This document shows, piece after piece, positions 1 to 42,265 of a stretch of 42,265 bases of DNA. Under the pieces are notes generated by a model. The model was given only the letters and a program-made list of their open reading frames with translations. It did no database searches and was not told the origin of the DNA. Source of the stretch: Patescibacteria group bacterium. GTDB taxonomy: Bacteria; Patescibacteriota; Patescibacteriia; Patescibacteriales; Patescibacteriaceae. Both the position numbers and the translations under genes were made by a program. How positions within the stretch are numbered: position 1 is the stretch's first letter; each line of letters begins with the position of its first letter. Location of the stretch: assembly GCA_022705845.1 (NCBI GenBank), contig JAKJDQ010000001.1, positions 1 to 42,265 on the forward strand, given 5' to 3'.

Positions 1-53
1 CGATTATTTCTTGTGAAATTAGGTGTAAAAACCTTTTTTTATTATTCTAAAAT

Positions 54-251
54 ATGCCGAAATTAAAGACTTATCAGCCAGTTGCTAAGCGGATGAAACT
101 TACTAAAACTGGTAAAATTAGACGACGTAAGGCAGGACAAGATCATTTTAATGCCCGCGAAGATGGCCAGACGGGTCGAATGAAACGTCGCGACTTTAAT
201 GTGGCCAAAGTTGACAGCAAAAATATCAAAAAATTTTTGCCCTACTGTTAA
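54..251 (+). CDS. rpmI: 50S ribosomal protein L35 (bL35)
   Basis: 65-aa very basic ORF (MPKLKT...KRMK.TKTGKI.RRKAG..H). Size, composition and position 12 nt upstream of L20 match bL35. Confidence 0.9.
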   Translation: MPKLKTYQPVAKRMKLTKTGKIRRRKAGQDHFNAREDGQTGRMKRRDFNVAKVDSKNIKKFLPYC

Positions 252-263
252 AACTAAACTAAT

Positions 264-608
264 ATGACCAGAGTAAAAAGAGGTATCATCCACACTAAAA
301 AACGCCACAATATTTTATCAAAAACTAAAGGATTTAAGTGGGGCCGTAAAAATTTAATTCGCCTAGCTTCAACAGCTACCACTAAAGCGGGAGCTCATTC
401 TTATACTGACCGCCGCAAGAAAAAAAGGAATGCCCGCGCCTTATGGCAAATTCGAATTAGTGCTTTTGCTAAAGATCATAATTTATCCTATTCTAAGATG
501 ATGAATCTTCTAAAAAAAGCTAATGTTAAATTAGATCGTAAAAGCTTGGCTGACTTGGCAGCTAATCATCCTGATATTCTCTCTAAGATATTAGAACAAA
601 TTCAATAA
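264..608 (+). CDS. rplT: 50S ribosomal protein L20 (bL20)
   Basis: 114 aa with MTRVKRG...RRKKKRN.RALWQIRI.A, characteristic of bL20. Follows the classic rpmI-rplT order. Confidence 0.95.
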   Translation: MTRVKRGIIHTKKRHNILSKTKGFKWGRKNLIRLASTATTKAGAHSYTDRRKKKRNARALWQIRISAFAKDHNLSYSKMMNLLKKANVKLDRKSLADLAANHPDILSKILEQIQ

Positions 609-612
609 ATCC

Positions 613-834
613 ATGAAATGGTTTAATATTATACAAATTATTGCTGCCCTCCTCTTAATAGGCGCTATATTGCTACAAAATCGTGGCGCTGATATGTCAG
701 GCTTATTTGGTGGTGGCGGTGATATTTATCGGACAAAAAGGGGAATTGAAAAAACTTTATTTATAGCTACTATCGTTTTGGCTATAATATTTTTTGCCTT
801 ATCACTAACTAGTCTAATTATTAATAAATATTAA
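613..834 (+). CDS. secG: Preprotein translocase subunit SecG
   Basis: 73 aa with two TM helices flanking a Gly-rich loop (LLQ.RGADMSGLFGGGG), the SecG signature. Confidence 0.8.
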   Translation: MKWFNIIQIIAALLLIGAILLQNRGADMSGLFGGGGDIYRTKRGIEKTLFIATIVLAIIFFALSLTSLIINKY

Positions 835-839
835 AACAT

Positions 840-1139
840 ATGAAGCAAAATAAAATCAATAAAATTGACTTAATTAATAAAATTTCTGAAACAGTAAATA
901 TTAGCAAAAAACAAATTGAAAAAGTTCTAGATTCACTATTAGAAAATATCACCGACGGATTAAAGGCTGGAAAAACTGTCAATTTAGTTGGTTTCGGTAG
1001 CTTTATGCCTAAAAAAAGACATGCTAGAAATGGCGTTAATCCTCAAAATCCTAAACAAAAAATTCATATCCCAGAAATTATAGTGGCTAAATTTAGAACT
1101 GGAAAAGCCTTAAAAGATGCCCTTAAAAACAAACGATAA
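840..1139 (+). CDS. hup: HU/IHF-family nucleoid DNA-binding protein
   Basis: 99 aa with L.GFGSF...R.ARNG.NP.....I.IP......F..GK.LK, the HU beta-arm motif. Confidence 0.9.
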   Translation: MKQNKINKIDLINKISETVNISKKQIEKVLDSLLENITDGLKAGKTVNLVGFGSFMPKKRHARNGVNPQNPKQKIHIPEIIVAKFRTGKALKDALKNKR

Positions 1140-1142
1140 TAC

Positions 1143-1171
1143 TTAACTTTAACAATAACATAGTGTATACT
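1143..1171 (+). promoter_or_regulatory. Candidate sigma70-type promoter for the tRNA operon (TTAACT-17-TATACT)
   Basis: -35 ttaact at 1143-1148, 17-nt spacer, -10 tatact at 1166-1171. The -10 ends 11 nt before the mature 5' end of tRNA-Arg (1183). Confidence 0.35.
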
Positions 1172-1182
1172 ATTGTTGAAAA

Positions 1183-1257
1183 GCTCCCGTGGTGAAATGG
1201 ATATCACGCTTGGCTTCGGACCAAGTATTTTGGGTTCGAATCCTGACGGGAGCGCCA
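1183..1257 (+). tRNA. tRNA-Arg (anticodon TCG), CCA encoded
   Basis: Hand-folded cloverleaf: acceptor gctcccg/cgggagc, D stem gtga/tcac, anticodon stem cttgg/ccaag with loop ct-TCG-ga, T loop ttcgaat, 3' gCCA. Length 75 nt. Confidence 0.85.
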
Positions 1258-1265
1258 GATGGCGA

Positions 1266-1338
1266 GGCTGGGTAGCTCAGTTGGCAGAGCATGGCACTCA
1301 TAACGCCAAGGTCGTGGGTTCAATCCCCACCCCCGCCA
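1266..1338 (+). tRNA. tRNA-Met (anticodon CAT), elongator-type or possibly tRNA-Ile2 (lysidine)
   Basis: Acceptor ggctggg/ccccgcc (one mismatch), D arm gctc-agttggca-gagc, anticodon loop ct-CAT-aa, T arm gtggg-ttcaatc-cccac. The G1-C72 pair argues against an initiator. No encoded CCA. Confidence 0.8.
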
Positions 1339-1349
1339 CTACAATAAAT

Positions 1350-1422
1350 GCGCCCATAGCTCAGCTGGCAGAGCAGTTGCCTCTTAAGCAAACGGTCGCA
1401 GGTTCGAACCCTGCTGGGCGTA
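1350..1422 (+). tRNA. tRNA-Lys (anticodon CTT)
   Basis: Acceptor gcgccca/tgggcgt, D arm gctc-agctggca-gagc, anticodon stem gttgc/gcaaa with loop ct-CTT-aa, T arm gcagg-ttcgaac-cctgc. Confidence 0.9.
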
Positions 1423-1432
1423 CAAAAAACAA

Positions 1433-1469
1433 CCTCCATTATTATAATGGGGGTATTATTATTTTTTTG
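1433..1469 (+). terminator. Rho-independent terminator of the tRNA operon
   Basis: Stem cctccatta / taatggggg (9 bp, one G.U) with a 3-nt loop, followed by tattattattttttt. Confidence 0.6.
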
Positions 1470-1489
1470 TAACTTGCTATAATAAGTCT

Positions 1490-2191
1490 ATGATTTCTGA
1501 CAACCAATCCCTGCCTTGCTCTAGTGGTTTCTTACTAATAGATAAACCAAGTGGACCAACATCTCACGATATTATTGACTATTTGCGTCATCTTACTGGT
1601 ATTCAAAAAATTGGCCACTCGGGTACATTAGATCCTCTTGCCTCAGGTCTTTTAATTGTGGCTATCGGACGAACAGCTACTAAACAAATTCATGTTGTGG
1701 CCCAACAAGACAAAACTTATAAAGCCACTATCCGTTTAGGTGGAATAAGTGATACTGATGACTCTTTAGGGAAAATCCAGTTATTGAAAAATTATCATCA
1801 ACCAACCAGACAAGAAATAAAACAAGTCTTAGATTCTTTGAAGGGTGAACAAAATCAGATACCGCCGATGTATAGTGCTAAAAAAATACATGGACAAAAA
1901 CTGTATGAATTAGCACGACAAGGACAAATTATCCAATGCCAGCCTAGTCTAATAACTATTTACAATATCAAGCTACTTAGCTATAGGTGGCCAGATATTA
2001 ACCTAGAAATCCACTGTTCAACTGGTACCTATATTAGAGCTATCGCCCGTGATATAGGAAAGGCATTAAATTGTGGTGGCTATTTATATCAACTAAGACG
2101 TACTAAAATTAATGGCTATTCGGTCCACCAGGCAATAACTTTAGAGCAATTAACCTCTAATAATTGGACAAAATTTTTGTTGCAACCTTGA
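1490..2191 (+). CDS. truB: tRNA pseudouridine(55) synthase TruB
   Basis: 233 aa with G.LLIDKP.G.TSHD and the catalytic-Asp motif GHSGTLDPLASGLL. Confidence 0.9.
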   Translation: MISDNQSLPCSSGFLLIDKPSGPTSHDIIDYLRHLTGIQKIGHSGTLDPLASGLLIVAIGRTATKQIHVVAQQDKTYKATIRLGGISDTDDSLGKIQLLKNYHQPTRQEIKQVLDSLKGEQNQIPPMYSAKKIHGQKLYELARQGQIIQCQPSLITIYNIKLLSYRWPDINLEIHCSTGTYIRAIARDIGKALNCGGYLYQLRRTKINGYSVHQAITLEQLTSNNWTKFLLQP

Positions 2192-2198
2192 TTAATAA

Positions 2199-3998
2199 TT
2201 ACTCAACAGTTACCGATTTAGCTAGATTCCTGGGTTTATCTACATCTAATCCTTTAGCATCGGCGATATAATAAGCTAAAAGTTGCAAGGGAATAACATT
2301 GATAACGGGTGAAAACCAAACATGAACTGGTGGAACGCTAATAAGATAATCCGCTAATTTCTTCACTACTTCATAATCTTGATCCACGATAGCAATAACC
2401 TGTCCACCACGCGCTTTAATTTCTTGAATATTACTAAGAATTTTATCACTTAAATCGTTTTTGGTGGCCAGGACAACTACTGGCATATTATCATCAATTA
2501 AAGCAATGGGTCCGTGTTTAATTTCAGCAGCCGGGTAGCCCTCAGCATGAATATAGGATATTTCTTTTAACTTTAAAGCACCTTCTAGGGCTACAGGAAA
2601 ATTAAGACCCCGACCTAGATATAAAAAATGCTCAAAATTCATAAACCGCCGAGCTAGCTCAATTACCTGACCATTGGCCTTTAAGGTCTTCTCTACCACA
2701 GCTGGCAAATGTCGTAATTCGCTTAAAATTGACTCATCTATTTTATAACCCATCTCTTGTCGCCAATAAAAAGCTAAAAGCAATAAAGCAGTAATCTGGG
2801 CTGTAAAAGCTTTAGTACTGGCCACCCCAATTTCCGGGCCAGCATGTAAATAAATACCCGAATCCACTTCTCTCGCCACTGTTGACCCGACTACATTAAC
2901 AATCCCCAAAGATTGAGCCCCGTGATTTTTAGCTTCTCGTAAAGCCGCTAAAGTATCAGCAGTTTCACCTGACTGAGAAATAGCAATAAATAAATCATGA
3001 TTATTTACTAAGGGGTGACGATAGCGAAACTCAGAAGCATAATCCACTTCTACTGGCAACCCCACAATTTCTTCTAATAAATATTTACCAATTAGAGCTG
3101 AATGCCAACTAGTACCACAAGCCGCAATAATAATACGCTCTATGGCCTCACGATGCCAATTTAATGAAAGTTTAATTTGGTTATTAGTGATTCTACCGGC
3201 CAGTACATTAACAAGACTCTGCGGCTGTTCAAAAATCTCTTTTAGCATAAAATGCTTATAGCCCTTCTTTTCGATCTGATCAATATTTAATTTAACCTCC
3301 TCCACCCGTCGATCTAGTGGTTCACCAGCTAAATTTTTAATCTGATATCCCCCTTCATCAATAATAGCCAAATCACCATCTTCTAAATAAACAACGTCCT
3401 TGGTGTGATTTAAAATAGCTGGTACATCTGAAGCAATAAAGGTTTCACCCTGACCAATTCCAATAACAAGTGGGGAGCTGCGTCTGGCGGCTACTAGTTT
3501 ATTCTCATTAACATGAAGCGCTACTAGCCCATAAGAACCCTCAATTAAAGCCAGAGCCTTAATTACCGCCTCTTCTAGCGATCCGGTATAAAACTTTTCA
3601 ATTAAATGAGCTAATACCTCTGAGTCGGTTTCTGAAGTAAAAACATGACCCTCGCTGCTTAATAATTGCTTGAGGGCCTGATAATTCTCAATAATACCAT
3701 TATGTACTATGGCGATTTGATGGTGACAGTCAAAATGAGGATGAGCATTAATTTCATTAGGAGCACCATGAGTGGCCCAACGAGTATGGGCAATACCAAT
3801 ATGACCCTTCAAGTCTTGATGAGCTATCGCCCCTTCTAAATAAGTCACTGGGCCCGCCTGTTTATAGCATACCAACTTATTGTCTTCTACTAAACATAAA
3901 CCCGAACTATCATAGCCACGATATTCTAATCTTTTTAGGCCATCTATTAAAATCTTTGAGGCAGGATGCTGACCATAATAACCAATGATGCCACACAT
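2199..3998 (-). CDS. glmS: Glutamine--fructose-6-phosphate aminotransferase (isomerizing)
   Basis: 599 aa. N-terminal MCGIIGY (Ntn Cys2), two SIS domains (SQSGETADT) and the C-terminal KPRNLAKSVTVE typical of GlmS. Confidence 0.97.
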   Translation of the reverse strand: MCGIIGYYGQHPASKILIDGLKRLEYRGYDSSGLCLVEDNKLVCYKQAGPVTYLEGAIAHQDLKGHIGIAHTRWATHGAPNEINAHPHFDCHHQIAIVHNGIIENYQALKQLLSSEGHVFTSETDSEVLAHLIEKFYTGSLEEAVIKALALIEGSYGLVALHVNENKLVAARRSSPLVIGIGQGETFIASDVPAILNHTKDVVYLEDGDLAIIDEGGYQIKNLAGEPLDRRVEEVKLNIDQIEKKGYKHFMLKEIFEQPQSLVNVLAGRITNNQIKLSLNWHREAIERIIIAACGTSWHSALIGKYLLEEIVGLPVEVDYASEFRYRHPLVNNHDLFIAISQSGETADTLAALREAKNHGAQSLGIVNVVGSTVAREVDSGIYLHAGPEIGVASTKAFTAQITALLLLAFYWRQEMGYKIDESILSELRHLPAVVEKTLKANGQVIELARRFMNFEHFLYLGRGLNFPVALEGALKLKEISYIHAEGYPAAEIKHGPIALIDDNMPVVVLATKNDLSDKILSNIQEIKARGGQVIAIVDQDYEVVKKLADYLISVPPVHVWFSPVINVIPLQLLAYYIADAKGLDVDKPRNLAKSVTVE

Positions 3999-4002
3999 AA
4001 CT

Positions 4003-5994
4003 TCAAATTAAAAGTCCAACAATGAGCAAAGCCACTATATTTACAATTTTAATCATTGGGTTAATCGCCGGCCCAGCTGTGTCTTTATAAGGATCACCCA
4101 CTGTATCCCCAGTTACTGCTGCTTTATGAGCCTCAGAACCTTTACCGCCAAAATGTCCACTCTCAATATATTTTTTAGCATTATCCCAAGCTCCACCGCC
4201 TGAAGTCATAGAGATGGCTACAAAAATACCAGTAACGATAGAACCAATAAGTAAACCACCTAATGCTGGTATGCCCAATATAAAACCCACAATGATTGGA
4301 GTTAATATTGGAATAAGAGAAGGGATAATCATTTCTTTTATAGCAGATTTAGTAACTATATCCACGGTGCGGCCATAATCTGGTTTCTCAGTGTTAGCCA
4401 TTATGCCTGGCTTTTCCTTAAATTGAGTTCGCACATCTTCCACTACTGCCCCGGCGGCTTTACCAACTGCCTGCATAGCCAAAGCTCCAAAATAATAAGG
4501 CAATAATCCTCCAATAAATAAACCAGCAAGGACATAGGGGTTATCTATTAAAAATTGACCACCCTGAGCCTTTTGAGAAAAATCAGCAAATAATACCAAA
4601 GAAGCCAAGGCAGCCGAACCAATAGCATATCCTTTAGTAACGGCCTTAGTGGTGTTGCCCACTGCATCAAGCGAGTCAGTAACATTACGCACTTCTTCGC
4701 CTAATTCTGCCATCTCGGCAATACCGCCAGCATTATCAGTAATGGGTCCATAGGCATCAATAGTAATAATAATGCCAGCTAACGATAACATAGCTACGGC
4801 GGCAATAGCAATTCCATATAAACCAGCCAGGGAATAAGCCCCCAAAATAGACAAAGCAATAACAATAATTGGCCAGGCGGTTGACTTCATTGATACAGCT
4901 AAACCAGTAATAATATTAGTCCCATGCCCAGTTTTAGAAGCCTCGGCAATCTGTTTAACTGGCAAATGTTTAGTGGATGTAAAATACTCAGTAATCACTA
5001 CCAAGGCTCCAGTAACTAATAAACCAATAAGCGCAGTCAAATATAAATTAACTGCGGAGATCGTGTTATTGTCTTTCATAACCCAATTAATTATGGGATA
5101 GAAAGCAATGGCTGCTAGAATGCCAGTAGCAATTAACCCTTTATACAGAGCAGACATAATATTTTGAGATTTTCCCAAGTGGATAAAACGTAAGCCGATA
5201 ATAGAAGCGACAATGGATACTGACCCTAATAAAAGAGGCAAAATAATTAATAATATATTGTCTTGGCCAAAAATTAACCCACCCAACATCATGGCGGCAA
5301 TAGAAGTAACGGCATAAGTCTCAAACAGGTCAGCCGCCATGCCAGCACAATCGCCAACATTGTCGCCAACATTGTCGGCAATAACTGCTGGATTGCGTGG
5401 ATCGTCTTCTGGAATACCAGCTTCAATTTTACCTACTAAATCTGCCCCGACATCAGCTGCCTTAGTAAAAATACCGCCCCCTAAACGGGCAAAAATAGAA
5501 ATTAACGAACCGCCGAACCCAAAACCAATCAAGGCGTGAAGATCGCGAGTTATAAAATAAAAACCAGCCGTACCTAATAAAGCCAAACCAACAACCAACA
5601 TACCCGTGATGCTACCGCCTTTGACCGCCACTGCTAAAGCCGATTTTATCCCTGATTTAGCTGCTTCAGTGGTAGTAATATTGGCTCGCACAGAAATATT
5701 CATACCAACATAACCTGCTACAGCAGATAAAATGGCTCCCACAATAAAAGCCAAGGCAGTGGTCCAACCCAAACTAGGCACTAAACCAATAATAATAAAT
5801 AAGAGAATGGCCACTACTCCCACTGTCCGGTATTGACGATTTAAAAACGCCTTAGCGCCCACCTGAATAGCCGAGGCAATTTCTTTCATTCTCTCGTTAC
5901 CACGCGGTAATTTTAAGATAGAATGGATAGAAATAACACCATATAAGATGGCCAGCAAAGCGCCAATAATAATCATAATCACTGCAATTTGCAT
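4003..5994 (-). CDS. hppA: Membrane-integral H+/Na+-translocating pyrophosphatase
   Basis: Polytopic membrane protein with the M-PPase motifs GGG(I/L)[30 protein letters not shown] and GDTVGDP.KDT.GP. Start placed at MQIAV (5994); the ORF track's upstream 27 codons (to 6075) look like non-coding read-through. Confidence 0.93.
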
Positions 5995-6162
5995 AATCTT
6001 TATAATTAATAAATAAAATCCATTAAAACCATAAGTAATAATAACAAAATGGGGCAAAAAAACAATATAGTCCAATTACTATTATAAAATTCACCCGATA
6101 ATTGCTGACAAGATCAACAATTCTTACCGGACTATTATCATCGGACTATGTTTAGATATCGT

Positions 6163-6237
6163 TGGGGTAGCCACTGGGAATTGAACCCAGACTAGCGGAG
6201 CCACAATCCGCTGTTCTACCATTAAACTATGGCCACC
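6163..6237 (-). tRNA. tRNA-His (anticodon GTG) with encoded G-1 and CCA
   Basis: Reverse complement reads g-gtggcca-ta-gttt..gaac-a-gcgga-tt-GTG-gc-tccgc...ctggg-ttcaatt-cccag-tggctac-c-cca. The extra 5' G opposite C73 is the His identity element. Confidence 0.9.
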
Positions 6238-6245
6238 ATTATATT

Positions 6246-6797
6246 TTATAATTTATAAATTCTTAAACGTTGGGTTGGTCCTACCTGAATCTCTTCTATC
6301 GGATCATAGCCTGGCAATTCAAATTGATTGCTAATCAAAATTGTTCCTGGTTTAGCCTCTTTCTTTAGTTTCAAGGATAAACGAGCCATCGTTGGTCCGT
6401 CCAAGTAGCAGTAAAAACAATCCACGTCTTTTAGTGACATCTTTAAAAAATTCTTTCTAACTATTTTAATTTTACTACCAACAAGCAATAATTGTAATTT
6501 AGCCAATAAATAAACTGGAAAAATTAACTCAACTCCTACTAATTTATATTCCGTCTGGTTCTTGGTGGCCTTCTCCAGGCGACGTAAAAATCCAGCACGA
6601 CCACAACCTAATTCATAAATTTTAGCATTGTCTGGTAAATCCAAAGATAAAAATTGACTCACTGCCTCATCTAAAACATTATTCTTGCTGCTAACAAAAG
6701 GGGCATAACCCCTAAAAATAAGATTAAAAAATTCTTCCACCAAAAAAATCAAGACAATTAAAATTAGCAATAAGGCTAAACACCATAACCAAATCAT
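6246..6797 (-). CDS. Class I SAM-dependent methyltransferase with N-terminal TM anchor
   Basis: 183 aa with a hydrophobic N-terminus, then motif I IYELGCGRAGF and the downstream acidic/beta-strand pattern of a Rossmann-fold MTase. Substrate unknown. Confidence 0.6.
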   Translation of the reverse strand: MIWLWCLALLLILIVLIFLVEEFFNLIFRGYAPFVSSKNNVLDEAVSQFLSLDLPDNAKIYELGCGRAGFLRRLEKATKNQTEYKLVGVELIFPVYLLAKLQLLLVGSKIKIVRKNFLKMSLKDVDCFYCYLDGPTMARLSLKLKKEAKPGTILISNQFELPGYDPIEEIQVGPTQRLRIYKL

Positions 6798-6826
6798 AAT
6801 TTTTAAAATAACAAATAAATAAAGAG

Positions 6827-6898
6827 TACGCCCAGAGGGAATCGAACCCCCATAACCAGCTTAGAAGGCTGGTGTTCTATCCATTGAACTATGAGCGC
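6827..6898 (-). tRNA. tRNA-Arg (anticodon TCT)
   Basis: Reverse complement: acceptor gcgctca/tgggcgt (with G.U pairs), D arm gttc-aatggata-gaac, anticodon stem ccagc/gctgg with loop ct-TCT-aa, T arm ggggg-ttcgatt-ccctc. Confidence 0.85.
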
Positions 6899-6951
6899 CA
6901 GCTAATGCCAATTTAGCAAGGAGATATTGTTTTGTCAATTAAAAAGGGGAA

Positions 6952-7341
6952 TTAATCAATAACCATAATTTGCCTAATATCCTCAGTATAACCACCGTAT
7001 TTCTTAGTAGCTTTAATATCTAAATAATTTATGCCTTTATGTAAATATATAGTCTGACGAAAATTACCAGATTGATTACTTAAAATTGTCTCTCCGTTAA
7101 TATTAAGCCGAGCTCCCGGCTCAACCTGCCCAACCAGCAATATCTGTCTCTCGCTGGTAGCAATGTTGTTGGGAGGGCTGATTATATTTAACTGCGGTGG
7201 AGCAAAAATTTTTTTTAAAGAAAAAACTATATAAGTAATAACAGCCAAAATAACTACTGCAAGTAAAATATTACGAATAAGCCGAGGAAATGACCATAGA
7301 TCCTTCTTGCGAATCAAATTCTGCCCAAAAAGACCATTCAT
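6952..7341 (-). CDS. Membrane-anchored hypothetical protein with a C-terminal beta-sandwich-like domain
   Basis: 129 aa with one N-terminal TM helix (ILLAVVILAVITYIVF), then the pattern I.SP......T....I.L.G.VEPGA.L.ING..I......G.F...I.L..G.N.L.I.A, common in Ig-like surface domains. No specific family recognised. Confidence 0.5.
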   Translation of the reverse strand: MNGLFGQNLIRKKDLWSFPRLIRNILLAVVILAVITYIVFSLKKIFAPPQLNIISPPNNIATSERQILLVGQVEPGARLNINGETILSNQSGNFRQTIYLHKGINYLDIKATKKYGGYTEDIRQIMVID

Positions 7342-7361
7342 ACCATCATTAAATTCTATAA

Positions 7362-7763
7362 TTACTGCTTCATAACCTCATTTAGTTTAGTCCTGGTCCA
7401 ATTTTGAGCTCCAAGAGTAGTCAAAACAAAATTAATGATCATATAGCTACAAAAAATTACCACTAAACCTATTAAAGCATTAGTGAGTGTTTGCTGTCCT
7501 TTTTTAAAATTTTCACTATTACCAGCCGCAATAATCATTTGAATACCACCTATAACAAACATGACCAAAGTCGCTGCTCCAGCAAAACCTAAAATAACCC
7601 GGCCAATAAAAATAGCCATACTCTCAAAATCTTTAAGAGTATAGGTTCCGTATTCATAATTCTCGTCATCAGGCACTAATTGTTTTGGATCAGCTAAAGA
7701 CAATACAGGCCAAGCCAACACCATAATTGACAATATTAACACTATAAATTTCGTAAATTTCAT
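7362..7763 (-). CDS. TrbC/VirB2-like (T4SS-pilin family) small membrane protein
   Basis: 133 aa: signal peptide (..LSLADP), then two TM helices joined by the loop GGIQMIIAAGNSENFKKGQQTLTNALIGLVV. This resembles the pilin-like family expanded in CPR genomes, recognised from memory only. Confidence 0.5.
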   Translation of the reverse strand: MKFTKFIVLILSIMVLAWPVLSLADPKQLVPDDENYEYGTYTLKDFESMAIFIGRVILGFAGAATLVMFVIGGIQMIIAAGNSENFKKGQQTLTNALIGLVVIFCSYMIINFVLTTLGAQNWTRTKLNEVMKQ

Positions 7764-7781
7764 AGACCTCTATTATATTAA

Positions 7782-9176
7782 TTAAGGAGATAATGTTTGC
7801 TTCAATTTGCTAGCTCCTAGACTAGCAATGGCTTCTATCTGGCCAGGACTATCCACAACACTATCAATCATTTCAGCCATAATATCTTGAGCGGCTTGAG
7901 GATTATAACCTTTATACCAACTGCGAGCTGTTAATAATTGACTGGCAAAAACATCAATATATTCTTCAGACAATTGTTGCTCAATTAAACTCCGTAAAGC
8001 TGTCGGCCGTTTGGTTTTATTTAAATAGCTAGTAACATTTTCGGCCTTAGTGATAAATTGAACAAAATCCCAAGCCTCATTAACATGCTGACTTTTTTTA
8101 GAAACTGTTTCCACCCAATAATTAGCAATATTAACTGGCTGAGCAGCCCCAGCGATTTGAGGCAGCGAGCTAACTCCAATATTTAAATCTTTTAAATATT
8201 GAGTAGCATCATCTCCATTGAAATCGGAACGACGGCCAGCAACAATAAGCGGCAGATGATAACTATAGCCGAACATAATAGCAGCTTGCCCTCTGATGAA
8301 CATATCTAAAGAATTATCAAAAGATTTATCCCAGCAATATACCTCTTTATTAATATTGGCAAAATCACTATAAAAACGTAAAGCCTCTAGGCCAGGATAA
8401 CGATCACCAATCTGCCTATTAAAAACCACCTGACCATTCTTAATAATCGGCGCTTGGCTTTGTAACATTAAGGCGGCTAAAATATCCGCCGACCTCTCAA
8501 CATTACTCCCCCCACCAATGGCTGCTCCCGCTTGAATAATTTTACCCTGAATGTCTCTTTCTGTTAATTTTTTAACAGTTTCTTGAAAAGTTTTATCCCA
8601 ATAGGCTGGTGGGTTAACAATTCCCTTATTATTAAATAAATCCCGGCGATAGAACATAGCTAAGGTATCTACAGACAAAGGTAATCCATAAATTTGGTTA
8701 TTTATTACCACATCATTGGCTACCACATCAACAAATTGAGCTCGCAGATTTTTAAGAGAGAGACTGGGAGTGGTTCTTATTTCATAAACTATCTCCTTTT
8801 TAATGCTACCCTTCTCAATGGGATAAACCATACTAATAGTCCCCGGCATCGGTGCAATTTTGTTTTGATATTTAGGTAACCAGGTACTTTCAATAGAAAA
8901 AATATCTGGACCACGATCTTCGGCTAAGGCATTTATAATTTCATCTTCATATTCCTCGTAACGTAATTTGCGGTAATTGATAGTTATATTGGGGTGCAGC
9001 GCCTTATATTTACCTAAAAGCTCTTGAAAATCATCTGGCTCATCCCAGGCTCGCCAATAATTTAAAGTGATCGGCTGCATTGCCTCTTTAACTTCGCGCG
9101 ACTGAAGACGACAACCAAAACCACTGGTAATTAAAAAAATGGCTAAACAAAATAATAAACTAACTTTCTTCCACAT
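7782..9176 (-). CDS. Extracellular solute-binding protein (family 1, sugar-type ABC SBP), lipoprotein-like
   Basis: About 464 aa from MWKKVSLLF, with signal/lipobox-like ITSGFGC and an SBP_bac_1-like pattern (L..W.....D......L...Y...P.I.I......Y..). No adjacent permease or ATPase genes. Confidence 0.7.
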   Translation of the reverse strand: MWKKVSLLFCLAIFLITSGFGCRLQSREVKEAMQPITLNYWRAWDEPDDFQELLGKYKALHPNITINYRKLRYEEYEDEIINALAEDRGPDIFSIESTWLPKYQNKIAPMPGTISMVYPIEKGSIKKEIVYEIRTTPSLSLKNLRAQFVDVVANDVVINNQIYGLPLSVDTLAMFYRRDLFNNKGIVNPPAYWDKTFQETVKKLTERDIQGKIIQAGAAIGGGSNVERSADILAALMLQSQAPIIKNGQVVFNRQIGDRYPGLEALRFYSDFANINKEVYCWDKSFDNSLDMFIRGQAAIMFGYSYHLPLIVAGRRSDFNGDDATQYLKDLNIGVSSLPQIAGAAQPVNIANYWVETVSKKSQHVNEAWDFVQFITKAENVTSYLNKTKRPTALRSLIEQQLSEEYIDVFASQLLTARSWYKGYNPQAAQDIMAEMIDSVVDSPGQIEAIASLGASKLKQTLSP

Positions 9177-9228
9177 AAATGAAATTAAGTAAATCAATCA
9201 CCCTTAAACTGTGCTAGTAATTATACCG

Positions 9229-9258
9229 CAAAAAAAAGAAATCAGCCAATAGGCTGAC
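9229..9258 (-). terminator. Rho-independent terminator after the thioredoxin-like lipoprotein gene
   Basis: Hairpin tcagcc-aata-ggctga (9242-9257). On the minus strand it is followed by tttcttttttttg. Confidence 0.5.
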
Positions 9259-9283
9259 TCCTTTTTAACATGAAAACTAAAGA

Positions 9284-10246
9284 CTATTGACAACTAGCTT
9301 CAGAACTAGCTGCACCACCACTGGTATCGGCCGTAAAACCAGCGGCTGGGGCATTGCTAGATAGTTCAGCTGAACATTCCTCCGGCGCATTATTAAAAGC
9401 TGAACAAATAGTTTTAAGCAAACTGGCGCTATCTCGATTACTACTTACTTCCTGTCCATTAATAATTAAGGTTGGCGAACCCTGAACGTTGTATTTTTCA
9501 TTATCTGCTTTGTCTATATTAAATGGCGGGAATTGACTATTCCAAGAATTCTGATCATTAAAGCTAGCCATAATATTATATTGTTTATCTGTGGTGCTAG
9601 TGCAAGTATTTAACGCCGACTCGTCAATCTTTGCCTCTTTGTAACAACTTACAGCATTACCACTCTTAATAAAACAATTTAAATAACTAAGAAATTTATT
9701 GGGCTGTTCTTTTTGAATACAGTACTGGGCTAAATTTTCTTCAATCTCAGGTTTATCATGCATGGCATAATCGCAGAATCGAATCTTAAAATCAATCTTA
9801 TCTCCTAATTTTTCAACCACAGGCAAAATACCTCGTTCCATTTGCAAGCCATAAGGGCAATAGCTCATAACAAAGAGATCCACAGTTGGCTTATCGCTTT
9901 TCTGCTCAACGGTAGCCACGCTACCACCACTGCTATCACTGCTATTAGAGGCCAGCTGTTCATTAATAAGATCAATGTCTAAAGCTTGGGGAAAAAATAG
10001 CTTACCATCAAGACTCAAATAGGATTCAATCGGTTCCCCACCGCCTATATCAACTTGTATCTTATAAAATCCATCCACTTGCTCAATTTCCTTAACTATA
10101 GCCTGACTACCAGGACTCATTAAGGCAGCATTAATAAAATTTTCTGCCCTTGCTTTAGCTTCATCTGGCTTTAAATTTTTAGACCGAGCCGAACAGCCAG
10201 TTAACATTAAAGCCATCGCTAAACTAACCAATAATAGTTTCTTCAT
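9284..10246 (-). CDS. Thioredoxin-fold (DsbA-like) lipoprotein
   Basis: 320 aa with lipobox LMLTGC. CxxC-type active site in FVMSYCPYGLQ, plus additional conserved Cys pairs and a Ser/Gly-rich linker. Confidence 0.6.
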   Translation of the reverse strand: MKKLLLVSLAMALMLTGCSARSKNLKPDEAKARAENFINAALMSPGSQAIVKEIEQVDGFYKIQVDIGGGEPIESYLSLDGKLFFPQALDIDLINEQLASNSSDSSGGSVATVEQKSDKPTVDLFVMSYCPYGLQMERGILPVVEKLGDKIDFKIRFCDYAMHDKPEIEENLAQYCIQKEQPNKFLSYLNCFIKSGNAVSCYKEAKIDESALNTCTSTTDKQYNIMASFNDQNSWNSQFPPFNIDKADNEKYNVQGSPTLIINGQEVSSNRDSASLLKTICSAFNNAPEECSAELSSNAPAAGFTADTSGGAASSEASCQ

Positions 10247-10296
10247 AAAAAATAATTTTAAAAATTAATAATATAATACTACAAAAAATAAAAAAA

Positions 10297-12834
10297 TTAA
10301 AGCCACGTTATACCAACTACCTGGTCGCTATCCTCTTTAAAACGCATTAGGTGTACTCCCTGAGTAGCGCGACTTGATGTCTGGACAGAAGAAAATGGAA
10401 TACGAATAACTTGCCCATTTATAGACATTACTATTAAATCTTTATCAGCCATAGTTTTTCTATTAACTATAAAGGCGTTAACTATTTCTCCAGTTTTCTC
10501 TGTTAATTTAGCAGTCTTAATTCCAAAACCCCCGCGGTTTTGAACTTTATATTGAGATAAATTAGTCCTTTTGCCATAACCATAAGCCGTAACTGATAAT
10601 ACCTGGTAGTCCTTAATTTTGTCTGGATCAGTCTTGATAACGCCCATACCCACAACACGATCGCCCTTTTTTAACCGCATTCCAATAACTCCACTTGCTC
10701 CACGTCCCATGTCACGAACATCTGTTTCCTTAAAACGTACGGCCTGACCAGCGGCAGTCATCATCTGGATCTGATCACTCCCAGTGGTTGGCTTAACCCA
10801 AATTAATTGATCATCTGGCTTCAATTTAATGGCCAATAAACCAGTGCGTCGCACATTAGCAAAAGCATTAATGCTAACCCTTTTTACTAAACCTTTGCGA
10901 GTGGCAAAAAATAAAAACTCTTTATCTCCCATCTTGTCAAGGGGTAAAATGGCCGTAATTTGCTCGTCATTAGCTAACTGTAAAAAATTAACAATAGCTT
11001 GGCCTTTGGCGGTCCGTGAAGCTACTGGCAGTTCATAAGCTTTGAGTTCAAACACTCGCCCCCTACTAGTAAAAAACAACAAGTCTCCGTGGGTCATGGT
11101 CGTAAACAAAAATTGTACAGCATCTGCTTCCTTGGTAGTTAATCCTAACACACCCTTTCCGCCTCGACTTTGAACCTTAAAAGTATTGCCCGGCAATCGT
11201 TTAATATAGCCATCTCGGGTCATAATAACCATGACTTCCTCATTAGGAATTAAGTCTTCCGCCTTAAAATTTGTAATACTCTGATTGACTATGGTCGTTC
11301 GGCGGTCATCACCATATTTCTCAGCTATATCTTGACATTCCTGTTTTATAATATTTAACACTAAAATGTCCGAAGAAAGAATTTGTTCTAATTCAGTGAT
11401 AATTTTAGATTTTTCCTTTAATTCTGTCTCCACTTTTAACCGCTCTAAATTAGCTAAAGTTTGCAGCTTCATTTCCAGAATGGCAATAGCTTGCCTTTCA
11501 GAAAGTTTAAATTGCTTCATCAAATTCACTTTAGCTTGGTCTTTATCTTTAGAGGCCTTAATTGTAGCAATAACCTCATCAATCCGCGCTAAAGCCATTA
11601 TAAGGCCTTCTAAAATGTGAGCTCTCTCCTTGGCCTTATTTAAATCATAAGTAGTCCGACGTCGAATAATTTCTTGACGGTGTTTAATAAATTCTTCTAG
11701 AATAGTCTTTAAATTTAAAACACGCGGCTGAATACCATCAACTAAAGCCAACATATTAACATTAAAAGTTTCCTGAAGAGATGTATGCTTATACAAAACA
11801 TTGAGAATCTTTTTTGGATAACTATCGCGTCTTAAATCCAGGACTATCCGAATGCCTTCCTTGTCTGACTCATCTCGTAAATCTTTAACTCCTTCAATTT
11901 TTTTATCTTTAACTAGGTCGGCAATTTTTTCTACTAAAATAGCTTTATTGACCTGATAAGGAATCTCACTAATAATTATCTGCAAATTACCAGCACTGCT
12001 TTCAACAATCTCGGCCCGCCCACGCATTACAATACCACCCCGACCAGTGGTATAGGCTCGTAAAATATCTTCTTTATTATATATAAGGCCACCGGTAGGA
12101 AAATCTGGCCCTTTTATACATTCCATTAACTCTTCAATAGTAGCTTCGGGGTGATCAATCAATTTCAAGATAGCAGCCACCACCTCCCGTAAATTATGGG
12201 GTGGAATATTGGTGGCCATACCTACGGCAATGCCCATACAACCGCTAAGCAATAAATTGGGAATCTTGGCTGGTAATACCTGTGGTTCTGTAAGCGAACC
12301 ATCAAAATTAGGAATCATTTCTACCGTGTCTTTATCTAAATCAATCAGCATTTCCTCAGCTATGGCCGATAACTTAGCCTCAGTATAACGCATCGCCGCT
12401 GGTCGATCACCATCTACAGAACCAAAATTACCCTGCCCCTTAACTAGGGGGTAACGCATAACAAAGTCTTGGGCCAAGCGCGCCATAGCATCATAAACCG
12501 CGCTGTCGCCGTGGGGATGATATTTGCCCAAAACCTCGCCAACCACGGTAGCTGATTTACGAAATTTGCTGCCTGAACGCAATCCCAGCAACCACATAGC
12601 ATATAAAATGCGACGATGCACTGGCTTTAAACCATCACGAACATCCGGCAAGGCCCGCGAAACAATTACGCTCATAGCATAATCAAGATAAGACTGACGC
12701 ATTTCATCAACTATGGGCTGCGCCAAGACAGAACCAGAGGGTATAACTGGATATATATCTTTTTTTAACTTTTTTTCATCATTTAATTTATCAGTAGAGC
12801 TGTCAGCCGCAACTGATGATTTTTTAACAACCAT
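10297..12834 (-). CDS. gyrA: DNA gyrase subunit A
   Basis: 845 aa with [28 protein letters not shown], the active-site region AAMRYTEA(K)L, the QRDR-like [13 protein letters not shown] and C-terminal beta-pinwheel repeats. Confidence 0.97.
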
Positions 12835-12842
12835 AATATTTA

Positions 12843-13214
12843 TTATTTATCAGGTAATTGCTCTAATTTTTGACGCAATTCATCTATCTTAATTTTGTTT
12901 TGCTCCTCTAATAACTTCTCCTCGGGGGTCAAATTTTGAGTAGAAGTATTAATTTTTTTAAGAGCCTGAGCGTCATTTTTAACTTCTTCTACTCCAATAC
13001 TTAAATCAGACTGAATTTGCGAAATATTTAGCAAGGGGAAATTATTAGGCTCCGGACTATTCATAATTATAGATGAACGTAAATCATAGAACCAAAAAAT
13101 AAGCAGAATTAACATAATTATAGACACTCCTAACCATAGGGCTAAACGTCGTGTTTCGGATTTCCATCGACGAGGATTCAATTCAATATTTTTTAAACTA
13201 TTTGTTTTTTTCAT
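12843..13214 (-). CDS. Hypothetical membrane-anchored coiled-coil protein
   Basis: 123 aa with a single TM helix ([19 protein letters not shown]) and a Glu/Lys-rich C-terminus. Packed 8 nt upstream of gyrA. Confidence 0.45.
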
Positions 13215-13222
13215 TTACTTAT

Positions 13223-13882
13223 TTAAAGTGATGGTGACAGAATCATTAATTGAAGATTCTCACTGTCCAAGTCACAACGGCTAATTTTTAATCTAGATTC
13301 ACTACTAATGGGCGATAAACCGATAGCTTTAACAAAATTTTCTAAATCATCTAGCTCAAACTTTAAACCTGGTAATTGATAATGCATCGGGATAACTACC
13401 TTGGGCTCAACCTGATTAATAACTTCTACTGCTTGCTTACCGTTAATGGTATAGCGGCCGCCAACAGGAACCATCAAAATGTCGGTACCAGACATCCTTT
13501 CTAGCTGGCTTGGTTCTAATAGATGCCCGAGATCACCTAGATGAGTTATTGTTAAATCGCTAAATTCTAACCTAAAAATTAAGTTACTGCCCCGTTCTTT
13601 GCCTTTCTGAGCATCATGATAGCTATCAATAGCATCAATGCATACGCCACCAATTTCATACTCTCCAGCAGTATCTATTATACGCGACCAGCCATGAACA
13701 CCCTGGCTGAAGTTATGATCACGATGATCATGAGTAATAGCTACAATATTAGCCGACAAATTAGTTGGCAATTTTAAACCAATATAACTAGGATCAAAAG
13801 GATCAATAACTAAAATTATTTCCCGACCATTAATTTTATCTTGAAACTTAAAACAAGATTGCCCTAACCAATTGATAATCAT
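13223..13882 (-). CDS. Metallo-beta-lactamase-fold metal-dependent hydrolase (UPF0173-like)
   Basis: 219 aa with MII.WLGQSCF and the H-x-H-x-D-H motif as ITHDHRDH. Confidence 0.8.
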   Translation of the reverse strand: MIINWLGQSCFKFQDKINGREIILVIDPFDPSYIGLKLPTNLSANIVAITHDHRDHNFSQGVHGWSRIIDTAGEYEIGGVCIDAIDSYHDAQKGKERGSNLIFRLEFSDLTITHLGDLGHLLEPSQLERMSGTDILMVPVGGRYTINGKQAVEVINQVEPKVVIPMHYQLPGLKFELDDLENFVKAIGLSPISSESRLKISRCDLDSENLQLMILSPSL

Positions 13883-13929
13883 AATAAAATGGGTATTATA
13901 TAAGGAAACCCGTCAATCGGGCTAGTAAC

Positions 13930-13958
13930 AATTTAGCAAAAATAAAGCTACCTGTCAA
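13930..13958 (-). promoter_or_regulatory. Candidate sigma70-type promoter (TTGACA-17-TAAATT) for the MBL-hydrolase/gyrA transcription unit
   Basis: Minus-strand -35 ttgaca (13953-13958), 17-nt spacer, -10 taaatt (13930-13935), about 48 nt upstream of the ATG at 13882. Confidence 0.4.
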
Positions 13959-13965
13959 AGTTTGA

Positions 13966-13993
13966 TAACTATTTTGACTAGTCAAAATAGTTA
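13966..13993. repeat. Perfect 28-bp palindrome taactattttgacTAgtcaaaatagtta
   Basis: Verified by hand reverse-complementation. It overlaps the helicase stop codon (13991-13993) and sits 8 nt upstream of the candidate -35. Further GTCAAA/TTTGA(T/C) half-sites lie at 13954-13966. Confidence 0.9.
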
Positions 13994-16912
13994 AACCTGA
14001 CGAAACTGACAAATTGACCTAAAGTCACAATAATTACATAATTGGCTAGGCTTAGCTGGGAATAACCCCTGCTTAATAGCCTCAATGGTTGTAACTATTT
14101 CATGATTAACTTTATCTATATCGCTAGCCTTAGCCTCAAAACTTAAAAAATTACCATTATTAAGATAGCAAAAGGTCAATTTTCCTACCTGCCGGTCCAA
14201 CATTTCTTCTGCTACCATTTTATAGAGTATCAATTGCCGTTTTGTTTTATAATCTAACTTCTCTTTAGGTTGACCTGTTTTATAATCAATTACTTCTACT
14301 CGACCATCAGGCAACTGATCAATGCGATCAATGGTGCCTTTTAAAATAAAACCTTCTCCTTTCCAAGTAAATTGTTTCTCTAGCCCAAGTACTTTAGGCC
14401 AGCCATCATCTTGAACCTTCTGCCAAATTAGACGCAAACTCTGCTCACCAAGTTTATAATACTGTTCTCGCTCTTCACTTGAGCTATAGCCCTCATCAAC
14501 CCAGTTTTTTTTGTAAATATTAAGCCAATCTGGCCAATTGAAATATTCAGGGGTAGCTGATTTGCCAAAAAGATCAACCGCTGAAGACGATTTTAGACAA
14601 GGCAAAAATATTTCATAAAGACAACGGTGCATTAGCCGGCCATAAATTATATTGGCCTTATCTGGAACCGGTACTTTTAAAATAAAATTAAATTTATATT
14701 GTAAAGGGCAATTATCATAACCCTCTAGCTGGCTAAAAGAAAATCTATTAACTGGCAGCGGTTTGCCGGTTGTCGTTAATTCCTGGGGTGGCTCAGAAAG
14801 TACCTCTACCTCGCGAACCAGTTCAAATACTCGAGCAGAATCTAACTGGCGTTCAGGTAAGTTATCGGTCAAACCTAGCTCCTGTAAAAAAATAGAAGGC
14901 CGACGGTTACTCGCTCCTCCATAGTCACGAGCATAAGATAAAATAAGTTGCTCCTTAGCCCTAGTCATGGCTACATAAAATAACCGCCGTTCTTCAGCTA
15001 AATGCATATCACTAGAACCAATTGGCTCAGCAATAAGACCAGTTGGAATGGGTAAACTTTCACCCCTTTTTATAGTGGGAAATTTTTTATCTACTAAATC
15101 AGGCAAAATAACATATCTAAACTCTAACCCCTTAGCCGAATGAATAGTCATAATCTTAACAACGTCCTCGTCTTCCAGGGGTAAATTTAAACTACCGGTT
15201 TCACCAGCTTCTAGTTCTAGATTGATCAAAGAGATAAAATCTTTTAAACGTAAGTCTTGACCGCTATCTTCAAAGGCCTTTACTTTACGATAAAATTGAT
15301 TTAAATAATGAAAAATTTGCCAATCTTTATCTGGATCAAGCCCAGATAATAAACCGGATTTATAAACAAAATCAACAAATAAACGGCTTGGTGTTTCTTT
15401 AGCCGCCATCAGCGATTGTTCATCAATGAGACGTAAAAGTTTAGTAATAATTTCTTGGCTGCTAGGATTAATTTTAAAAGCTAAATCACTATGCTTCAGC
15501 GCCTCAAAAAGCGACCAAGCCTTACGATTAGCTAGGGCGGTAAGCTCCATTAAATCGACGGCCGGCAAGGCAAAGGGCCGTGAATTTAATACCCGATAAA
15601 GAGCTGCTGATTCATGGTAATTATCTAAGAGCTTCAAATAAGCTAAACAATCTAAAATAATTGGCTTATAATATAGCCCGCGCATAGACATAAACTGACA
15701 AGGAATTTGACGTCTCGTAAACTCATTAATAAATTTATCAGCATCACGATTAGAACGAATTAAAACAGCAAAATCAGACCACTGTGCCCCATCGCTACCT
15801 TGATGTTTTTCTTTTATGTAGTCAGCAATAGCCACGACTTCCTCTGACTCGGTATGAAACGGCCATACTTCCACCGATGATTGAGGTACACCTACGGCTA
15901 TTAATTTTTTATTTAATGATAATTTAACTTCTAAGCGATCCGGATTGTTATGTTGAATGGAACGATAAGCTTGGTCCAAAATAGCTTGTCCTGACCGATA
16001 ATTAGCCACCAGGACAATCTCTCGAGCATTAGGAAAATCATCTTTAAACTTCAAGATATTAGCTAAAGAAGCACCACGAAATTTATAGATACTTTGGTCA
16101 TCATCGCCCACCACCGTTAAATTATTAGCTGGCGCTGCCAATAATTTAAGAAGTTCGTATTGAGCCCAATTAGTATCTTGAAATTCATCAACTAAAATAA
16201 ATTTAAACTGTTGTCGATATTGTTCTAAAATATTAAGTCGTTCCCGAAAAAGTTTTAGTGTATAAACAATTAAATCACCAAAATCAAGACAAGAGTTATC
16301 TAACAAAAGCTGATTATATGTGGCATAAGCTTGCGCTAATTCCTTAAGACGGGTAACTTCTAGCTGGGCTGGCTCATTCATATCACTGAAATCTAGAGAG
16401 TCAACATAATCTAAATATTGCTGAGAAGAAATATTTTCATCTTTCAAATGGCTAAAATGCTTTACCAGGTCGGTAAGAAACTTAGTTTCATTGCCTAAGG
16501 GTCGGTAATAATTTAGCATTAAACGGTCTAAATTTTGACGTAGTAAAACCCACTGGGCTGTCTCATCAAGCAATTTAAAATTTGTTGGCAACCCAATATC
16601 CAAACCGTGCTGTCGCAAGAGACGCTCACCAAAACTATGAAAAGTCTGAATCCATAAATCAGTATAGCCATAAGGCAAAAGTTTATCCGCCCTTTCTTCC
16701 ATCTCTCCTGCTGCTTTATCAGTAAAAGTAGTGAGTAGAATTTCTTCGGGTTTAGCTTGACCAGACATAACTAAATAAAGCAACCGATTAACTAATACAG
16801 TAGTCTTACCAGTACCAGCGCCAGCCACAATTAGTAGGGGACCGTTACCGTGCTCTACCGCTTGTCGTTGTTCTTTATTTAAATTAGTTAAATAATCATC
16901 AACCTGGGACAT
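13991..16912 (-). CDS. UvrD/PcrA-family SF1 helicase fused to a C-terminal Cas4/AddB-type PD-(D/E)xK Fe-S nuclease domain
   Basis: 973 aa with Walker A AGAGTGKT, motif II LVDEFQDTN, and TIHSAKGLEF...YVAMTRAK. The C-terminus has CPLQYKF, IDRID...VIDYKTG (D..D.K) and CNYCDFRSIC (Cx2Cx5C). Confidence 0.85.
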   Translation of the reverse strand: MSQVDDYLTNLNKEQRQAVEHGNGPLLIVAGAGTGKTTVLVNRLLYLVMSGQAKPEEILLTTFTDKAAGEMEERADKLLPYGYTDLWIQTFHSFGERLLRQHGLDIGLPTNFKLLDETAQWVLLRQNLDRLMLNYYRPLGNETKFLTDLVKHFSHLKDENISSQQYLDYVDSLDFSDMNEPAQLEVTRLKELAQAYATYNQLLLDNSCLDFGDLIVYTLKLFRERLNILEQYRQQFKFILVDEFQDTNWAQYELLKLLAAPANNLTVVGDDDQSIYKFRGASLANILKFKDDFPNAREIVLVANYRSGQAILDQAYRSIQHNNPDRLEVKLSLNKKLIAVGVPQSSVEVWPFHTESEEVVAIADYIKEKHQGSDGAQWSDFAVLIRSNRDADKFINEFTRRQIPCQFMSMRGLYYKPIILDCLAYLKLLDNYHESAALYRVLNSRPFALPAVDLMELTALANRKAWSLFEALKHSDLAFKINPSSQEIITKLLRLIDEQSLMAAKETPSRLFVDFVYKSGLLSGLDPDKDWQIFHYLNQFYRKVKAFEDSGQDLRLKDFISLINLELEAGETGSLNLPLEDEDVVKIMTIHSAKGLEFRYVILPDLVDKKFPTIKRGESLPIPTGLIAEPIGSSDMHLAEERRLFYVAMTRAKEQLILSYARDYGGASNRRPSIFLQELGLTDNLPERQLDSARVFELVREVEVLSEPPQELTTTGKPLPVNRFSFSQLEGYDNCPLQYKFNFILKVPVPDKANIIYGRLMHRCLYEIFLPCLKSSSAVDLFGKSATPEYFNWPDWLNIYKKNWVDEGYSSSEEREQYYKLGEQSLRLIWQKVQDDGWPKVLGLEKQFTWKGEGFILKGTIDRIDQLPDGRVEVIDYKTGQPKEKLDYKTKRQLILYKMVAEEMLDRQVGKLTFCYLNNGNFLSFEAKASDIDKVNHEIVTTIEAIKQGLFPAKPSQLCNYCDFRSICQFRQV

Positions 16913-16915
16913 ATT

Positions 16916-18205
16916 TTAATCCAACGTTAATAAAGAGGCTAATTTATCTTGATTGGTTACTGGTCCAATAATAGCTAAATTTAGGCTTTCATTCACAAAA
17001 ATTTGTCTAGCTACTTCCTGAATTTCAGCCGAGGTTACTGAGTTTAATTTAGTCAAATACTGCTGAGGCGTATCCAAAGAAGATTGATTATCTCCCTGGC
17101 CAAGCCGTAGGGTTTGCTGATACCCATACCACCTAGCTAAATCATCAGACCCCTCCAGCCCAAGGATTAGCCGACCAGCTAAAAATTTTTTCACTCGTTC
17201 TAATTCATTTTCTTCTACTAACTCAGTGGCTAATTTTTTATATTCCTGAAGAATCATAGCAATAACGAGGGGCAAAGAATCTTTTTTAATCCCAGCTTTG
17301 GTAACTAAATAGCCACTATCTGTATAGGTTTCCGCATCGGTTCGGACATAATAAGCCAAACCTCGACGTTCTCTAATCTCTAAAAATAATCTTGAACTCA
17401 TTGTCCCACCCAATATAGTAGCTAGTAGCTTAGTGGGTAATTCATCTTTGTGACCGTAAGGAAAGGCCTTCACACCTAAAGCTAAATGCAGTTGATCGGT
17501 AGTTTTATTTTCTACCAATAATTGAGGCTTCCTCTGTGTATCTATGATGGGCAATTTGTTTCTAAAATGAAAAGATGTGGGCCATGCACCAAAATATTTG
17601 TTTACCAAATCATTAATATCATGAGGCAAATTACCAGCCAAACATATGATAGTCCGAGAATGACTATAGTGGCTTTGCCAATAACTTATTAAATTTTCTC
17701 GCTTTAATGATCCTACTGTCTCTTTAGAACCAGCAGTATCCCAGCCCGCAGGAGTATCCCCATAAAAAACTCGTTCAAACACATCATCTAAGTGCATTAA
17801 GGGGTTATCTTCATACATATTAATCTCTTCAATAATAACTCCTCGCTCTTTTTCTATTTCCTCAGCAGCAAATAAAGAATTTAACAGCATGTCGCTTAAA
17901 ACGTCAAAAGCCACTTCGGCCTGATCAGCCGCGCATTTCACATAAAAAGCTGTAGACTCTTTACTAGTAAAAGCATTATATTCTCCACCAATAGCATCAA
18001 GCTCACTGGATATAGCTAATGTTGTAGGTCGCCTAGTAGTGCCCTTAAAAAACATATGCTCTAAAAAATGCGATACTCCTCTCTCTGGGGCTGTCTCAAA
18101 TTTTGACCCGGTAGCCACAATTACTAAAATAGTAAAAGTCTGACAATTATCCATTGGCACCTTAAGAACTAAGGGAAAATTATTATTAAATTGTCTCTGC
18201 CACAT
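16916..18205 (-). CDS. M16-family (pitrilysin/insulinase-like) zinc peptidase
   Basis: 429 aa with the inverted zinc motif HxxEH in GVSHFLEHMFFKGT and a downstream Glu (E...E) region. Confidence 0.85.
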   Translation of the reverse strand: MWQRQFNNNFPLVLKVPMDNCQTFTILVIVATGSKFETAPERGVSHFLEHMFFKGTTRRPTTLAISSELDAIGGEYNAFTSKESTAFYVKCAADQAEVAFDVLSDMLLNSLFAAEEIEKERGVIIEEINMYEDNPLMHLDDVFERVFYGDTPAGWDTAGSKETVGSLKRENLISYWQSHYSHSRTIICLAGNLPHDINDLVNKYFGAWPTSFHFRNKLPIIDTQRKPQLLVENKTTDQLHLALGVKAFPYGHKDELPTKLLATILGGTMSSRLFLEIRERRGLAYYVRTDAETYTDSGYLVTKAGIKKDSLPLVIAMILQEYKKLATELVEENELERVKKFLAGRLILGLEGSDDLARWYGYQQTLRLGQGDNQSSLDTPQQYLTKLNSVTSAEIQEVARQIFVNESLNLAIIGPVTNQDKLASLLTLD

Positions 18206-18206
18206 A

Positions 18207-19589
18207 TTAGTTCAATTTTGAGGATAAATAAGCTATAAGCTCATCAACGTTAATACTCTCCTGTTTCATGGAGTCCCGGTCTCGAACAGTAACTAAATTT
18301 TTATCTAAAGTATCAAAATCTACAGTTATAGAATAAGGAGTGCCAATTTCATCCTGCCGTCGGTAACGTTTGCCAATATTACCATTGTCATCAAACTCAC
18401 ATCGCCATTGTAGTTTTAATTGATCAAAAATTGTCTTAGCTTTAACCACCAATTCAGGACGATTACGTAAAAGCGGGAAAACAGCTATTTTAATTGGGGC
18501 TACTGCTGGCTTTAAACGTAGTACTATCCTTTTGCTACCATCTGGCAAGTTCTCTTCATAGTAAGCTTCTGCTAAGAGCATTAAAAATACCCGCCCCACC
18601 CCAGAAGAGGCTTCAACAATATGAGGAATAAACGTTTCATCAGCCACTGGATCATAATAGTCTAGCTTAACGTCTGAAAATTTCTGATGCTGTTTTAAGT
18701 CATAATCACCGCGAGCATGAATACCCTCAATTTCTTGGAAACCGAAAGGGAATTTATATTCAATATCAAAAGCAGCTTTAGCATAAAAGGCTAATTTCTC
18801 ATGTTCGTGCCACCGTAAATTATCCGGATTAATGCCTAGATTGTGTATATAATAATTCCACCGCCGTTCTTTCCATTTATTAAATTCCTCGAAATCTTCA
18901 GTTGGCCTGATAAAATACTGAAGTTCCATTTGCTCAAACTCTCTAGTGCGAAAAATAAATTGACGAGCGGTAATTTCATTGCGAAAAGCTTTGCCAATCT
19001 GAGCTATGCCAAAAGGTAATTGAAGTCTGGTGCTATCCATGATATTTTTATAATTTACATAAATCCCTTGGCAAGTCTCACCTCGAAGATAAACTGGCTC
19101 AGATCTAGAGCCAATAAAATCACCAAGATTAGACTGAATTAACAAATTAAAACGCCGTACAGCAGTAAAATCTTGTTGGCCACAGTCAGGGCAAAAAATT
19201 AAATGACGATAGTCATCAAATATTTTGTTAATCGTGTCTTCGGGCATTGTCTCGTCAGCTTCAACTCCAATCTGGGCTAAAAGTTCATCAGCTCGCAAAC
19301 GACTATGACAATGGCGACATTCAACCAGAGGATCAGAAAAATTAGCTATATGTCCACTGGCCTGCCAAACTTTAGGATGCATAAAGATGGCACTATCTAA
19401 ACCGACAATATTGTCATATTGGTAAACCAAATCTTTCCACCATAATTGCTTAATATTGTTGGCTAGTTCAACGCCATAGGGACCATAGTCATAAATCGCC
19501 GCCAACCCGCCGTAAATCTCTGACGATTGATAAATAAACCCCCGACGCTTACATAAACTTACTAACGAATCTAGATTAATTGCAGACAT
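18207..19589 (-). CDS. glyQS: Glycine--tRNA ligase (dimeric alpha2 type)
   Basis: 460 aa with RRGF.Y.SSEIYGG....YDYGP.G.EL..NI and class II motifs (FRNEI.PR.GL.R.REF.QME), plus a C-terminal anticodon-binding domain. Confidence 0.95.
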   Translation of the reverse strand: MSAINLDSLVSLCKRRGFIYQSSEIYGGLAAIYDYGPYGVELANNIKQLWWKDLVYQYDNIVGLDSAIFMHPKVWQASGHIANFSDPLVECRHCHSRLRADELLAQIGVEADETMPEDTINKIFDDYRHLIFCPDCGQQDFTAVRRFNLLIQSNLGDFIGSRSEPVYLRGETCQGIYVNYKNIMDSTRLQLPFGIAQIGKAFRNEITARQFIFRTREFEQMELQYFIRPTEDFEEFNKWKERRWNYYIHNLGINPDNLRWHEHEKLAFYAKAAFDIEYKFPFGFQEIEGIHARGDYDLKQHQKFSDVKLDYYDPVADETFIPHIVEASSGVGRVFLMLLAEAYYEENLPDGSKRIVLRLKPAVAPIKIAVFPLLRNRPELVVKAKTIFDQLKLQWRCEFDDNGNIGKRYRRQDEIGTPYSITVDFDTLDKNLVTVRDRDSMKQESINVDELIAYLSSKLN

Positions 19590-19612
19590 AAAAATTTATC
19601 TTTAATAAAGAT

Positions 19613-19641
19613 AGTCTACCATTGGATAATGGTTTTGGCAA
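19613..19641 (-). promoter_or_regulatory. Candidate sigma70-type promoter for glyQS (TTGCCA-17-TAGACT)
   Basis: Minus-strand -35 ttgcca (19636-19641), 17-nt spacer, -10 tagact (19613-19618), about 24 nt upstream of the ATG at 19589. Confidence 0.35.
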
Positions 19642-19730
19642 TTGGGTGTATCCATCCGTCCCATCCATCATCATTTGAAGTCCAAAATGTGAGTAAACTT
19701 ATTTAACAATATAGTAAAGCAATTAAGAAT

Positions 19731-19763
19731 AAATAAAAGCCGCCGATTAGATCGGCGGCTTTT
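19731..19763 (-). terminator. Strong (symmetric) rho-independent terminator downstream of the radC-like gene
   Basis: aaaagccgccgat-tag-atcggcggctttt forms a perfect 13-bp stem including a GC-rich 9-bp core. T-runs are present on both strands, and it lies 14 nt after the radC-like stop. Confidence 0.8.
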
Positions 19764-19776
19764 CCCCTCCTTATTA

Positions 19777-20451
19777 TCAACTAGTTGATATCTTTAAACG
19801 GCCAGCCTTCCGAAAACTATAAAAACTCCGACGGCTAAAAATAACATTATCTAACATCTCTAAACCAAAGGCCTCGCAAATTTTTAATAATTTATTAAAT
19901 AAAATTAAATCCATTTCATTGGGTTCGGCGCTACCAGATAAATGATTACTAGCGGTAATTAACTGCTGAGCTGGCAATTGCAAAATTGGATTAAAGATCT
20001 CACAAGGACTAAAATCGGGCTGACGCATCTGAGAAAACAAGAAAGACTTACGTCTCAACTCATGACAACGACGGTCCAAATAACCAACTACCAACCGTTC
20101 TTGGGTACAAGAGCGTAAATACTTAAACTCTTGATAAATAACTTCGTCACTATAGTAAATATTTTTTAGTCTCTGGCGACAAAAGCGTCTAGTTATTTCT
20201 ACGGCCGCTAGAATATTATTAGCCTGCTCACTATTTAAGCCAGCTTTTACTAATTCTTCAAAACTAGCTCTCACCAAACAAGGCGCCGGGATTTTTTTAA
20301 GTACTTCCTGAGCTAAGGCAATAGAAGTTTTGATTTCTTGATTTTGGCTAATAACAAAGGCTAACAGTTCACTATTGCTAAACTTAGCTAGATCAAACTT
20401 TAGCCAATTAGCCGCATCCGGCAATTTTGCCGGTATGGGATAGATAGACAT
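19777..20451 (-). CDS. radC: RadC-like (UPF0758) JAB/MPN-domain protein with a degenerate metal-binding motif
   Basis: N-terminal HhH-like region (SELLAFVI....ALAQEVLKK.......ASFEEL.K..GL....A..ILAAVEI.RR) and a C-terminal JAB domain. The canonical HNHPSG...PS..D reads SNHLSGSAEPNEMD. Start placed at MSIYP (20451). Confidence 0.65.
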   Translation of the reverse strand: MSIYPIPAKLPDAANWLKFDLAKFSNSELLAFVISQNQEIKTSIALAQEVLKKIPAPCLVRASFEELVKAGLNSEQANNILAAVEITRRFCRQRLKNIYYSDEVIYQEFKYLRSCTQERLVVGYLDRRCHELRRKSFLFSQMRQPDFSPCEIFNPILQLPAQQLITASNHLSGSAEPNEMDLILFNKLLKICEAFGLEMLDNVIFSRRSFYSFRKAGRLKISTS

Positions 20452-20602
20452 GTTAGCTCTATTAAGAACTAAAAAGAGGCGGTTAAAAGGCAAATAGTTT
20501 GACCATCATCATTATAGCATTTTTATTTAACCCCCAAAAGATAGTGCCCTAAGAAAAAATTAATTTATCGTTTTCTCTAATAAAATCAAGCAATATTAAC
20601 TA

Positions 20603-22870
20603 TTAATGAAAGCTCCTGCGTCTAAAGTTATCCCCATGCCGTGGTCCAGATGATCGTCGTCTTGATAAATCCATTGGCCGATCCGTTGATAATCCTTTAG
20701 CCTTATACCGCTCCCAAATAGCTTCATTGGCTGGTAAATCTTTCATGGTTAAATTAATCCGCCCTTGCTCATCAATGTCTTTTATTCTTACATTGACTTT
20801 ATCTCCAATATTAAGCATATCAGAGGGCTTGCTAACATAAAATGGAGCTAGCTCACTAGCATGCACCATTCCATCATGGTTGGGCAGTAATTCAATAAAG
20901 GCTCCAAAATCTAACAAACGAACAACTTCACCGACAAATTCTTCACCCACGGCAAATTTATGGGCAATATTTTTAATCCATTGCACTGCTAGATCTAATT
21001 TATCTTTATCATTACCACACACTGTAACCTGACCAGTTTGTTCAATATCAATAGTCACATCACAGGCAGCAATAATTTCATTAATAATCTTCCCGCCAGC
21101 TCCAATGACGTCACGAATCTTGTCAGGGTCAATAAAAAAAGTGACAATCTTTGGAGCATAAGGAGATAGCTCGGCTCTTGGCTCAGCAATCGCCTGCTTC
21201 ATTACTTCTAAAACCTGCAGGCGAGCCTTATGCCCTTGATTAATGGCTGTACGGATAATTTCTTCATTTAATCCATCAGTTTTGGTGTCTAACTGAATTG
21301 CAGTAATCCCTTCTGAAGTACCAGTGATTTTAAAGTCCATACCTCCTACACCGTCTTCTAAGTCTTGTAAATCAGTAATAACCTTCCATTGACTCATATC
21401 TTGATTGGAAGCTAGTCCCATAGCTATTCCAGCTACTGGCCGTTTAATAGGCACCCCCGCGTCCATTAAAGATAAAGATGAAGCACAAGTTGCACCCATA
21501 GATGACGAACCATTAGAGCTTAAAGTCTCACTTACTACTCTAATAGTATAAGGAAACTCTTCTTTACTTGGCAAAACCGGCACTAAGGCCTTCTCGGCTA
21601 AAGCTCCGTGCCCAATCTCCCGACGGCCAGCAACTTTAATCGGTTTGGCCTCGCCAGTACAATAAGGCGCAAAATTATAATGATGGATATATCTCTTGGT
21701 AGATACCCCCTCTAAGCCTTCTAAAGACTGCTCATCACTAGGCGAGCCCAATGTAACAATGGACATGACTTGAGTTTCTCCTCTAGAAAAAAGACCTACT
21801 CCGTGATTGCGTGGTAAAATGCTAACATCAGCCGACATAGGACGAATTTCATCTAACGCTCGACCATCTACTCGCCGATCAGCTTCTAAAATATTTTTGC
21901 TGACCAAGGTTTCAACATAAGGATCAACAATCTCATTAATAATAGACTGCCGCAAATTTTTTTCTATGTTCTGATTAAATAGGTATTCATCTAACTTATC
22001 TTTAATAGCATCCACTGCTAATTTACGTTGACCTTTAGTATAATAAATTTTATCAAATAAAATAGCCTCCGCATTTTGTACTAGCCACTCTTCGGCTATT
22101 TTTTGCGCTTTCTCATAATTTTCTTGGGCTCGTAATTCCTCGTCTGAAAGACGAATATGCCTACATTGTTTTTTCTCTTTTGGTCCAACCTGACAATATA
22201 GATCTTCTATCAAGCCAATTGAACTTTTTAGGGCTTGCTCGCCAGCTAAAATAGCCTTTATCATTTCCTCTTCTGGCACTTCTTGTGCCCCCGCTTCAAT
22301 CATAATCACTCGCTCCTTAGTGCCAGCGACAATTAAATCAAGGTCGCTTTGTTCTCGTTCTTTATAAGTAGGATTATAAATAAATTCTCCATTAATCCGG
22401 CCAACCCTGACTCCACCAATGGGTCCACGCCAATTAACACCCGAAATCCTTAAAGCTGCTGAAGCAGCAATTAAGGCCACAATATCATAATCATTGGTCT
22501 GATCTACTGATAAAACTGTTAAAATCACTTGGACATCACGTCGCGAAGATTCATCAAATAGTGGCCTAATAGACCGATCGATCATTCGCCCATTTAGAAT
22601 AGCTTCGTCGGTAGGACGACCCTCCCGTTTAACCCACCGAGAACCCTTAATAATGCCGGCGGCATATAATCGCTCTTCAAAATCAACCATCAAAGGAAAA
22701 AAATCACCATCTTCTCGCGCTTCTTGAGCCTCCACTACGGTAGCTAGCACTACCGTGTCACCATATTGCACAGTCACGGCCGCATCAGCCTGATGAGCTA
22801 AACGGCCAGTTTTAATAGTTAGCTGCCGACCATGCCAATCGCCGCTAACTACAATTTCTTTTGACTCCAT
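20603..22870 (-). CDS. pnp: Polyribonucleotide nucleotidyltransferase (PNPase)
   Basis: Two RNase PH domains (FFPL.V.F.E+.YA.GKI.G...+REGRP; GETQ......LG), a KH domain (I..VIG.GGK.I..I) and an S1 domain (G..F.G.V.R...FGAF.E). It ends in an Arg-rich C-terminal tail. Start placed at MESKE (22870). Confidence 0.95.
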   Translation of the reverse strand: MESKEIVVSGDWHGRQLTIKTGRLAHQADAAVTVQYGDTVVLATVVEAQEAREDGDFFPLMVDFEERLYAAGIIKGSRWVKREGRPTDEAILNGRMIDRSIRPLFDESSRRDVQVILTVLSVDQTNDYDIVALIAASAALRISGVNWRGPIGGVRVGRINGEFIYNPTYKEREQSDLDLIVAGTKERVIMIEAGAQEVPEEEMIKAILAGEQALKSSIGLIEDLYCQVGPKEKKQCRHIRLSDEELRAQENYEKAQKIAEEWLVQNAEAILFDKIYYTKGQRKLAVDAIKDKLDEYLFNQNIEKNLRQSIINEIVDPYVETLVSKNILEADRRVDGRALDEIRPMSADVSILPRNHGVGLFSRGETQVMSIVTLGSPSDEQSLEGLEGVSTKRYIHHYNFAPYCTGEAKPIKVAGRREIGHGALAEKALVPVLPSKEEFPYTIRVVSETLSSNGSSSMGATCASSLSLMDAGVPIKRPVAGIAMGLASNQDMSQWKVITDLQDLEDGVGGMDFKITGTSEGITAIQLDTKTDGLNEEIIRTAINQGHKARLQVLEVMKQAIAEPRAELSPYAPKIVTFFIDPDKIRDVIGAGGKIINEIIAACDVTIDIEQTGQVTVCGNDKDKLDLAVQWIKNIAHKFAVGEEFVGEVVRLLDFGAFIELLPNHDGMVHASELAPFYVSKPSDMLNIGDKVNVRIKDIDEQGRINLTMKDLPANEAIWERYKAKGLSTDRPMDLSRRRSSGPRHGDNFRRRSFH

Positions 22871-22958
22871 AAATTTGAATCGCCTTGCCCGACAAACTAA
22901 AGAACTATGATAAGCCATAGCACTCTCTGTCTGTCGGCCAAAACGATATAATTAAATA

Positions 22959-23456
22959 TTAATGATTAATTAAAAATTGATGGTGGCTTAAATTAATAAA
23001 ATCATCAGCAATCTCTAATAATTTAGCAGAAGTAGTCTGACGAAAACCAGCGACTTCTACTAAACAGCCAGTAGTGCTCTGAATATAATTAACTAAAGGA
23101 GCATAATCACCATCACCACTAACCAGGACGATAACATCTAATTTGTGAGATAATTTAATGGCATCTATACTAATACCTACATCCCAATCTCCTTTTTTAA
23201 CTCCCCCGGGGAAAACCTGTAAATCTTTCATCACCACCTCAAAACCTTGTTGACTTAAAGCTTCAAAGAAGGCCATTTCGTCATTATTATCGCTACGAAT
23301 AACATAAGCGACCGCGCGGATTAATTTACGCTGCCCGACCACCTCGGCTAAAACTTTACGAAAATTAACCTTTTTCCCATAGAGATTACGAGCTGAATGA
23401 TAAAGATTGGCTACATCTACTAATACTCCAACTCTCTGTTCTGGATGTTTAACCAT
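22959..23456 (-). CDS. NYN-domain (LabA/DUF88-like) putative ribonuclease
   Basis: 165 aa with V.VLVDVANLYHSA (first acidic motif) and VLVSGDGDYAPLV (second acidic motif), typical of the PIN-like NYN fold. Confidence 0.75.
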   Translation of the reverse strand: MVKHPEQRVGVLVDVANLYHSARNLYGKKVNFRKVLAEVVGQRKLIRAVAYVIRSDNNDEMAFFEALSQQGFEVVMKDLQVFPGGVKKGDWDVGISIDAIKLSHKLDVIVLVSGDGDYAPLVNYIQSTTGCLVEVAGFRQTTSAKLLEIADDFINLSHHQFLINH

Positions 23457-23460
23457 ATTA

Positions 23461-23856
23461 TTATTGATCCTCTGCTACAGTCTCAATGTCTGGTTCTTCA
23501 ATATCTTCTTCAGCTGCATCTAAATTCCCCTTAGCCATTAATTCTGCCTCTAAACGTTTACGTTCTTCCTCCTCAGCGGCCATCTTTTTAGCAATCCTTA
23601 AATTAAGCCGACTAGCTAAATCTAGAAAAGCCGATTCATCTTCTTTTTGTAGATACTTCAAAAGACGACGACGTTCGCCAACCTTACGCAGTAAACCACG
23701 CCGCGATGAAAAATCATGCCGATGTTTCTTTAAATGTTCCGTCAATTCTTTAATCTCTTCAGTTAAAATAGCAATCTGCACCTGAGTTGATCCAGAATCA
23801 CCTTTGTGTTGACTAAATTTGTGAATAATCTCTTGTTTTGTCTGTTTGTCTAACAT
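23461..23856 (-). CDS. rpsO: 30S ribosomal protein S15 (uS15) with a roughly 40-aa acidic C-terminal extension
   Basis: The first ~90 aa match uS15 (GDSGSTQVQIA.LT..I..LT.HLK.H.HD..SRRGLL..V..RR.LL.YL). It continues with AAEEEERKRLEAELMAK..AAEEDIEEPDIETVAEDQ. Confidence 0.9.
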   Translation of the reverse strand: MLDKQTKQEIIHKFSQHKGDSGSTQVQIAILTEEIKELTEHLKKHRHDFSSRRGLLRKVGERRRLLKYLQKEDESAFLDLASRLNLRIAKKMAAEEEERKRLEAELMAKGNLDAAEEDIEEPDIETVAEDQ

Positions 23857-23973
23857 AATAGTTATAATACCCCTAGCGGAGATAAGAATTATTCCCTATT
23901 CCATGGGGAGTAAAAAATAAAGAGCCCACCTTGAGCCTTTTCTGTTATAACATTATTGAAAAATAAAATCAAG

Positions 23974-24948
23974 ATGTCGTATAATATAGTAATGATCCAA
24001 GATGATATAAATAAATTTCTAGAATATTTAGAGGTAGACAGGGGATTAAGCAATAATACCCTTGTTAGCTATCATTTTTATCTCTCACGGTTTGTTGATT
24101 TCGCCACTAGCCAAGGAGTTCACAATGTAGGACAGATCAGCCAGGAATTAATCCACCGCTATCGTTTATATCTCAATAGACTAAACAATCGCCAAAATGA
24201 AAATCTCAAGAAAAATACCCAAAATTATCATCTTATTGCCTTGCGGCAATTCTTAAAATATCTTAGTAAAAACAACATTGAAAGCCTGGATTCTAATAAA
24301 ATTGAACTGGCAAAACAAGAACCGCGACAGGTAAGTTTCTTAGAGGGCTATGACTTAGCTGCTTTATTACAAGCGCCAATGACTGCCAAACAACCAAATA
24401 CCTTAATAAAATTACGAGATCGAGCCATTCTAGAATTATTTTTCTCTACTGGCCTCAGAGTAAGTGAACTAGCTAGACTAAAAATTAATGATATTAACCT
24501 TAAAAAGTCTGAGTTCACGGTGAGAGGAAAGGGGAATAAACTACGTTTAGTTTTTTTATCTGAAGAGGCTAAATCAGCCCTAAAAGAATATTTGGGGGCA
24601 CGACAAGATACTGAACCATTTTTATTTATCAGTCATGGCAAAATTAATCAAGCATCTAGTTCTCAATATGGTTTAACGCCACGGTCCATTGAACGGCTAG
24701 TAGAAAAATATGCTTTAGCCGCTGGCATTACCAAACAAATAACCCCGCATACTCTCCGCCATAGTTTTGCCACCGACCTCTTAATTAATGGAGCAGATAT
24801 CCGCAGCGTCCAGCAATTATTAGGACATGCTTCTATTACTACTACCCAGGTCTATACCCATGTAACCGATCAGCAATTAAGACAAGTTTACCAAAACTTT
24901 CATGGGAAAAATCATAAAACCATAGATAATAATAAAAAACCAAAATAA
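23974..24948 (+). CDS. xerC: Tyrosine site-specific recombinase, XerC/XerD family
   Basis: N-terminal SAM-like core-binding domain (FLEYLEVDRGLSNNTLVSY). Catalytic residues in TGLRVSEL (R), HTLRHSFAT (H-x-x-R) and LGHASITTTQVYTHV (H...Y). Alternative start at 23992. Confidence 0.9.
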   Translation: MSYNIVMIQDDINKFLEYLEVDRGLSNNTLVSYHFYLSRFVDFATSQGVHNVGQISQELIHRYRLYLNRLNNRQNENLKKNTQNYHLIALRQFLKYLSKNNIESLDSNKIELAKQEPRQVSFLEGYDLAALLQAPMTAKQPNTLIKLRDRAILELFFSTGLRVSELARLKINDINLKKSEFTVRGKGNKLRLVFLSEEAKSALKEYLGARQDTEPFLFISHGKINQASSSQYGLTPRSIERLVEKYALAAGITKQITPHTLRHSFATDLLINGADIRSVQQLLGHASITTTQVYTHVTDQQLRQVYQNFHGKNHKTIDNNKKPK

Positions 24949-25021
24949 TAACCTTTCTTTACTATTTCTTTAATTTATGCTATATAAATTTTACCCTAGA
25001 TAGGTAATATAAATTATAAAT

Positions 25022-25600
25022 ATGACATTAATTCCTACAGTAATAGAAAAAGATGGCCAAATAGAGCGAGCCTATGATATTTATTCACGTTTATTAAAAG
25101 ATAGGATAGTTTTTCTGGGTGAACCCATTGATGACCACATTGCCAATTTAATTATTGCTCAGTTACTGTTCTTAGACGCTGAAAATAGCAACAAAGATAT
25201 AAAGTTTTACATCAATACTCCCGGAGGCTCAGTAACCGCTGGTTTGGCTATCTATGACACTATGCAATTTATTAAAGCCGATGTTAGCACCATTTGCGTA
25301 GGCGTAGCTGCCTCTATGGGAGCGGTACTTTTAGCGGCTGGTGCACCAGGTAAACGTTTAGCTTTACCAAACAGTGAAATAATGATTCATCAAGTTATGG
25401 GCGGTTTTGAGGGACAGGCTACGGATATAAAAATCCGTTCAGAGCATATCCTTAAAATTAAGGAAAAACTAAACAAATTATTAGCTCAACATACGGGCCA
25501 AGAAATAAAGACTATTGAAAAAGATACTGAACGTGATCATTATTTAACGCCCCTTGAAGCTAAAAACTACGGCCTTATTGATAAAATTATCACTCGCTAA
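25022..25600 (+). CDS. clpP: ATP-dependent Clp protease proteolytic subunit
   Basis: 192 aa with [15 protein letters not shown], active-site Ser in GVAASMGA, and His in IMIHQ. Confidence 0.96.
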
Positions 25601-25615
25601 TAGCCGCTCACAATT

Positions 25616-27754
25616 TTATTGAATAGCCTTGCTATGCGGGGTCTTTTCTAAAAGACACCAAACATCATCGCAAGTTTTAACGGTATTAAAACCAGCCGCA
25701 GAGTAAAAAGCTGTCTGCTGGTCAAAAAATTCTTGAGTAACACCCGCTCGAAAAAGAAGTACCAATGAACAACTTTGTGGGTCATCCCCCAATCTTTTTC
25801 TCAAATACCACTCTACTATACCATTATAGCCTAGACCAAATTGATTATCACCCAGACAAAGCTGACCATCATCAATGGTTGGTGCTAATTCTTTTAACAG
25901 TCTAATATCTCGTTCTCCTAAAATGAGAAATTGGTTACAAAAAAAGCTTAAATTTTGCCAGGAAAGATAGGCACCTACTATAATAACTACCCCGGCCACT
26001 ACAAGGCCAAAAGGGCGTATAAGTTGATACAACCGATAAAGTAAATAGGCAGAAAAAATTGCTACTGCCGGAGCAAAGACAATGACCCCAAAAGGATGAG
26101 TTATCCATTGATAAAAACGCCAAGCAACAACTAACGGCGCTATAAGCCAAACAAAAAGCCAGCCAAAATTTTCTGGAAGACGACGCGAAAAATAATCTAC
26201 CAAGAACCAAATAAGACCTAAACCGGCAGTTACCAAAAAAAGCCAAGTATAATTCAACACTCCTCGATCAACGACAATAGTCTTAAGCCAATTAGAGAAG
26301 GGGATACTACTATCGGTACGAATACCATAAGCACCCCTTAAATCAGTTAAAAAGCTAGGCCCTTTTAAAATATAGAAATGGAGAAGATTAAGAGCAAACA
26401 ATCCAATAAGGGCAACGGGGATAAAGATCAATAAAGACTTACGACCCGGAATCTTCCGACCAGCCCGAAAAAGTAAAATGAACACCCATAAAGCCGCGGC
26501 AAAAATATAATAAAACCAAGCAAATAAACCGCCCACGACCACTGATAGCCAAAACAAAACAAGATATAAAGGACGCCGTTTAGACTTAGCCTGAGCATAA
26601 AAAACTAGCAAAGAAAAAGAAGTTAAGGCCGTGGGAATAGTAAAGACGGTTAGTTCAAAGCTACGGCCATAATAAATCATGCCGGGCAAAAGAGCAAAAA
26701 TTAAAGTAGTTAAAAAGGTAAAAGAACGGCGACGAGAAATCTTAAATAGGGCAAAATAAAAAAGTGTCAGGCCTACAATCATGCAAAATAATAATCCTAA
26801 ACGGGTCGTTACTTCACTTACTCCAAAAATGGCATAAAAAACTGTGGTCGGCAAAAGAAAAAACTGGGGATGATGAGTGTAGGGTAGCCCAACAGCCCCC
26901 CACCGGTCAAAAAACCCAAACTTCAAATTAAACCAGCCATAACGATTAAGATTAATGGCCGCCACACCATTAGCACCTGCTACATCATCGGCCACATGAA
27001 TAAAAGGTGTATCAATTTTATAAAAAGATAGCAAAATATAAATTAATAAAACAACGACTAGTCCTCCAATGGTCAGCCAGTCTGGACCTTTATCTGCTAA
27101 ACGGCCACGTAATTGAAATAAAAATTTCAAATTCATCCAGCCATGTTTCCAGGGAACAAGCTTAGAGTTACCAGTACGGGCAGCATAGGGAATTGGTTTT
27201 TCAGCAAAAGCAATATCCTTATTTTTAGCAGCTAAAATTTTAATCTCTTCCGAAAAAGGCATATTATTATGTTGCGGGCTTATTTTGTCTAAAACAGAGC
27301 GTCGAAAAACCCACATCCCTGATTGAGAATCTTTCAACTTTAAACCACAGATAACTCGCACAGCGAGATTAAAACACCAATTGCCAAAACGTCTAATAAA
27401 AGGCATGGCCGTTTTATCTTGAAGGGGGAAACGAGCCGCAGAAATAAAATCTAACTTTTCTTGCTCCAAAGCGCTCACTAAATCCGGTATGGCTTCAACC
27501 GGATACTGACCATCACCATCAAGAACTACTAAAATATCTCCTTGCGCTTTCTTAAGCCCATGTTTTATGGCCGCACCATAACCTTGAGTAGTTTCCTGAT
27601 AAACCTTCGCTCCAAACTGACGGGCAATTTTAGCGGTATCATCTGTAGAATTATTATCTATAACTATGGCCTCAACATTGTCGGGTAGCCTTTTTAAAAC
27701 CTTGCCAATGGAATCAGCTTCATTATAACAAGGGATAATGACAGAAATTTTCAT
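25616..27754 (-). CDS. Bifunctional-looking glycosyltransferase: N-terminal GT2 (polyprenyl-phosphate glycosyl synthase-like) fused to a C-terminal polytopic GT-C (GT39/ArnT-like) domain
   Basis: The N-terminal ~230 aa carry ISVIIPCYNE...VIDNNSTD...VLDGDGQYP (GT-A fold, DxD). About 480 aa with at least 10 predicted TM helices rich in aromatic residues follow, resembling PMT/ArnT-type transferases. Confidence 0.7.
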   Translation of the reverse strand: MKISVIIPCYNEADSIGKVLKRLPDNVEAIVIDNNSTDDTAKIARQFGAKVYQETTQGYGAAIKHGLKKAQGDILVVLDGDGQYPVEAIPDLVSALEQEKLDFISAARFPLQDKTAMPFIRRFGNWCFNLAVRVICGLKLKDSQSGMWVFRRSVLDKISPQHNNMPFSEEIKILAAKNKDIAFAEKPIPYAARTGNSKLVPWKHGWMNLKFLFQLRGRLADKGPDWLTIGGLVVVLLIYILLSFYKIDTPFIHVADDVAGANGVAAINLNRYGWFNLKFGFFDRWGAVGLPYTHHPQFFLLPTTVFYAIFGVSEVTTRLGLLFCMIVGLTLFYFALFKISRRRSFTFLTTLIFALLPGMIYYGRSFELTVFTIPTALTSFSLLVFYAQAKSKRRPLYLVLFWLSVVVGGLFAWFYYIFAAALWVFILLFRAGRKIPGRKSLLIFIPVALIGLFALNLLHFYILKGPSFLTDLRGAYGIRTDSSIPFSNWLKTIVVDRGVLNYTWLFLVTAGLGLIWFLVDYFSRRLPENFGWLFVWLIAPLVVAWRFYQWITHPFGVIVFAPAVAIFSAYLLYRLYQLIRPFGLVVAGVVIIVGAYLSWQNLSFFCNQFLILGERDIRLLKELAPTIDDGQLCLGDNQFGLGYNGIVEWYLRKRLGDDPQSCSLVLLFRAGVTQEFFDQQTAFYSAAGFNTVKTCDDVWCLLEKTPHSKAIQ

Positions 27755-28026
27755 ATAATAAATAAGGGAGTTAATGCTGGTATTGTAACATCTTTTAAAC
27801 TAAATTGCCAAACCGCAAAACTCTTGCTTTTTATAACCAAACGTGATAGGCTAAAATCAGTTTATTTATATACATTAAATTGAGTTTTGGTTTCTGTCAG
27901 CTACGGTCGGCTAAATCTGGGATGGCTCATCTTTTTCTTTTTACACCTATAAAATATTCTATTTTCTACCAAACTAAACACCGTTAAGGCTATCTTGCTG
28001 GCTCTAACCAAAGCCATTCTTATTCT

Positions 28027-29541
28027 ATGAATTATATTATCGGATTAGTCGCCATTATCATTGGTCTAATATTGGGTTATTGGCTTCAACGCCAACTAGC
28101 TATTAAAAAGGCAGCCAATGCTGAGCATAAAGCCGAAAACATTATTGACGAGGCCAAGGCTAAGGAAAAAGATATTCTTCTTAAGGCACAAGATAAAGCT
28201 CTTAAACTAATTGAAGATGCTAAACAAGAAAATGATGCCCGCCGTAAGGAAATCACCGCCTGGCAAAATCGTTTAGAAAAACGGGAGACAGCCTTCTCTC
28301 AAAAAATTCTTGAATTACAAGACAAGCAGCAGGAGCTTTATGATAAAATTGCCGAAGTAGAAACAACCAAAGAAAAAATTAATCAACTTAAAGAAGAGGA
28401 GTTGGTTAAATTAGAAGAAATTGCCAAGTTAAACACAGAAGAAGCTAAAAAACTACTATTAGAAAGAGTAGAAAAAGAAGCTTCGGATAGCCTCATGTCT
28501 AGGCTTAATAAACTAAACGATGAAGCTAGCGAGCAAATTGAAGAAAAATCCAAAAACTTAATGGCCACCGCCATGGAACGTCTAGCTTCTACTTTTACTG
28601 CGGAAATGACCACAACAGTGGTAGACCTCCCAAATGATGAAATGAAGGGCAGGATTATTGGACGTGAGGGTCGTAATATAAAAGCCATTGAACAACTGAC
28701 TGGAGTAGAAATTATTGTAGATGACACCCCTAATGCTATTACCATCTCTGGCTTTTCCGGTATTAGACGACAAATTGCTAAACGAGCCTTAGATTATTTA
28801 ATTAAGGATGGACGCATTCATCCTACTAAAATTGAAGACGCCATTGAAAGAGCTAAACAAGAGCTAGCTCTAGACATTAAAAAGGCTGGTGAAGATGCAC
28901 TTTATGAATTAGGCATCACCGGATTTGATACTAAATTAGTCCAAATTATTGGCCGACTGAAATATCGTACTAGCTACGGCCAAAATGCCTTAAAACATAG
29001 CGTCGAAGTGGCTCACTTGTCAGGACTTCTAGCTGAAGAGTTAGGGGCCAATGCGGCTTTAGCTAAAAAGGCTGGATTACTACATGATATCGGTAAAGCA
29101 GTCGATCATGAAGTAAAAGGCACTCACCCGCAAATTGGTGGAGATATTGCCCGCAAATTCAGCCTATCTCAAGAAATTATTGACCCAATTGAGACCCACC
29201 ATGATGACCATCCAAAAGGATTAATGTCGGTTATAGTAAAAGTAGCAGATGCTATTTCATCTTCTAGACCAGGAGCGCGTAATGATAGCCTAGATCAATA
29301 TATCCAACGGCTAGAAGAATTAGAAAAAATTGCTAACAGCTTTGAGGGCGTTGATCGATCTTATGCAATTCAGGCTGGTCGGGAAATTCGAATTTTTGTT
29401 CAACCAGAAGAGGTCAATGACCTATCAGCTCATGAATTGGCGGTGCAAATAGCTAACAAAATTGAGCAAGAGCTAAAATACCCTGGTGAAATAAAAATTA
29501 ATGTTATAAGAGAATTAAGAGTCATTGAATACGCGCGCTAA
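28027..29541 (+). CDS. rny: Ribonuclease Y
   Basis: 504 aa: N-terminal TM helix, long Lys/Glu coiled coil, KH domain (GRIIGREGRNI.A.E..TGV..I.DDTP) and HD domain (LLHDIGKA...H). Confidence 0.94.
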   Translation: MNYIIGLVAIIIGLILGYWLQRQLAIKKAANAEHKAENIIDEAKAKEKDILLKAQDKALKLIEDAKQENDARRKEITAWQNRLEKRETAFSQKILELQDKQQELYDKIAEVETTKEKINQLKEEELVKLEEIAKLNTEEAKKLLLERVEKEASDSLMSRLNKLNDEASEQIEEKSKNLMATAMERLASTFTAEMTTTVVDLPNDEMKGRIIGREGRNIKAIEQLTGVEIIVDDTPNAITISGFSGIRRQIAKRALDYLIKDGRIHPTKIEDAIERAKQELALDIKKAGEDALYELGITGFDTKLVQIIGRLKYRTSYGQNALKHSVEVAHLSGLLAEELGANAALAKKAGLLHDIGKAVDHEVKGTHPQIGGDIARKFSLSQEIIDPIETHHDDHPKGLMSVIVKVADAISSSRPGARNDSLDQYIQRLEELEKIANSFEGVDRSYAIQAGREIRIFVQPEEVNDLSAHELAVQIANKIEQELKYPGEIKINVIRELRVIEYAR

Positions 29542-29545
29542 AAAC

Positions 29546-31438
29546 ATGTCTATAAAAAAAATATTCAACAAGATAAAAAGACAGACAGACAACGATCATC
29601 CAGTCAGTCAACACGTACTTGATCAAGAAATTGTTTTTCGTCTATCTAAGGGGCGCTTACCAGGCCGCCGACAATGGCATTATCTACCTAAATTTTTATC
29701 TAAGAAAGAAAAAATTCTCATTATAATTTGTCTTTTTATTATTCTGGCCAGTTTGGGTCTCCTATCATATAATTACTATCAAAAGCACTGTGAAAAAATT
29801 CCTCAAAGTGGAGGATATTATGTAGAAGGTCTTATTGGAACTCCTCGCTATATTAACCCCCTGTATTCATCTTTTAACCAAACTGACCGCGATTTAGCGC
29901 GACTCACTTACTCCAGTTTATTTACTCGTGACCCCCAGGGTAACCTTATCAATGATTTAGCTGATAGTTATGAAATCAGCGCTGATCATCTCACCTACAC
30001 TGTCAAGCTAAAAGACAATGTCAAATGGAGTAATGGACAAAATTTAACAGCTAAAGACGTCGTCTTCACTTATACAGCCATTATGGATCCAGCCTATGGT
30101 TCTCCACTGCGTAATTCTTTTAATGGACTAGGAATAGATAAAATTGACGACCTCACTATTAAATTTACTTTAAGTCAGCCATATAACGCCTTTCTTGATT
30201 TACTCACTGTTGGTATTATACCTAGTGAATTATGGGGACAAATTCCTGCTACCAGTGCCACTCTCGCTGAATTAAACCTAAAACCAATTGGCAGCGGCCC
30301 TTATCAGTTCAAATCTCTAACTAAAGACAGCGCTGGTAATATAAAATCCTACGAGCTAACCATTAATCCCTATTATTTCGGACAACATCCCTACATCCCT
30401 AAATTAACTTTTAAGTTTTATGATAATTACGAAGAGTTAGCAGCTGCCTTAGAGGACGGTTCTATTGATGGAACAGCTTATTTACCCCAAAAAACCGCCG
30501 AAGAATTAATAACTACCAGGCGTTACAACCTTAAATATCTCGGCACTTCTCAACTAGTAGCTATCTTCATTAATAGTGAGGATAAAGTTCTAAAAGATAA
30601 GAATATCCGGCAGGCTCTAGCCCTATCTATTGACAAAAATAAAATTTTACTAGACAATAATAACTTAATTGGGCATCTAGCCACCGGGCCAATATTAAAC
30701 CATAACCCATACTATGATAAAACCATAGCAAGTATTAGTTATAATCCTACCGAAGCCCAAAAAATTCTAACCGATAATGGTTGGAGCTTAAAGACTATTA
30801 CGCCCGAAGATGTGTCTGCCGCTCAGCAAAAATTACAAGACAATCAAGGAGACCAAAATGAAGCTAAGACTATTGTTGATTTAGGCCCTGGTCAGTGGTT
30901 ACAAAAAAATAATCAATACCTTACCTTTAATTTTACAGTGGTTAACGAACCGGATTATCTGGCGATGGCCCAACAAATTGGCCTTGCATGGCAAAAGCTT
31001 GGTATTAAAATTTATCTAGATATCGTTGACCCTAAAAATATTAATGATCAAATTATTCGCCGAAAAAATTATTCTCTCCTGCTTTATGGCCAAAATTTAG
31101 GCTCAGAAAATGATTTAACCACCTTCTGGCACTCCACGCAAAGCGGTCCCAACGGTCTTAATTTAAGTAATTATCGTAATGAACAAGTAGATAAAAGTCT
31201 GGAGATTTTAAGAACATCAGCTGATGAAGAAGCTAAAAAGAAAGCAGCCCAAACCCTACAACAACAAATTACCAATGATTTAGCGGCTATTTTTCTCTAT
31301 AACCCCACCTATCTTTATATTCAAAATAAAAAAATCAAGGGGTTTGCTATGGAGGTTATAATTGAACCAGCTGACCGATTTAATCAAATTAATGAATGGT
31401 ATATAAAGACAAAAATTAAGTGGCAAAAATCTCACTAA
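29546..31438 (+). CDS. Extracellular solute-binding protein, family 5 (peptide/nickel-type ABC SBP) with N-terminal TM anchor
   Basis: About 630 aa with a TM anchor (ILIIICLFIILASLGLL) and an SBP_bac_5-like core (A.SYE.S.D..TYT..L+.NVKWS.G..LTA.DV.F). ATG at 29546, 4 nt after the rny stop. Confidence 0.8.
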   Translation: MSIKKIFNKIKRQTDNDHPVSQHVLDQEIVFRLSKGRLPGRRQWHYLPKFLSKKEKILIIICLFIILASLGLLSYNYYQKHCEKIPQSGGYYVEGLIGTPRYINPLYSSFNQTDRDLARLTYSSLFTRDPQGNLINDLADSYEISADHLTYTVKLKDNVKWSNGQNLTAKDVVFTYTAIMDPAYGSPLRNSFNGLGIDKIDDLTIKFTLSQPYNAFLDLLTVGIIPSELWGQIPATSATLAELNLKPIGSGPYQFKSLTKDSAGNIKSYELTINPYYFGQHPYIPKLTFKFYDNYEELAAALEDGSIDGTAYLPQKTAEELITTRRYNLKYLGTSQLVAIFINSEDKVLKDKNIRQALALSIDKNKILLDNNNLIGHLATGPILNHNPYYDKTIASISYNPTEAQKILTDNGWSLKTITPEDVSAAQQKLQDNQGDQNEAKTIVDLGPGQWLQKNNQYLTFNFTVVNEPDYLAMAQQIGLAWQKLGIKIYLDIVDPKNINDQIIRRKNYSLLLYGQNLGSENDLTTFWHSTQSGPNGLNLSNYRNEQVDKSLEILRTSADEEAKKKAAQTLQQQITNDLAAIFLYNPTYLYIQNKKIKGFAMEVIIEPADRFNQINEWYIKTKIKWQKSH

Positions 31439-31525
31439 GCCCAAGTGGCGGAATTGGTAGACGCGCAACGTTCAGGTCGTTGTGTTCGTAAGAACGTGGA
31501 GGTTCAAATCCTCTCTTGGGCACCA
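31439..31525 (+). tRNA. tRNA-Leu (anticodon CAG), class II long variable arm, CCA encoded
   Basis: Acceptor gcccaag/cttgggc, anticodon stem caacg/cgttg with loop tt-CAG-gt, variable arm tgttcg-taa-gaacg, T arm ggagg-ttcaaat-cctct, aCCA. Starts on the nucleotide after the SBP stop codon. Confidence 0.9.
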
Positions 31526-31575
31526 AGATAAACTCTTTTATTATTTAATTAGGCCAAATAAATGGCACAATCATT

Positions 31576-33393
31576 ATGATGACAAAATACCAAACCAGAA
31601 ACTATGTTAGCCGTCCAGCTAACAAATCTTACAGCTCCTCTAGAAAAACTAGACGGACTAGCAATTATTCAAAAACATTAAGTTCTACTAGATCAGAAAG
31701 TAATAAACTAAAAATTATCGTTCTTGGTGGTTTAGAAGAAGTCGGCCGCAATATGACTTTATTAGAATATAACCGAGAAATAATTATTATTGACATGGGC
31801 CTTCAATTTCCAGAAGAAGATATGTTGGGAATAGACTACATTATCCCTAATACCGATTATTTAGTTGGCAAAGAAGATTGGATTAAGGGCATTATTATTA
31901 CTCATGGGCACTATGACCATATTGGAGCTATTCCTCATTTACTAGGTAAACTTAAAAATCCCCCTATGTTTATGGGTCGGCTAACCGCTGGGCTGGTAGA
32001 AAAAAAGATTAAAGAACAGCCCCAGTGCCCTAAAGCCGCCATTACCATAATTGACGAAAATAAAGCTATCCAATTAGGCAAAAACTTTAATATTGAATTT
32101 CTAAGAATGAATCACTCTATTCCAGATTGTTTTGCCCCAATTATTCATACCCCGCTAGGGACTATTATGCATACTGGCGATTTCAAAATTGATTATTCTC
32201 CAGTTAATGATAAACCAGCCGACCTCCAACATATTGCCCAATTTGGCAGCCAAGGAATTCTTATGTTAATGTCTGACTCTACCGACTCAACTCATCCTGG
32301 CTACCAAATTTCTGAATCCAGTATTGGCGATGAAATGGGCCGGCTTTTTGAGAAAATTGAAGGCCGCATTATCATTTGTACATTTGCTTCTCAAATTAGC
32401 CGTATTCAAGAAATATTCTCTCTGGCTGAAAAATTCGGCCGCCGTATTTATGTCCAAGGCCGCAGTATGAATGATAATATTGAAATAGCTAAACAAATTG
32501 GCTATATGAAATTTAATTCTCAGACTATTATTCAAGAAAATGAAATACGCCACATGCCAGACAATAAAACAATCGTCTTGGGTACTGGGGCCCAGGGGGA
32601 AAATAACGCTTTTCTAATGAGGGTGGTTAACAATGAACATCGCAGCATCCGTCTTAAGCCGGGAGATACAGTTATTTTTTCTTCATCGGTTATTCCTGGC
32701 AATGAACGCAGTATCCAAAATCTTAAGGATCAAATTGCTCGACAGGGAGGTAGGGTTATTCATTATGAAATGTTAGATGTCCATGCCGGGGGTCACGCCA
32801 AACAAGAAGATCTAAAACTCATGATGCGCCTCCTGAAACCTAAATATTTCATGCCTATTGAGGGTAGCCATTATATGTTACAAGCCCACGCTGAACTGGC
32901 TCAACAAGTAGGTATTCCTACCAACAAAATCTTTGTGCCTGATAATGGCCAGATAACTACCTTTGAACAACGTGGCCATGAAATTATTGGAGAATTAACT
33001 AAAGAAAAAGTGGTAACTGATTATGTTATGGTTGATGGCCTGGGGGTAGGTGATGTGTCAGATATTGTTTTAAGGGACCGCAAAACTATGGCTGAAGATG
33101 GCATGATTGTGGTTATTGCCACCATTGATTCCAAAACTGGCGATCCTATTGGCAATCCAGATATTATCTCCCGTGGCTTTATTTATATGAAAGATAACAA
33201 AGATTTAATTCAAGATACTAGAATGCGGGTCAAAAAAATTATTAAAGAAACCGACCCTTTACTACTAACAAGCACTAGAGGCTTGGGCGAAGACGACCAA
33301 TTAAAAAATAAAATTAGGGCTGACGTCAGTCAATTCTTATTTAATAAAACTAAAAGGCGGCCAATGGTTCTGCCAGTTGTCATTAAAGTCTAA
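31576..33393 (+). CDS. rnj: Ribonuclease J (MBL/beta-CASP) with a basic Ser/Arg-rich N-terminal extension
   Basis: 605 aa with LGGL.E.G.NM...EY....I.IDMG, the metal motif ITHGHYDHIGA, beta-CASP motifs and HASGHA-like HAGGHAKQED. The first ~45 aa are low-complexity S/R/K/T. Confidence 0.93.
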   Translation: MMTKYQTRNYVSRPANKSYSSSRKTRRTSNYSKTLSSTRSESNKLKIIVLGGLEEVGRNMTLLEYNREIIIIDMGLQFPEEDMLGIDYIIPNTDYLVGKEDWIKGIIITHGHYDHIGAIPHLLGKLKNPPMFMGRLTAGLVEKKIKEQPQCPKAAITIIDENKAIQLGKNFNIEFLRMNHSIPDCFAPIIHTPLGTIMHTGDFKIDYSPVNDKPADLQHIAQFGSQGILMLMSDSTDSTHPGYQISESSIGDEMGRLFEKIEGRIIICTFASQISRIQEIFSLAEKFGRRIYVQGRSMNDNIEIAKQIGYMKFNSQTIIQENEIRHMPDNKTIVLGTGAQGENNAFLMRVVNNEHRSIRLKPGDTVIFSSSVIPGNERSIQNLKDQIARQGGRVIHYEMLDVHAGGHAKQEDLKLMMRLLKPKYFMPIEGSHYMLQAHAELAQQVGIPTNKIFVPDNGQITTFEQRGHEIIGELTKEKVVTDYVMVDGLGVGDVSDIVLRDRKTMAEDGMIVVIATIDSKTGDPIGNPDIISRGFIYMKDNKDLIQDTRMRVKKIIKETDPLLLTSTRGLGEDDQLKNKIRADVSQFLFNKTKRRPMVLPVVIKV

Positions 33394-33404
33394 GATTTTC
33401 TGGA

Positions 33405-33445
33405 CTAAAAAACAAAAACGCCCTAAAATGGGCGCCTTCGTTTGT
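33405..33445 (-). terminator. Rho-independent terminator (best on the minus strand, possibly bidirectional)
   Basis: Hairpin cgccc-taaaat-gggcg (33419-33434). The minus-strand reading is followed by tttttgtttttt, and the plus-strand reading by ccttcgtttg. Confidence 0.55.
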
Positions 33446-33506
33446 AAAACTTTGACAATAAAGCTTTAATAATTAAAGTATAACAAAAATAGATATAAAG
33501 GTCAAA

Positions 33507-33836
33507 TTATCTGTTATCTCCACTGCCATGAAGCTGGCCTCTCTCCTGACGAGATAATAGTTTGTCTAGATTATTCTGAGCAATTTTCTCTAAGTCTAAC
33601 CCTAATTCAGTTGCTAACTGAGCTAAATACCACAAAACATCACCTAACTCTTTGGCTATGGCTTCACGCTGTTCTTCGCTCACTGCTCCATCTCCATCAC
33701 GAAAAATTTTTTTAATCTTTTCAGCCACTTCACCACTTTCACCTACCAAACCTAAAGTAGGATAGACAAAACCCTTTTCCACCACCGGATAAACTGCGGT
33801 TCTCCGGCTTTTTGTTTGATACTCTTTAAATTCCAT
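33507..33836 (-). CDS. Small MazG-like nucleoside triphosphate pyrophosphohydrolase
   Basis: 109 aa with LGL.GE.GE.AE..KK and ELGDVLWYLA.LA, the EExxE/D metal-binding helices of all-alpha NTP-PPases. Confidence 0.75.
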   Translation of the reverse strand: MEFKEYQTKSRRTAVYPVVEKGFVYPTLGLVGESGEVAEKIKKIFRDGDGAVSEEQREAIAKELGDVLWYLAQLATELGLDLEKIAQNNLDKLLSRQERGQLHGSGDNR

Positions 33837-33840
33837 AAGT

Positions 33841-34326
33841 TTATGTTATTATGGCCGTTGCTCCAACGGTCAAGATAGTTACAATAATACCGGCAGCAAT
33901 AACACCGCCAAAAATTGGCCAAAAAGCTTTTTTTAAAGGAAAACCAAACAACCACGCGGCAATAGAGCCAGTCCAGGCGCCAGTACCAGGCAAAGGAATG
34001 GCTACAAACATAAACAAAGCAATAAGACCATACTTTTCTAATTTTTGCCAAGTTTTCCGACGGGTACGCTTAAAAATTGACTCTAAAATCTTTTTAAAAA
34101 AAGGAGAGTGTTTTTCTGCAAGCTCTACCAATTTATTAAGTCCTAAAATAATAAAAACAATAGGAATGCTGTTGCCAACAATAGCTAAAATTAAAGCTGT
34201 AAGTGGAGGCACATGCCAGACAGTAATAGCTAAAGGAATAGTCGCTCGTAACTCAGTTATTGGTATAGCTGAATAAATCAAAGTAAGCAGTTCCTTTGAC
34301 CCAATAAGTTCTTGTAAAAACTCCAT
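33841..34326 (-). CDS. Small membrane protein, putative small multidrug export family (COG2426-like)
   Basis: 161 aa with about 4 TM helices and an N-terminal IPITELRATIPLA motif reminiscent of the Sm_multidrug_ex family. Recognised from memory, moderate certainty. Confidence 0.55.
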   Translation of the reverse strand: MEFLQELIGSKELLTLIYSAIPITELRATIPLAITVWHVPPLTALILAIVGNSIPIVFIILGLNKLVELAEKHSPFFKKILESIFKRTRRKTWQKLEKYGLIALFMFVAIPLPGTGAWTGSIAAWLFGFPLKKAFWPIFGGVIAAGIIVTILTVGATAIIT

Positions 34327-34338
34327 ATCATTTTTTGT

Positions 34339-34836
34339 CTAATATGACGCCCTGAGCTTAGAAGCTAACTCTTGAAGGTGTTTTGGATCAGCTAGGGGAC
34401 CGCTAGCCGAAGACAGCCAACCTTCATAAGTGGAAAACCATTGTGCTGGCCCAGAAGAATAAGACCGCCATTTACCCTCCTTTAAATGTCCAGTCCCATG
34501 CATTGGAATAAGCTTGAGATGAGCGTGATTAATACCCATGCCCTCCATAATAACCCCGACTCGCCCAACATCGGCATAATAATTTTTAAGAATCTGAGCT
34601 ACCTGTTTAGTAGCTACCATGAACCTGCACAATACTTCATCGGGCATGGCCAGTACATCGCTGTCATAATGTTTTTTAGGAATAACACAAGAAAACCCTT
34701 CAGTATTAGGGTCAATGGCTAAAAAAGCCATAAAATCACTATCTTCCCAGAAAATACCGGGAGTAGTTAACTGACCAGTGGCTATATCACAAAATAAACA
34801 GGAGCTATTATTTTCTTTTTGGGAGTGATTAGTCAT
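34339..34836 (-). CDS. HIT-family (histidine triad) hydrolase/transferase, variant triad
   Basis: 165 aa with CLFC.I and a triad region that reads GINHAHLKLIP (H-x-H-x-K instead of H-x-H-x-H). Confidence 0.7.
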   Translation of the reverse strand: MTNHSQKENNSSCLFCDIATGQLTTPGIFWEDSDFMAFLAIDPNTEGFSCVIPKKHYDSDVLAMPDEVLCRFMVATKQVAQILKNYYADVGRVGVIMEGMGINHAHLKLIPMHGTGHLKEGKWRSYSSGPAQWFSTYEGWLSSASGPLADPKHLQELASKLRASY

Positions 34837-34887
34837 ACTATTAATTTAAATTAAGATACACTAAATTCAGTTTAACTAATATTAGCC

Positions 34888-35658
34888 CTAATTATTGTTT
34901 CCTTTTTGGCAGGCACCGGTATAAAAATCATCAGCTAGACAGGAAGAGCCATCCTCAAAAGTACAAACAGCATCAGGAACGGCAAGAGTATGGCCACCAG
35001 ACCAAGCACAAAATTTTTGAGCTCCAGTATTATAACCGGTAGTTTTAACTCCACCAATAGGACAATCGCCACGGAACATCGCCCATTCCTCGCAGGCTCG
35101 ATTATCGTCAAAATAACATAGTCCGTATTGGCTATTATCCGGCCGTGAAGCTATCTCCAATTGCCCTCCTTTTTCTTGGCAATAAAGACTGGCTGGATTA
35201 GCCACAGTAGCTACATCAGGAGTTGTAGTGGTTATTGGCTCTTCACTGGCGATACAATCCTTTAAGGTAGTCGTGCCATTTTCTTCAATAAAAGCCTCGT
35301 TACCTTTATTCCAAAAGACAAACATTTCATTTTCGGTAGCATAACGCGCTCCATCAGCAGATAAGGCCTGGGGCACACGAAGTAAACGTCCATCGGGTAG
35401 GGATAAATCAACAAAACTATTTTCTTCATTATGAAAAACTGCATTGATTACCTCACCACCTGGACAAATGAAGGTGGCATGAATTAGAGCTGTACTATTG
35501 CCTGTCTCTTCAGGAGCTGATGAACTAACTATCTCGGTAGAAGATGAAGTGGTAGAAACCAGTGGAGCGCTAACTGGACGACTAAAAATTAATAAAACAA
35601 TAACAATTAGCAATATAGCGATAATTAGCCAAATGATAGTTTTTTTGTTAGAAGTCAT
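34888..35658 (-). CDS. Secreted/anchored protein with an MliC-like domain followed by DUF333 (COG3042)-like Cys-rich repeats
   Basis: N-terminal TM/signal segment. The MliC-like core is F.CPGGE.I.A.F.N......L.L.DGR...L.QA.SADGARY.......FW.KG.EA......G....C. It is followed by NPAS.YC...GG.......D....G.C.F.D...CEEWA..RG.C and a second weaker copy. Confidence 0.6.
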   Translation of the reverse strand: MTSNKKTIIWLIIAILLIVIVLLIFSRPVSAPLVSTTSSSTEIVSSSAPEETGNSTALIHATFICPGGEVINAVFHNEENSFVDLSLPDGRLLRVPQALSADGARYATENEMFVFWNKGNEAFIEENGTTTLKDCIASEEPITTTTPDVATVANPASLYCQEKGGQLEIASRPDNSQYGLCYFDDNRACEEWAMFRGDCPIGGVKTTGYNTGAQKFCAWSGGHTLAVPDAVCTFEDGSSCLADDFYTGACQKGNNN

Positions 35659-35858
35659 AAAATTATAAATAAAGTTTGGTCGTTTTCAAAATTTTTAATA
35701 TCTTCTTCAATCTTGGTGATTTTTTGTATCGCCTTATCTAAGACAGACTTTTTATAGGCTTGTAATTTTGTATTATGTCTTGCGTCAGCATTAATAACCT
35801 TTGATTTTATTGGAGGATTTGCTTTATTAATACCCCCCAAAATATTGTTTTTACTCAT
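35655..35858 (-). CDS. Hypothetical small protein (67 aa)
   Basis: ORF whose stop overlaps the start of the MliC/DUF333 gene by 4 nt (atga), suggesting translational coupling. No recognisable family. Confidence 0.4.
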   Translation of the reverse strand: MSKNNILGGINKANPPIKSKVINADARHNTKLQAYKKSVLDKAIQKITKIEEDIKNFENDQTLFIIL

Positions 35859-35871
35859 AAAATAATTAGTT

Positions 35872-36033
35872 TTATAATAATGAAATTAGCGGTGTATTTT
35901 GGGCGAAATCCGAACTTTTTTGACGAAAATTCAGATTGCGACTTTTAATTGCCACCCTGTCTGCCTTCGGTGGACAACAGGCGGGTAAAAATTCATTGGT
36001 GGGGACGACACTCAGCCTCCATTCTTTTTGCTT
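35872..36033. other. GC-rich, apparently structured non-coding block (candidate ncRNA or leader of unknown family)
   Basis: No credible ORF. Hand count for 35941-36080 gives 68 G+C in 140 nt (about 49%), against about 27% in a 60-nt sample of the adjacent res gene. An imperfect stem tgtctgc/gtggaca closes on a cttcg loop (35958-35976), and there are several alternative CCACC/GGTGG pairings. Confidence 0.3.
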
Positions 36034-36080
36034 GCTTGTTCCTTGGCTTTGCCAAAAACTTTTCAGAAGGCGACGGGCTA
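36034..36080. repeat. Left arm of a 47-nt imperfect inverted repeat bracketing the R-M cassette
   Basis: The reverse complement of 36034-36080 is tagcccgtcgccttctgaaaagtttttggcaaagccaaggaacaagc. It matches 41812-41858 at 42/47 positions, with the first 21 identical. The inner end lies 28 nt from the res stop. Confidence 0.85.
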
Positions 36081-36108
36081 CAAAATGAAAATGAGAGAAA
36101 TTCATATT

Positions 36109-38712
36109 TTAAGAAAGTATTTTATTTTCTAAAGCTTCCTCAAATTCCTTTTTTAATTTCTCGTTATAAAAAGGCAAACCTATAAGTTTAAAATGTTTGT
36201 TTTCTAACTTCAAATCTGTCTCTGCCTTGTTTTCTAATGTAAGCAAAAAATCTTGCTTCCAACCTTCTTTAGAATTTTCAAATCTCCCCTGTTTATCTTT
36301 AAACTGATCGCCCTTAGGTTCAATAAAAATCTGGTAAATATTAACAACTTTATTCCTTTTTTTGAAAATCATTATGAAGTCCGGCTCAAAAGGTCTTCCC
36401 TCATCAAAATCAAATACCTGAAAAAATTTTTCATTGCGGAGTAAGGCTATATCCGAATATTTTTGTCTTAACTTTTCTATAAATCCATCAATAAAACTGA
36501 TAAATTTCTGTTCTTCGTCTGTGCCATAAAATTCAGTCTGGGCATACCAATCTTTTTTAGCTAAATTAACATCTTCCAATTCTTTATTTTGAACTTCATC
36601 AATATCTATTTTGATTTTTTTATCTTTAAAAACCTGCCTCAACATTCTGGCTTTAAATAGGCGGGTTCCCACAAATTCTGAGGTGTTAACCTTCGCTTTT
36701 TCTGATATATTTTTCAACACAAACAAAGCCATATCCAATTTCGCAATTGGCATTAGTTGGTTTAATTTGTCCTTTGGGCCTGAAATTTCTATCTCGACTC
36801 CACCCAAATAACGAGAAGAGGAAATGAATTCTCTAACTGATTTAATGTGTGGAAAATATCTTTTTAATGTTTCAAATTTATAGAACTCAAATTTATCTAA
36901 TGCGCCTCTAACTATATTCTCTCCAAAATCAGAAAGTTTATATTTTATTTTACTTTGCTCCACATCTTTTACGGATTTTGATTCCCCTTTTTCCTCAAAA
37001 ACAACATCTTCTCTAAGTTCACCGGTTCTCAGTTTATATGAGTAAGTGCGCTCAATTCTTGCATCATCTAAACTAAGAATCTCTGTCCTTGGGTTCGGCA
37101 CCCTATCATTTATGAAAACTACACCATTTTTCCAAAAGTCAGTCTTTTTAAAAGAATCCTTAATGAATAGGTCTTTTTGAACATATTTTTCTGGTATAAT
37201 TCCCATTTCTGTGAGAGTGCTTTTTATTTCATCAATATATTTAGGATTGTGTGCGCTGTGATAGTGCAATGTCTCCACAATTCGCAACTCGCTCTCAGTG
37301 TCTTTATCAAACTTCCTTTTATATTTATCCTCTGTTTCATCTAATTGAAATGGAAAATATCTTGCTCCTCTGCCAATAAGTTGCGCCTCTCCCATTGTGG
37401 TATTGCCCGGCTTGTATTTGCCATGAACATATTTACCATCGCGCGTATCATACAATCGGACAATGTCAAATAAATTTAACACATCCCATCCTTCATTTAG
37501 CATATTTACTGCAAAAATTGCCCTTATTTCATTATTTTTATTCTCTAGCGAATTTAATTTTAATTGTCTTTCTTCATCAATATTTTCTGAATCTAAAAGC
37601 ATCACTTTTTCTTTTGAGAAATCTTCTTGCAACTCCTTAATTAAATTTTCAAAAGCTATATTCTCTTTTTTAAAATAATCAAACGCTTTTTCTAAATCCA
37701 TTCCTTTTGCGCGCGAAGATATTTCTTGAATATCTTGTGTTTTTAAATGTTTAATTTTTGCCAAAAACCCTTCATAATTTTCTTTTGATTCTTTTATGCT
37801 TTTTGACTTAAAAAGAATAACTGGCTTTAAATGTAATTTATATTTTTCTGCTATCTTCCGGCGATATTGGCTTAAAATGACTGCTTGTAATGCTCTATCT
37901 AATGGTTCTAAATCTGCTTGTAAAACCTCTATCTCTTTTGAATATTTATCTAATCTAAATTGCCTTAAGTCATACTGAAAAATGATCTTCTCTTCATATT
38001 TTTCTCTAATATTTTGATTACTCAAATCAATGGTAGCGGTAAATTCCAATAAAATATTTTTAGTATTACTATTTAATATTTTTTGAACTGTATATTCCCA
38101 ACTTTTTTCTAATTCAAGCTCTTGCCTGCCTTGTTTTGTAATTGTTTGTAAATGGTGCGCCTCATCAGAAATTAAAACAATTTCTTTGTCAGCAAAATCT
38201 TCATAGGTCAAAGCGTCTTCTTTTGGAAAATTTAAACGAATATGCAATCCTTGAATTGTTGTAAAAAGGATATTTATATCATCTGGACTGGCTGTTTCAA
38301 AATTTTGAACTTCTTTTACAAAAACTTCTTTTCCGCCAAATTTAATTTTTGGCGCAAAAAGATATTTTTCAGATAAAGTATTTAAGAAATTGTCTTTTGT
38401 TTTCTCAATAATATTTACACTATTCACAAAAAAGATAAAATTGCGATAGCCTTGCTTGTAAAGCTGTAAAATGTTGGCAGCCATAATCAATGTTTTACCG
38501 CTTCCGGTCGCCATATGAAATAGTAAATGTGCCGGATAAACTCGTTTTTGATAATCTTTAAAATAAAAATCAAAACGGCCAAGAGCTTCCTTTTGATATT
38601 CCCGCAACTCAAGTTTTGGATTCAAATTTTGAGCAACTTCATCGTCAATCCGTGAAGTAAAAAAATTCTGCCCAAAAGAGTCTTTTATTGAATTAAAAGC
38701 TTCGTAAAGCAT
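36109..38712 (-). CDS. res: Type III restriction enzyme Res subunit (SF2 helicase + C-terminal PD-(D/E)xK nuclease)
   Basis: 867 aa with ELREYQ.EA, motif I HMATGSGKT, motif II LISDEAHH, motif III EFTAT and motif VI QLIGRGARY. The C-terminal nuclease motif is FEPDFIMIF...IFIEPKG. Confidence 0.85.
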   Translation of the reverse strand: MLYEAFNSIKDSFGQNFFTSRIDDEVAQNLNPKLELREYQKEALGRFDFYFKDYQKRVYPAHLLFHMATGSGKTLIMAANILQLYKQGYRNFIFFVNSVNIIEKTKDNFLNTLSEKYLFAPKIKFGGKEVFVKEVQNFETASPDDINILFTTIQGLHIRLNFPKEDALTYEDFADKEIVLISDEAHHLQTITKQGRQELELEKSWEYTVQKILNSNTKNILLEFTATIDLSNQNIREKYEEKIIFQYDLRQFRLDKYSKEIEVLQADLEPLDRALQAVILSQYRRKIAEKYKLHLKPVILFKSKSIKESKENYEGFLAKIKHLKTQDIQEISSRAKGMDLEKAFDYFKKENIAFENLIKELQEDFSKEKVMLLDSENIDEERQLKLNSLENKNNEIRAIFAVNMLNEGWDVLNLFDIVRLYDTRDGKYVHGKYKPGNTTMGEAQLIGRGARYFPFQLDETEDKYKRKFDKDTESELRIVETLHYHSAHNPKYIDEIKSTLTEMGIIPEKYVQKDLFIKDSFKKTDFWKNGVVFINDRVPNPRTEILSLDDARIERTYSYKLRTGELREDVVFEEKGESKSVKDVEQSKIKYKLSDFGENIVRGALDKFEFYKFETLKRYFPHIKSVREFISSSRYLGGVEIEISGPKDKLNQLMPIAKLDMALFVLKNISEKAKVNTSEFVGTRLFKARMLRQVFKDKKIKIDIDEVQNKELEDVNLAKKDWYAQTEFYGTDEEQKFISFIDGFIEKLRQKYSDIALLRNEKFFQVFDFDEGRPFEPDFIMIFKKRNKVVNIYQIFIEPKGDQFKDKQGRFENSKEGWKQDFLLTLENKAETDLKLENKHFKLIGLPFYNEKLKKEFEEALENKILS

Positions 38713-38714
38713 AG

Positions 38715-39470
38715 TTAAACTATCTCCTCCACTACGTCCTCAATTAGTTTCAAATATTTATTTAAATAGAAATAGTCCGGCTCACTTTTTGCAGCTCTAG
38801 TTAAAATTTCAAATTCAGGATTTTCTTTATTATTTCGGTCAAAAAGTATCAATCCAACGCCGAATTTAAGACATAACGATTCAATTCTTTTAATATCGGT
38901 TCCGCGAGCATCTTTTGGAATTACCAAATATACCTTATGACTAAAAAGTTTATAAGAACAAACTTGTCCAAATGCAGTAATAAGTTGATTTATGTCGGTT
39001 TTTATTTCGGCGCTAATGACTTCAATTGGCGGCTGAATATGGCCAATTCCCAAAATTCTATAAGTTCCAATAACATCTGGCGTGCCCCACCTATCTTGAA
39101 ATCTATTGCCGCCCAACGCTACTGCTTTTGTGCATTCTTCTAAATCATTTATTAAATAGTCTGCGAATAATTTATAAAAATCTTCTTCTTTAATTTTCGT
39201 TTCTTCTTCATGTTCGATTGCTCCAAATTCCTTCTCTTTCAAATATTTCCGTAAAATATATAATCCTTTTTCTGGTCTTATTACGTCTTTAACCTCTCCT
39301 TTATCAATTTTTTGCTTAAATTCCCAAATAGTTCCGTGAATCGTATTTATTTTTGTATCCGGCAATAATTCACTTATGCTCCTCATTAAATCAGCATAAC
39401 GAATTCCTTTCGGTGAATTCTCTAAAATTTCCCTCGCAGTTTTAATTATTTGTTCTCGTTGTGTGGTCAT
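38715..39470 (-). CDS. Uncharacterised protein: N-terminal winged-helix (HARE-HTH/Mrr_N-like) + C-terminal PD-(D/E)xK nuclease-fold domain
   Basis: 251 aa. Residues ~5-75 have a wHTH-like pattern (IIKTAREILENSPKGIRYADLMRSISELLP......HGTIW.........V.R.EKGLYILRKY). The C-terminal half has E111/E112, GTP-D132-VIG, ISA-E155-I-K157 and Q169..Y173. Packed 12 nt after mod and 2 nt before res. Confidence 0.6.
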   Translation of the reverse strand: MTTQREQIIKTAREILENSPKGIRYADLMRSISELLPDTKINTIHGTIWEFKQKIDKGEVKDVIRPEKGLYILRKYLKEKEFGAIEHEEETKIKEEDFYKLFADYLINDLEECTKAVALGGNRFQDRWGTPDVIGTYRILGIGHIQPPIEVISAEIKTDINQLITAFGQVCSYKLFSHKVYLVIPKDARGTDIKRIESLCLKFGVGLILFDRNNKENPEFEILTRAAKSEPDYFYLNKYLKLIEDVVEEIV

Positions 39471-39482
39471 AAATTCTAAAAA

Positions 39483-41495
39483 TTAATTTCCATAAAACTC
39501 TCTATTTATTTTTTTATCTTCTTCATCAACTCCATATTCCTCGTCGTCAATTTCACTATAATTGACATAAAGATGGTTTTTGTCTAAACATTCCAGCAAG
39601 AATCTTCTTTGGTTTTCAATAGATAACTCTTCAAAATCTTTGGCGTTTTCATCAATGGCTTTTATATCAACTTTATAGCTTAAAAATACCTTTTCTTTCA
39701 TTATTTTCCATAATTGTTTCAATTCTTCTTTTGTTTTTGCTTTTTGAATTTTTTCAACAAAATTCTCATTCCATTTCGCAAGCTCTAAGTAAACAAAATC
39801 ACCCCCACCTTTCCAACCGACTTGTTTTGAAATGCCAGTTTGATCGCCATTAATAACATTGTTTAATCTAACTACCGCACTATTTTCTCCATAATCAAGT
39901 TGTTCTACTCCTATATACTGCCTCCCCATTTTATGAGCAACAGCACAAGTTGTGCCGGTACCCATAAAGAAATCTAAAACTAAATCACCTTCTTTAGTAA
40001 CTAAATCCAATACTATTCGAAGTAATTCTTCCGGTTTTTTCCCGTATTTCAGCGTTACACCACCCTCGTTAGCAATTCCCTGCCACAAATCTTTTGAAAT
40101 AAGATTGGTTAGTTGTTCTAGTTTAAATATCATTTTCTTTCTTCCTTGCTCTTTTATGACGGCATTTTCTCTTAAAAACAAAATACCTTCTTTTTTATAA
40201 ACATAATATTTCATCTTTTGCCCTTTATACTTACCTTTAGTTGGGGTATAATAATACGAGAACAAATCATTATCCGGTATCAATTCCTTTATTTTTTGTT
40301 CAATTCCGCCAGACAAAGTAGCAGTCCTAAATATTTTTTCAAAATTTTGAACATAAAATTCACTTACATTTTTGATTTCTAGAAAGTTTATTTTGCGAAT
40401 TACGTAGTCTTTCATTCTTCTGATCTCTATTTCCCCATTTTGCGTTTCTAATTTGCCAATTTTGTCTCCTTCGACACCTTCCGATTCAAAAAGCAAATTA
40501 TAACTTTCTATGGTCTTAGACTTTTCATCTACCATCTCTTTTTCTACTAAATTATTTATAGCTTCTATATCTTTTTTCCTTCCATAAACTAAAATATTTT
40601 CTTTAACATCGAAAATTAATCCGCCAGTTGCTACACCGGAAGGTGCTTTTATTTTTATTGCAATACTTGATATGAAATTTTCACGTCCAAATACTTCATC
40701 CATCAAAACCTTCAAATAAGCATGTTCCCGGTCGTCACATTGTACAAAAATAACCCCATCATTTTTTAATAAATTTTTAGCTACTTCTAACCTATTTTTC
40801 ATAAAAGTAAGCCAAGTAGAATGATTGAATGCATCATTATATTTAAAATCATCATTTCCGGTATTATACGGTGGATCAATGTAAATCAGTTTTACTTTTC
40901 CGGCAAAGCGTTTTTTAAGAGAGTGGATAGCTAAAAGATTATTACCTTTGATAATAAGATTATCTTTGATATCTCCGTTTTCGTCAGTTTTGAAATTATC
41001 TAATTTATGTTCACCATTTTTATCAATTCTTTTGGCGTTGGTAAAAACTTTGGGGTCAAGTAAACGGCTAATCTCATCCGGAGCCAATATTTCATTCCAG
41101 AAAATTTCATCTCGTTTTTGCTCTTCTTTTGTCATTCCACCCTCAAGAATACAATCTTTATAAGGCCAAGAAAGCACAACTTCTTTCTTCTCACTAATAA
41201 ATTCACCTTTTTCATCAACGAGTCCAATTTTATTTTTAAAAGTAGTATAACTATCTGGTAAAAATTGTTTATTGGAAACAAACTTAATAAACTTATCCTT
41301 GTCAAAAATTGTAGCTTTTCCAATTTGCTTAAAAAATACCGCTTTCATCTGCTCGTCTGATAAAAGACTCTCAATCATGTCCTTATCTAGTTTTATCGCT
41401 AACTCAATAACTTTATTCTTTAAAAGTTCGCCCTCGCTCACAAGGCGTTCATCTTTTTGAAGTAGATTTTTTAAATTGTCCAATATGCTTTCCAT
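39483..41495 (-). CDS. mod: Type III (beta-class) DNA methyltransferase Mod subunit, N6-adenine/N4-cytosine type
   Basis: 670 aa. Motif IV LIYIDPPYNTGND precedes motif I FFMGTGTTCAVAHKMGRQYIGVE (beta-class order), with a long variable (TRD) region between them and an N-terminal region typical of Type III Mod. Confidence 0.9.
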   Translation of the reverse strand: MESILDNLKNLLQKDERLVSEGELLKNKVIELAIKLDKDMIESLLSDEQMKAVFFKQIGKATIFDKDKFIKFVSNKQFLPDSYTTFKNKIGLVDEKGEFISEKKEVVLSWPYKDCILEGGMTKEEQKRDEIFWNEILAPDEISRLLDPKVFTNAKRIDKNGEHKLDNFKTDENGDIKDNLIIKGNNLLAIHSLKKRFAGKVKLIYIDPPYNTGNDDFKYNDAFNHSTWLTFMKNRLEVAKNLLKNDGVIFVQCDDREHAYLKVLMDEVFGRENFISSIAIKIKAPSGVATGGLIFDVKENILVYGRKKDIEAINNLVEKEMVDEKSKTIESYNLLFESEGVEGDKIGKLETQNGEIEIRRMKDYVIRKINFLEIKNVSEFYVQNFEKIFRTATLSGGIEQKIKELIPDNDLFSYYYTPTKGKYKGQKMKYYVYKKEGILFLRENAVIKEQGRKKMIFKLEQLTNLISKDLWQGIANEGGVTLKYGKKPEELLRIVLDLVTKEGDLVLDFFMGTGTTCAVAHKMGRQYIGVEQLDYGENSAVVRLNNVINGDQTGISKQVGWKGGGDFVYLELAKWNENFVEKIQKAKTKEELKQLWKIMKEKVFLSYKVDIKAIDENAKDFEELSIENQRRFLLECLDKNHLYVNYSEIDDEEYGVDEEDKKINREFYGN

Positions 41496-41499
41496 AGTT

Positions 41500-41709
41500 T
41501 TATTTAATTAAATCATCAATACCGACATCTAAAGCATCAGCGATTTTTTTGATGGTTTTAATTCTAGGGTCTGGTGTAGCCCCAGACTCAATTTTTGTAA
41601 TTGTATGTAAAGTAATACCAGCAAGTTTAGATAACTTGTCTTGGGAAATACCCAGTTTTGCTCGGTATCTTTTTATATTTTTTGCGATAGATGACATTTC
41701 CTTTGACAT
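41500..41709 (-). CDS. XRE-family helix-turn-helix protein (candidate controller/C-protein of the R-M operon)
   Basis: 69 aa with I+.+R...G.SQ..L....G......I..IE.G...P....I.KIA.AL.V..D.L, i.e. HTH_3. First gene of the operon, 4 nt upstream of mod. Confidence 0.85.
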   Translation of the reverse strand: MSKEMSSIAKNIKRYRAKLGISQDKLSKLAGITLHTITKIESGATPDPRIKTIKKIADALDVGIDDLIK

Positions 41710-41765
41710 TATAATATAATTTTACTATAACAACTTTACGGTCATTATTACTATTTGCTATTATT

Positions 41766-41794
41766 AGTATATGAAATCTATAGTGGAAAGTCAA
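41766..41794 (-). promoter_or_regulatory. Candidate sigma70-type promoter of the R-M operon (TTGACT-17-TATACT)
   Basis: Minus-strand -35 ttgact (41789-41794), exactly 17-nt spacer, -10 tatact (41766-41771), about 57 nt upstream of the HTH ATG (41709). An AT-rich dyad TACTA-N11-TAGTA (41749-41769) overlaps the -10. Confidence 0.5.
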
Positions 41795-41811
41795 ACAAAA
41801 TTAGTAAATAA

Positions 41812-41858
41812 TAGCCCGTCGCCTTCTGAAAAATTTTTGACAAAGCGAAAGAGCAAGC
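41812..41858. repeat. Right arm of the 47-nt imperfect inverted repeat bracketing the R-M cassette
   Basis: tagcccgtcgccttctgaaaaatttttgacaaagcgaaagagcaagc, 42/47 identical to the reverse complement of 36034-36080. The inner end lies 17 nt upstream of the -35 box. Confidence 0.85.
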
Positions 41859-41920
41859 GGACAGAAACACTGGGCGGGATTATTCAAAATCCCAGCCAAA
41901 GTCCAAAAAGTGATAATTAG

Positions 41921-42006
41921 CGGAGGAGAAGGGATTCGAACCCTTGATGCCATATAGGCATAGCGCTTTTCGAGAGCGCCCGATTCAACCACTCTCGCAC
42001 TCCTCC
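41921..42006 (-). tRNA. tRNA-Ser (anticodon CGA), class II long variable arm
   Basis: Reverse complement: acceptor ggaggag/ctcctcc, anticodon stem gcgct/agcgc with loop ct-CGA-aa, variable arm tatgcc-tata-ggcatc, T arm aaggg-ttcgaat-ccctt, discriminator G. No encoded CCA. The 3' end faces the R-M cassette. Confidence 0.9.
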
Positions 42007-42021
42007 ATTAAGCCAACTAAT

Positions 42022-42265
42022 TCATTGTTTATCTTGAATTAGTTGTTTTAATCTGTCAATCTCTGCCGTATTAAGCGACCGCACCGCCCCAATGGGCAGA
42101 CGACCCAACTTTAAAGGACCAAGTCCAGTTCTTTTTAGGTCAATCACTTCATAGCCTGCTAATTTTAGCAATAAACGAATCTGTCTCTTTTGACCTTGCT
42201 CTAAAATAATTTCTAACCGATCACTAGCCAATTGACGGCTTATTTTAGCTCTAGCTAAACTTTGG
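42022..42265 (-). CDS. Pseudouridine synthase, RsuA/RluB family (C-terminal part; 5' end beyond the window)
   Basis: The frame stays open to the window edge (...QSLARAKISRQLASDRLEIILEQGQKRQIR.LL...G..V..L.R...GPL.LG.LP.G..R.L). The E-G-x-x-RQIR motif is typical of the RsuA/RluB family. Confidence 0.7.
   Translation of the reverse strand, partial: QSLARAKISRQLASDRLEIILEQGQKRQIRLLLKLAGYEVIDLKRTGLGPLKLGRLPIGAVRSLNTAEIDRLKQLIQDKQ

Follow-up and report, generated by a model that had tools for sequence, protein, structure and literature searches.

Furuta, Abe and Kobayashi (2010, NAR 38:2428; PMC2853133) described transposon-like restriction-modification (R-M) units with inverted repeats of 26-65 bp and 8-bp target duplications, as well as R-M and integrase islands in tRNA genes (their Fig. 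3d), which carry a tyrosine integrase and long direct repeats of the 3' part of the tRNA. The locus presented here lies in a window of 42,265 nt, the whole stretch of Patescibacterial DNA that was analysed. As in the transposon-like units, a complete R-M system is placed between imperfect inverted repeats with no internal recombinase, and the repeats are missing at an empty site, those of Furuta et al. not having been found elsewhere in the genome. In contrast to those units, the arms here reach about 385 nt, no duplication was seen, and the unit is associated with tRNA-Ser genes and with a large serine recombinase (LSR). The islands share with our cassette family R-M cargo and a site-specific recombinase beside a tRNA gene, whereas here the recombinase is of the serine type and the conspicuous repeats are inverted.

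The staphylococcal and enterococcal SCCmec-type cassettes (CcrAB/CcrC) are similar in their LSR, in having the 3' end of one conserved housekeeping gene as their specific insertion site, in variable cargo including R-M genes, and in the frequency of recombinase-less remnants. However, the target here is tRNA-Ser instead of rlmH, the host is Patescibacteria, the cargo is positioned between inverted arms of 300-385 nt, and the LSR gene is inside a perfect inverted repeat of 127-146 nt. Two unique segments split by long identical inverted repeats are also found in the yeast 2-micron plasmid, and Hin/Gin/Cin systems have their serine recombinase gene next to or within a segment bounded by repeats; both orientations occur among family members, here judged by contig comparison. 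Unlike the 2-micron plasmid, our family has no replication function, and its recombinase is a large integrase-type enzyme, not a small invertase with enhancer as in Hin/Gin/Cin. The pdif modules of Acinetobacter, and cassette exchange in the laboratory where it uses inverted att sites, likewise place recombinase-less cargo between inversely oriented recombination sites, with modules exchangeable in either orientation; such site-specific exchange would be hypothetical here, and Xer/dif-like sites, in contrast with pdif modules, were not seen. An integron gene cassette was rejected, as promoter and regulator belong to the cassette itself, no tyrosine integrase adjoins the arms, and the arms are 300-385 nt long compared with 57-141 nt for attC sites.

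The restriction-modification cassette and its decayed arms

Based on adjacent Mod and Res genes, the window carries a predicted Type III R-M system (Table 1). The cassette consists of four genes encoding an HTH protein, Mod, a 251-aa protein and Res, and no recombinase lies inside, in agreement with the sequence-only reading. The central specificity region of Mod varies among strains (tblastn to L026 and L036). The 251-aa protein had no match in Pfam, PADLOC or NCBIfam, and its gene is missing from the related Type III cassette of L031 in gene maps. The 69-aa HTH_3 protein resembles, by sequence, an R-M control protein; it is encoded by the first gene, as the regulator would be in a C-protein-controlled R-M operon, and weakly matches PADLOC Control_protein. 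HTH copies 75-100% identical to it head cassettes with other cargo (tblastn), and the sequence around the promoter-like site is conserved in L010, L013 and L050. The G+C content is 30-32% within the cassette and 37-39% outside.

Table 1. Features of the cassette locus, in positions of the window
Feature	Positions	Strand	Basis or remark
orf67, 67 aa	35655..35858	-	no family match
Variable segment vs L059 and strain L061	35678..41919	.	6.24 kb, blastn breakpoints
Distal (res-side) arm, decayed	35874..36080	-	BLAST to full-length arms of L021 and L050, alignments
Left half of 47-nt inverted repeat	36034..36080	.	inner 21-mer at 36060-36080
Distal junction, res stop to arm, 28 nt	36081..36108	-	degenerate family distal-junction motif, ...CCCACCCACCGCCCTTTATTTTG then TAGCCC
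Type III restriction subunit (Res), 867 aa	36109..38712	-	Pfam ResIII; PADLOC REase_III E=2.6e-142
251-aa protein between mod and res	38715..39470	-	gene map
Type III modification methylase (Mod), 670 aa	39483..41495	-	Pfam TypeIII_RM_meth and N6_N4_Mtase; PADLOC MTase_III E=9e-194
HTH_3 protein, 69 aa	41500..41709	-	Pfam; weak PADLOC Control_protein match
Promoter-like site of cassette operon, TTGACT-17-TATACT	41766..41794	-	sequence pattern
Promoter-side arm, heavily deleted	41812..41892	+	BLAST to full-length arms
Remnant of 146-nt inverted repeat X, ~39 nt incl. last tRNA bases	41885..41919	-	local alignment
tRNA-Ser(cga)	41920..42006	-	ARAGORN and Rfam

The 47-nt inverted repeat reported earlier is real, since BLAST of flank against flank aligned 47 nt at 89.4% (42/47) with a perfect inner 21-mer, and a repeat finder extended the arms to 36019-36080 and 41812-41873 (62 nt, 82% complementary, spacing 5731 nt). 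The 21-mer TAGCCCGTCGCCTTCTGAAAA has two exact copies in the 42-kb window, at 36060-36080 (-) and 41812-41832 (+); the count was still two with three mismatches allowed, and 100 shuffles gave an expectation of none. The distances given before were correct: the res ORF ends at 36109, leaving 28 nt to the left arm, and 17 nt separate the promoter-like site and the right arm. The insert of 5731 nt stands as the distance between the arms, but the segment missing from a syntenic relative is larger, at 6.24 kb.

The sequence-only reading also held that similarity decays outward, but we found no gradient. Comparison with the full-length arms of L021 and L050 by BLAST revealed that the left arm retains arm positions 1-59, 76-101 and 318-385, and the right arm positions 1-56 and 300-328. 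Because each arm lost different internal modules, only 47-62 nt still pair in the window, while less decayed relatives show a uniform repeat over 183-384+ nt. Read outward on the minus strand, the distal arm runs from module A (36080-36022) through the remains of the B stem-loop and C hairpin (~36021-35950) into the 3' part of module E, which terminates in a tRNA-like ...GTTCGGATTTCGCCCAAAATACACCGC; it matches the arm of L014 over 131 nt at 87.8%. The promoter-side arm joins module A (41812-41867) directly with a piece from the 5' part of module E (41864-41892), and this decayed form recurs identically in L067 and L026. The repeat in the window is probably now a non-functional relic.

The syntenic relative L059 has an empty site with neither arm nor palindrome, although L059 is a different species (80-89% nucleotide identity) and exact junctions are not readable from the comparison. 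This supports the idea that the arms came in with a mobile R-M cassette, and it disagrees with an insertion-site scar or palindromic target. In L067, the same locus of the same species holds a different defence cassette; L067 positions 11494-11747 correspond to window 41807-42060 at 99.2%, and homology stops 5 nt from the inner end of the arm. At the other end, orf67 lies outside the arms yet mostly within the segment missing from the empty-site relative. It occupies ~200 nt between the putative attR (see below) and the point where synteny resumes, a stretch that the LSR-element reading leaves unexplained and that we count against it.

The arm family and its large serine recombinase

The 21-mer was found at 10 loci in genomes and at 42 in metagenomes, and forms the inner end of a hairpin-rich arm of ~385 nt present in more than 50 public Patescibacterial loci. 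By alignment, the arm is conserved, modular and sharply bounded at its outer end. Across ~60 loci (~0.4 Mb retrieved), nearly all copies are located at the promoter-side or distal junction of a cassette, which does not fit the dispersed MITE/REP-like repeat considered earlier. Both arms are present in eight loci and convergent in all of them. The repeat between paired arms extends over 378 nt at 95% in L050 and 183 nt at 96% in L019, and in L020, L021 and L047 it is 100% identical up to the contig ends, reaching at least 384 nt at best. Every cassette starts with a conserved promoter followed by a small HTH gene as its first gene, and the cargo is variable, comprising Type III, Type IIG-like, AlwI, Tsp45I or DpnII systems, AAA_13 and, once, non-defence genes. 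In Patescibacteria, which are tiny uncultured bacteria, the arms mark a widespread and, to all appearances, not yet described family of mobile cassettes for defence genes, located next to tRNA-Ser genes and usually also next to an LSR.

An LSR gene is placed directly outside one arm in L019, L020, L022, L024, L032, L034, L035, L041, L050 and L054, and a search starting from the LSR added the same arrangement in L063 (two units) and L064-L066, with at least 13 related loci overall. As such, a recombinase acting from outside, one of the options raised before, is plausible. The LSR has Resolvase, Recombinase and Zn_ribbon_recom domains, and its closest matches among named NCBIfam families, XisF, CcrB and CcrC, stay under the cutoff. 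Its gene is enclosed by its own perfect inverted repeat of 127-146 nt, denoted as X, one copy of which encodes the LSR C-terminus, and the unit directly adjoins a tRNA-Ser gene on its 3' side. A tRNA-Ser gene abuts this repeat in L019, L020, L050, L063 (twice) and L064-L066, lies beside a remnant of it in L044, L067 and the window, and is beside an arm in L007; four isoacceptors (cga, tga, gct and gga) occur in these positions. L009 and L021/L046 count against the tRNA-Ser reading, as the gene next to an arm there is tRNA-Ala or tRNA-Arg, but in L021/L046 it is on the presumed attR side, where any host gene would be possible.

The LSR had no match anywhere in the 42-kb window. Between tRNA-Ser(cga) and the right arm, however, we found a remnant of X, reading CCGCTAATTATCACTTTTTGGACTTTGGCTGGGATTTTG from the tRNA, which is identical to X of L020 at 35/39 positions with a local alignment score of 58 against a shuffle maximum of 23. 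Since 39 nt of X are left, the LSR was deleted. With only this remnant retained, the window copy is, from its sequence, a derivative and not an autonomous LSR element.

Proposed history of the locus

Taken all together, the cassette locus is probably the relic of an LSR-integrated cassette element, its arms being an eroded inverted duplication of ~385 nt. In Patescibacteria, the element family would have the 3' ends of tRNA-Ser genes as its integration target; consistently, the insertion is at a conserved tRNA-Ser site that is unoccupied in L059. Based on relatives, the intact layout would be the tRNA-Ser gene, X, LSR, X', an arm from outer to inner end, the promoter, HTH gene and cargo, an arm from inner to outer end, and host DNA. 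The att assignment is derived from the outer end of the arm, which resembles a tRNA 3' end (...GTTCGGATTTCGTCCAAAAGACACCGCCA) and shares a CCGCCA core with the junction of tRNA-Ser and X (CCGCCA followed by ATTATCAC); the core, also written as CCGCCA followed by A(T)T, was seen by alignment of att-like junctions only. We infer that the junction of arm end and X corresponds to attP, tRNA-Ser to attB and the distal arm end to attR. In the window, the 3' end of tRNA-Ser(cga) would then be the integration site (attB/attL), and the tRNA-like GTTCGGATTTCGCCCAAAATACACCGC would represent the attR side. The similarity between the arm end and a whole tRNA-Ser is weak (z about 2), which counts against this reading.

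The empty site shows that the element entered between tRNA-Ser(cga) and an MliC/DUF333 gene with both arms already aboard. One deletion of ~1.85 kb then took out the LSR, sparing 39 nt of X, as the alignment shows, and both arms additionally lost internal modules, different ones in each. The arms seem to serve as a constant frame within which cargo is swapped, and cargo exchange and arm homogenisation may have occurred by recombination between arms, most likely of the RecA type after DNA uptake, with the LSR acting at arm ends as a possible alternative route. The LSR-element model gives no reason for keeping the whole att region a second time in inverted orientation, which is counted against it, as is unit 1 of L063, whose cassette is without a distal arm. 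In the contigs L067-L076, the LSR 3' end is against an arm and not tRNA-Ser, a further point against the model. If such junctions of arm end and X are not assembly artefacts across the 146-nt repeat, the simple layout would produce them solely from a circular form, a flipped LSR segment or a cointegrate.

Alternative explanations of the arms

These junctions also bear on an invertible-segment system, in which the arms and the inverted repeat of the LSR are substrates for flipping the cassette, the recombinase gene or both, as in Hin/Gin segments or the 2-micron plasmid, the enzyme being either RecA or the LSR, the latter at the tRNA-like arm ends. This explanation, compatible with the LSR element, is conceivable though on balance doubtful. 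In L019, L020, L032, L054 and both L063 units it is the promoter side that faces the LSR, and in L050 and L041 the distal side; moreover, contigs of one 100%-identical element place either cassette end beside the LSR, and the LSR 3' end beside tRNA-Ser or an arm. Flipping would also hold the arms identical, and an intact LSR goes with repeats of 99-100% identity, a broken or lost one with 82-97%. However, this orientation evidence consists of assembled contigs, the repeats (146 and 384 nt) exceed assembly k-mers and most reads, so that alternative short-read joins are possibly artefacts, and L021 clearly has one flank joined to both ends. Furthermore, the cassette has an internal promoter, so flipping provides no obvious switch.

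It is unlikely, while likewise compatible with the LSR element, that a structured RNA is transcribed outward from each arm, for instance a 3'-UTR stabiliser, insulator or recombinase leader, the inverted layout merely setting the same RNA element at both exits. The outward strand does fold better (z -6.8 vs -4.6) and carries the G.U wobbles of the A and B stems, and in the C hairpin both partners of three pairs have changed in a compensatory way in 4-6 of 17 sequences, although hairpins can also be preserved at the DNA level. The window arms are without a canonical terminator, Rfam gave no match, and an RNA role leaves the 100% arm identity within elements and the tRNA-like outer end unexplained.

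We consider it decidedly unlikely that the arms and LSR constitute a natural cassette-exchange platform for defence genes. Each arm would combine a tRNA-Ser-like recombination half-site at its outer end with the conserved 21-mer at its inner end, and, thanks to the inverted arms, whole cassettes could be inserted, replaced or turned around at tRNA-Ser genes in either orientation, by the LSR or by RecA using DNA that these competence-dependent bacteria import, with repeat identity reset at each mobilisation. If this were true, bacteria would have a natural equivalent of the recombinase-mediated cassette exchange practised in the laboratory, and the platform would resemble an integron that serves defence genes and has a serine recombinase as its base.

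A non-autonomous cut-and-paste transposon, with the arms as long terminal inverted repeats for a DDE transposase in trans, the mode suggested for the transposon-like units of Furuta et al., is very improbable. Inverted arms with defined outer ends do bracket genes with no transposase inside, are missing from the L059 site and number only two in the window, much like the recorded R-M units with target duplications (PMC2853133), and DDE transposase genes (DDE_5, rve, rve_3) are near some arms (L018, L025, L048, L009). Nevertheless, these transposases belong to families that differ by locus while LSR and tRNA-Ser recur consistently, no target-site duplication or direct repeat is seen in the outer flanks of the arms in L050, L019 or the window, and the arms are about ten times as long as typical transposon ends. 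It is scarcely credible that the cassette landed between pre-existing dispersed MITE/REP/BIME-like copies or palindromic target halves: the arms are BIME-like mosaics of nested hairpins, and in sludge metagenomes their modules are covered 2-6 times as deeply as unique flanks, but the bare L059 site, the two copies in the window and the confinement of nearly all retrieved copies to cassette borders argue against it, and the surplus depth is accounted for by several family members in one community.

The window repeat and the anatomy of its arms

The sequence-only reading had described a 47-nt imperfect inverted repeat bracketing a promoter and four restriction-modification (R-M) genes. Over that span, 42 of the 47 positions match, and the inner 21-mer, TAGCCCGTCGCCTTCTGAAAA, is perfect between the arms as claimed. 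The 21-mer occurs at two sites only in the window, even at up to three mismatches, and shuffled sequences expect zero. The distances proposed for the inner ends were likewise reproduced: the left arm lies 28 nt past the res stop, and the promoter (TTGACT-17-TATACT, 41794..41766, minus strand) begins 17 nt from the right arm. The window inverted repeat is real and non-random. The G+C content is 30-32% within the cassette vs 37-39% outside. The window's own res recurs at 99.9% identity in L011 and L012 (L-numbers denote related loci that were fetched), both from Paceibacterota/Parcubacteria MAGs, which places the window organism. Elsewhere in the window, the AT skew was unusually high (0.43) at 26001-27000, within the gene of a 712-aa glycosyltransferase (25616-27754, minus strand); a tandem repeat was looked for at 26001-27000 and none was found.

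Features of the cassette region in the window
Feature	Position	Strand	Details
Inverted arms	36019-36080 and 41812-41873		62 nt, 82% complementary, 5731 nt apart (repeat finder)
Type III res	36109-38712	minus	
251-aa gene	38715-39470	minus	unknown
Type III mod	39483-41495	minus	
HTH_3 gene	41500-41709	minus	69 aa
tRNA-Ser(cga)	41920-42006	minus	3' end toward right arm

When copies of the 21-mer were compared outward, they shared a modular, hairpin-rich arm of about 385 nt. Module A comprises the 21-mer and an AT-centred palindrome (TCGCCTTCTGAAAAATTTTTGGCAAAGC), module B is a 13-bp stem-loop, module C is a G+C-rich hairpin, module D consists of AT-rich long hairpins and is frequently deleted, and module E has a sharp end at ...TTCGGATTTCGTCCAAAAGACACCGCCA. 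The left arm of the window retains arm positions 1-59, 76-101 and 318-385 (from 36080 to about 35874), and the right arm retains 1-56 and 300-328 only. The arms had been thought to decay outward; since left and right lost different modules, that appearance is due to separate deletions, with two differing deletion sets and no gradient.

The hairpins of the arm are conserved; G.U wobbles fall on the strand that reads outward, hairpin C has compensatory changes, and folding is better on the outward strand. As judged from sequence, this conservation and strand bias would be compatible with an RNA role. In an Rfam search of the window and seven plus six related loci, the arms matched no family. The arm was also considered as coding sequence (orf77, 35872-36105) and rejected, as there was no family match and the tblastn matches reflect nucleotide conservation of the arm. 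The arm end resembles the T-loop and acceptor 3' strand of a tRNA; module E as a whole was not accepted as a degenerate tRNA-Ser because the similarity is weak (z 0.3-2.7), and the 3'-end resemblance alone was retained. In L029:2000-2160, L034, L035 and L037, a G+C-rich, apparently structured non-coding stretch precedes the 21-mer instead of a cassette junction. The arm in these loci is only about 33 nt, and L034 and L035 have the gene of a large serine recombinase (LSR) close by.

A cassette family with exchangeable cargo

An exact scan with the 21-mer returned 42 loci in metagenomes and 10 in GTDB genomes, most of which bear the label Patescibacteria, Paceibacterota or Parcubacteria. We suspect that the other phylum labels on some loci result from mis-binning. 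A scan of viral contigs gave zero matches. L008, in which the 21-mer lies within a G+C-rich ORF, was taken as a chance match; by our arithmetic from the stated database size, about 0.3 such matches to a 21-mer are expected when the 596-Gb genome collection is scanned. In the eight loci with two copies, the arms are always convergent like those of the window and enclose 4.6-9.4 kb. The arm-to-arm repeat extends over 378 nt at 95% in L050 and 183 nt at 96% in L019, and it is 100% identical up to the contig ends in L020, L021, L031 and L047; the identical flank at both ends of L021 must be an assembly effect.

Nearly all 21-mers adjoin either of two junction types (a slash marks the boundary): the promoter-side junction, ...ataataa/TAGCCC, often with a 55-nt hairpin before it, and the distal junction, often ...CCCACCCACCGCCCTTTATTTTG/TAGCCC. 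The optional 55-nt hairpin module, GGGAGTTCC...GTTGCCCGCGCACGGGAAGGGCGGGGCAAGGGCAAC, was seen between promoter and arm in L007, L009, L010, L013, L018-L022 and others, and its G+C-rich core resembles the distal-junction motif CCCACCCACCGCCCTT in direct orientation. In L040:3560-3800, head-to-head cassettes are separated only by a palindromic unit of ~165 nt (module A, the B stem-loop and an inverted module A) that has a 55-nt hairpin module to each side, an arrangement which suggests that cassettes can form arrays.

The first gene of every cassette, behind a conserved promoter region, encodes a 67-70-aa HTH_3 protein that is 50-100% identical to that of the window. The cargo that follows is Type III Mod/Res in the window, L026 and L031; a PLD-SNF2 helicase, an Eco57I-type methylase and AAA_13 (PADLOC PDC-S06) in L019-L021, L047 and L067; RadC, a methylase and Tsp45I in L050; RadC, DUF5655, an HsdR_N-methylase and an S subunit in L010, L013 and L014; RadC-Dam, Dam and AlwI in L009; and two methylases with DpnII in unit 1 of L063. 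Unit 2 of L063 (L063:6593-9757, GCA_040772285.1) carries non-defence cargo, namely a GreA-like protein, an MFS transporter and a Na/Ca-exchanger. This HTH-led cassette adjoins an LSR gene and tRNA-Ser(gct), and its arms belong to a divergent sequence family with the inner end AATTCCGTCGGCGTCC.

Recombinase, tRNA-Ser and the empty site

Directly beyond the outer end of the arm, an LSR gene was found in L019 (split), L020, L022, L024, L032, L034, L035, L041, L050 (degraded) and L054, with transcription pointing away from the arm in 10/10. The LSR is ~520 aa with Resolvase, Recombinase and Zn_ribbon_recom domains, and its family holds >7,700 proteins at E<=1e-60, many of them 65-73% identical. 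XisF and CcrB/CcrC are the nearest named families, with scores below their cutoffs, and a PDB sequence search gave no match at E<=1e-5. Loci retrieved via the LSR alone (L063-L066) have the same neighbourhood. On the 1.06-Mb contig of L063, two tandem units are ordered cassette, arm, X', LSR, X, tRNA-Ser(tga) and arm, cassette, arm, X', LSR, X, tRNA-Ser(gct), and L064-L066 are ordered arm end, LSR, tRNA-Ser(gga).

X is a perfect inverted repeat of 127-146 nt around the LSR gene. The copy at the tRNA codes the last ~50 LSR codons (tail ...WRRGWDSNP) and runs into the tRNA 3' end, and the second copy adjoins the outer end of the arm. The tRNA-Ser/X and arm-end/X junctions have the core ...CCGCCA/ATTATCAC... 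in common. Based on these junctions, attP would be the arm-end/X junction, attB the tRNA-Ser 3' end and attR the distal arm end. No target-site duplication was seen at the arm ends, as expected for a serine recombinase.

The promoter side of the cassette faces the LSR in L019, L020, L032, L054 and L063, and the distal side does so in L050 and L041. Contigs of one identical element showed alternative joins, all through perfect repeats of 146 and 384 nt, which may represent assembly ambiguity. Two joints considered as excision or inversion junctions of the window, 36086>41807 (X5) and the opposite-strand 36015/41836 (X19), were rejected, since each was a single short Logan contig explained by related arms in the community.

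In the window, no LSR match was found anywhere in the 42 kb. The 39 nt that adjoin the tRNA-Ser 3' end (CCGCTAATTATCACTTTTTGGACTTTGGCTGGGATTTTG) agree with the start of X in 35/39 positions (score 58 vs a shuffle maximum of 23). This X remnant passes straight into the 5' part of module E in the promoter-side arm, so a single deletion of ~1.85 kb at a GGnATTTTG microhomology took away the remaining X, the LSR gene, X' and the arm end. No X remnant was found past the left arm (score 17 vs a shuffle mean of 16). In a small sample, repeat identity was 99-100% where the LSR is intact, 92-97% where it is broken and 82-89% in the window; that identity tracks LSR integrity suggests that mobilisation was recent or that homogenisation is active.

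L059 represents a related species, with an MliC/DUF333 protein 75% identical and flanking DNA 80-89% identical to the window. Synteny holds on either side (pseudouridine synthase, tRNA-Ser(cga), 80 nt, MliC/DUF333, HIT, small multidrug exporter, MazG, RNase J), and arm, cassette and palindrome are all absent from L059. Homology ends at 41920, the tRNA 3' end, and restarts at about 35673. It had been proposed that the arms were a pre-existing target palindrome or copies of a dispersed repeat between which the cassette landed. As this empty site has neither arm nor palindrome, both explanations are ruled out at the window locus, and the arms arrived together with the cassette. Within the variable segment and outside the arms, orf67 (35655-35858) shares 4 nt with the start of the MliC/DUF333 gene; it had no family match and was found in the window species only.

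The window locus is a hot spot: next to MliC, a strain at 97% identity (L061/L062) has an unrelated insert, which in L061:1-3292 encodes a 649-aa protein that matches VWA_CoxE weakly, a 159-aa unknown and a partial 279-aa unknown; on its MliC side, L061 lacks an arm. Window 41807-42060 has a 99.2% match at L067:11494-11747, which shares tRNA-Ser(cga), the X remnant and the decayed arm and therefore represents the same locus and species. Starting 5 nt inside the 21-mer, however, L067 carries an L020-type PLD-SNF2/Eco57I/AAA_13 cassette, after which come a complete arm of 384 nt and an X-LSR-X' unit. Only the Mod specificity region separates L026 and L036 from the window. Thus, the arms frame a slot with replaceable content. 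In L026 (548-2425) and L036 it is the central, target-recognition part of Mod that is swapped, the cassettes being otherwise 100% identical; replacement of this region is typical specificity swapping of Type III systems.

Relation to known elements

Our verdict is that the window copy belongs to a new variant among tRNA-targeted cassette elements, of which it is a decayed member that lacks the recombinase. R-M units with 26-65-bp flanking inverted repeats and 8-bp duplications have been described (Furuta et al. 2010, PMC2853133), and the Patescibacteria family differs from them in how long its arms are, in showing no duplication, and in its recombinase class and target. The nearest functional analogue is the SCC-type cassette chromosome, which combines an LSR with variable cargo and a fixed target in a housekeeping gene, and of which remnants lacking the recombinase occur. 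In their nesting, the inverted repeats are reminiscent of the 2-micron plasmid or Hin/Gin segments, a likeness that concerns the repeat layout. In the searchable literature, we found no account of such an architecture in Patescibacteria.

Patescibacteria have tiny genomes, depend on other cells and are believed to import foreign DNA all the time. The cassette family points to one recurrent vehicle, relevant to how they gain and replace defence systems: a conserved frame of long inverted arms, promoter and small HTH gene accepts widely different restriction and abortive-infection modules and is linked to an LSR family that is very large, highly conserved and sited at tRNA-Ser genes. If the att-site assignment is true, the elements would offer ready-made natural pairs of recombinase and att sites, and the 21-mer and arm ends would be a signature for locating defence cargo in uncultured lineages. 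Repeat identity would then be a possible indicator of island age, because it drops after recombinase loss. For annotation of the window, the low-G+C island beside tRNA-Ser is explained as a dead mobile element.

DDE transposase genes of differing families (DDE_5, rve, rve_3/IS481-like) lie at most 1-2 kb from the arms in L018, L025, L048, L056 and L009, and the arm regions seem to attract insertion sequences.

Follow-up and report, generated by a model that had tools for sequence, protein, structure and literature searches.

Why does a gene for a 251-aa nuclease-like protein lie between mod and res in a Type III restriction-modification (RM) operon, and is its product part of the enzyme? The question is raised by a 42,265-nucleotide stretch of Patescibacteria group bacterium DNA (contig JAKJDQ010000001.1, assembly GCA_022705845.1; hereafter the window), in which four minus-strand genes encode an XRE-family HTH regulator of 69 aa (41500..41709, from the ORF list and HTH_3), a Type III Mod of 670 aa (39483..41495), an accessory protein of 251 aa that we call X (38715..39470, supported by alignment, AlphaFold models and homologs) and a Type III Res of 867 aa (36109..38712). 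According to the ORF coordinates the intergenic gaps are 4, 12 and 2 nt, which bears out the four-gene operon proposed in the initial annotation, and the four ORFs are genuine genes and not chance ORFs. The same annotation suggested that the cassette may be a three-enzyme defence variant, in an arrangement that it did not recognise as described.

Mod matched N6_N4_Mtase (E 7e-40) and TypeIII_RM_meth (E 4e-19) in Pfam, MTase_III in PADLOC (E 9e-194) and the EcoP15I Mod structure 4zcf (E 5e-24), and is a beta-class N6-adenine methyltransferase with DPPY at about residues 207-210, FxGxG at about 509-514 and a variable TRD between them. Res matched ResIII (E 2.7e-31, Pfam) and PADLOC REase_III PDLC03651 (E 2.6e-142, residues 31-865), and GSGKT, DEAH, QLIGRGAR (QxxGRGxR) and a C-terminal EPD...EPK were read in its translation, as in an SF2 helicase with its own C-terminal PD...ExK nuclease of the HI_1054-type family; a protein identical to Res carries precomputed Pfam HI_1054_N and HI_1054, and none of the solved structures, EcoP15I entry 4zcf included, was matched by the Res sequence. 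Both subunits of a Type III system were found, namely a Mod with the expected domains and DPPY before FxGxG, and a Res with an SF2 helicase-type ATPase and a C-terminal PD-(D/E)xK endonuclease, and judged by full-length model matches the two are an ordinary Type III enzyme, an identity on which Pfam, PADLOC, the EcoP15I Mod match and the motifs agree with the earlier reading. Type III enzymes cleave in an ATP-dependent manner, need two inversely oriented unmethylated sites and rely on hemimethylation by Mod (PMC3874151). The cassette shares with the classical systems (EcoP1I, EcoP15I and the H. influenzae HI1054-1056 type) the Mod and Res domains and motifs, the mod-to-res order and the 2-nt gap before res seen in EcoP1 (PMC3874151), whereas it has four genes instead of two, led by the XRE gene before mod and with the 251-aa nuclease gene splitting mod from res, and is not a plain two-gene unit. 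A review of Type III systems mentions neither a controller nor a third gene, and plasmid relatives close to this Res are encoded in plain adjacent mod-res pairs.

For X, alignment, AlphaFold and Foldseek agree with the proposed winged helix and PD-(D/E)xK core (D132, E155, K157). The Rok/HARE-like winged helix is N-terminal (about 39240-39470) and the PD-(D/E)xK domain C-terminal (about 38718-39194), with pLDDT of 93.0 for the AlphaFold (AF2) models of X and 95.7 for the nuclease domain model. The winged helix matched that of Rok (5zuz, E 2.9e-4), WH_Rok was matched in 18 of 48 family members, and the fold resembles Rok, RNA polymerase delta (HARE) and Fur more than DpnI. The C-terminal domain has the PD-(D/E)xK core (alpha-beta-beta-beta-alpha-beta) and its acidic-acidic-lysine motif; residues E95, D132, E155, K157, Q169 and Y173 are conserved in the 48-sequence alignment, and the first four are kept in at least 90% of these diverse members. 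With its catalytic residues conserved, X must be more than a regulator, and its dN/dS of 0.04-0.10 shows that it is under purifying selection. The cassette does contain two nuclease modules, as had been claimed, one in X and one in the C-terminal motif of Res, and the latter is retained both in the Res family of this cassette and in a second Res family that X partners. Foldseek matches of the X nuclease domain included AF2093, XisH, MspJI, YaeQ, Mus81/XPF, SfsA, MmcB-like and UL24 proteins, those in the PDB being weak, and its closest structural relatives were phage models named 'MmcB-like DNA repair protein' (E 8e-8 to 1.7e-6). No Pfam, PADLOC or PHROG family covered X, and NCBIfam sce7726 was matched weakly (E 0.02). 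Among the Pfam matches of X and the 48 members no MmcB-like family occurred, and Mrr_N and Mrr_cat were absent at E up to 1; X has in common with Mrr-type Type IV enzymes only the general architecture of winged helix plus PD-(D/E)xK domain.

The behaviour of X in other genomes bears most directly on its relation to Mod and Res. When the window was compared with five other loci (L008, L009, L010, L013 and L014), nucleotide homology extended only across the X gene (73-81%), and these alignments show X as a single-gene module that has been swapped between otherwise unrelated Type III operons. Moreover, Mod alleles of 556, 646-647 and 670 aa, which differ in sister contigs in the TRD only, are accompanied by an identical Res and an X of 100% identity, showing that X is independent of the Mod allele. 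The Res proteins found with X come from three PADLOC REase_III families, and both gene orders occur (L024 reads Res-X-Mod); the same mod-res slot holds RhuM/Fic, HEPN AbiU2 or Schlafen AlbA_2 cargo, likewise in either order, with RhuM/Fic lying between X and res in L111 and L112. Accessory genes inside RM operons have been described, and cargo of the RhuM/Fic, AbiU2 and Schlafen types has been regarded as RM-embedded second-line effectors in a multi-layer defence (PMC3710099); because of this precedent, the cassette is a variant of a known RM-embedded theme and not, as first thought, an unrecognised class (PMC3710099).

The X family comprises 2210 homologs in 773 clusters at 50% identity, spread over many bacterial and archaeal phyla; in 185,579 representative genomes it occupies 373 places. 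Every sufficiently flanked relative with 67% identity or more was in a Type III operon, and this clade of X always lies inside such operons, usually 2-8 nt from res or overlapping it. In the family as a whole, Res or Mod was present within 1.5 kb of 10 of the 39 well-flanked members, and the linkage of X homologs to mod and res, which the initial annotation had asked to be checked, is thus preferential. The other 29 (about 74%) had neither a Res gene nor a Mod-type (N6_N4) methylase gene within that distance; as the neighbour screen covered N6_N4-type methylases and ResIII proteins only, some of these seemingly solitary copies may adjoin other methylases. X also persists beside decayed or truncated res genes, adjoins small N6_N4 methylases in three loci (L029, L044, L084) and follows a Type II pair in L022. 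Other members are linked to further defence genes (GmrSD, TdeIII, OLD-like, STAND), and many have housekeeping neighbours, whose order is in some cases conserved, as with purL beside X in L057 and L059. Type I components were not recurrent among the neighbours of X.

From the stand-alone copies, the shared slot, the single-gene exchange and the three Mod alleles, we therefore favour X as an autonomous accessory DNA nuclease, perhaps Type IV-like, that forms a second layer in a conventional Type III cassette and is not an obligate third subunit; we regard the chances of this reading as evenly balanced. The same observations weaken the idea of an obligate three-enzyme system, as do the plain mod-res relatives on plasmids. 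That X acts as a nuclease, on which DNA and in what defence role is inferred, and the cassette might work as follows. Mod would hemimethylate an asymmetric site, and, prior to cleavage, the Mod-Res complex would spend ATP in communication between unmethylated sites that lie in inverse orientation, while XRE would autoregulate the single promoter through the repeats around it. X would be promoterless cargo in the mod-res slot and not an enzyme subunit, and would owe its expression to read-through and translational coupling. With its winged helix it would recognise some feature of DNA unrelated to the Mod target, such as a modified base or a methylation pattern on phage DNA that Type III cleavage fails to stop. 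With its PD-(D/E)xK domain it would then cut, adding to the Type III enzyme another layer of defence that is Type IV-like.

Stand-alone occurrence is a criterion by which winged-helix nuclease fusions have been named Type IV (PMC11037411). X shares with such fusions (Mrr, and the DpnI-like PD-(D/E)XK-wH, wH-GIY-YIG and wH-HNH proteins) a winged-helix reader joined to an endonuclease domain and a distribution that appears mostly stand-alone in the screen for ResIII proteins and N6_N4 methylases, 74% of the well-flanked family members being without Res or a Mod-type methylase compared with 87% of the fusions without a DNA methylase (PMC11037411). It differs in its domain order, winged helix then PD-(D/E)xK, which is the reverse of DpnI, in its lack of Mrr_N/Mrr_cat, in a winged helix that is not DpnI-like and in having one clade co-operonic with an m6A methylase. 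Several points count against the favoured reading: no Type IV family model was matched (in 48 members for Mrr, in PADLOC for X), the MmcB-like and weak PDB matches are no less compatible with a repair nuclease or a structure-specific one, the restriction of the clade to Type III operons exceeds that of a generic defence-island passenger, and some seemingly solitary copies may have other methylases as neighbours.

The Type III specificity of the clade leaves room for functional coupling of X to the enzymes beside it. X and its Type III-embedded relatives could be a dedicated third component that specifically settles between mod and res in unrelated Type III operons because it works with or guards Mod-Res, perhaps sensing the inactivation of the enzyme by a phage or adding a second cleavage activity. 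We judge this rather unlikely, though if true it would define a new two-nuclease Type III subtype and a widespread bacterial and archaeal wH-PD-(D/E)xK defence family. A more specific proposal, and to us an unlikely one, borrows the logic of PrrC: Mod-Res would keep X inactive, and when a phage anti-restriction factor disabled the complex, X would be freed to degrade DNA in an abortive infection. Such a guard agrees with the location of X inside Type III operons throughout the clade, usually 2-8 nt from res or overlapping it, with the position of X beside res even when the gene order reverses, with the lack of recurrent Type I neighbours and with the company of HEPN AbiU2 and RhuM/Fic, classes proposed as RM-coupled second-line effectors (PMC3710099). 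However, the majority of the family, catalytic residues intact, stands alone, so that an RM complex is not generally needed for X to be tolerated; it also outlasts truncated res genes and is separated from res by RhuM/Fic in two loci, and because its three partner Res families are unrelated, a specific X-Res protein interface is unlikely.

PrrC and RloC are HEPN RNases fused to an ABC ATPase and embedded in an RM operon. Like these proteins in Type I loci, and like HEPN AbiU2/AbiJ and RhuM-Fic/Doc, X is a non-RM gene inside an RM operon, and its slot is occupied by AbiU2, RhuM/Fic or Schlafen in sister operons; in contrast, X is a wHTH-PD-(D/E)xK protein and not a HEPN RNase or Fic toxin, and its hosts are Type III and not Type I operons. 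With no HEPN or ATPase domain, X resembles a PrrC/RloC-type guard in position alone.

Doubtful, in our view, is the reading of X as a DNA-repair or structure-specific nuclease of an MmcB-like branch that serves genome maintenance and, in RM operons, limits or processes self-inflicted damage. The phage MmcB-like models at the top of the structural matches, the PDB matches to Mus81/XPF, SfsA and YaeQ and the many members among housekeeping genes speak for it. Among predicted structures, MmcB-like and sce7726-like PD-(D/E)xK proteins are indeed closest to the nuclease domain, but X shows no significant match to these families and adds an N-terminal winged helix and a defence-type context: its linkage to Type III or beta-class methylases and to GmrSD, TdeIII, OLD-like and STAND genes is far above chance, and the horizontal passage of a lone gene from phylum to phylum, seen here at 75-81% nucleotide identity, is what defence cargo typically shows. 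Very improbable, finally, is a true three-enzyme RM system in which X is a sequence-specific restriction endonuclease or second regulator matched to Mod, and Mod protects against two nucleases, since the DNA-binding wHTH and the copies beside small methylases or after the Type II pair are outweighed by the identical X found with three Mod TRD alleles, by the 29 of 39 copies with no Mod-type methylase gene nearby and by catalytic residues that do not suit a mere regulator.

The autonomous accessory nuclease that we favour belongs to a large family with no informative name and no Pfam, PADLOC or PHROG model. In one of its clades the gene has been inserted repeatedly, on its own, between mod and res in unrelated Type III systems, where known abortive-infection cargo is also found. 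Type III operons are thereby shown to offer second-line effectors a cargo slot, just as Type I operons do. Should X turn out to be a defence nuclease, it would add a new family, Type IV-like or RM-coupled, through which layered immunity in CPR/Patescibacteria could be approached; should it instead be coupled to the Type III enzyme, no guard or accessory subunit would have been described for Type III before it.

The operon is preceded by a promoter-like site, TTGACT-17-TATACT (41766..41794, minus strand, 10 of 12 matches). In a promoter scan such sites were not above shuffled sequence (21 vs 27.6); the promoter given in the initial annotation is supported because both hexamers are kept, with a variable spacer, in the diverged cassettes L087 and L010. 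A 9-nt perfect inverted repeat, GCTATTATT / AATAATAGC, surrounds it (41757..41815) and is a candidate operator; a similar repeat bracket with altered bases was judged by eye to be present in L087. The XRE gene heads every variant of the cassette and other RM operons in L010 and L022, and its product matched HTH_3 (E 5.9e-15, Pfam), with 434 repressor, SinR and HipB as its closest solved relatives. The earlier 'C-protein' label holds insofar as a small XRE/HTH_3 gene heads an RM operon with inverted repeats around the promoter, as in Type II systems, but it is otherwise generic: known C proteins were matched weakly (C.BclI at E ~1e-3; PADLOC Control_protein at E 3.8e-6, behind HTH_VI and capH), and no C-box consensus was identified. 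XRE is probably an autoregulator of the operon. The order XRE-mod-X-res under one promoter gives no differential control in itself, and XRE alone cannot delay res relative to mod because it precedes both.

At its edges the cassette is bounded by an inverted repeat, whose left arm (36019..36080, plus strand) is identical to the right arm in its inner 21 nt and whose right arm (41812..41873, minus strand) comes directly after tRNA-Ser(cga) (41920..42006, minus strand), a landmark for an insertion hotspot. The low GC of the cassette, the bounding repeat and a different defence cassette that follows the same right repeat arm in L107 together support a mobile hotspot, and we read the cassette as a low-GC island that was acquired horizontally into a defence hotspot next to tRNA-Ser.

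The Type III enzyme of the cassette is itself ordinary. All four minus-strand genes were reproduced with the coordinates, sizes and spacing of the initial annotation: a leading XRE/HTH_3 gene (41500-41709, 69 aa), mod (39483-41495, 670 aa), the gene of the middle protein X (38715-39470, 251 aa) and res (36109-38712, 867 aa), with intergenic gaps of 4, 12 and 2 nt. Mod matched N6_N4_Mtase (E 7e-40) and TypeIII_RM_meth (E 4e-19) of Pfam, MTase_III of PADLOC (E 9e-194) and the Mod subunit of EcoP15I (E 5e-24), and its motifs occur in the order DPPY, then FxGxG. Res matched ResIII of Pfam (E 2.7e-31) and, over residues 31-865, the PADLOC REase_III model PDLC03651 (E 2.6e-142); a protein identical to Res had precomputed Pfam matches to HI_1054_N and HI_1054, the translation contains GSGKT, DEAH, QLIGRGAR and a C-terminal EPD...EPK, and Res matched none of the solved structures by sequence. 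Relatives of this Res family were found on plasmids as plain mod-res (S. salivarius), mod-145aa-res (Chryseobacterium) and PD-(D/E)xK-mod-res (Peribacillus); other Res families were missed by the iterated search from the window Res and were recovered with extra seeds and Pfam. A review of Type III systems describes two genes, with a mod-res gap of 2 bp in EcoP1, and both a controller and a third gene are absent from its account (PMC3874151). The initial annotation did not recognise the arrangement as a described system; the embedding of accessory genes in RM operons is already a known theme (PMC3710099). What is new is the cargo X itself, a member of a large unnamed winged-helix-PD-(D/E)xK family (a prior description is possible, as the literature check was partial and without REBASE), together with the gene-precise shuffling of X between unrelated Type III operons and the evidence for a cargo slot in such operons.

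By sequence, X had no match among the Pfam, PADLOC and PHROG families and a sub-threshold one to NCBIfam sce7726 (E 0.02), and its family gave nothing significant in Pfam, NCBIfam, PADLOC, PHROGs and PDB beyond the Rok-type winged helix (family profile against the Rok DNA-binding domain 5zuz, E 2.9e-4; Pfam WH_Rok in 18/48 members and HARE-HTH in 3/48). AlphaFold2 modelled X with a pLDDT of 93.0 over the full length (residues 88-251: pLDDT 95.7, pTM 0.91). The N-terminal domain, about residues 1-77, is a winged helix, for which Foldseek returned the corresponding domains of Rok, RNA polymerase delta and Fur-family proteins, and the C-terminal domain is a divergent PD-(D/E)xK fold, which matched PDB structures weakly (AF2093, XisH, MspJI, YaeQ, SfsA and Mus81/XPF; best E 4e-3); phage models named 'MmcB-like DNA repair protein' scored better against it (E 8e-8 to 1.7e-6). 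Residues E95, Y99, W128, P131, D132, G135, E155, K157, Q169 and Y173 were kept in at least 90% of 48 aligned members. The dN/dS of X against seven relatives was 0.04-0.10, and therefore X is a functional gene. The family has 2210 homologs in a collection clustered at 90%, where every named one is a 'hypothetical protein'; it forms 773 clusters at 50% identity and occurs at 373 places in GTDB representative genomes from many bacterial and archaeal phyla. X turned up in none of 50,697 phage records, and on plasmids the single match was a distant one on an unannotated Novosphingobium megaplasmid. Architectures read from six relatives (P0122, P0123, P0126, P0198, P0214 and P0251) included winged helices in tandem, an XRE-HTH joined at the N-terminus, a classical HARE-HTH preceding the rest, and a ParB-like domain plus coiled coil in place of the winged helix. 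Such pairing of one nuclease with exchangeable DNA readers is characteristic of restriction-type enzymes.

All relatives of X with at least 67% identity and enough flank were in Type III operons, mostly just upstream of res: Mod-X-Res in L008 and L009, Mod-268aa-X-Res in L007, Mod-296aa-X-Res in L006, RhuM/Fic-X-Res in L110, XRE-RhuM/Fic-X-Res in L010, and Mod-X-66aa-RhuM/Fic-Res in L111 and L112 (L-numbers denote loci on other contigs). L023, L026 and L047 (55-58% identity) grouped in the tree with these close relatives and have Mod-gene-X with Res adjacent or nearby. L010 (1-11700) carries two RM operons back to back, a plain XRE-Mod-Res and the XRE-RhuM/Fic-X-Res operon, the latter with a split res and no mod of its own.

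When the window cassette was compared with L008, L009, L010, L013 and L014, blastn homology was limited to the X gene (73-81% identity), beginning 2-17 nt ahead of the ATG and running out about 22 nt short of the stop codon, and the mod and res genes flanking X were unrelated in DNA to those of the window. In L007 the additional gene is placed exactly within the 12-nt mod-X spacer. The partner Res proteins fall into three of the REase_III families in PADLOC (PDLC03651, PDLC03654 and PDLC03647), and X is seen in both gene orders, L024 having Res-X-Mod and L030 Res-X-GmrSD. Other cargo in the slot of X comprised HEPN AbiU2 (L047), Schlafen AlbA_2 (L014), RhuM/Fic (L010) and, by a weak match, DUF3800 (L007); AbiU2-type HEPN and RhuM/Fic genes have been described as RM-embedded second-line effectors (PMC3710099). 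Further, X persists after its RM system is lost: in L003-L005 a 140-aa ORF and IS genes come next, and in L108 and L109 a 95-aa res fragment stands before X and no res follows. The most likely account of X is promoterless cargo that recombined into the mod-res slot repeatedly; this is evidence that Type III operons, like Type I loci, offer a slot for cargo. In L022 (5235-8717) X comes directly after a complete Type II system (XRE, N6_N4 methyltransferase and TdeIII endonuclease), and thus its RM association extends beyond Type III.

The initial annotation had suggested a three-enzyme defence variant. The neighbourhoods of X homologs confirmed a preferential linkage of X to mod and res, a Res or N6_N4 methylase being within 1.5 kb of X in 10/39 well-flanked loci (3 kb or more to either side; the methylase screen covered the N6_N4 type only); an obligate three-enzyme system was not upheld. 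In the neighbour-joining tree, embedded X fell into a single clade and a further small one of Res-X type, and the remaining clades were mostly solitary. ResIII proteins were the downstream neighbours in just 7/73, the others being heterogeneous and often housekeeping, and no recurring Type I components were present among the immediate neighbours. Solitary X adjoins purL in two archaeal loci, L057 (1829-4006) and L059 (8817-10997) (labelled Methanosarcinales and Methanobacteriota), a conserved synteny in a housekeeping context. Near-identical X genes were also assigned to the archaeon Ca. Argoarchaeum ethanivorans (Eth-Arch1, L053) and its partner Desulfobacteraceae Eth-SRB1 (L064 and L072, two 1.3-kb contigs), reflecting either cross-domain transfer or mis-binning.

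Mod has at least three alleles (556, 646-647 and 670 aa) with X and Res constant, and in the window, L087, L089, L092, L093 and L007 these alleles are near-identical at either end and divergent solely in the central target-recognition region (TRD), a pattern that we read as specificity shuffling. Within X's own lineage, X with 100% identity and the 867-aa Res accompany all three Mod sizes; since identical X occurs with Mods differing in TRD, X is unmatched to the sequence specificity of Mod, and we propose that it would work independently of it. The data point to X as a predicted autonomous endonuclease, Type IV-like or otherwise second-line: it combines a DNA reader with a PD-(D/E)xK nuclease, copies without a nearby Res or Mod-type methylase gene predominate, and its company consists of AbiU2, RhuM/Fic, Schlafen, GmrSD, TdeIII and OLD-like genes. 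Predominance without a methylase has served as the criterion for calling winged-helix nuclease fusions Type IV (PMC11037411). That X's clade is strictly embedded in Type III operons, with X tightly spaced to res, would also suit a guard of PrrC type that is coupled to Mod-Res, a reading we consider unlikely in view of the solitary copies, the promiscuous Res partners and the RhuM/Fic genes interposed between X and res. Somewhat less probable again is an MmcB-like repair nuclease, as the matches of the nuclease domain to phage models would have it. A Mod-matched sequence-specific restriction enzyme or regulator is largely excluded, the enzyme by the one X found with three TRD alleles and by the many copies, the majority, that have no Mod-type methylase gene nearby, and X as a replacement for a nuclease missing from Res is ruled out, because the second partner Res family retains a C-terminal PDF...DPK motif and both Res families thus keep PD...(D/E)xK. 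A reader that depends on full methylation, or on another modification of its site, would be compatible with a Type III Mod, because Mod methylates one strand only (PMC3874151). DpnI-type winged helices prefer fully methylated ApT.

The cassette (36081-41811; GC 30-32%, against 35-41% in most of the remaining window) is bracketed exactly by an inverted repeat (36019-36080 and 41812-41873) with arms 82% complementary, whose inner 21 nt (TTTTCAGAAGGCGACGGGCTA) are perfect and absent from the remainder of the window, and weaker similarity continues outward to about 35925 and about 41915. The right arm lies directly after tRNA-Ser(cga). L107 (1-6740) has the tRNA-Ser and right arm as in the window (41812-42006) and, from the same junction, another cassette with a 1065-aa PLD and SNF2-helicase protein and an Eco57I/MmeI-type methylase. 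Past the left repeat, the sister contigs L088 (4694-7923) and L090 (4375-6722) carry a 60-aa ORF (67 aa in the window) and then an additional 565-aa AAA_5 ATPase and a 510-aa protein, possibly McrBC-like, both contigs stopping inside the 510-aa gene. Because these three loci carry different or additional genes at the tRNA-Ser/repeat site, the locus is a defence hotspot whose cargo can be exchanged. If the cassette were absent, the repeat cores would form a GC-rich hairpin with A and T runs on either side, which suggests that the cassette may have been inserted into a terminator-like palindrome, and we read the inverted repeat as the boundary of the hotspot, possibly a split hairpin or terminator. 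Transposon ends were rejected, as no transposase lies inside, the inner end and not the outer tip is best conserved, and L107 holds an alternative cassette. The repeats and a 77-aa ORF (35872-36105) were also dismissed as a known RNA or protein, Rfam matching nothing but tRNA-Ser in the former and Pfam nothing in the latter; this ORF, taken from public annotations, is probably no gene, as it overlaps the repeat arm on the left and has no Pfam match.

The scan placed a promoter-like site, TTGACT-17-TATACT, upstream of the XRE gene (41794-41766, minus strand). Such sites showed no excess in this AT-rich region (21 found, 27.6 expected), and the promoter is better supported by two diverged relatives of the cassette, L087 and L010, which keep both hexamers while the spacer has changed. 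The leading protein had been called a C-protein; it is a generic XRE/HTH_3 protein (HTH_3 E 5.9e-15) with 434 repressor, SinR and HipB as closest solved relatives, and the label stays an analogy given the weak matches to C.BclI (E about 1e-3) and the PADLOC Control_protein models (E 3.8e-6 or worse). A candidate operator around the promoter (41757-41815), consisting of a 9-nt perfect inverted repeat, GCTATTATT / AATAATAGC, and a further TAGTAATAAT copy, brackets the promoter and suggests that the XRE protein may regulate its own expression. L087 has a similar repeat bracket at its XRE promoter, with the bases altered.

Follow-up and report, generated by a model that had tools for sequence, protein, structure and literature searches.

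Accessory genes inside restriction operons are a familiar situation in bacterial immunity. PrrC/RloC and the rlo genes in Type I hsd loci, and BrxU (GmrSD) in BREX loci, are accessory defense genes of this kind, and those of restriction-modification (R-M)-type operons are often abortive-infection or Type IV-type modules. Nucleases with a separate N-terminal module are likewise well known: in Mrr (EcoKMrr), a Type IV modification-dependent enzyme, a winged helix at the N-terminus precedes a PD-(D/E)xK domain at the C-terminus; Shedu (SduA), a single-gene defense nuclease, joins variable N-terminal sensors to a PD-(D/E)xK domain; and fusions of HARE-HTH to restriction-endonuclease domains were reportedly described by Aravind and Iyer in 2012. 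Here, we analyze X, a 251-aa protein with a winged helix-turn-helix (wHTH) and a PD-(D/E)xK domain, encoded between mod and res of a Type III R-M operon in a 42,265-nt stretch of patescibacterial DNA (contig JAKJDQ010000001.1, positions 1 to 42,265; hereafter, the window). X is a member of a large family that is new and unnamed; its architecture and its situation are the familiar ones outlined above. We propose, with moderate confidence, that X is an autonomous PD-(D/E)xK nuclease tethered to DNA by its wHTH domain and carried as optional defense cargo in its operon.

X shares different features with each of these systems. Like Shedu, it has a constant PD-(D/E)xK effector and a variable N-terminal module, and both are single genes with a patchy distribution; however, X matches no PADLOC model, Shedu models included, and represents a different family. 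Like the PrrC, RloC, rlo and BrxU genes, the occupants of the mod-res junction are optional same-strand extra genes in restriction operons that vary between close relatives, but X is unrelated to PrrC, RloC and GmrSD, and the operon that hosts it is Type III, with the mod-res junction as the insertion slot. Mrr and X are both around 250-300 aa, usually lack a cognate methylase and lie near R-M genes (E. coli mrr adjoins hsdR), and an earlier note on this DNA, made from the sequence alone, had placed X with the Mrr and HARE-HTH families. That assignment is not supported. Mrr_N (PF14338) and Mrr_cat (PF04471) match neither X nor any of 60 relatives, whereas EcoKMrr, run as a control, matches both; hhalign of the family profile (alignment A2) against EcoKMrr returns a probability of 0.25%, and homology to Mrr was rejected. 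The two proteins have no detectable sequence relationship, and the QxxxY motif is a feature of X. By the tests run, X thus appears to resemble Mrr in architecture without being a member of its family. As for HARE-HTH, the N-terminal domain of X does superimpose on the HARE-HTH of RNA polymerase delta (8x6g_E), and 3 of the 60 relatives match PF05066 weakly (best E 0.03), but the window X has no PF05066 match at E<=1, and the relatives match Pfam WH_Rok (PF23159) more often and more strongly (17/60, best E 9.9e-6; the window X itself has no match).

The gene for X occupies 38715..39470 on the minus strand, where a 251-aa open reading frame (ORF) runs from ATG to TAA without interruption. The earlier note had described a 251-aa ORF over this interval; the ORF is real, and its strand is corrected here to minus. 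Translated on the plus strand, the interval is rich in stops, so the peptide quoted in that note is the minus-strand product, and the segments it cited (ILENSPKGIRYADLMRSISELLP, GLYILRKY, LEEC with E111/E112, WGTPD132VIG, ISAE155IK157 and Q169VCSY173) are all present at the residue numbers it gave. X is the third of four genes, all on the minus strand, in the order HTH, mod, X, res, and no terminator-like site was found within this cluster. The first gene (41500..41709, minus strand), 4 nt upstream of mod, encodes a 69-aa Xre/C-protein-type HTH protein (Pfam HTH_3, 5.9e-15; PADLOC Control_protein matches) that is likely the operon controller. It is followed by a 670-aa Type III Mod methyltransferase (39483..41495, minus strand; PADLOC MTase_III, 8.9e-194; Pfam N6_N4_Mtase and TypeIII_RM_meth), and the last gene encodes an 867-aa Type III Res (36109..38712, minus strand; PADLOC REase_III, 2.6e-142; Pfam ResIII) that has its own C-terminal PD...ExK motif (FEPDF...IFIEPKG) and no sequence match in the PDB.

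We read both junctions of X directly. The TAA stop of mod is followed by 12 nt and the ATG of X; no obvious Shine-Dalgarno sequence for X lies at this junction, and its ribosome-binding site is weak. The 3' end of X reads ...GTG GAG GAG ATA GTT TAA ct ATG, such that the TAA of X is separated from the res ATG by the 2 nt noticed earlier. A GGAGGAG Shine-Dalgarno sequence for res (38724..38730, minus strand) lies within the final codons of X.

An AlphaFold2 (AF2) model of full-length X, built with a 41-sequence alignment as input, has a mean pLDDT of 77.5 and comprises two domains and a linker. Residues 1-77 (39240..39470, minus strand) form a three-helix winged-helix domain (DSSP: H4-17, H25-35, H41-56 and a beta-wing at E70-73) that is predicted to bind DNA. 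In Foldseek searches this domain matches the Rok DNA-binding domain (5zuz; probability 1.00, TMt 0.48), the RNA polymerase delta/RpoE HARE-HTH (8x6g_E; TMt 0.63, rmsd 2.2) and the winged helices of Fur/Zur/PerR. Residues 78-94 (39189..39239, minus strand) are a Glu/Lys-rich disordered linker of variable length, with pLDDT below 50 at residues 78-91 and many indels in alignments A1 and A2. Residues 95-251 (38718..39188, minus strand) form the PD-(D/E)xK nuclease-fold domain (DSSP: H95-108, E115-118, E133-136, E151-156, H160-174, E179-185, H190-203, E206-210), in which the alpha-beta-beta-beta-alpha-beta core of the superfamily is present. Modeled alone, this domain yields a pLDDT of 85.7 and a pTM of 0.85, with elements H-E-E-E-H-E-H-E in the same order as in the full-length model.

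Structural matches of the C-terminal domain in the PDB are weak (probability ~0.4-1.0, E 2e-3 to 0.25, TM 0.3-0.5; with the domain model alone, E >= 2e-3 and TM 0.38-0.48), with XisH, AF2093, YaeQ, SfsA, BsaWI, XPF, MspJI, AspBHI, MUS81 and Card1 at the top and ERCC1 also among them. Searches against viral models recovered MmcB-like and UL24 proteins (best E 3e-6). The best structural neighbors of this domain are small PD-(D/E)xK proteins, namely MmcB-like proteins, XisH, AF2093 and YaeQ; these differ from X in lacking a wHTH domain, and they relate to it with TM 0.3-0.7, 10-20% identity and no profile match. The PD-(D/E)xK fold class is supported for X, but the PDB has no close relative of it.

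A stronger argument than these structural matches, for fold and active site alike, comes from conservation. Among 118 cluster representatives that are 32-49% identical to X, the catalytic block W128-G-T-P131-D132...E155-I-K157...Q169-x-x-x-Y173 (38952..39089, minus strand) is nearly invariant: P131 and Q169 are conserved in 100%, D132 (codon GAT, read directly at 39075-39077), E155 and K157 each in 99%, and Y173 in 98%. Apart from this block, E95 (39186-39188, minus strand) and Y99 are each conserved in 98%. In the model, P131-D132 leads into strand 133-136, strand 151-156 runs out at E155-I-K157, and Q169 and Y173 sit on helix 160-174, after the ExK strand. The literal motif of X is P131-D132...E155-x-K157 plus Q169-x-x-x-Y173. 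The pattern E...PD...ExK...QxxxY is that of RecB/Cas4-type members of the PD-(D/E)xK superfamily, and QxxxY is typical of end-processing nucleases; despite this motif, neither X nor any of 60 relatives matches PF12705 of the RecB/Cas4-type subgroup.

Much of what the earlier note had read from the sequence of the protein is borne out by these analyses, including the N-terminal winged helix, the Glu/Lys linker and the restriction-endonuclease core, and the D132, E155 and K157 that it named are conserved. Its helix acid is the exception: E111 (39% conserved) and E112 (75%) both lie in the loop after helix 95-108, and the conserved acid is E95, within that helix. The note had further held that X is an active DNA nuclease or reader rather than a structural protein. 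The reading as an active nuclease we consider well supported, because X combines the two-domain architecture with catalytic residues that remain near-invariant at 32-49% identity. The nuclease domain is also the constant element of the family: it is better conserved than the wHTH domain (median identity to the window X of 49% vs 28%), and among 150 representatives, 123 have the wHTH-nuclease arrangement, 6 have two wHTH copies and 1 has four, with the nuclease domain alone recognized in the other 20 (fragments, or proteins with a different N-terminal region). By eye, three members have N-terminal modules that look EVE/PUA-like (P0151), HARE-HTH-like (P0231) and ParB-like (P0238); these are guesses to which we give no weight in the argument, and the three modules had no match in PDB sequence searches.

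The same conservation bears on the idea that X is a wHTH regulator of res expression, with a nuclease fold that is degenerate or serves oligomerization only. Such a role would fit the winged-helix N-terminus, the position directly upstream of res and the weak ribosome-binding site of X itself. However, the catalytic residues are the best-conserved positions of the protein, which is unexpected in a dead fold; the operon already encodes a C-protein; and most operons of this Type III family function without X. We regard a regulatory role as extremely unlikely.

X had initially been called an orphan, a description that is right in one respect, as no curated family covers it, and wrong in another, as relatives abound. 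Homologs fall into 2,210 clusters at E<=1e-3, all of them unnamed, and into 1,013 clusters at 50% identity, 296 of which lie below 1e-30. Searches of X against Pfam and PADLOC matched no family even at E<=1, and NCBIfam and PHROGs gave nothing significant (faint signals alone, from sce7726_fam at E 0.02 and phrog_6235 at E 0.017). Nuclease-domain Pfam families match neither X nor 60 diverse relatives, even at E<=1, and PDB sequence searches with X and with the family profile returned chance matches only. Annotated collections gave one unannotated megaplasmid match to X and no phage match. Relatives of X are present in 443 of 185,579 species genomes, distributed across Patescibacteria, Planctomycetota, Acidobacteriota, Chloroflexota, Nitrospirota, Aquificota, ANME/Methanosarcinales and DPANN archaea.

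Outside the Type III operons, the family occurs in heterogeneous surroundings. We considered the directly adjacent (+/-1) genes of members at or below ~53% identity to X, and found PurL, LeuRS, AspRS, CarB, trehalose-P synthase and TsaD, as well as mobile-element genes (relaxases, integrases) beside some members; these 115 neighbors include 3 methylases and 3 ResIII proteins, and about 80% of the wider family has no restriction system nearby. That many solitary members adjoin housekeeping genes fits a DNA repair or structure-specific nuclease of the MmcB, XPF or MUS81 type, with a housekeeping-type function and an incidental presence in R-M operons. The best viral structural matches, which are annotated as MmcB-like DNA repair proteins (E 4.5e-5, TMt 0.72), and the presence of XPF, MUS81 and ERCC1 among the PDB matches point in the same direction. 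The distribution of the family does not: it is very patchy, and its spread across bacteria and archaea implies horizontal transfer. Moreover, some members reside in mobile elements, the window X and its clade occupy a slot full of defense modules, and the MmcB Pfam family has no sequence match in X or in 60 relatives. A repair role for X therefore seems quite improbable to us.

Where no cognate methylase protects the host genome, a nuclease needs another rule for leaving that genome uncut, and for X we infer three candidates: it may require modified DNA, as Type IV enzymes do, it may require DNA ends or a particular structure, or it may become active on infection only. Modification dependence has one indirect hint, the lack of a cognate methylase beside most members. 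A further alternative is that X is a classical sequence-specific restriction endonuclease guarded by a neighboring methylase, either Mod or, in some relatives, a small Type II enzyme. There are copies that suggest such a pairing, with X lying 6-26 nt from a 289-338-aa N6/N4 methylase in three loci (L034, L070, L078) and after an AlwI-family restriction endonuclease in a fourth (L021). But the three methylase-adjacent copies do not cluster in the tree, where their common ancestor spans 30 leaves; most members have no nearby methylase, and a Type II enzyme so placed would kill its host; and near-identical X proteins stand beside Mod proteins that are alike in a ~110-aa core alone and presumably differ in specificity. 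X is very unlikely to be an enzyme of this kind.

Within Type III operons, close homologs of X (54-100% identity) often show the 2-nt spacing to res seen in the window, and this junction recurs in L001, L005, L010 and L011. In a neighbor-joining tree, the embedded copies form one clade, with 12 of its 13 leaves demonstrably Type III-linked and the thirteenth on a contig too short to judge. Along the lineage typified by L012 and L005, X, Res and Mod diverge together (from 82% to 53%, 78% to 43% and 68% to 55% identity, respectively). A different Type III system is present in the window and in L011: its Res is 23% identical to that of the L012 type over 303 aa and its Mod has only a ~110-aa catalytic core in common with the L012-type Mod, yet the X of these two loci is 84-89% identical to, and nested inside, the L012-type group. 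As X is this similar in unrelated Res contexts and nested in the tree, it must have moved between unrelated Type III operons; the tree suggests that the clade jumped once. After the move, X is again found between mod and res.

These observations would fit X as a functional partner in Type III restriction that binds Res or Mod, or whose substrate is DNA cut by Res or DNA on which Res has stalled. For example, it could break down restricted DNA in hosts with reduced genomes, as a RecB-like end-processing nuclease, or it could be a PrrC-like guard that fires upon inhibition of the R-M enzyme. The recurring 2-nt junction, the co-divergence of a single embedded clade with Mod and Res, the return to the same position after lateral transfer, and the affinity of the QxxxY motif to end-processing nucleases would all be accounted for. 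On the other hand, the Res proteins found with the same X share no BLAST-level similarity, which makes a specific X-Res interface unlikely; other genes (a 66-aa gene, RhuM/Fic genes) can stand between X and res; and most of the family has no R-M neighbor at all.

A census of the operon adds to these objections. It drew on 80 metagenomic loci encoding a Res with 71-100% identity to the window Res; 70 of these extend at least 800 nt upstream of res, and among them X is present in 4 and absent from 66. One locus without X, L094, encodes a Res 99% identical to that of the window; where X would stand, it has a gene for a 277-aa Abi_C protein. In a second Type III lineage, whose Res proteins are 80-88% identical to an X-linked Res, none of five sampled loci has X: three slots contain no called gene, one a Trypsin_2 protease and one an SMC/AAA_21 ATPase. 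X-bearing operons of this second lineage also carry HEPN-AbiU2, Schlafen/AlbA_2 or RhuM/Fic genes. On the strength of this census, we rejected X as an obligate Type III subunit, and we propose that it stands outside the enzyme altogether. The separate idea that X substitutes for a missing Res nuclease was also rejected, as every Res compared keeps its own C-terminal PD...(D/E)xK motif.

The census further shows that the mod-res junction is a variable defense-gene slot in which X is one of many interchangeable occupants. In 11 of the 64 loci where the mod end and res start are both visible, mod and res directly adjoin, with 4-8 nt between them; in the remaining 53 loci, one to four same-strand genes fill the slot, with gaps of 555-4,383 nt. 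The cargo of these 53 loci amounts to 86 ORFs in 41 clusters, many without a family. Among the annotated cargo are Abi_C, Schlafen/AlbA_2, AAA_13 and AAA_14/NB-ARC ATPases, an OLD-type ATPase-TOPRIM protein, a CBASS cyclase with a 1TM effector, DRT reverse transcriptases, SoFic, PD-Lambda-5_B, LmuB and several PADLOC candidate systems. In occupied slots the last cargo gene usually stops a few nt before res, and because these other genes end equally near, tight spacing is a property of the slot and not of X. The earlier note had taken the 2-nt gap as a sign of translational coupling and possibly of a physical complex with Res; neither the gap nor the distribution of X upholds a dedicated complex, and we consider a functional partnership with the Type III enzyme unlikely, although it is the leading alternative to an autonomous nuclease. 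More generally, tight gene spacing can mislead when read as evidence of a protein complex.

We therefore return to X as an autonomous nuclease carried as optional cargo. Its autonomy is suggested by four observations: the neighbors of the wider family are mostly unrelated to restriction, Res proteins keep their own nuclease motifs, X proteins of 84-89% identity occur in two Type III systems with essentially unrelated Res proteins, and in L001-L003 X is intact beside IS elements and res is truncated to 140 aa. We propose that X would be co-transcribed from a C-protein-controlled operon promoter, with its 3' end providing the ribosome-binding site of res. The Rok/HARE-like winged helix would tether the protein to DNA, and the flexible linker would join it to the PD-(D/E)xK domain. 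By analogy with the superfamily, metal binding would fall to E95, D132 and E155, activation of water to K157, and contact with phosphate to the helix that bears Q169xxxY173. The most likely role of such a protein would be that of an independent second-line nuclease against foreign DNA, whose self/non-self discrimination would not depend on the neighboring Mod and which may respond either to modification, in a Type IV-like manner, or to DNA ends or structure. Nuclease activity and a defense role are both predictions.

Several observations count against an autonomous defense nuclease. X has no PADLOC model and its PDB matches are weak; the single embedded clade, its co-divergence with Mod and Res, and its occupation of the same slot after transfer could reflect functional coupling; the solitary members beside housekeeping genes fit repair as well as defense; and the survey of genomic context took in only 80 genome loci, with ORFs called by a simple program. 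A bolder synthesis would make X the founder of a new family of anti-phage nucleases encoded by single genes, and would hold that its Type III-embedded clade has become wired to the host enzyme, degrading from Res-made ends or firing in a PrrC-like manner when R-M is blocked, and that the mod-res junction is an unrecognized exchange site for defense cassettes. Taken as a whole, this synthesis is speculative and decidedly unlikely.

If X is an active stand-alone nuclease, a large unnamed family of ~1,000 clusters at 50% identity, spanning CPR bacteria, Planctomycetota, Acidobacteriota, Chloroflexota and ANME/DPANN archaea, would join the candidate defense effectors. The mod-res slot itself may be the more useful by-product of this analysis. 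We are not aware of an earlier description of this slot as a cargo site in Type III operons. Closely related Type III operons differ mainly in their mod-res contents, where known modules alternate with many unannotated genes, and "guilt by embedding" in this slot offers a simple handle on new defense genes in uncultured lineages. Should the junction prove a true exchange site for defense cassettes, it could be mined for new systems. The window operon is itself bracketed by a 62-nt inverted repeat whose arms, identified in a repeat search, are 82% complementary: the left arm lies at 36019..36080 and the right arm at 41812..41873, where it adjoins tRNA-Ser(cga) (41920-42006). This element occurs in 2 copies in the window, where 0 are expected, and is also found after res in 7 related loci.

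In the window's Type III restriction operon, the mod-res junction (38713-39482) holds the gene for X, a 251-aa protein that joins a winged helix-turn-helix (wHTH) to a predicted PD-(D/E)xK nuclease. In two Type III lineages this junction serves as a slot whose cargo varies greatly between loci; we surveyed it in L092-L171, whose Res proteins are 71-100% identical to that of the window, and in L178-L182, which represent the second lineage. The slot is occupied in 53 of 64 loci and empty in the other 11, and its cargo falls into 41 clusters. Known modules found in this position include a CBASS cyclase with its effector, DRT reverse transcriptases, SoFic, Abi_C, an OLD-type protein, LmuB, PD-Lambda-5_B, Schlafen/AlbA_2 and HEPN-AbiU2; many further cargo genes have no family assignment.

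The operon as a whole, from the small C gene through mod and X to res, is flanked by a 62-nt inverted repeat whose arms (36019-36080 and 41812-41873) are 82% complementary and contain a perfect 21-nt core, TTTTCAGAAGGCGACGGGCTA. These two arms are the only copies in the window, against an expectation of zero by chance. The repeat has no match in Rfam, and its core recurs about 30 nt past res in seven related loci. Such a repeat could mark the termini of a mobile cassette, or it could be a common regulatory or terminator element. Since a tRNA-Ser(cga) gene (41920-42006, minus strand) lies directly outside the right arm, the operon may represent an island that integrated beside a tRNA gene. The 69-aa Xre/C-protein-type HTH protein encoded 4 nt upstream of mod (41500-41709, minus strand) is probably the controller of the operon, and the same arrangement is present in L178.

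In other loci, X has several different neighbours. Directly upstream of X in the slot lies a gene for a protein of 268 aa (L011, L096, L144) or 257 aa (L016, L153); the L011 protein gives a weak DUF3800-like match (E 5e-3), and that of L016 matches no family. This gene and X may constitute a recurrent two-gene cassette, of which the window's operon contains X without its upstream partner. At L021 (6469-9643), a 55%-identical copy of X occupies another kind of restriction context: the gene immediately before it encodes a restriction endonuclease of the AlwI family (E 6e-40), and a Glyco_hydro_19-like gene starts 2 nt after X. Three distant copies, at L034, L070 and L078, lie 6-26 nt from small N6/N4 methylases (289-338 aa). 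Because these copies do not form a clade, their pairing with methylases is possibly incidental; the methylases match Type II models, and the genes could instead represent Type II-like pairs.

The wider X family also varies in architecture. Among representatives P0121, P0122, P0150, P0153, P0160, P0236, P0246, P0139, P0151 and P0238 are variants with two to four tandem wHTH copies ahead of the nuclease, and P0139 bears a histone-H1-like AKKAAKP repeat tail. Other variant representatives carry unrelated N-terminal regions that, judged by eye, we would guess to be EVE/PUA-like or ParB-like. Searches of 50,697 GenBank phage records returned no X relatives; five viral-classified IMG/VR contigs (L172-L176) encode relatives of 35-49% identity.

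Some Res proteins of the L012 type (L012, L010 and L004) have D-P-H in place of D-P-K in their C-terminal nuclease motif (VDPHG versus VDPKG/IDPKG), which may reflect a variant or inactivated catalytic lysine. At L001-L003 (8001-8765), IS1595- and IS3-type transposase genes adjoin an intact X, a truncated res encodes 140 aa, and a search for mod found none. The arrangement resembles the remnant of a Type III locus that has decayed, with X the sole gene to survive whole.
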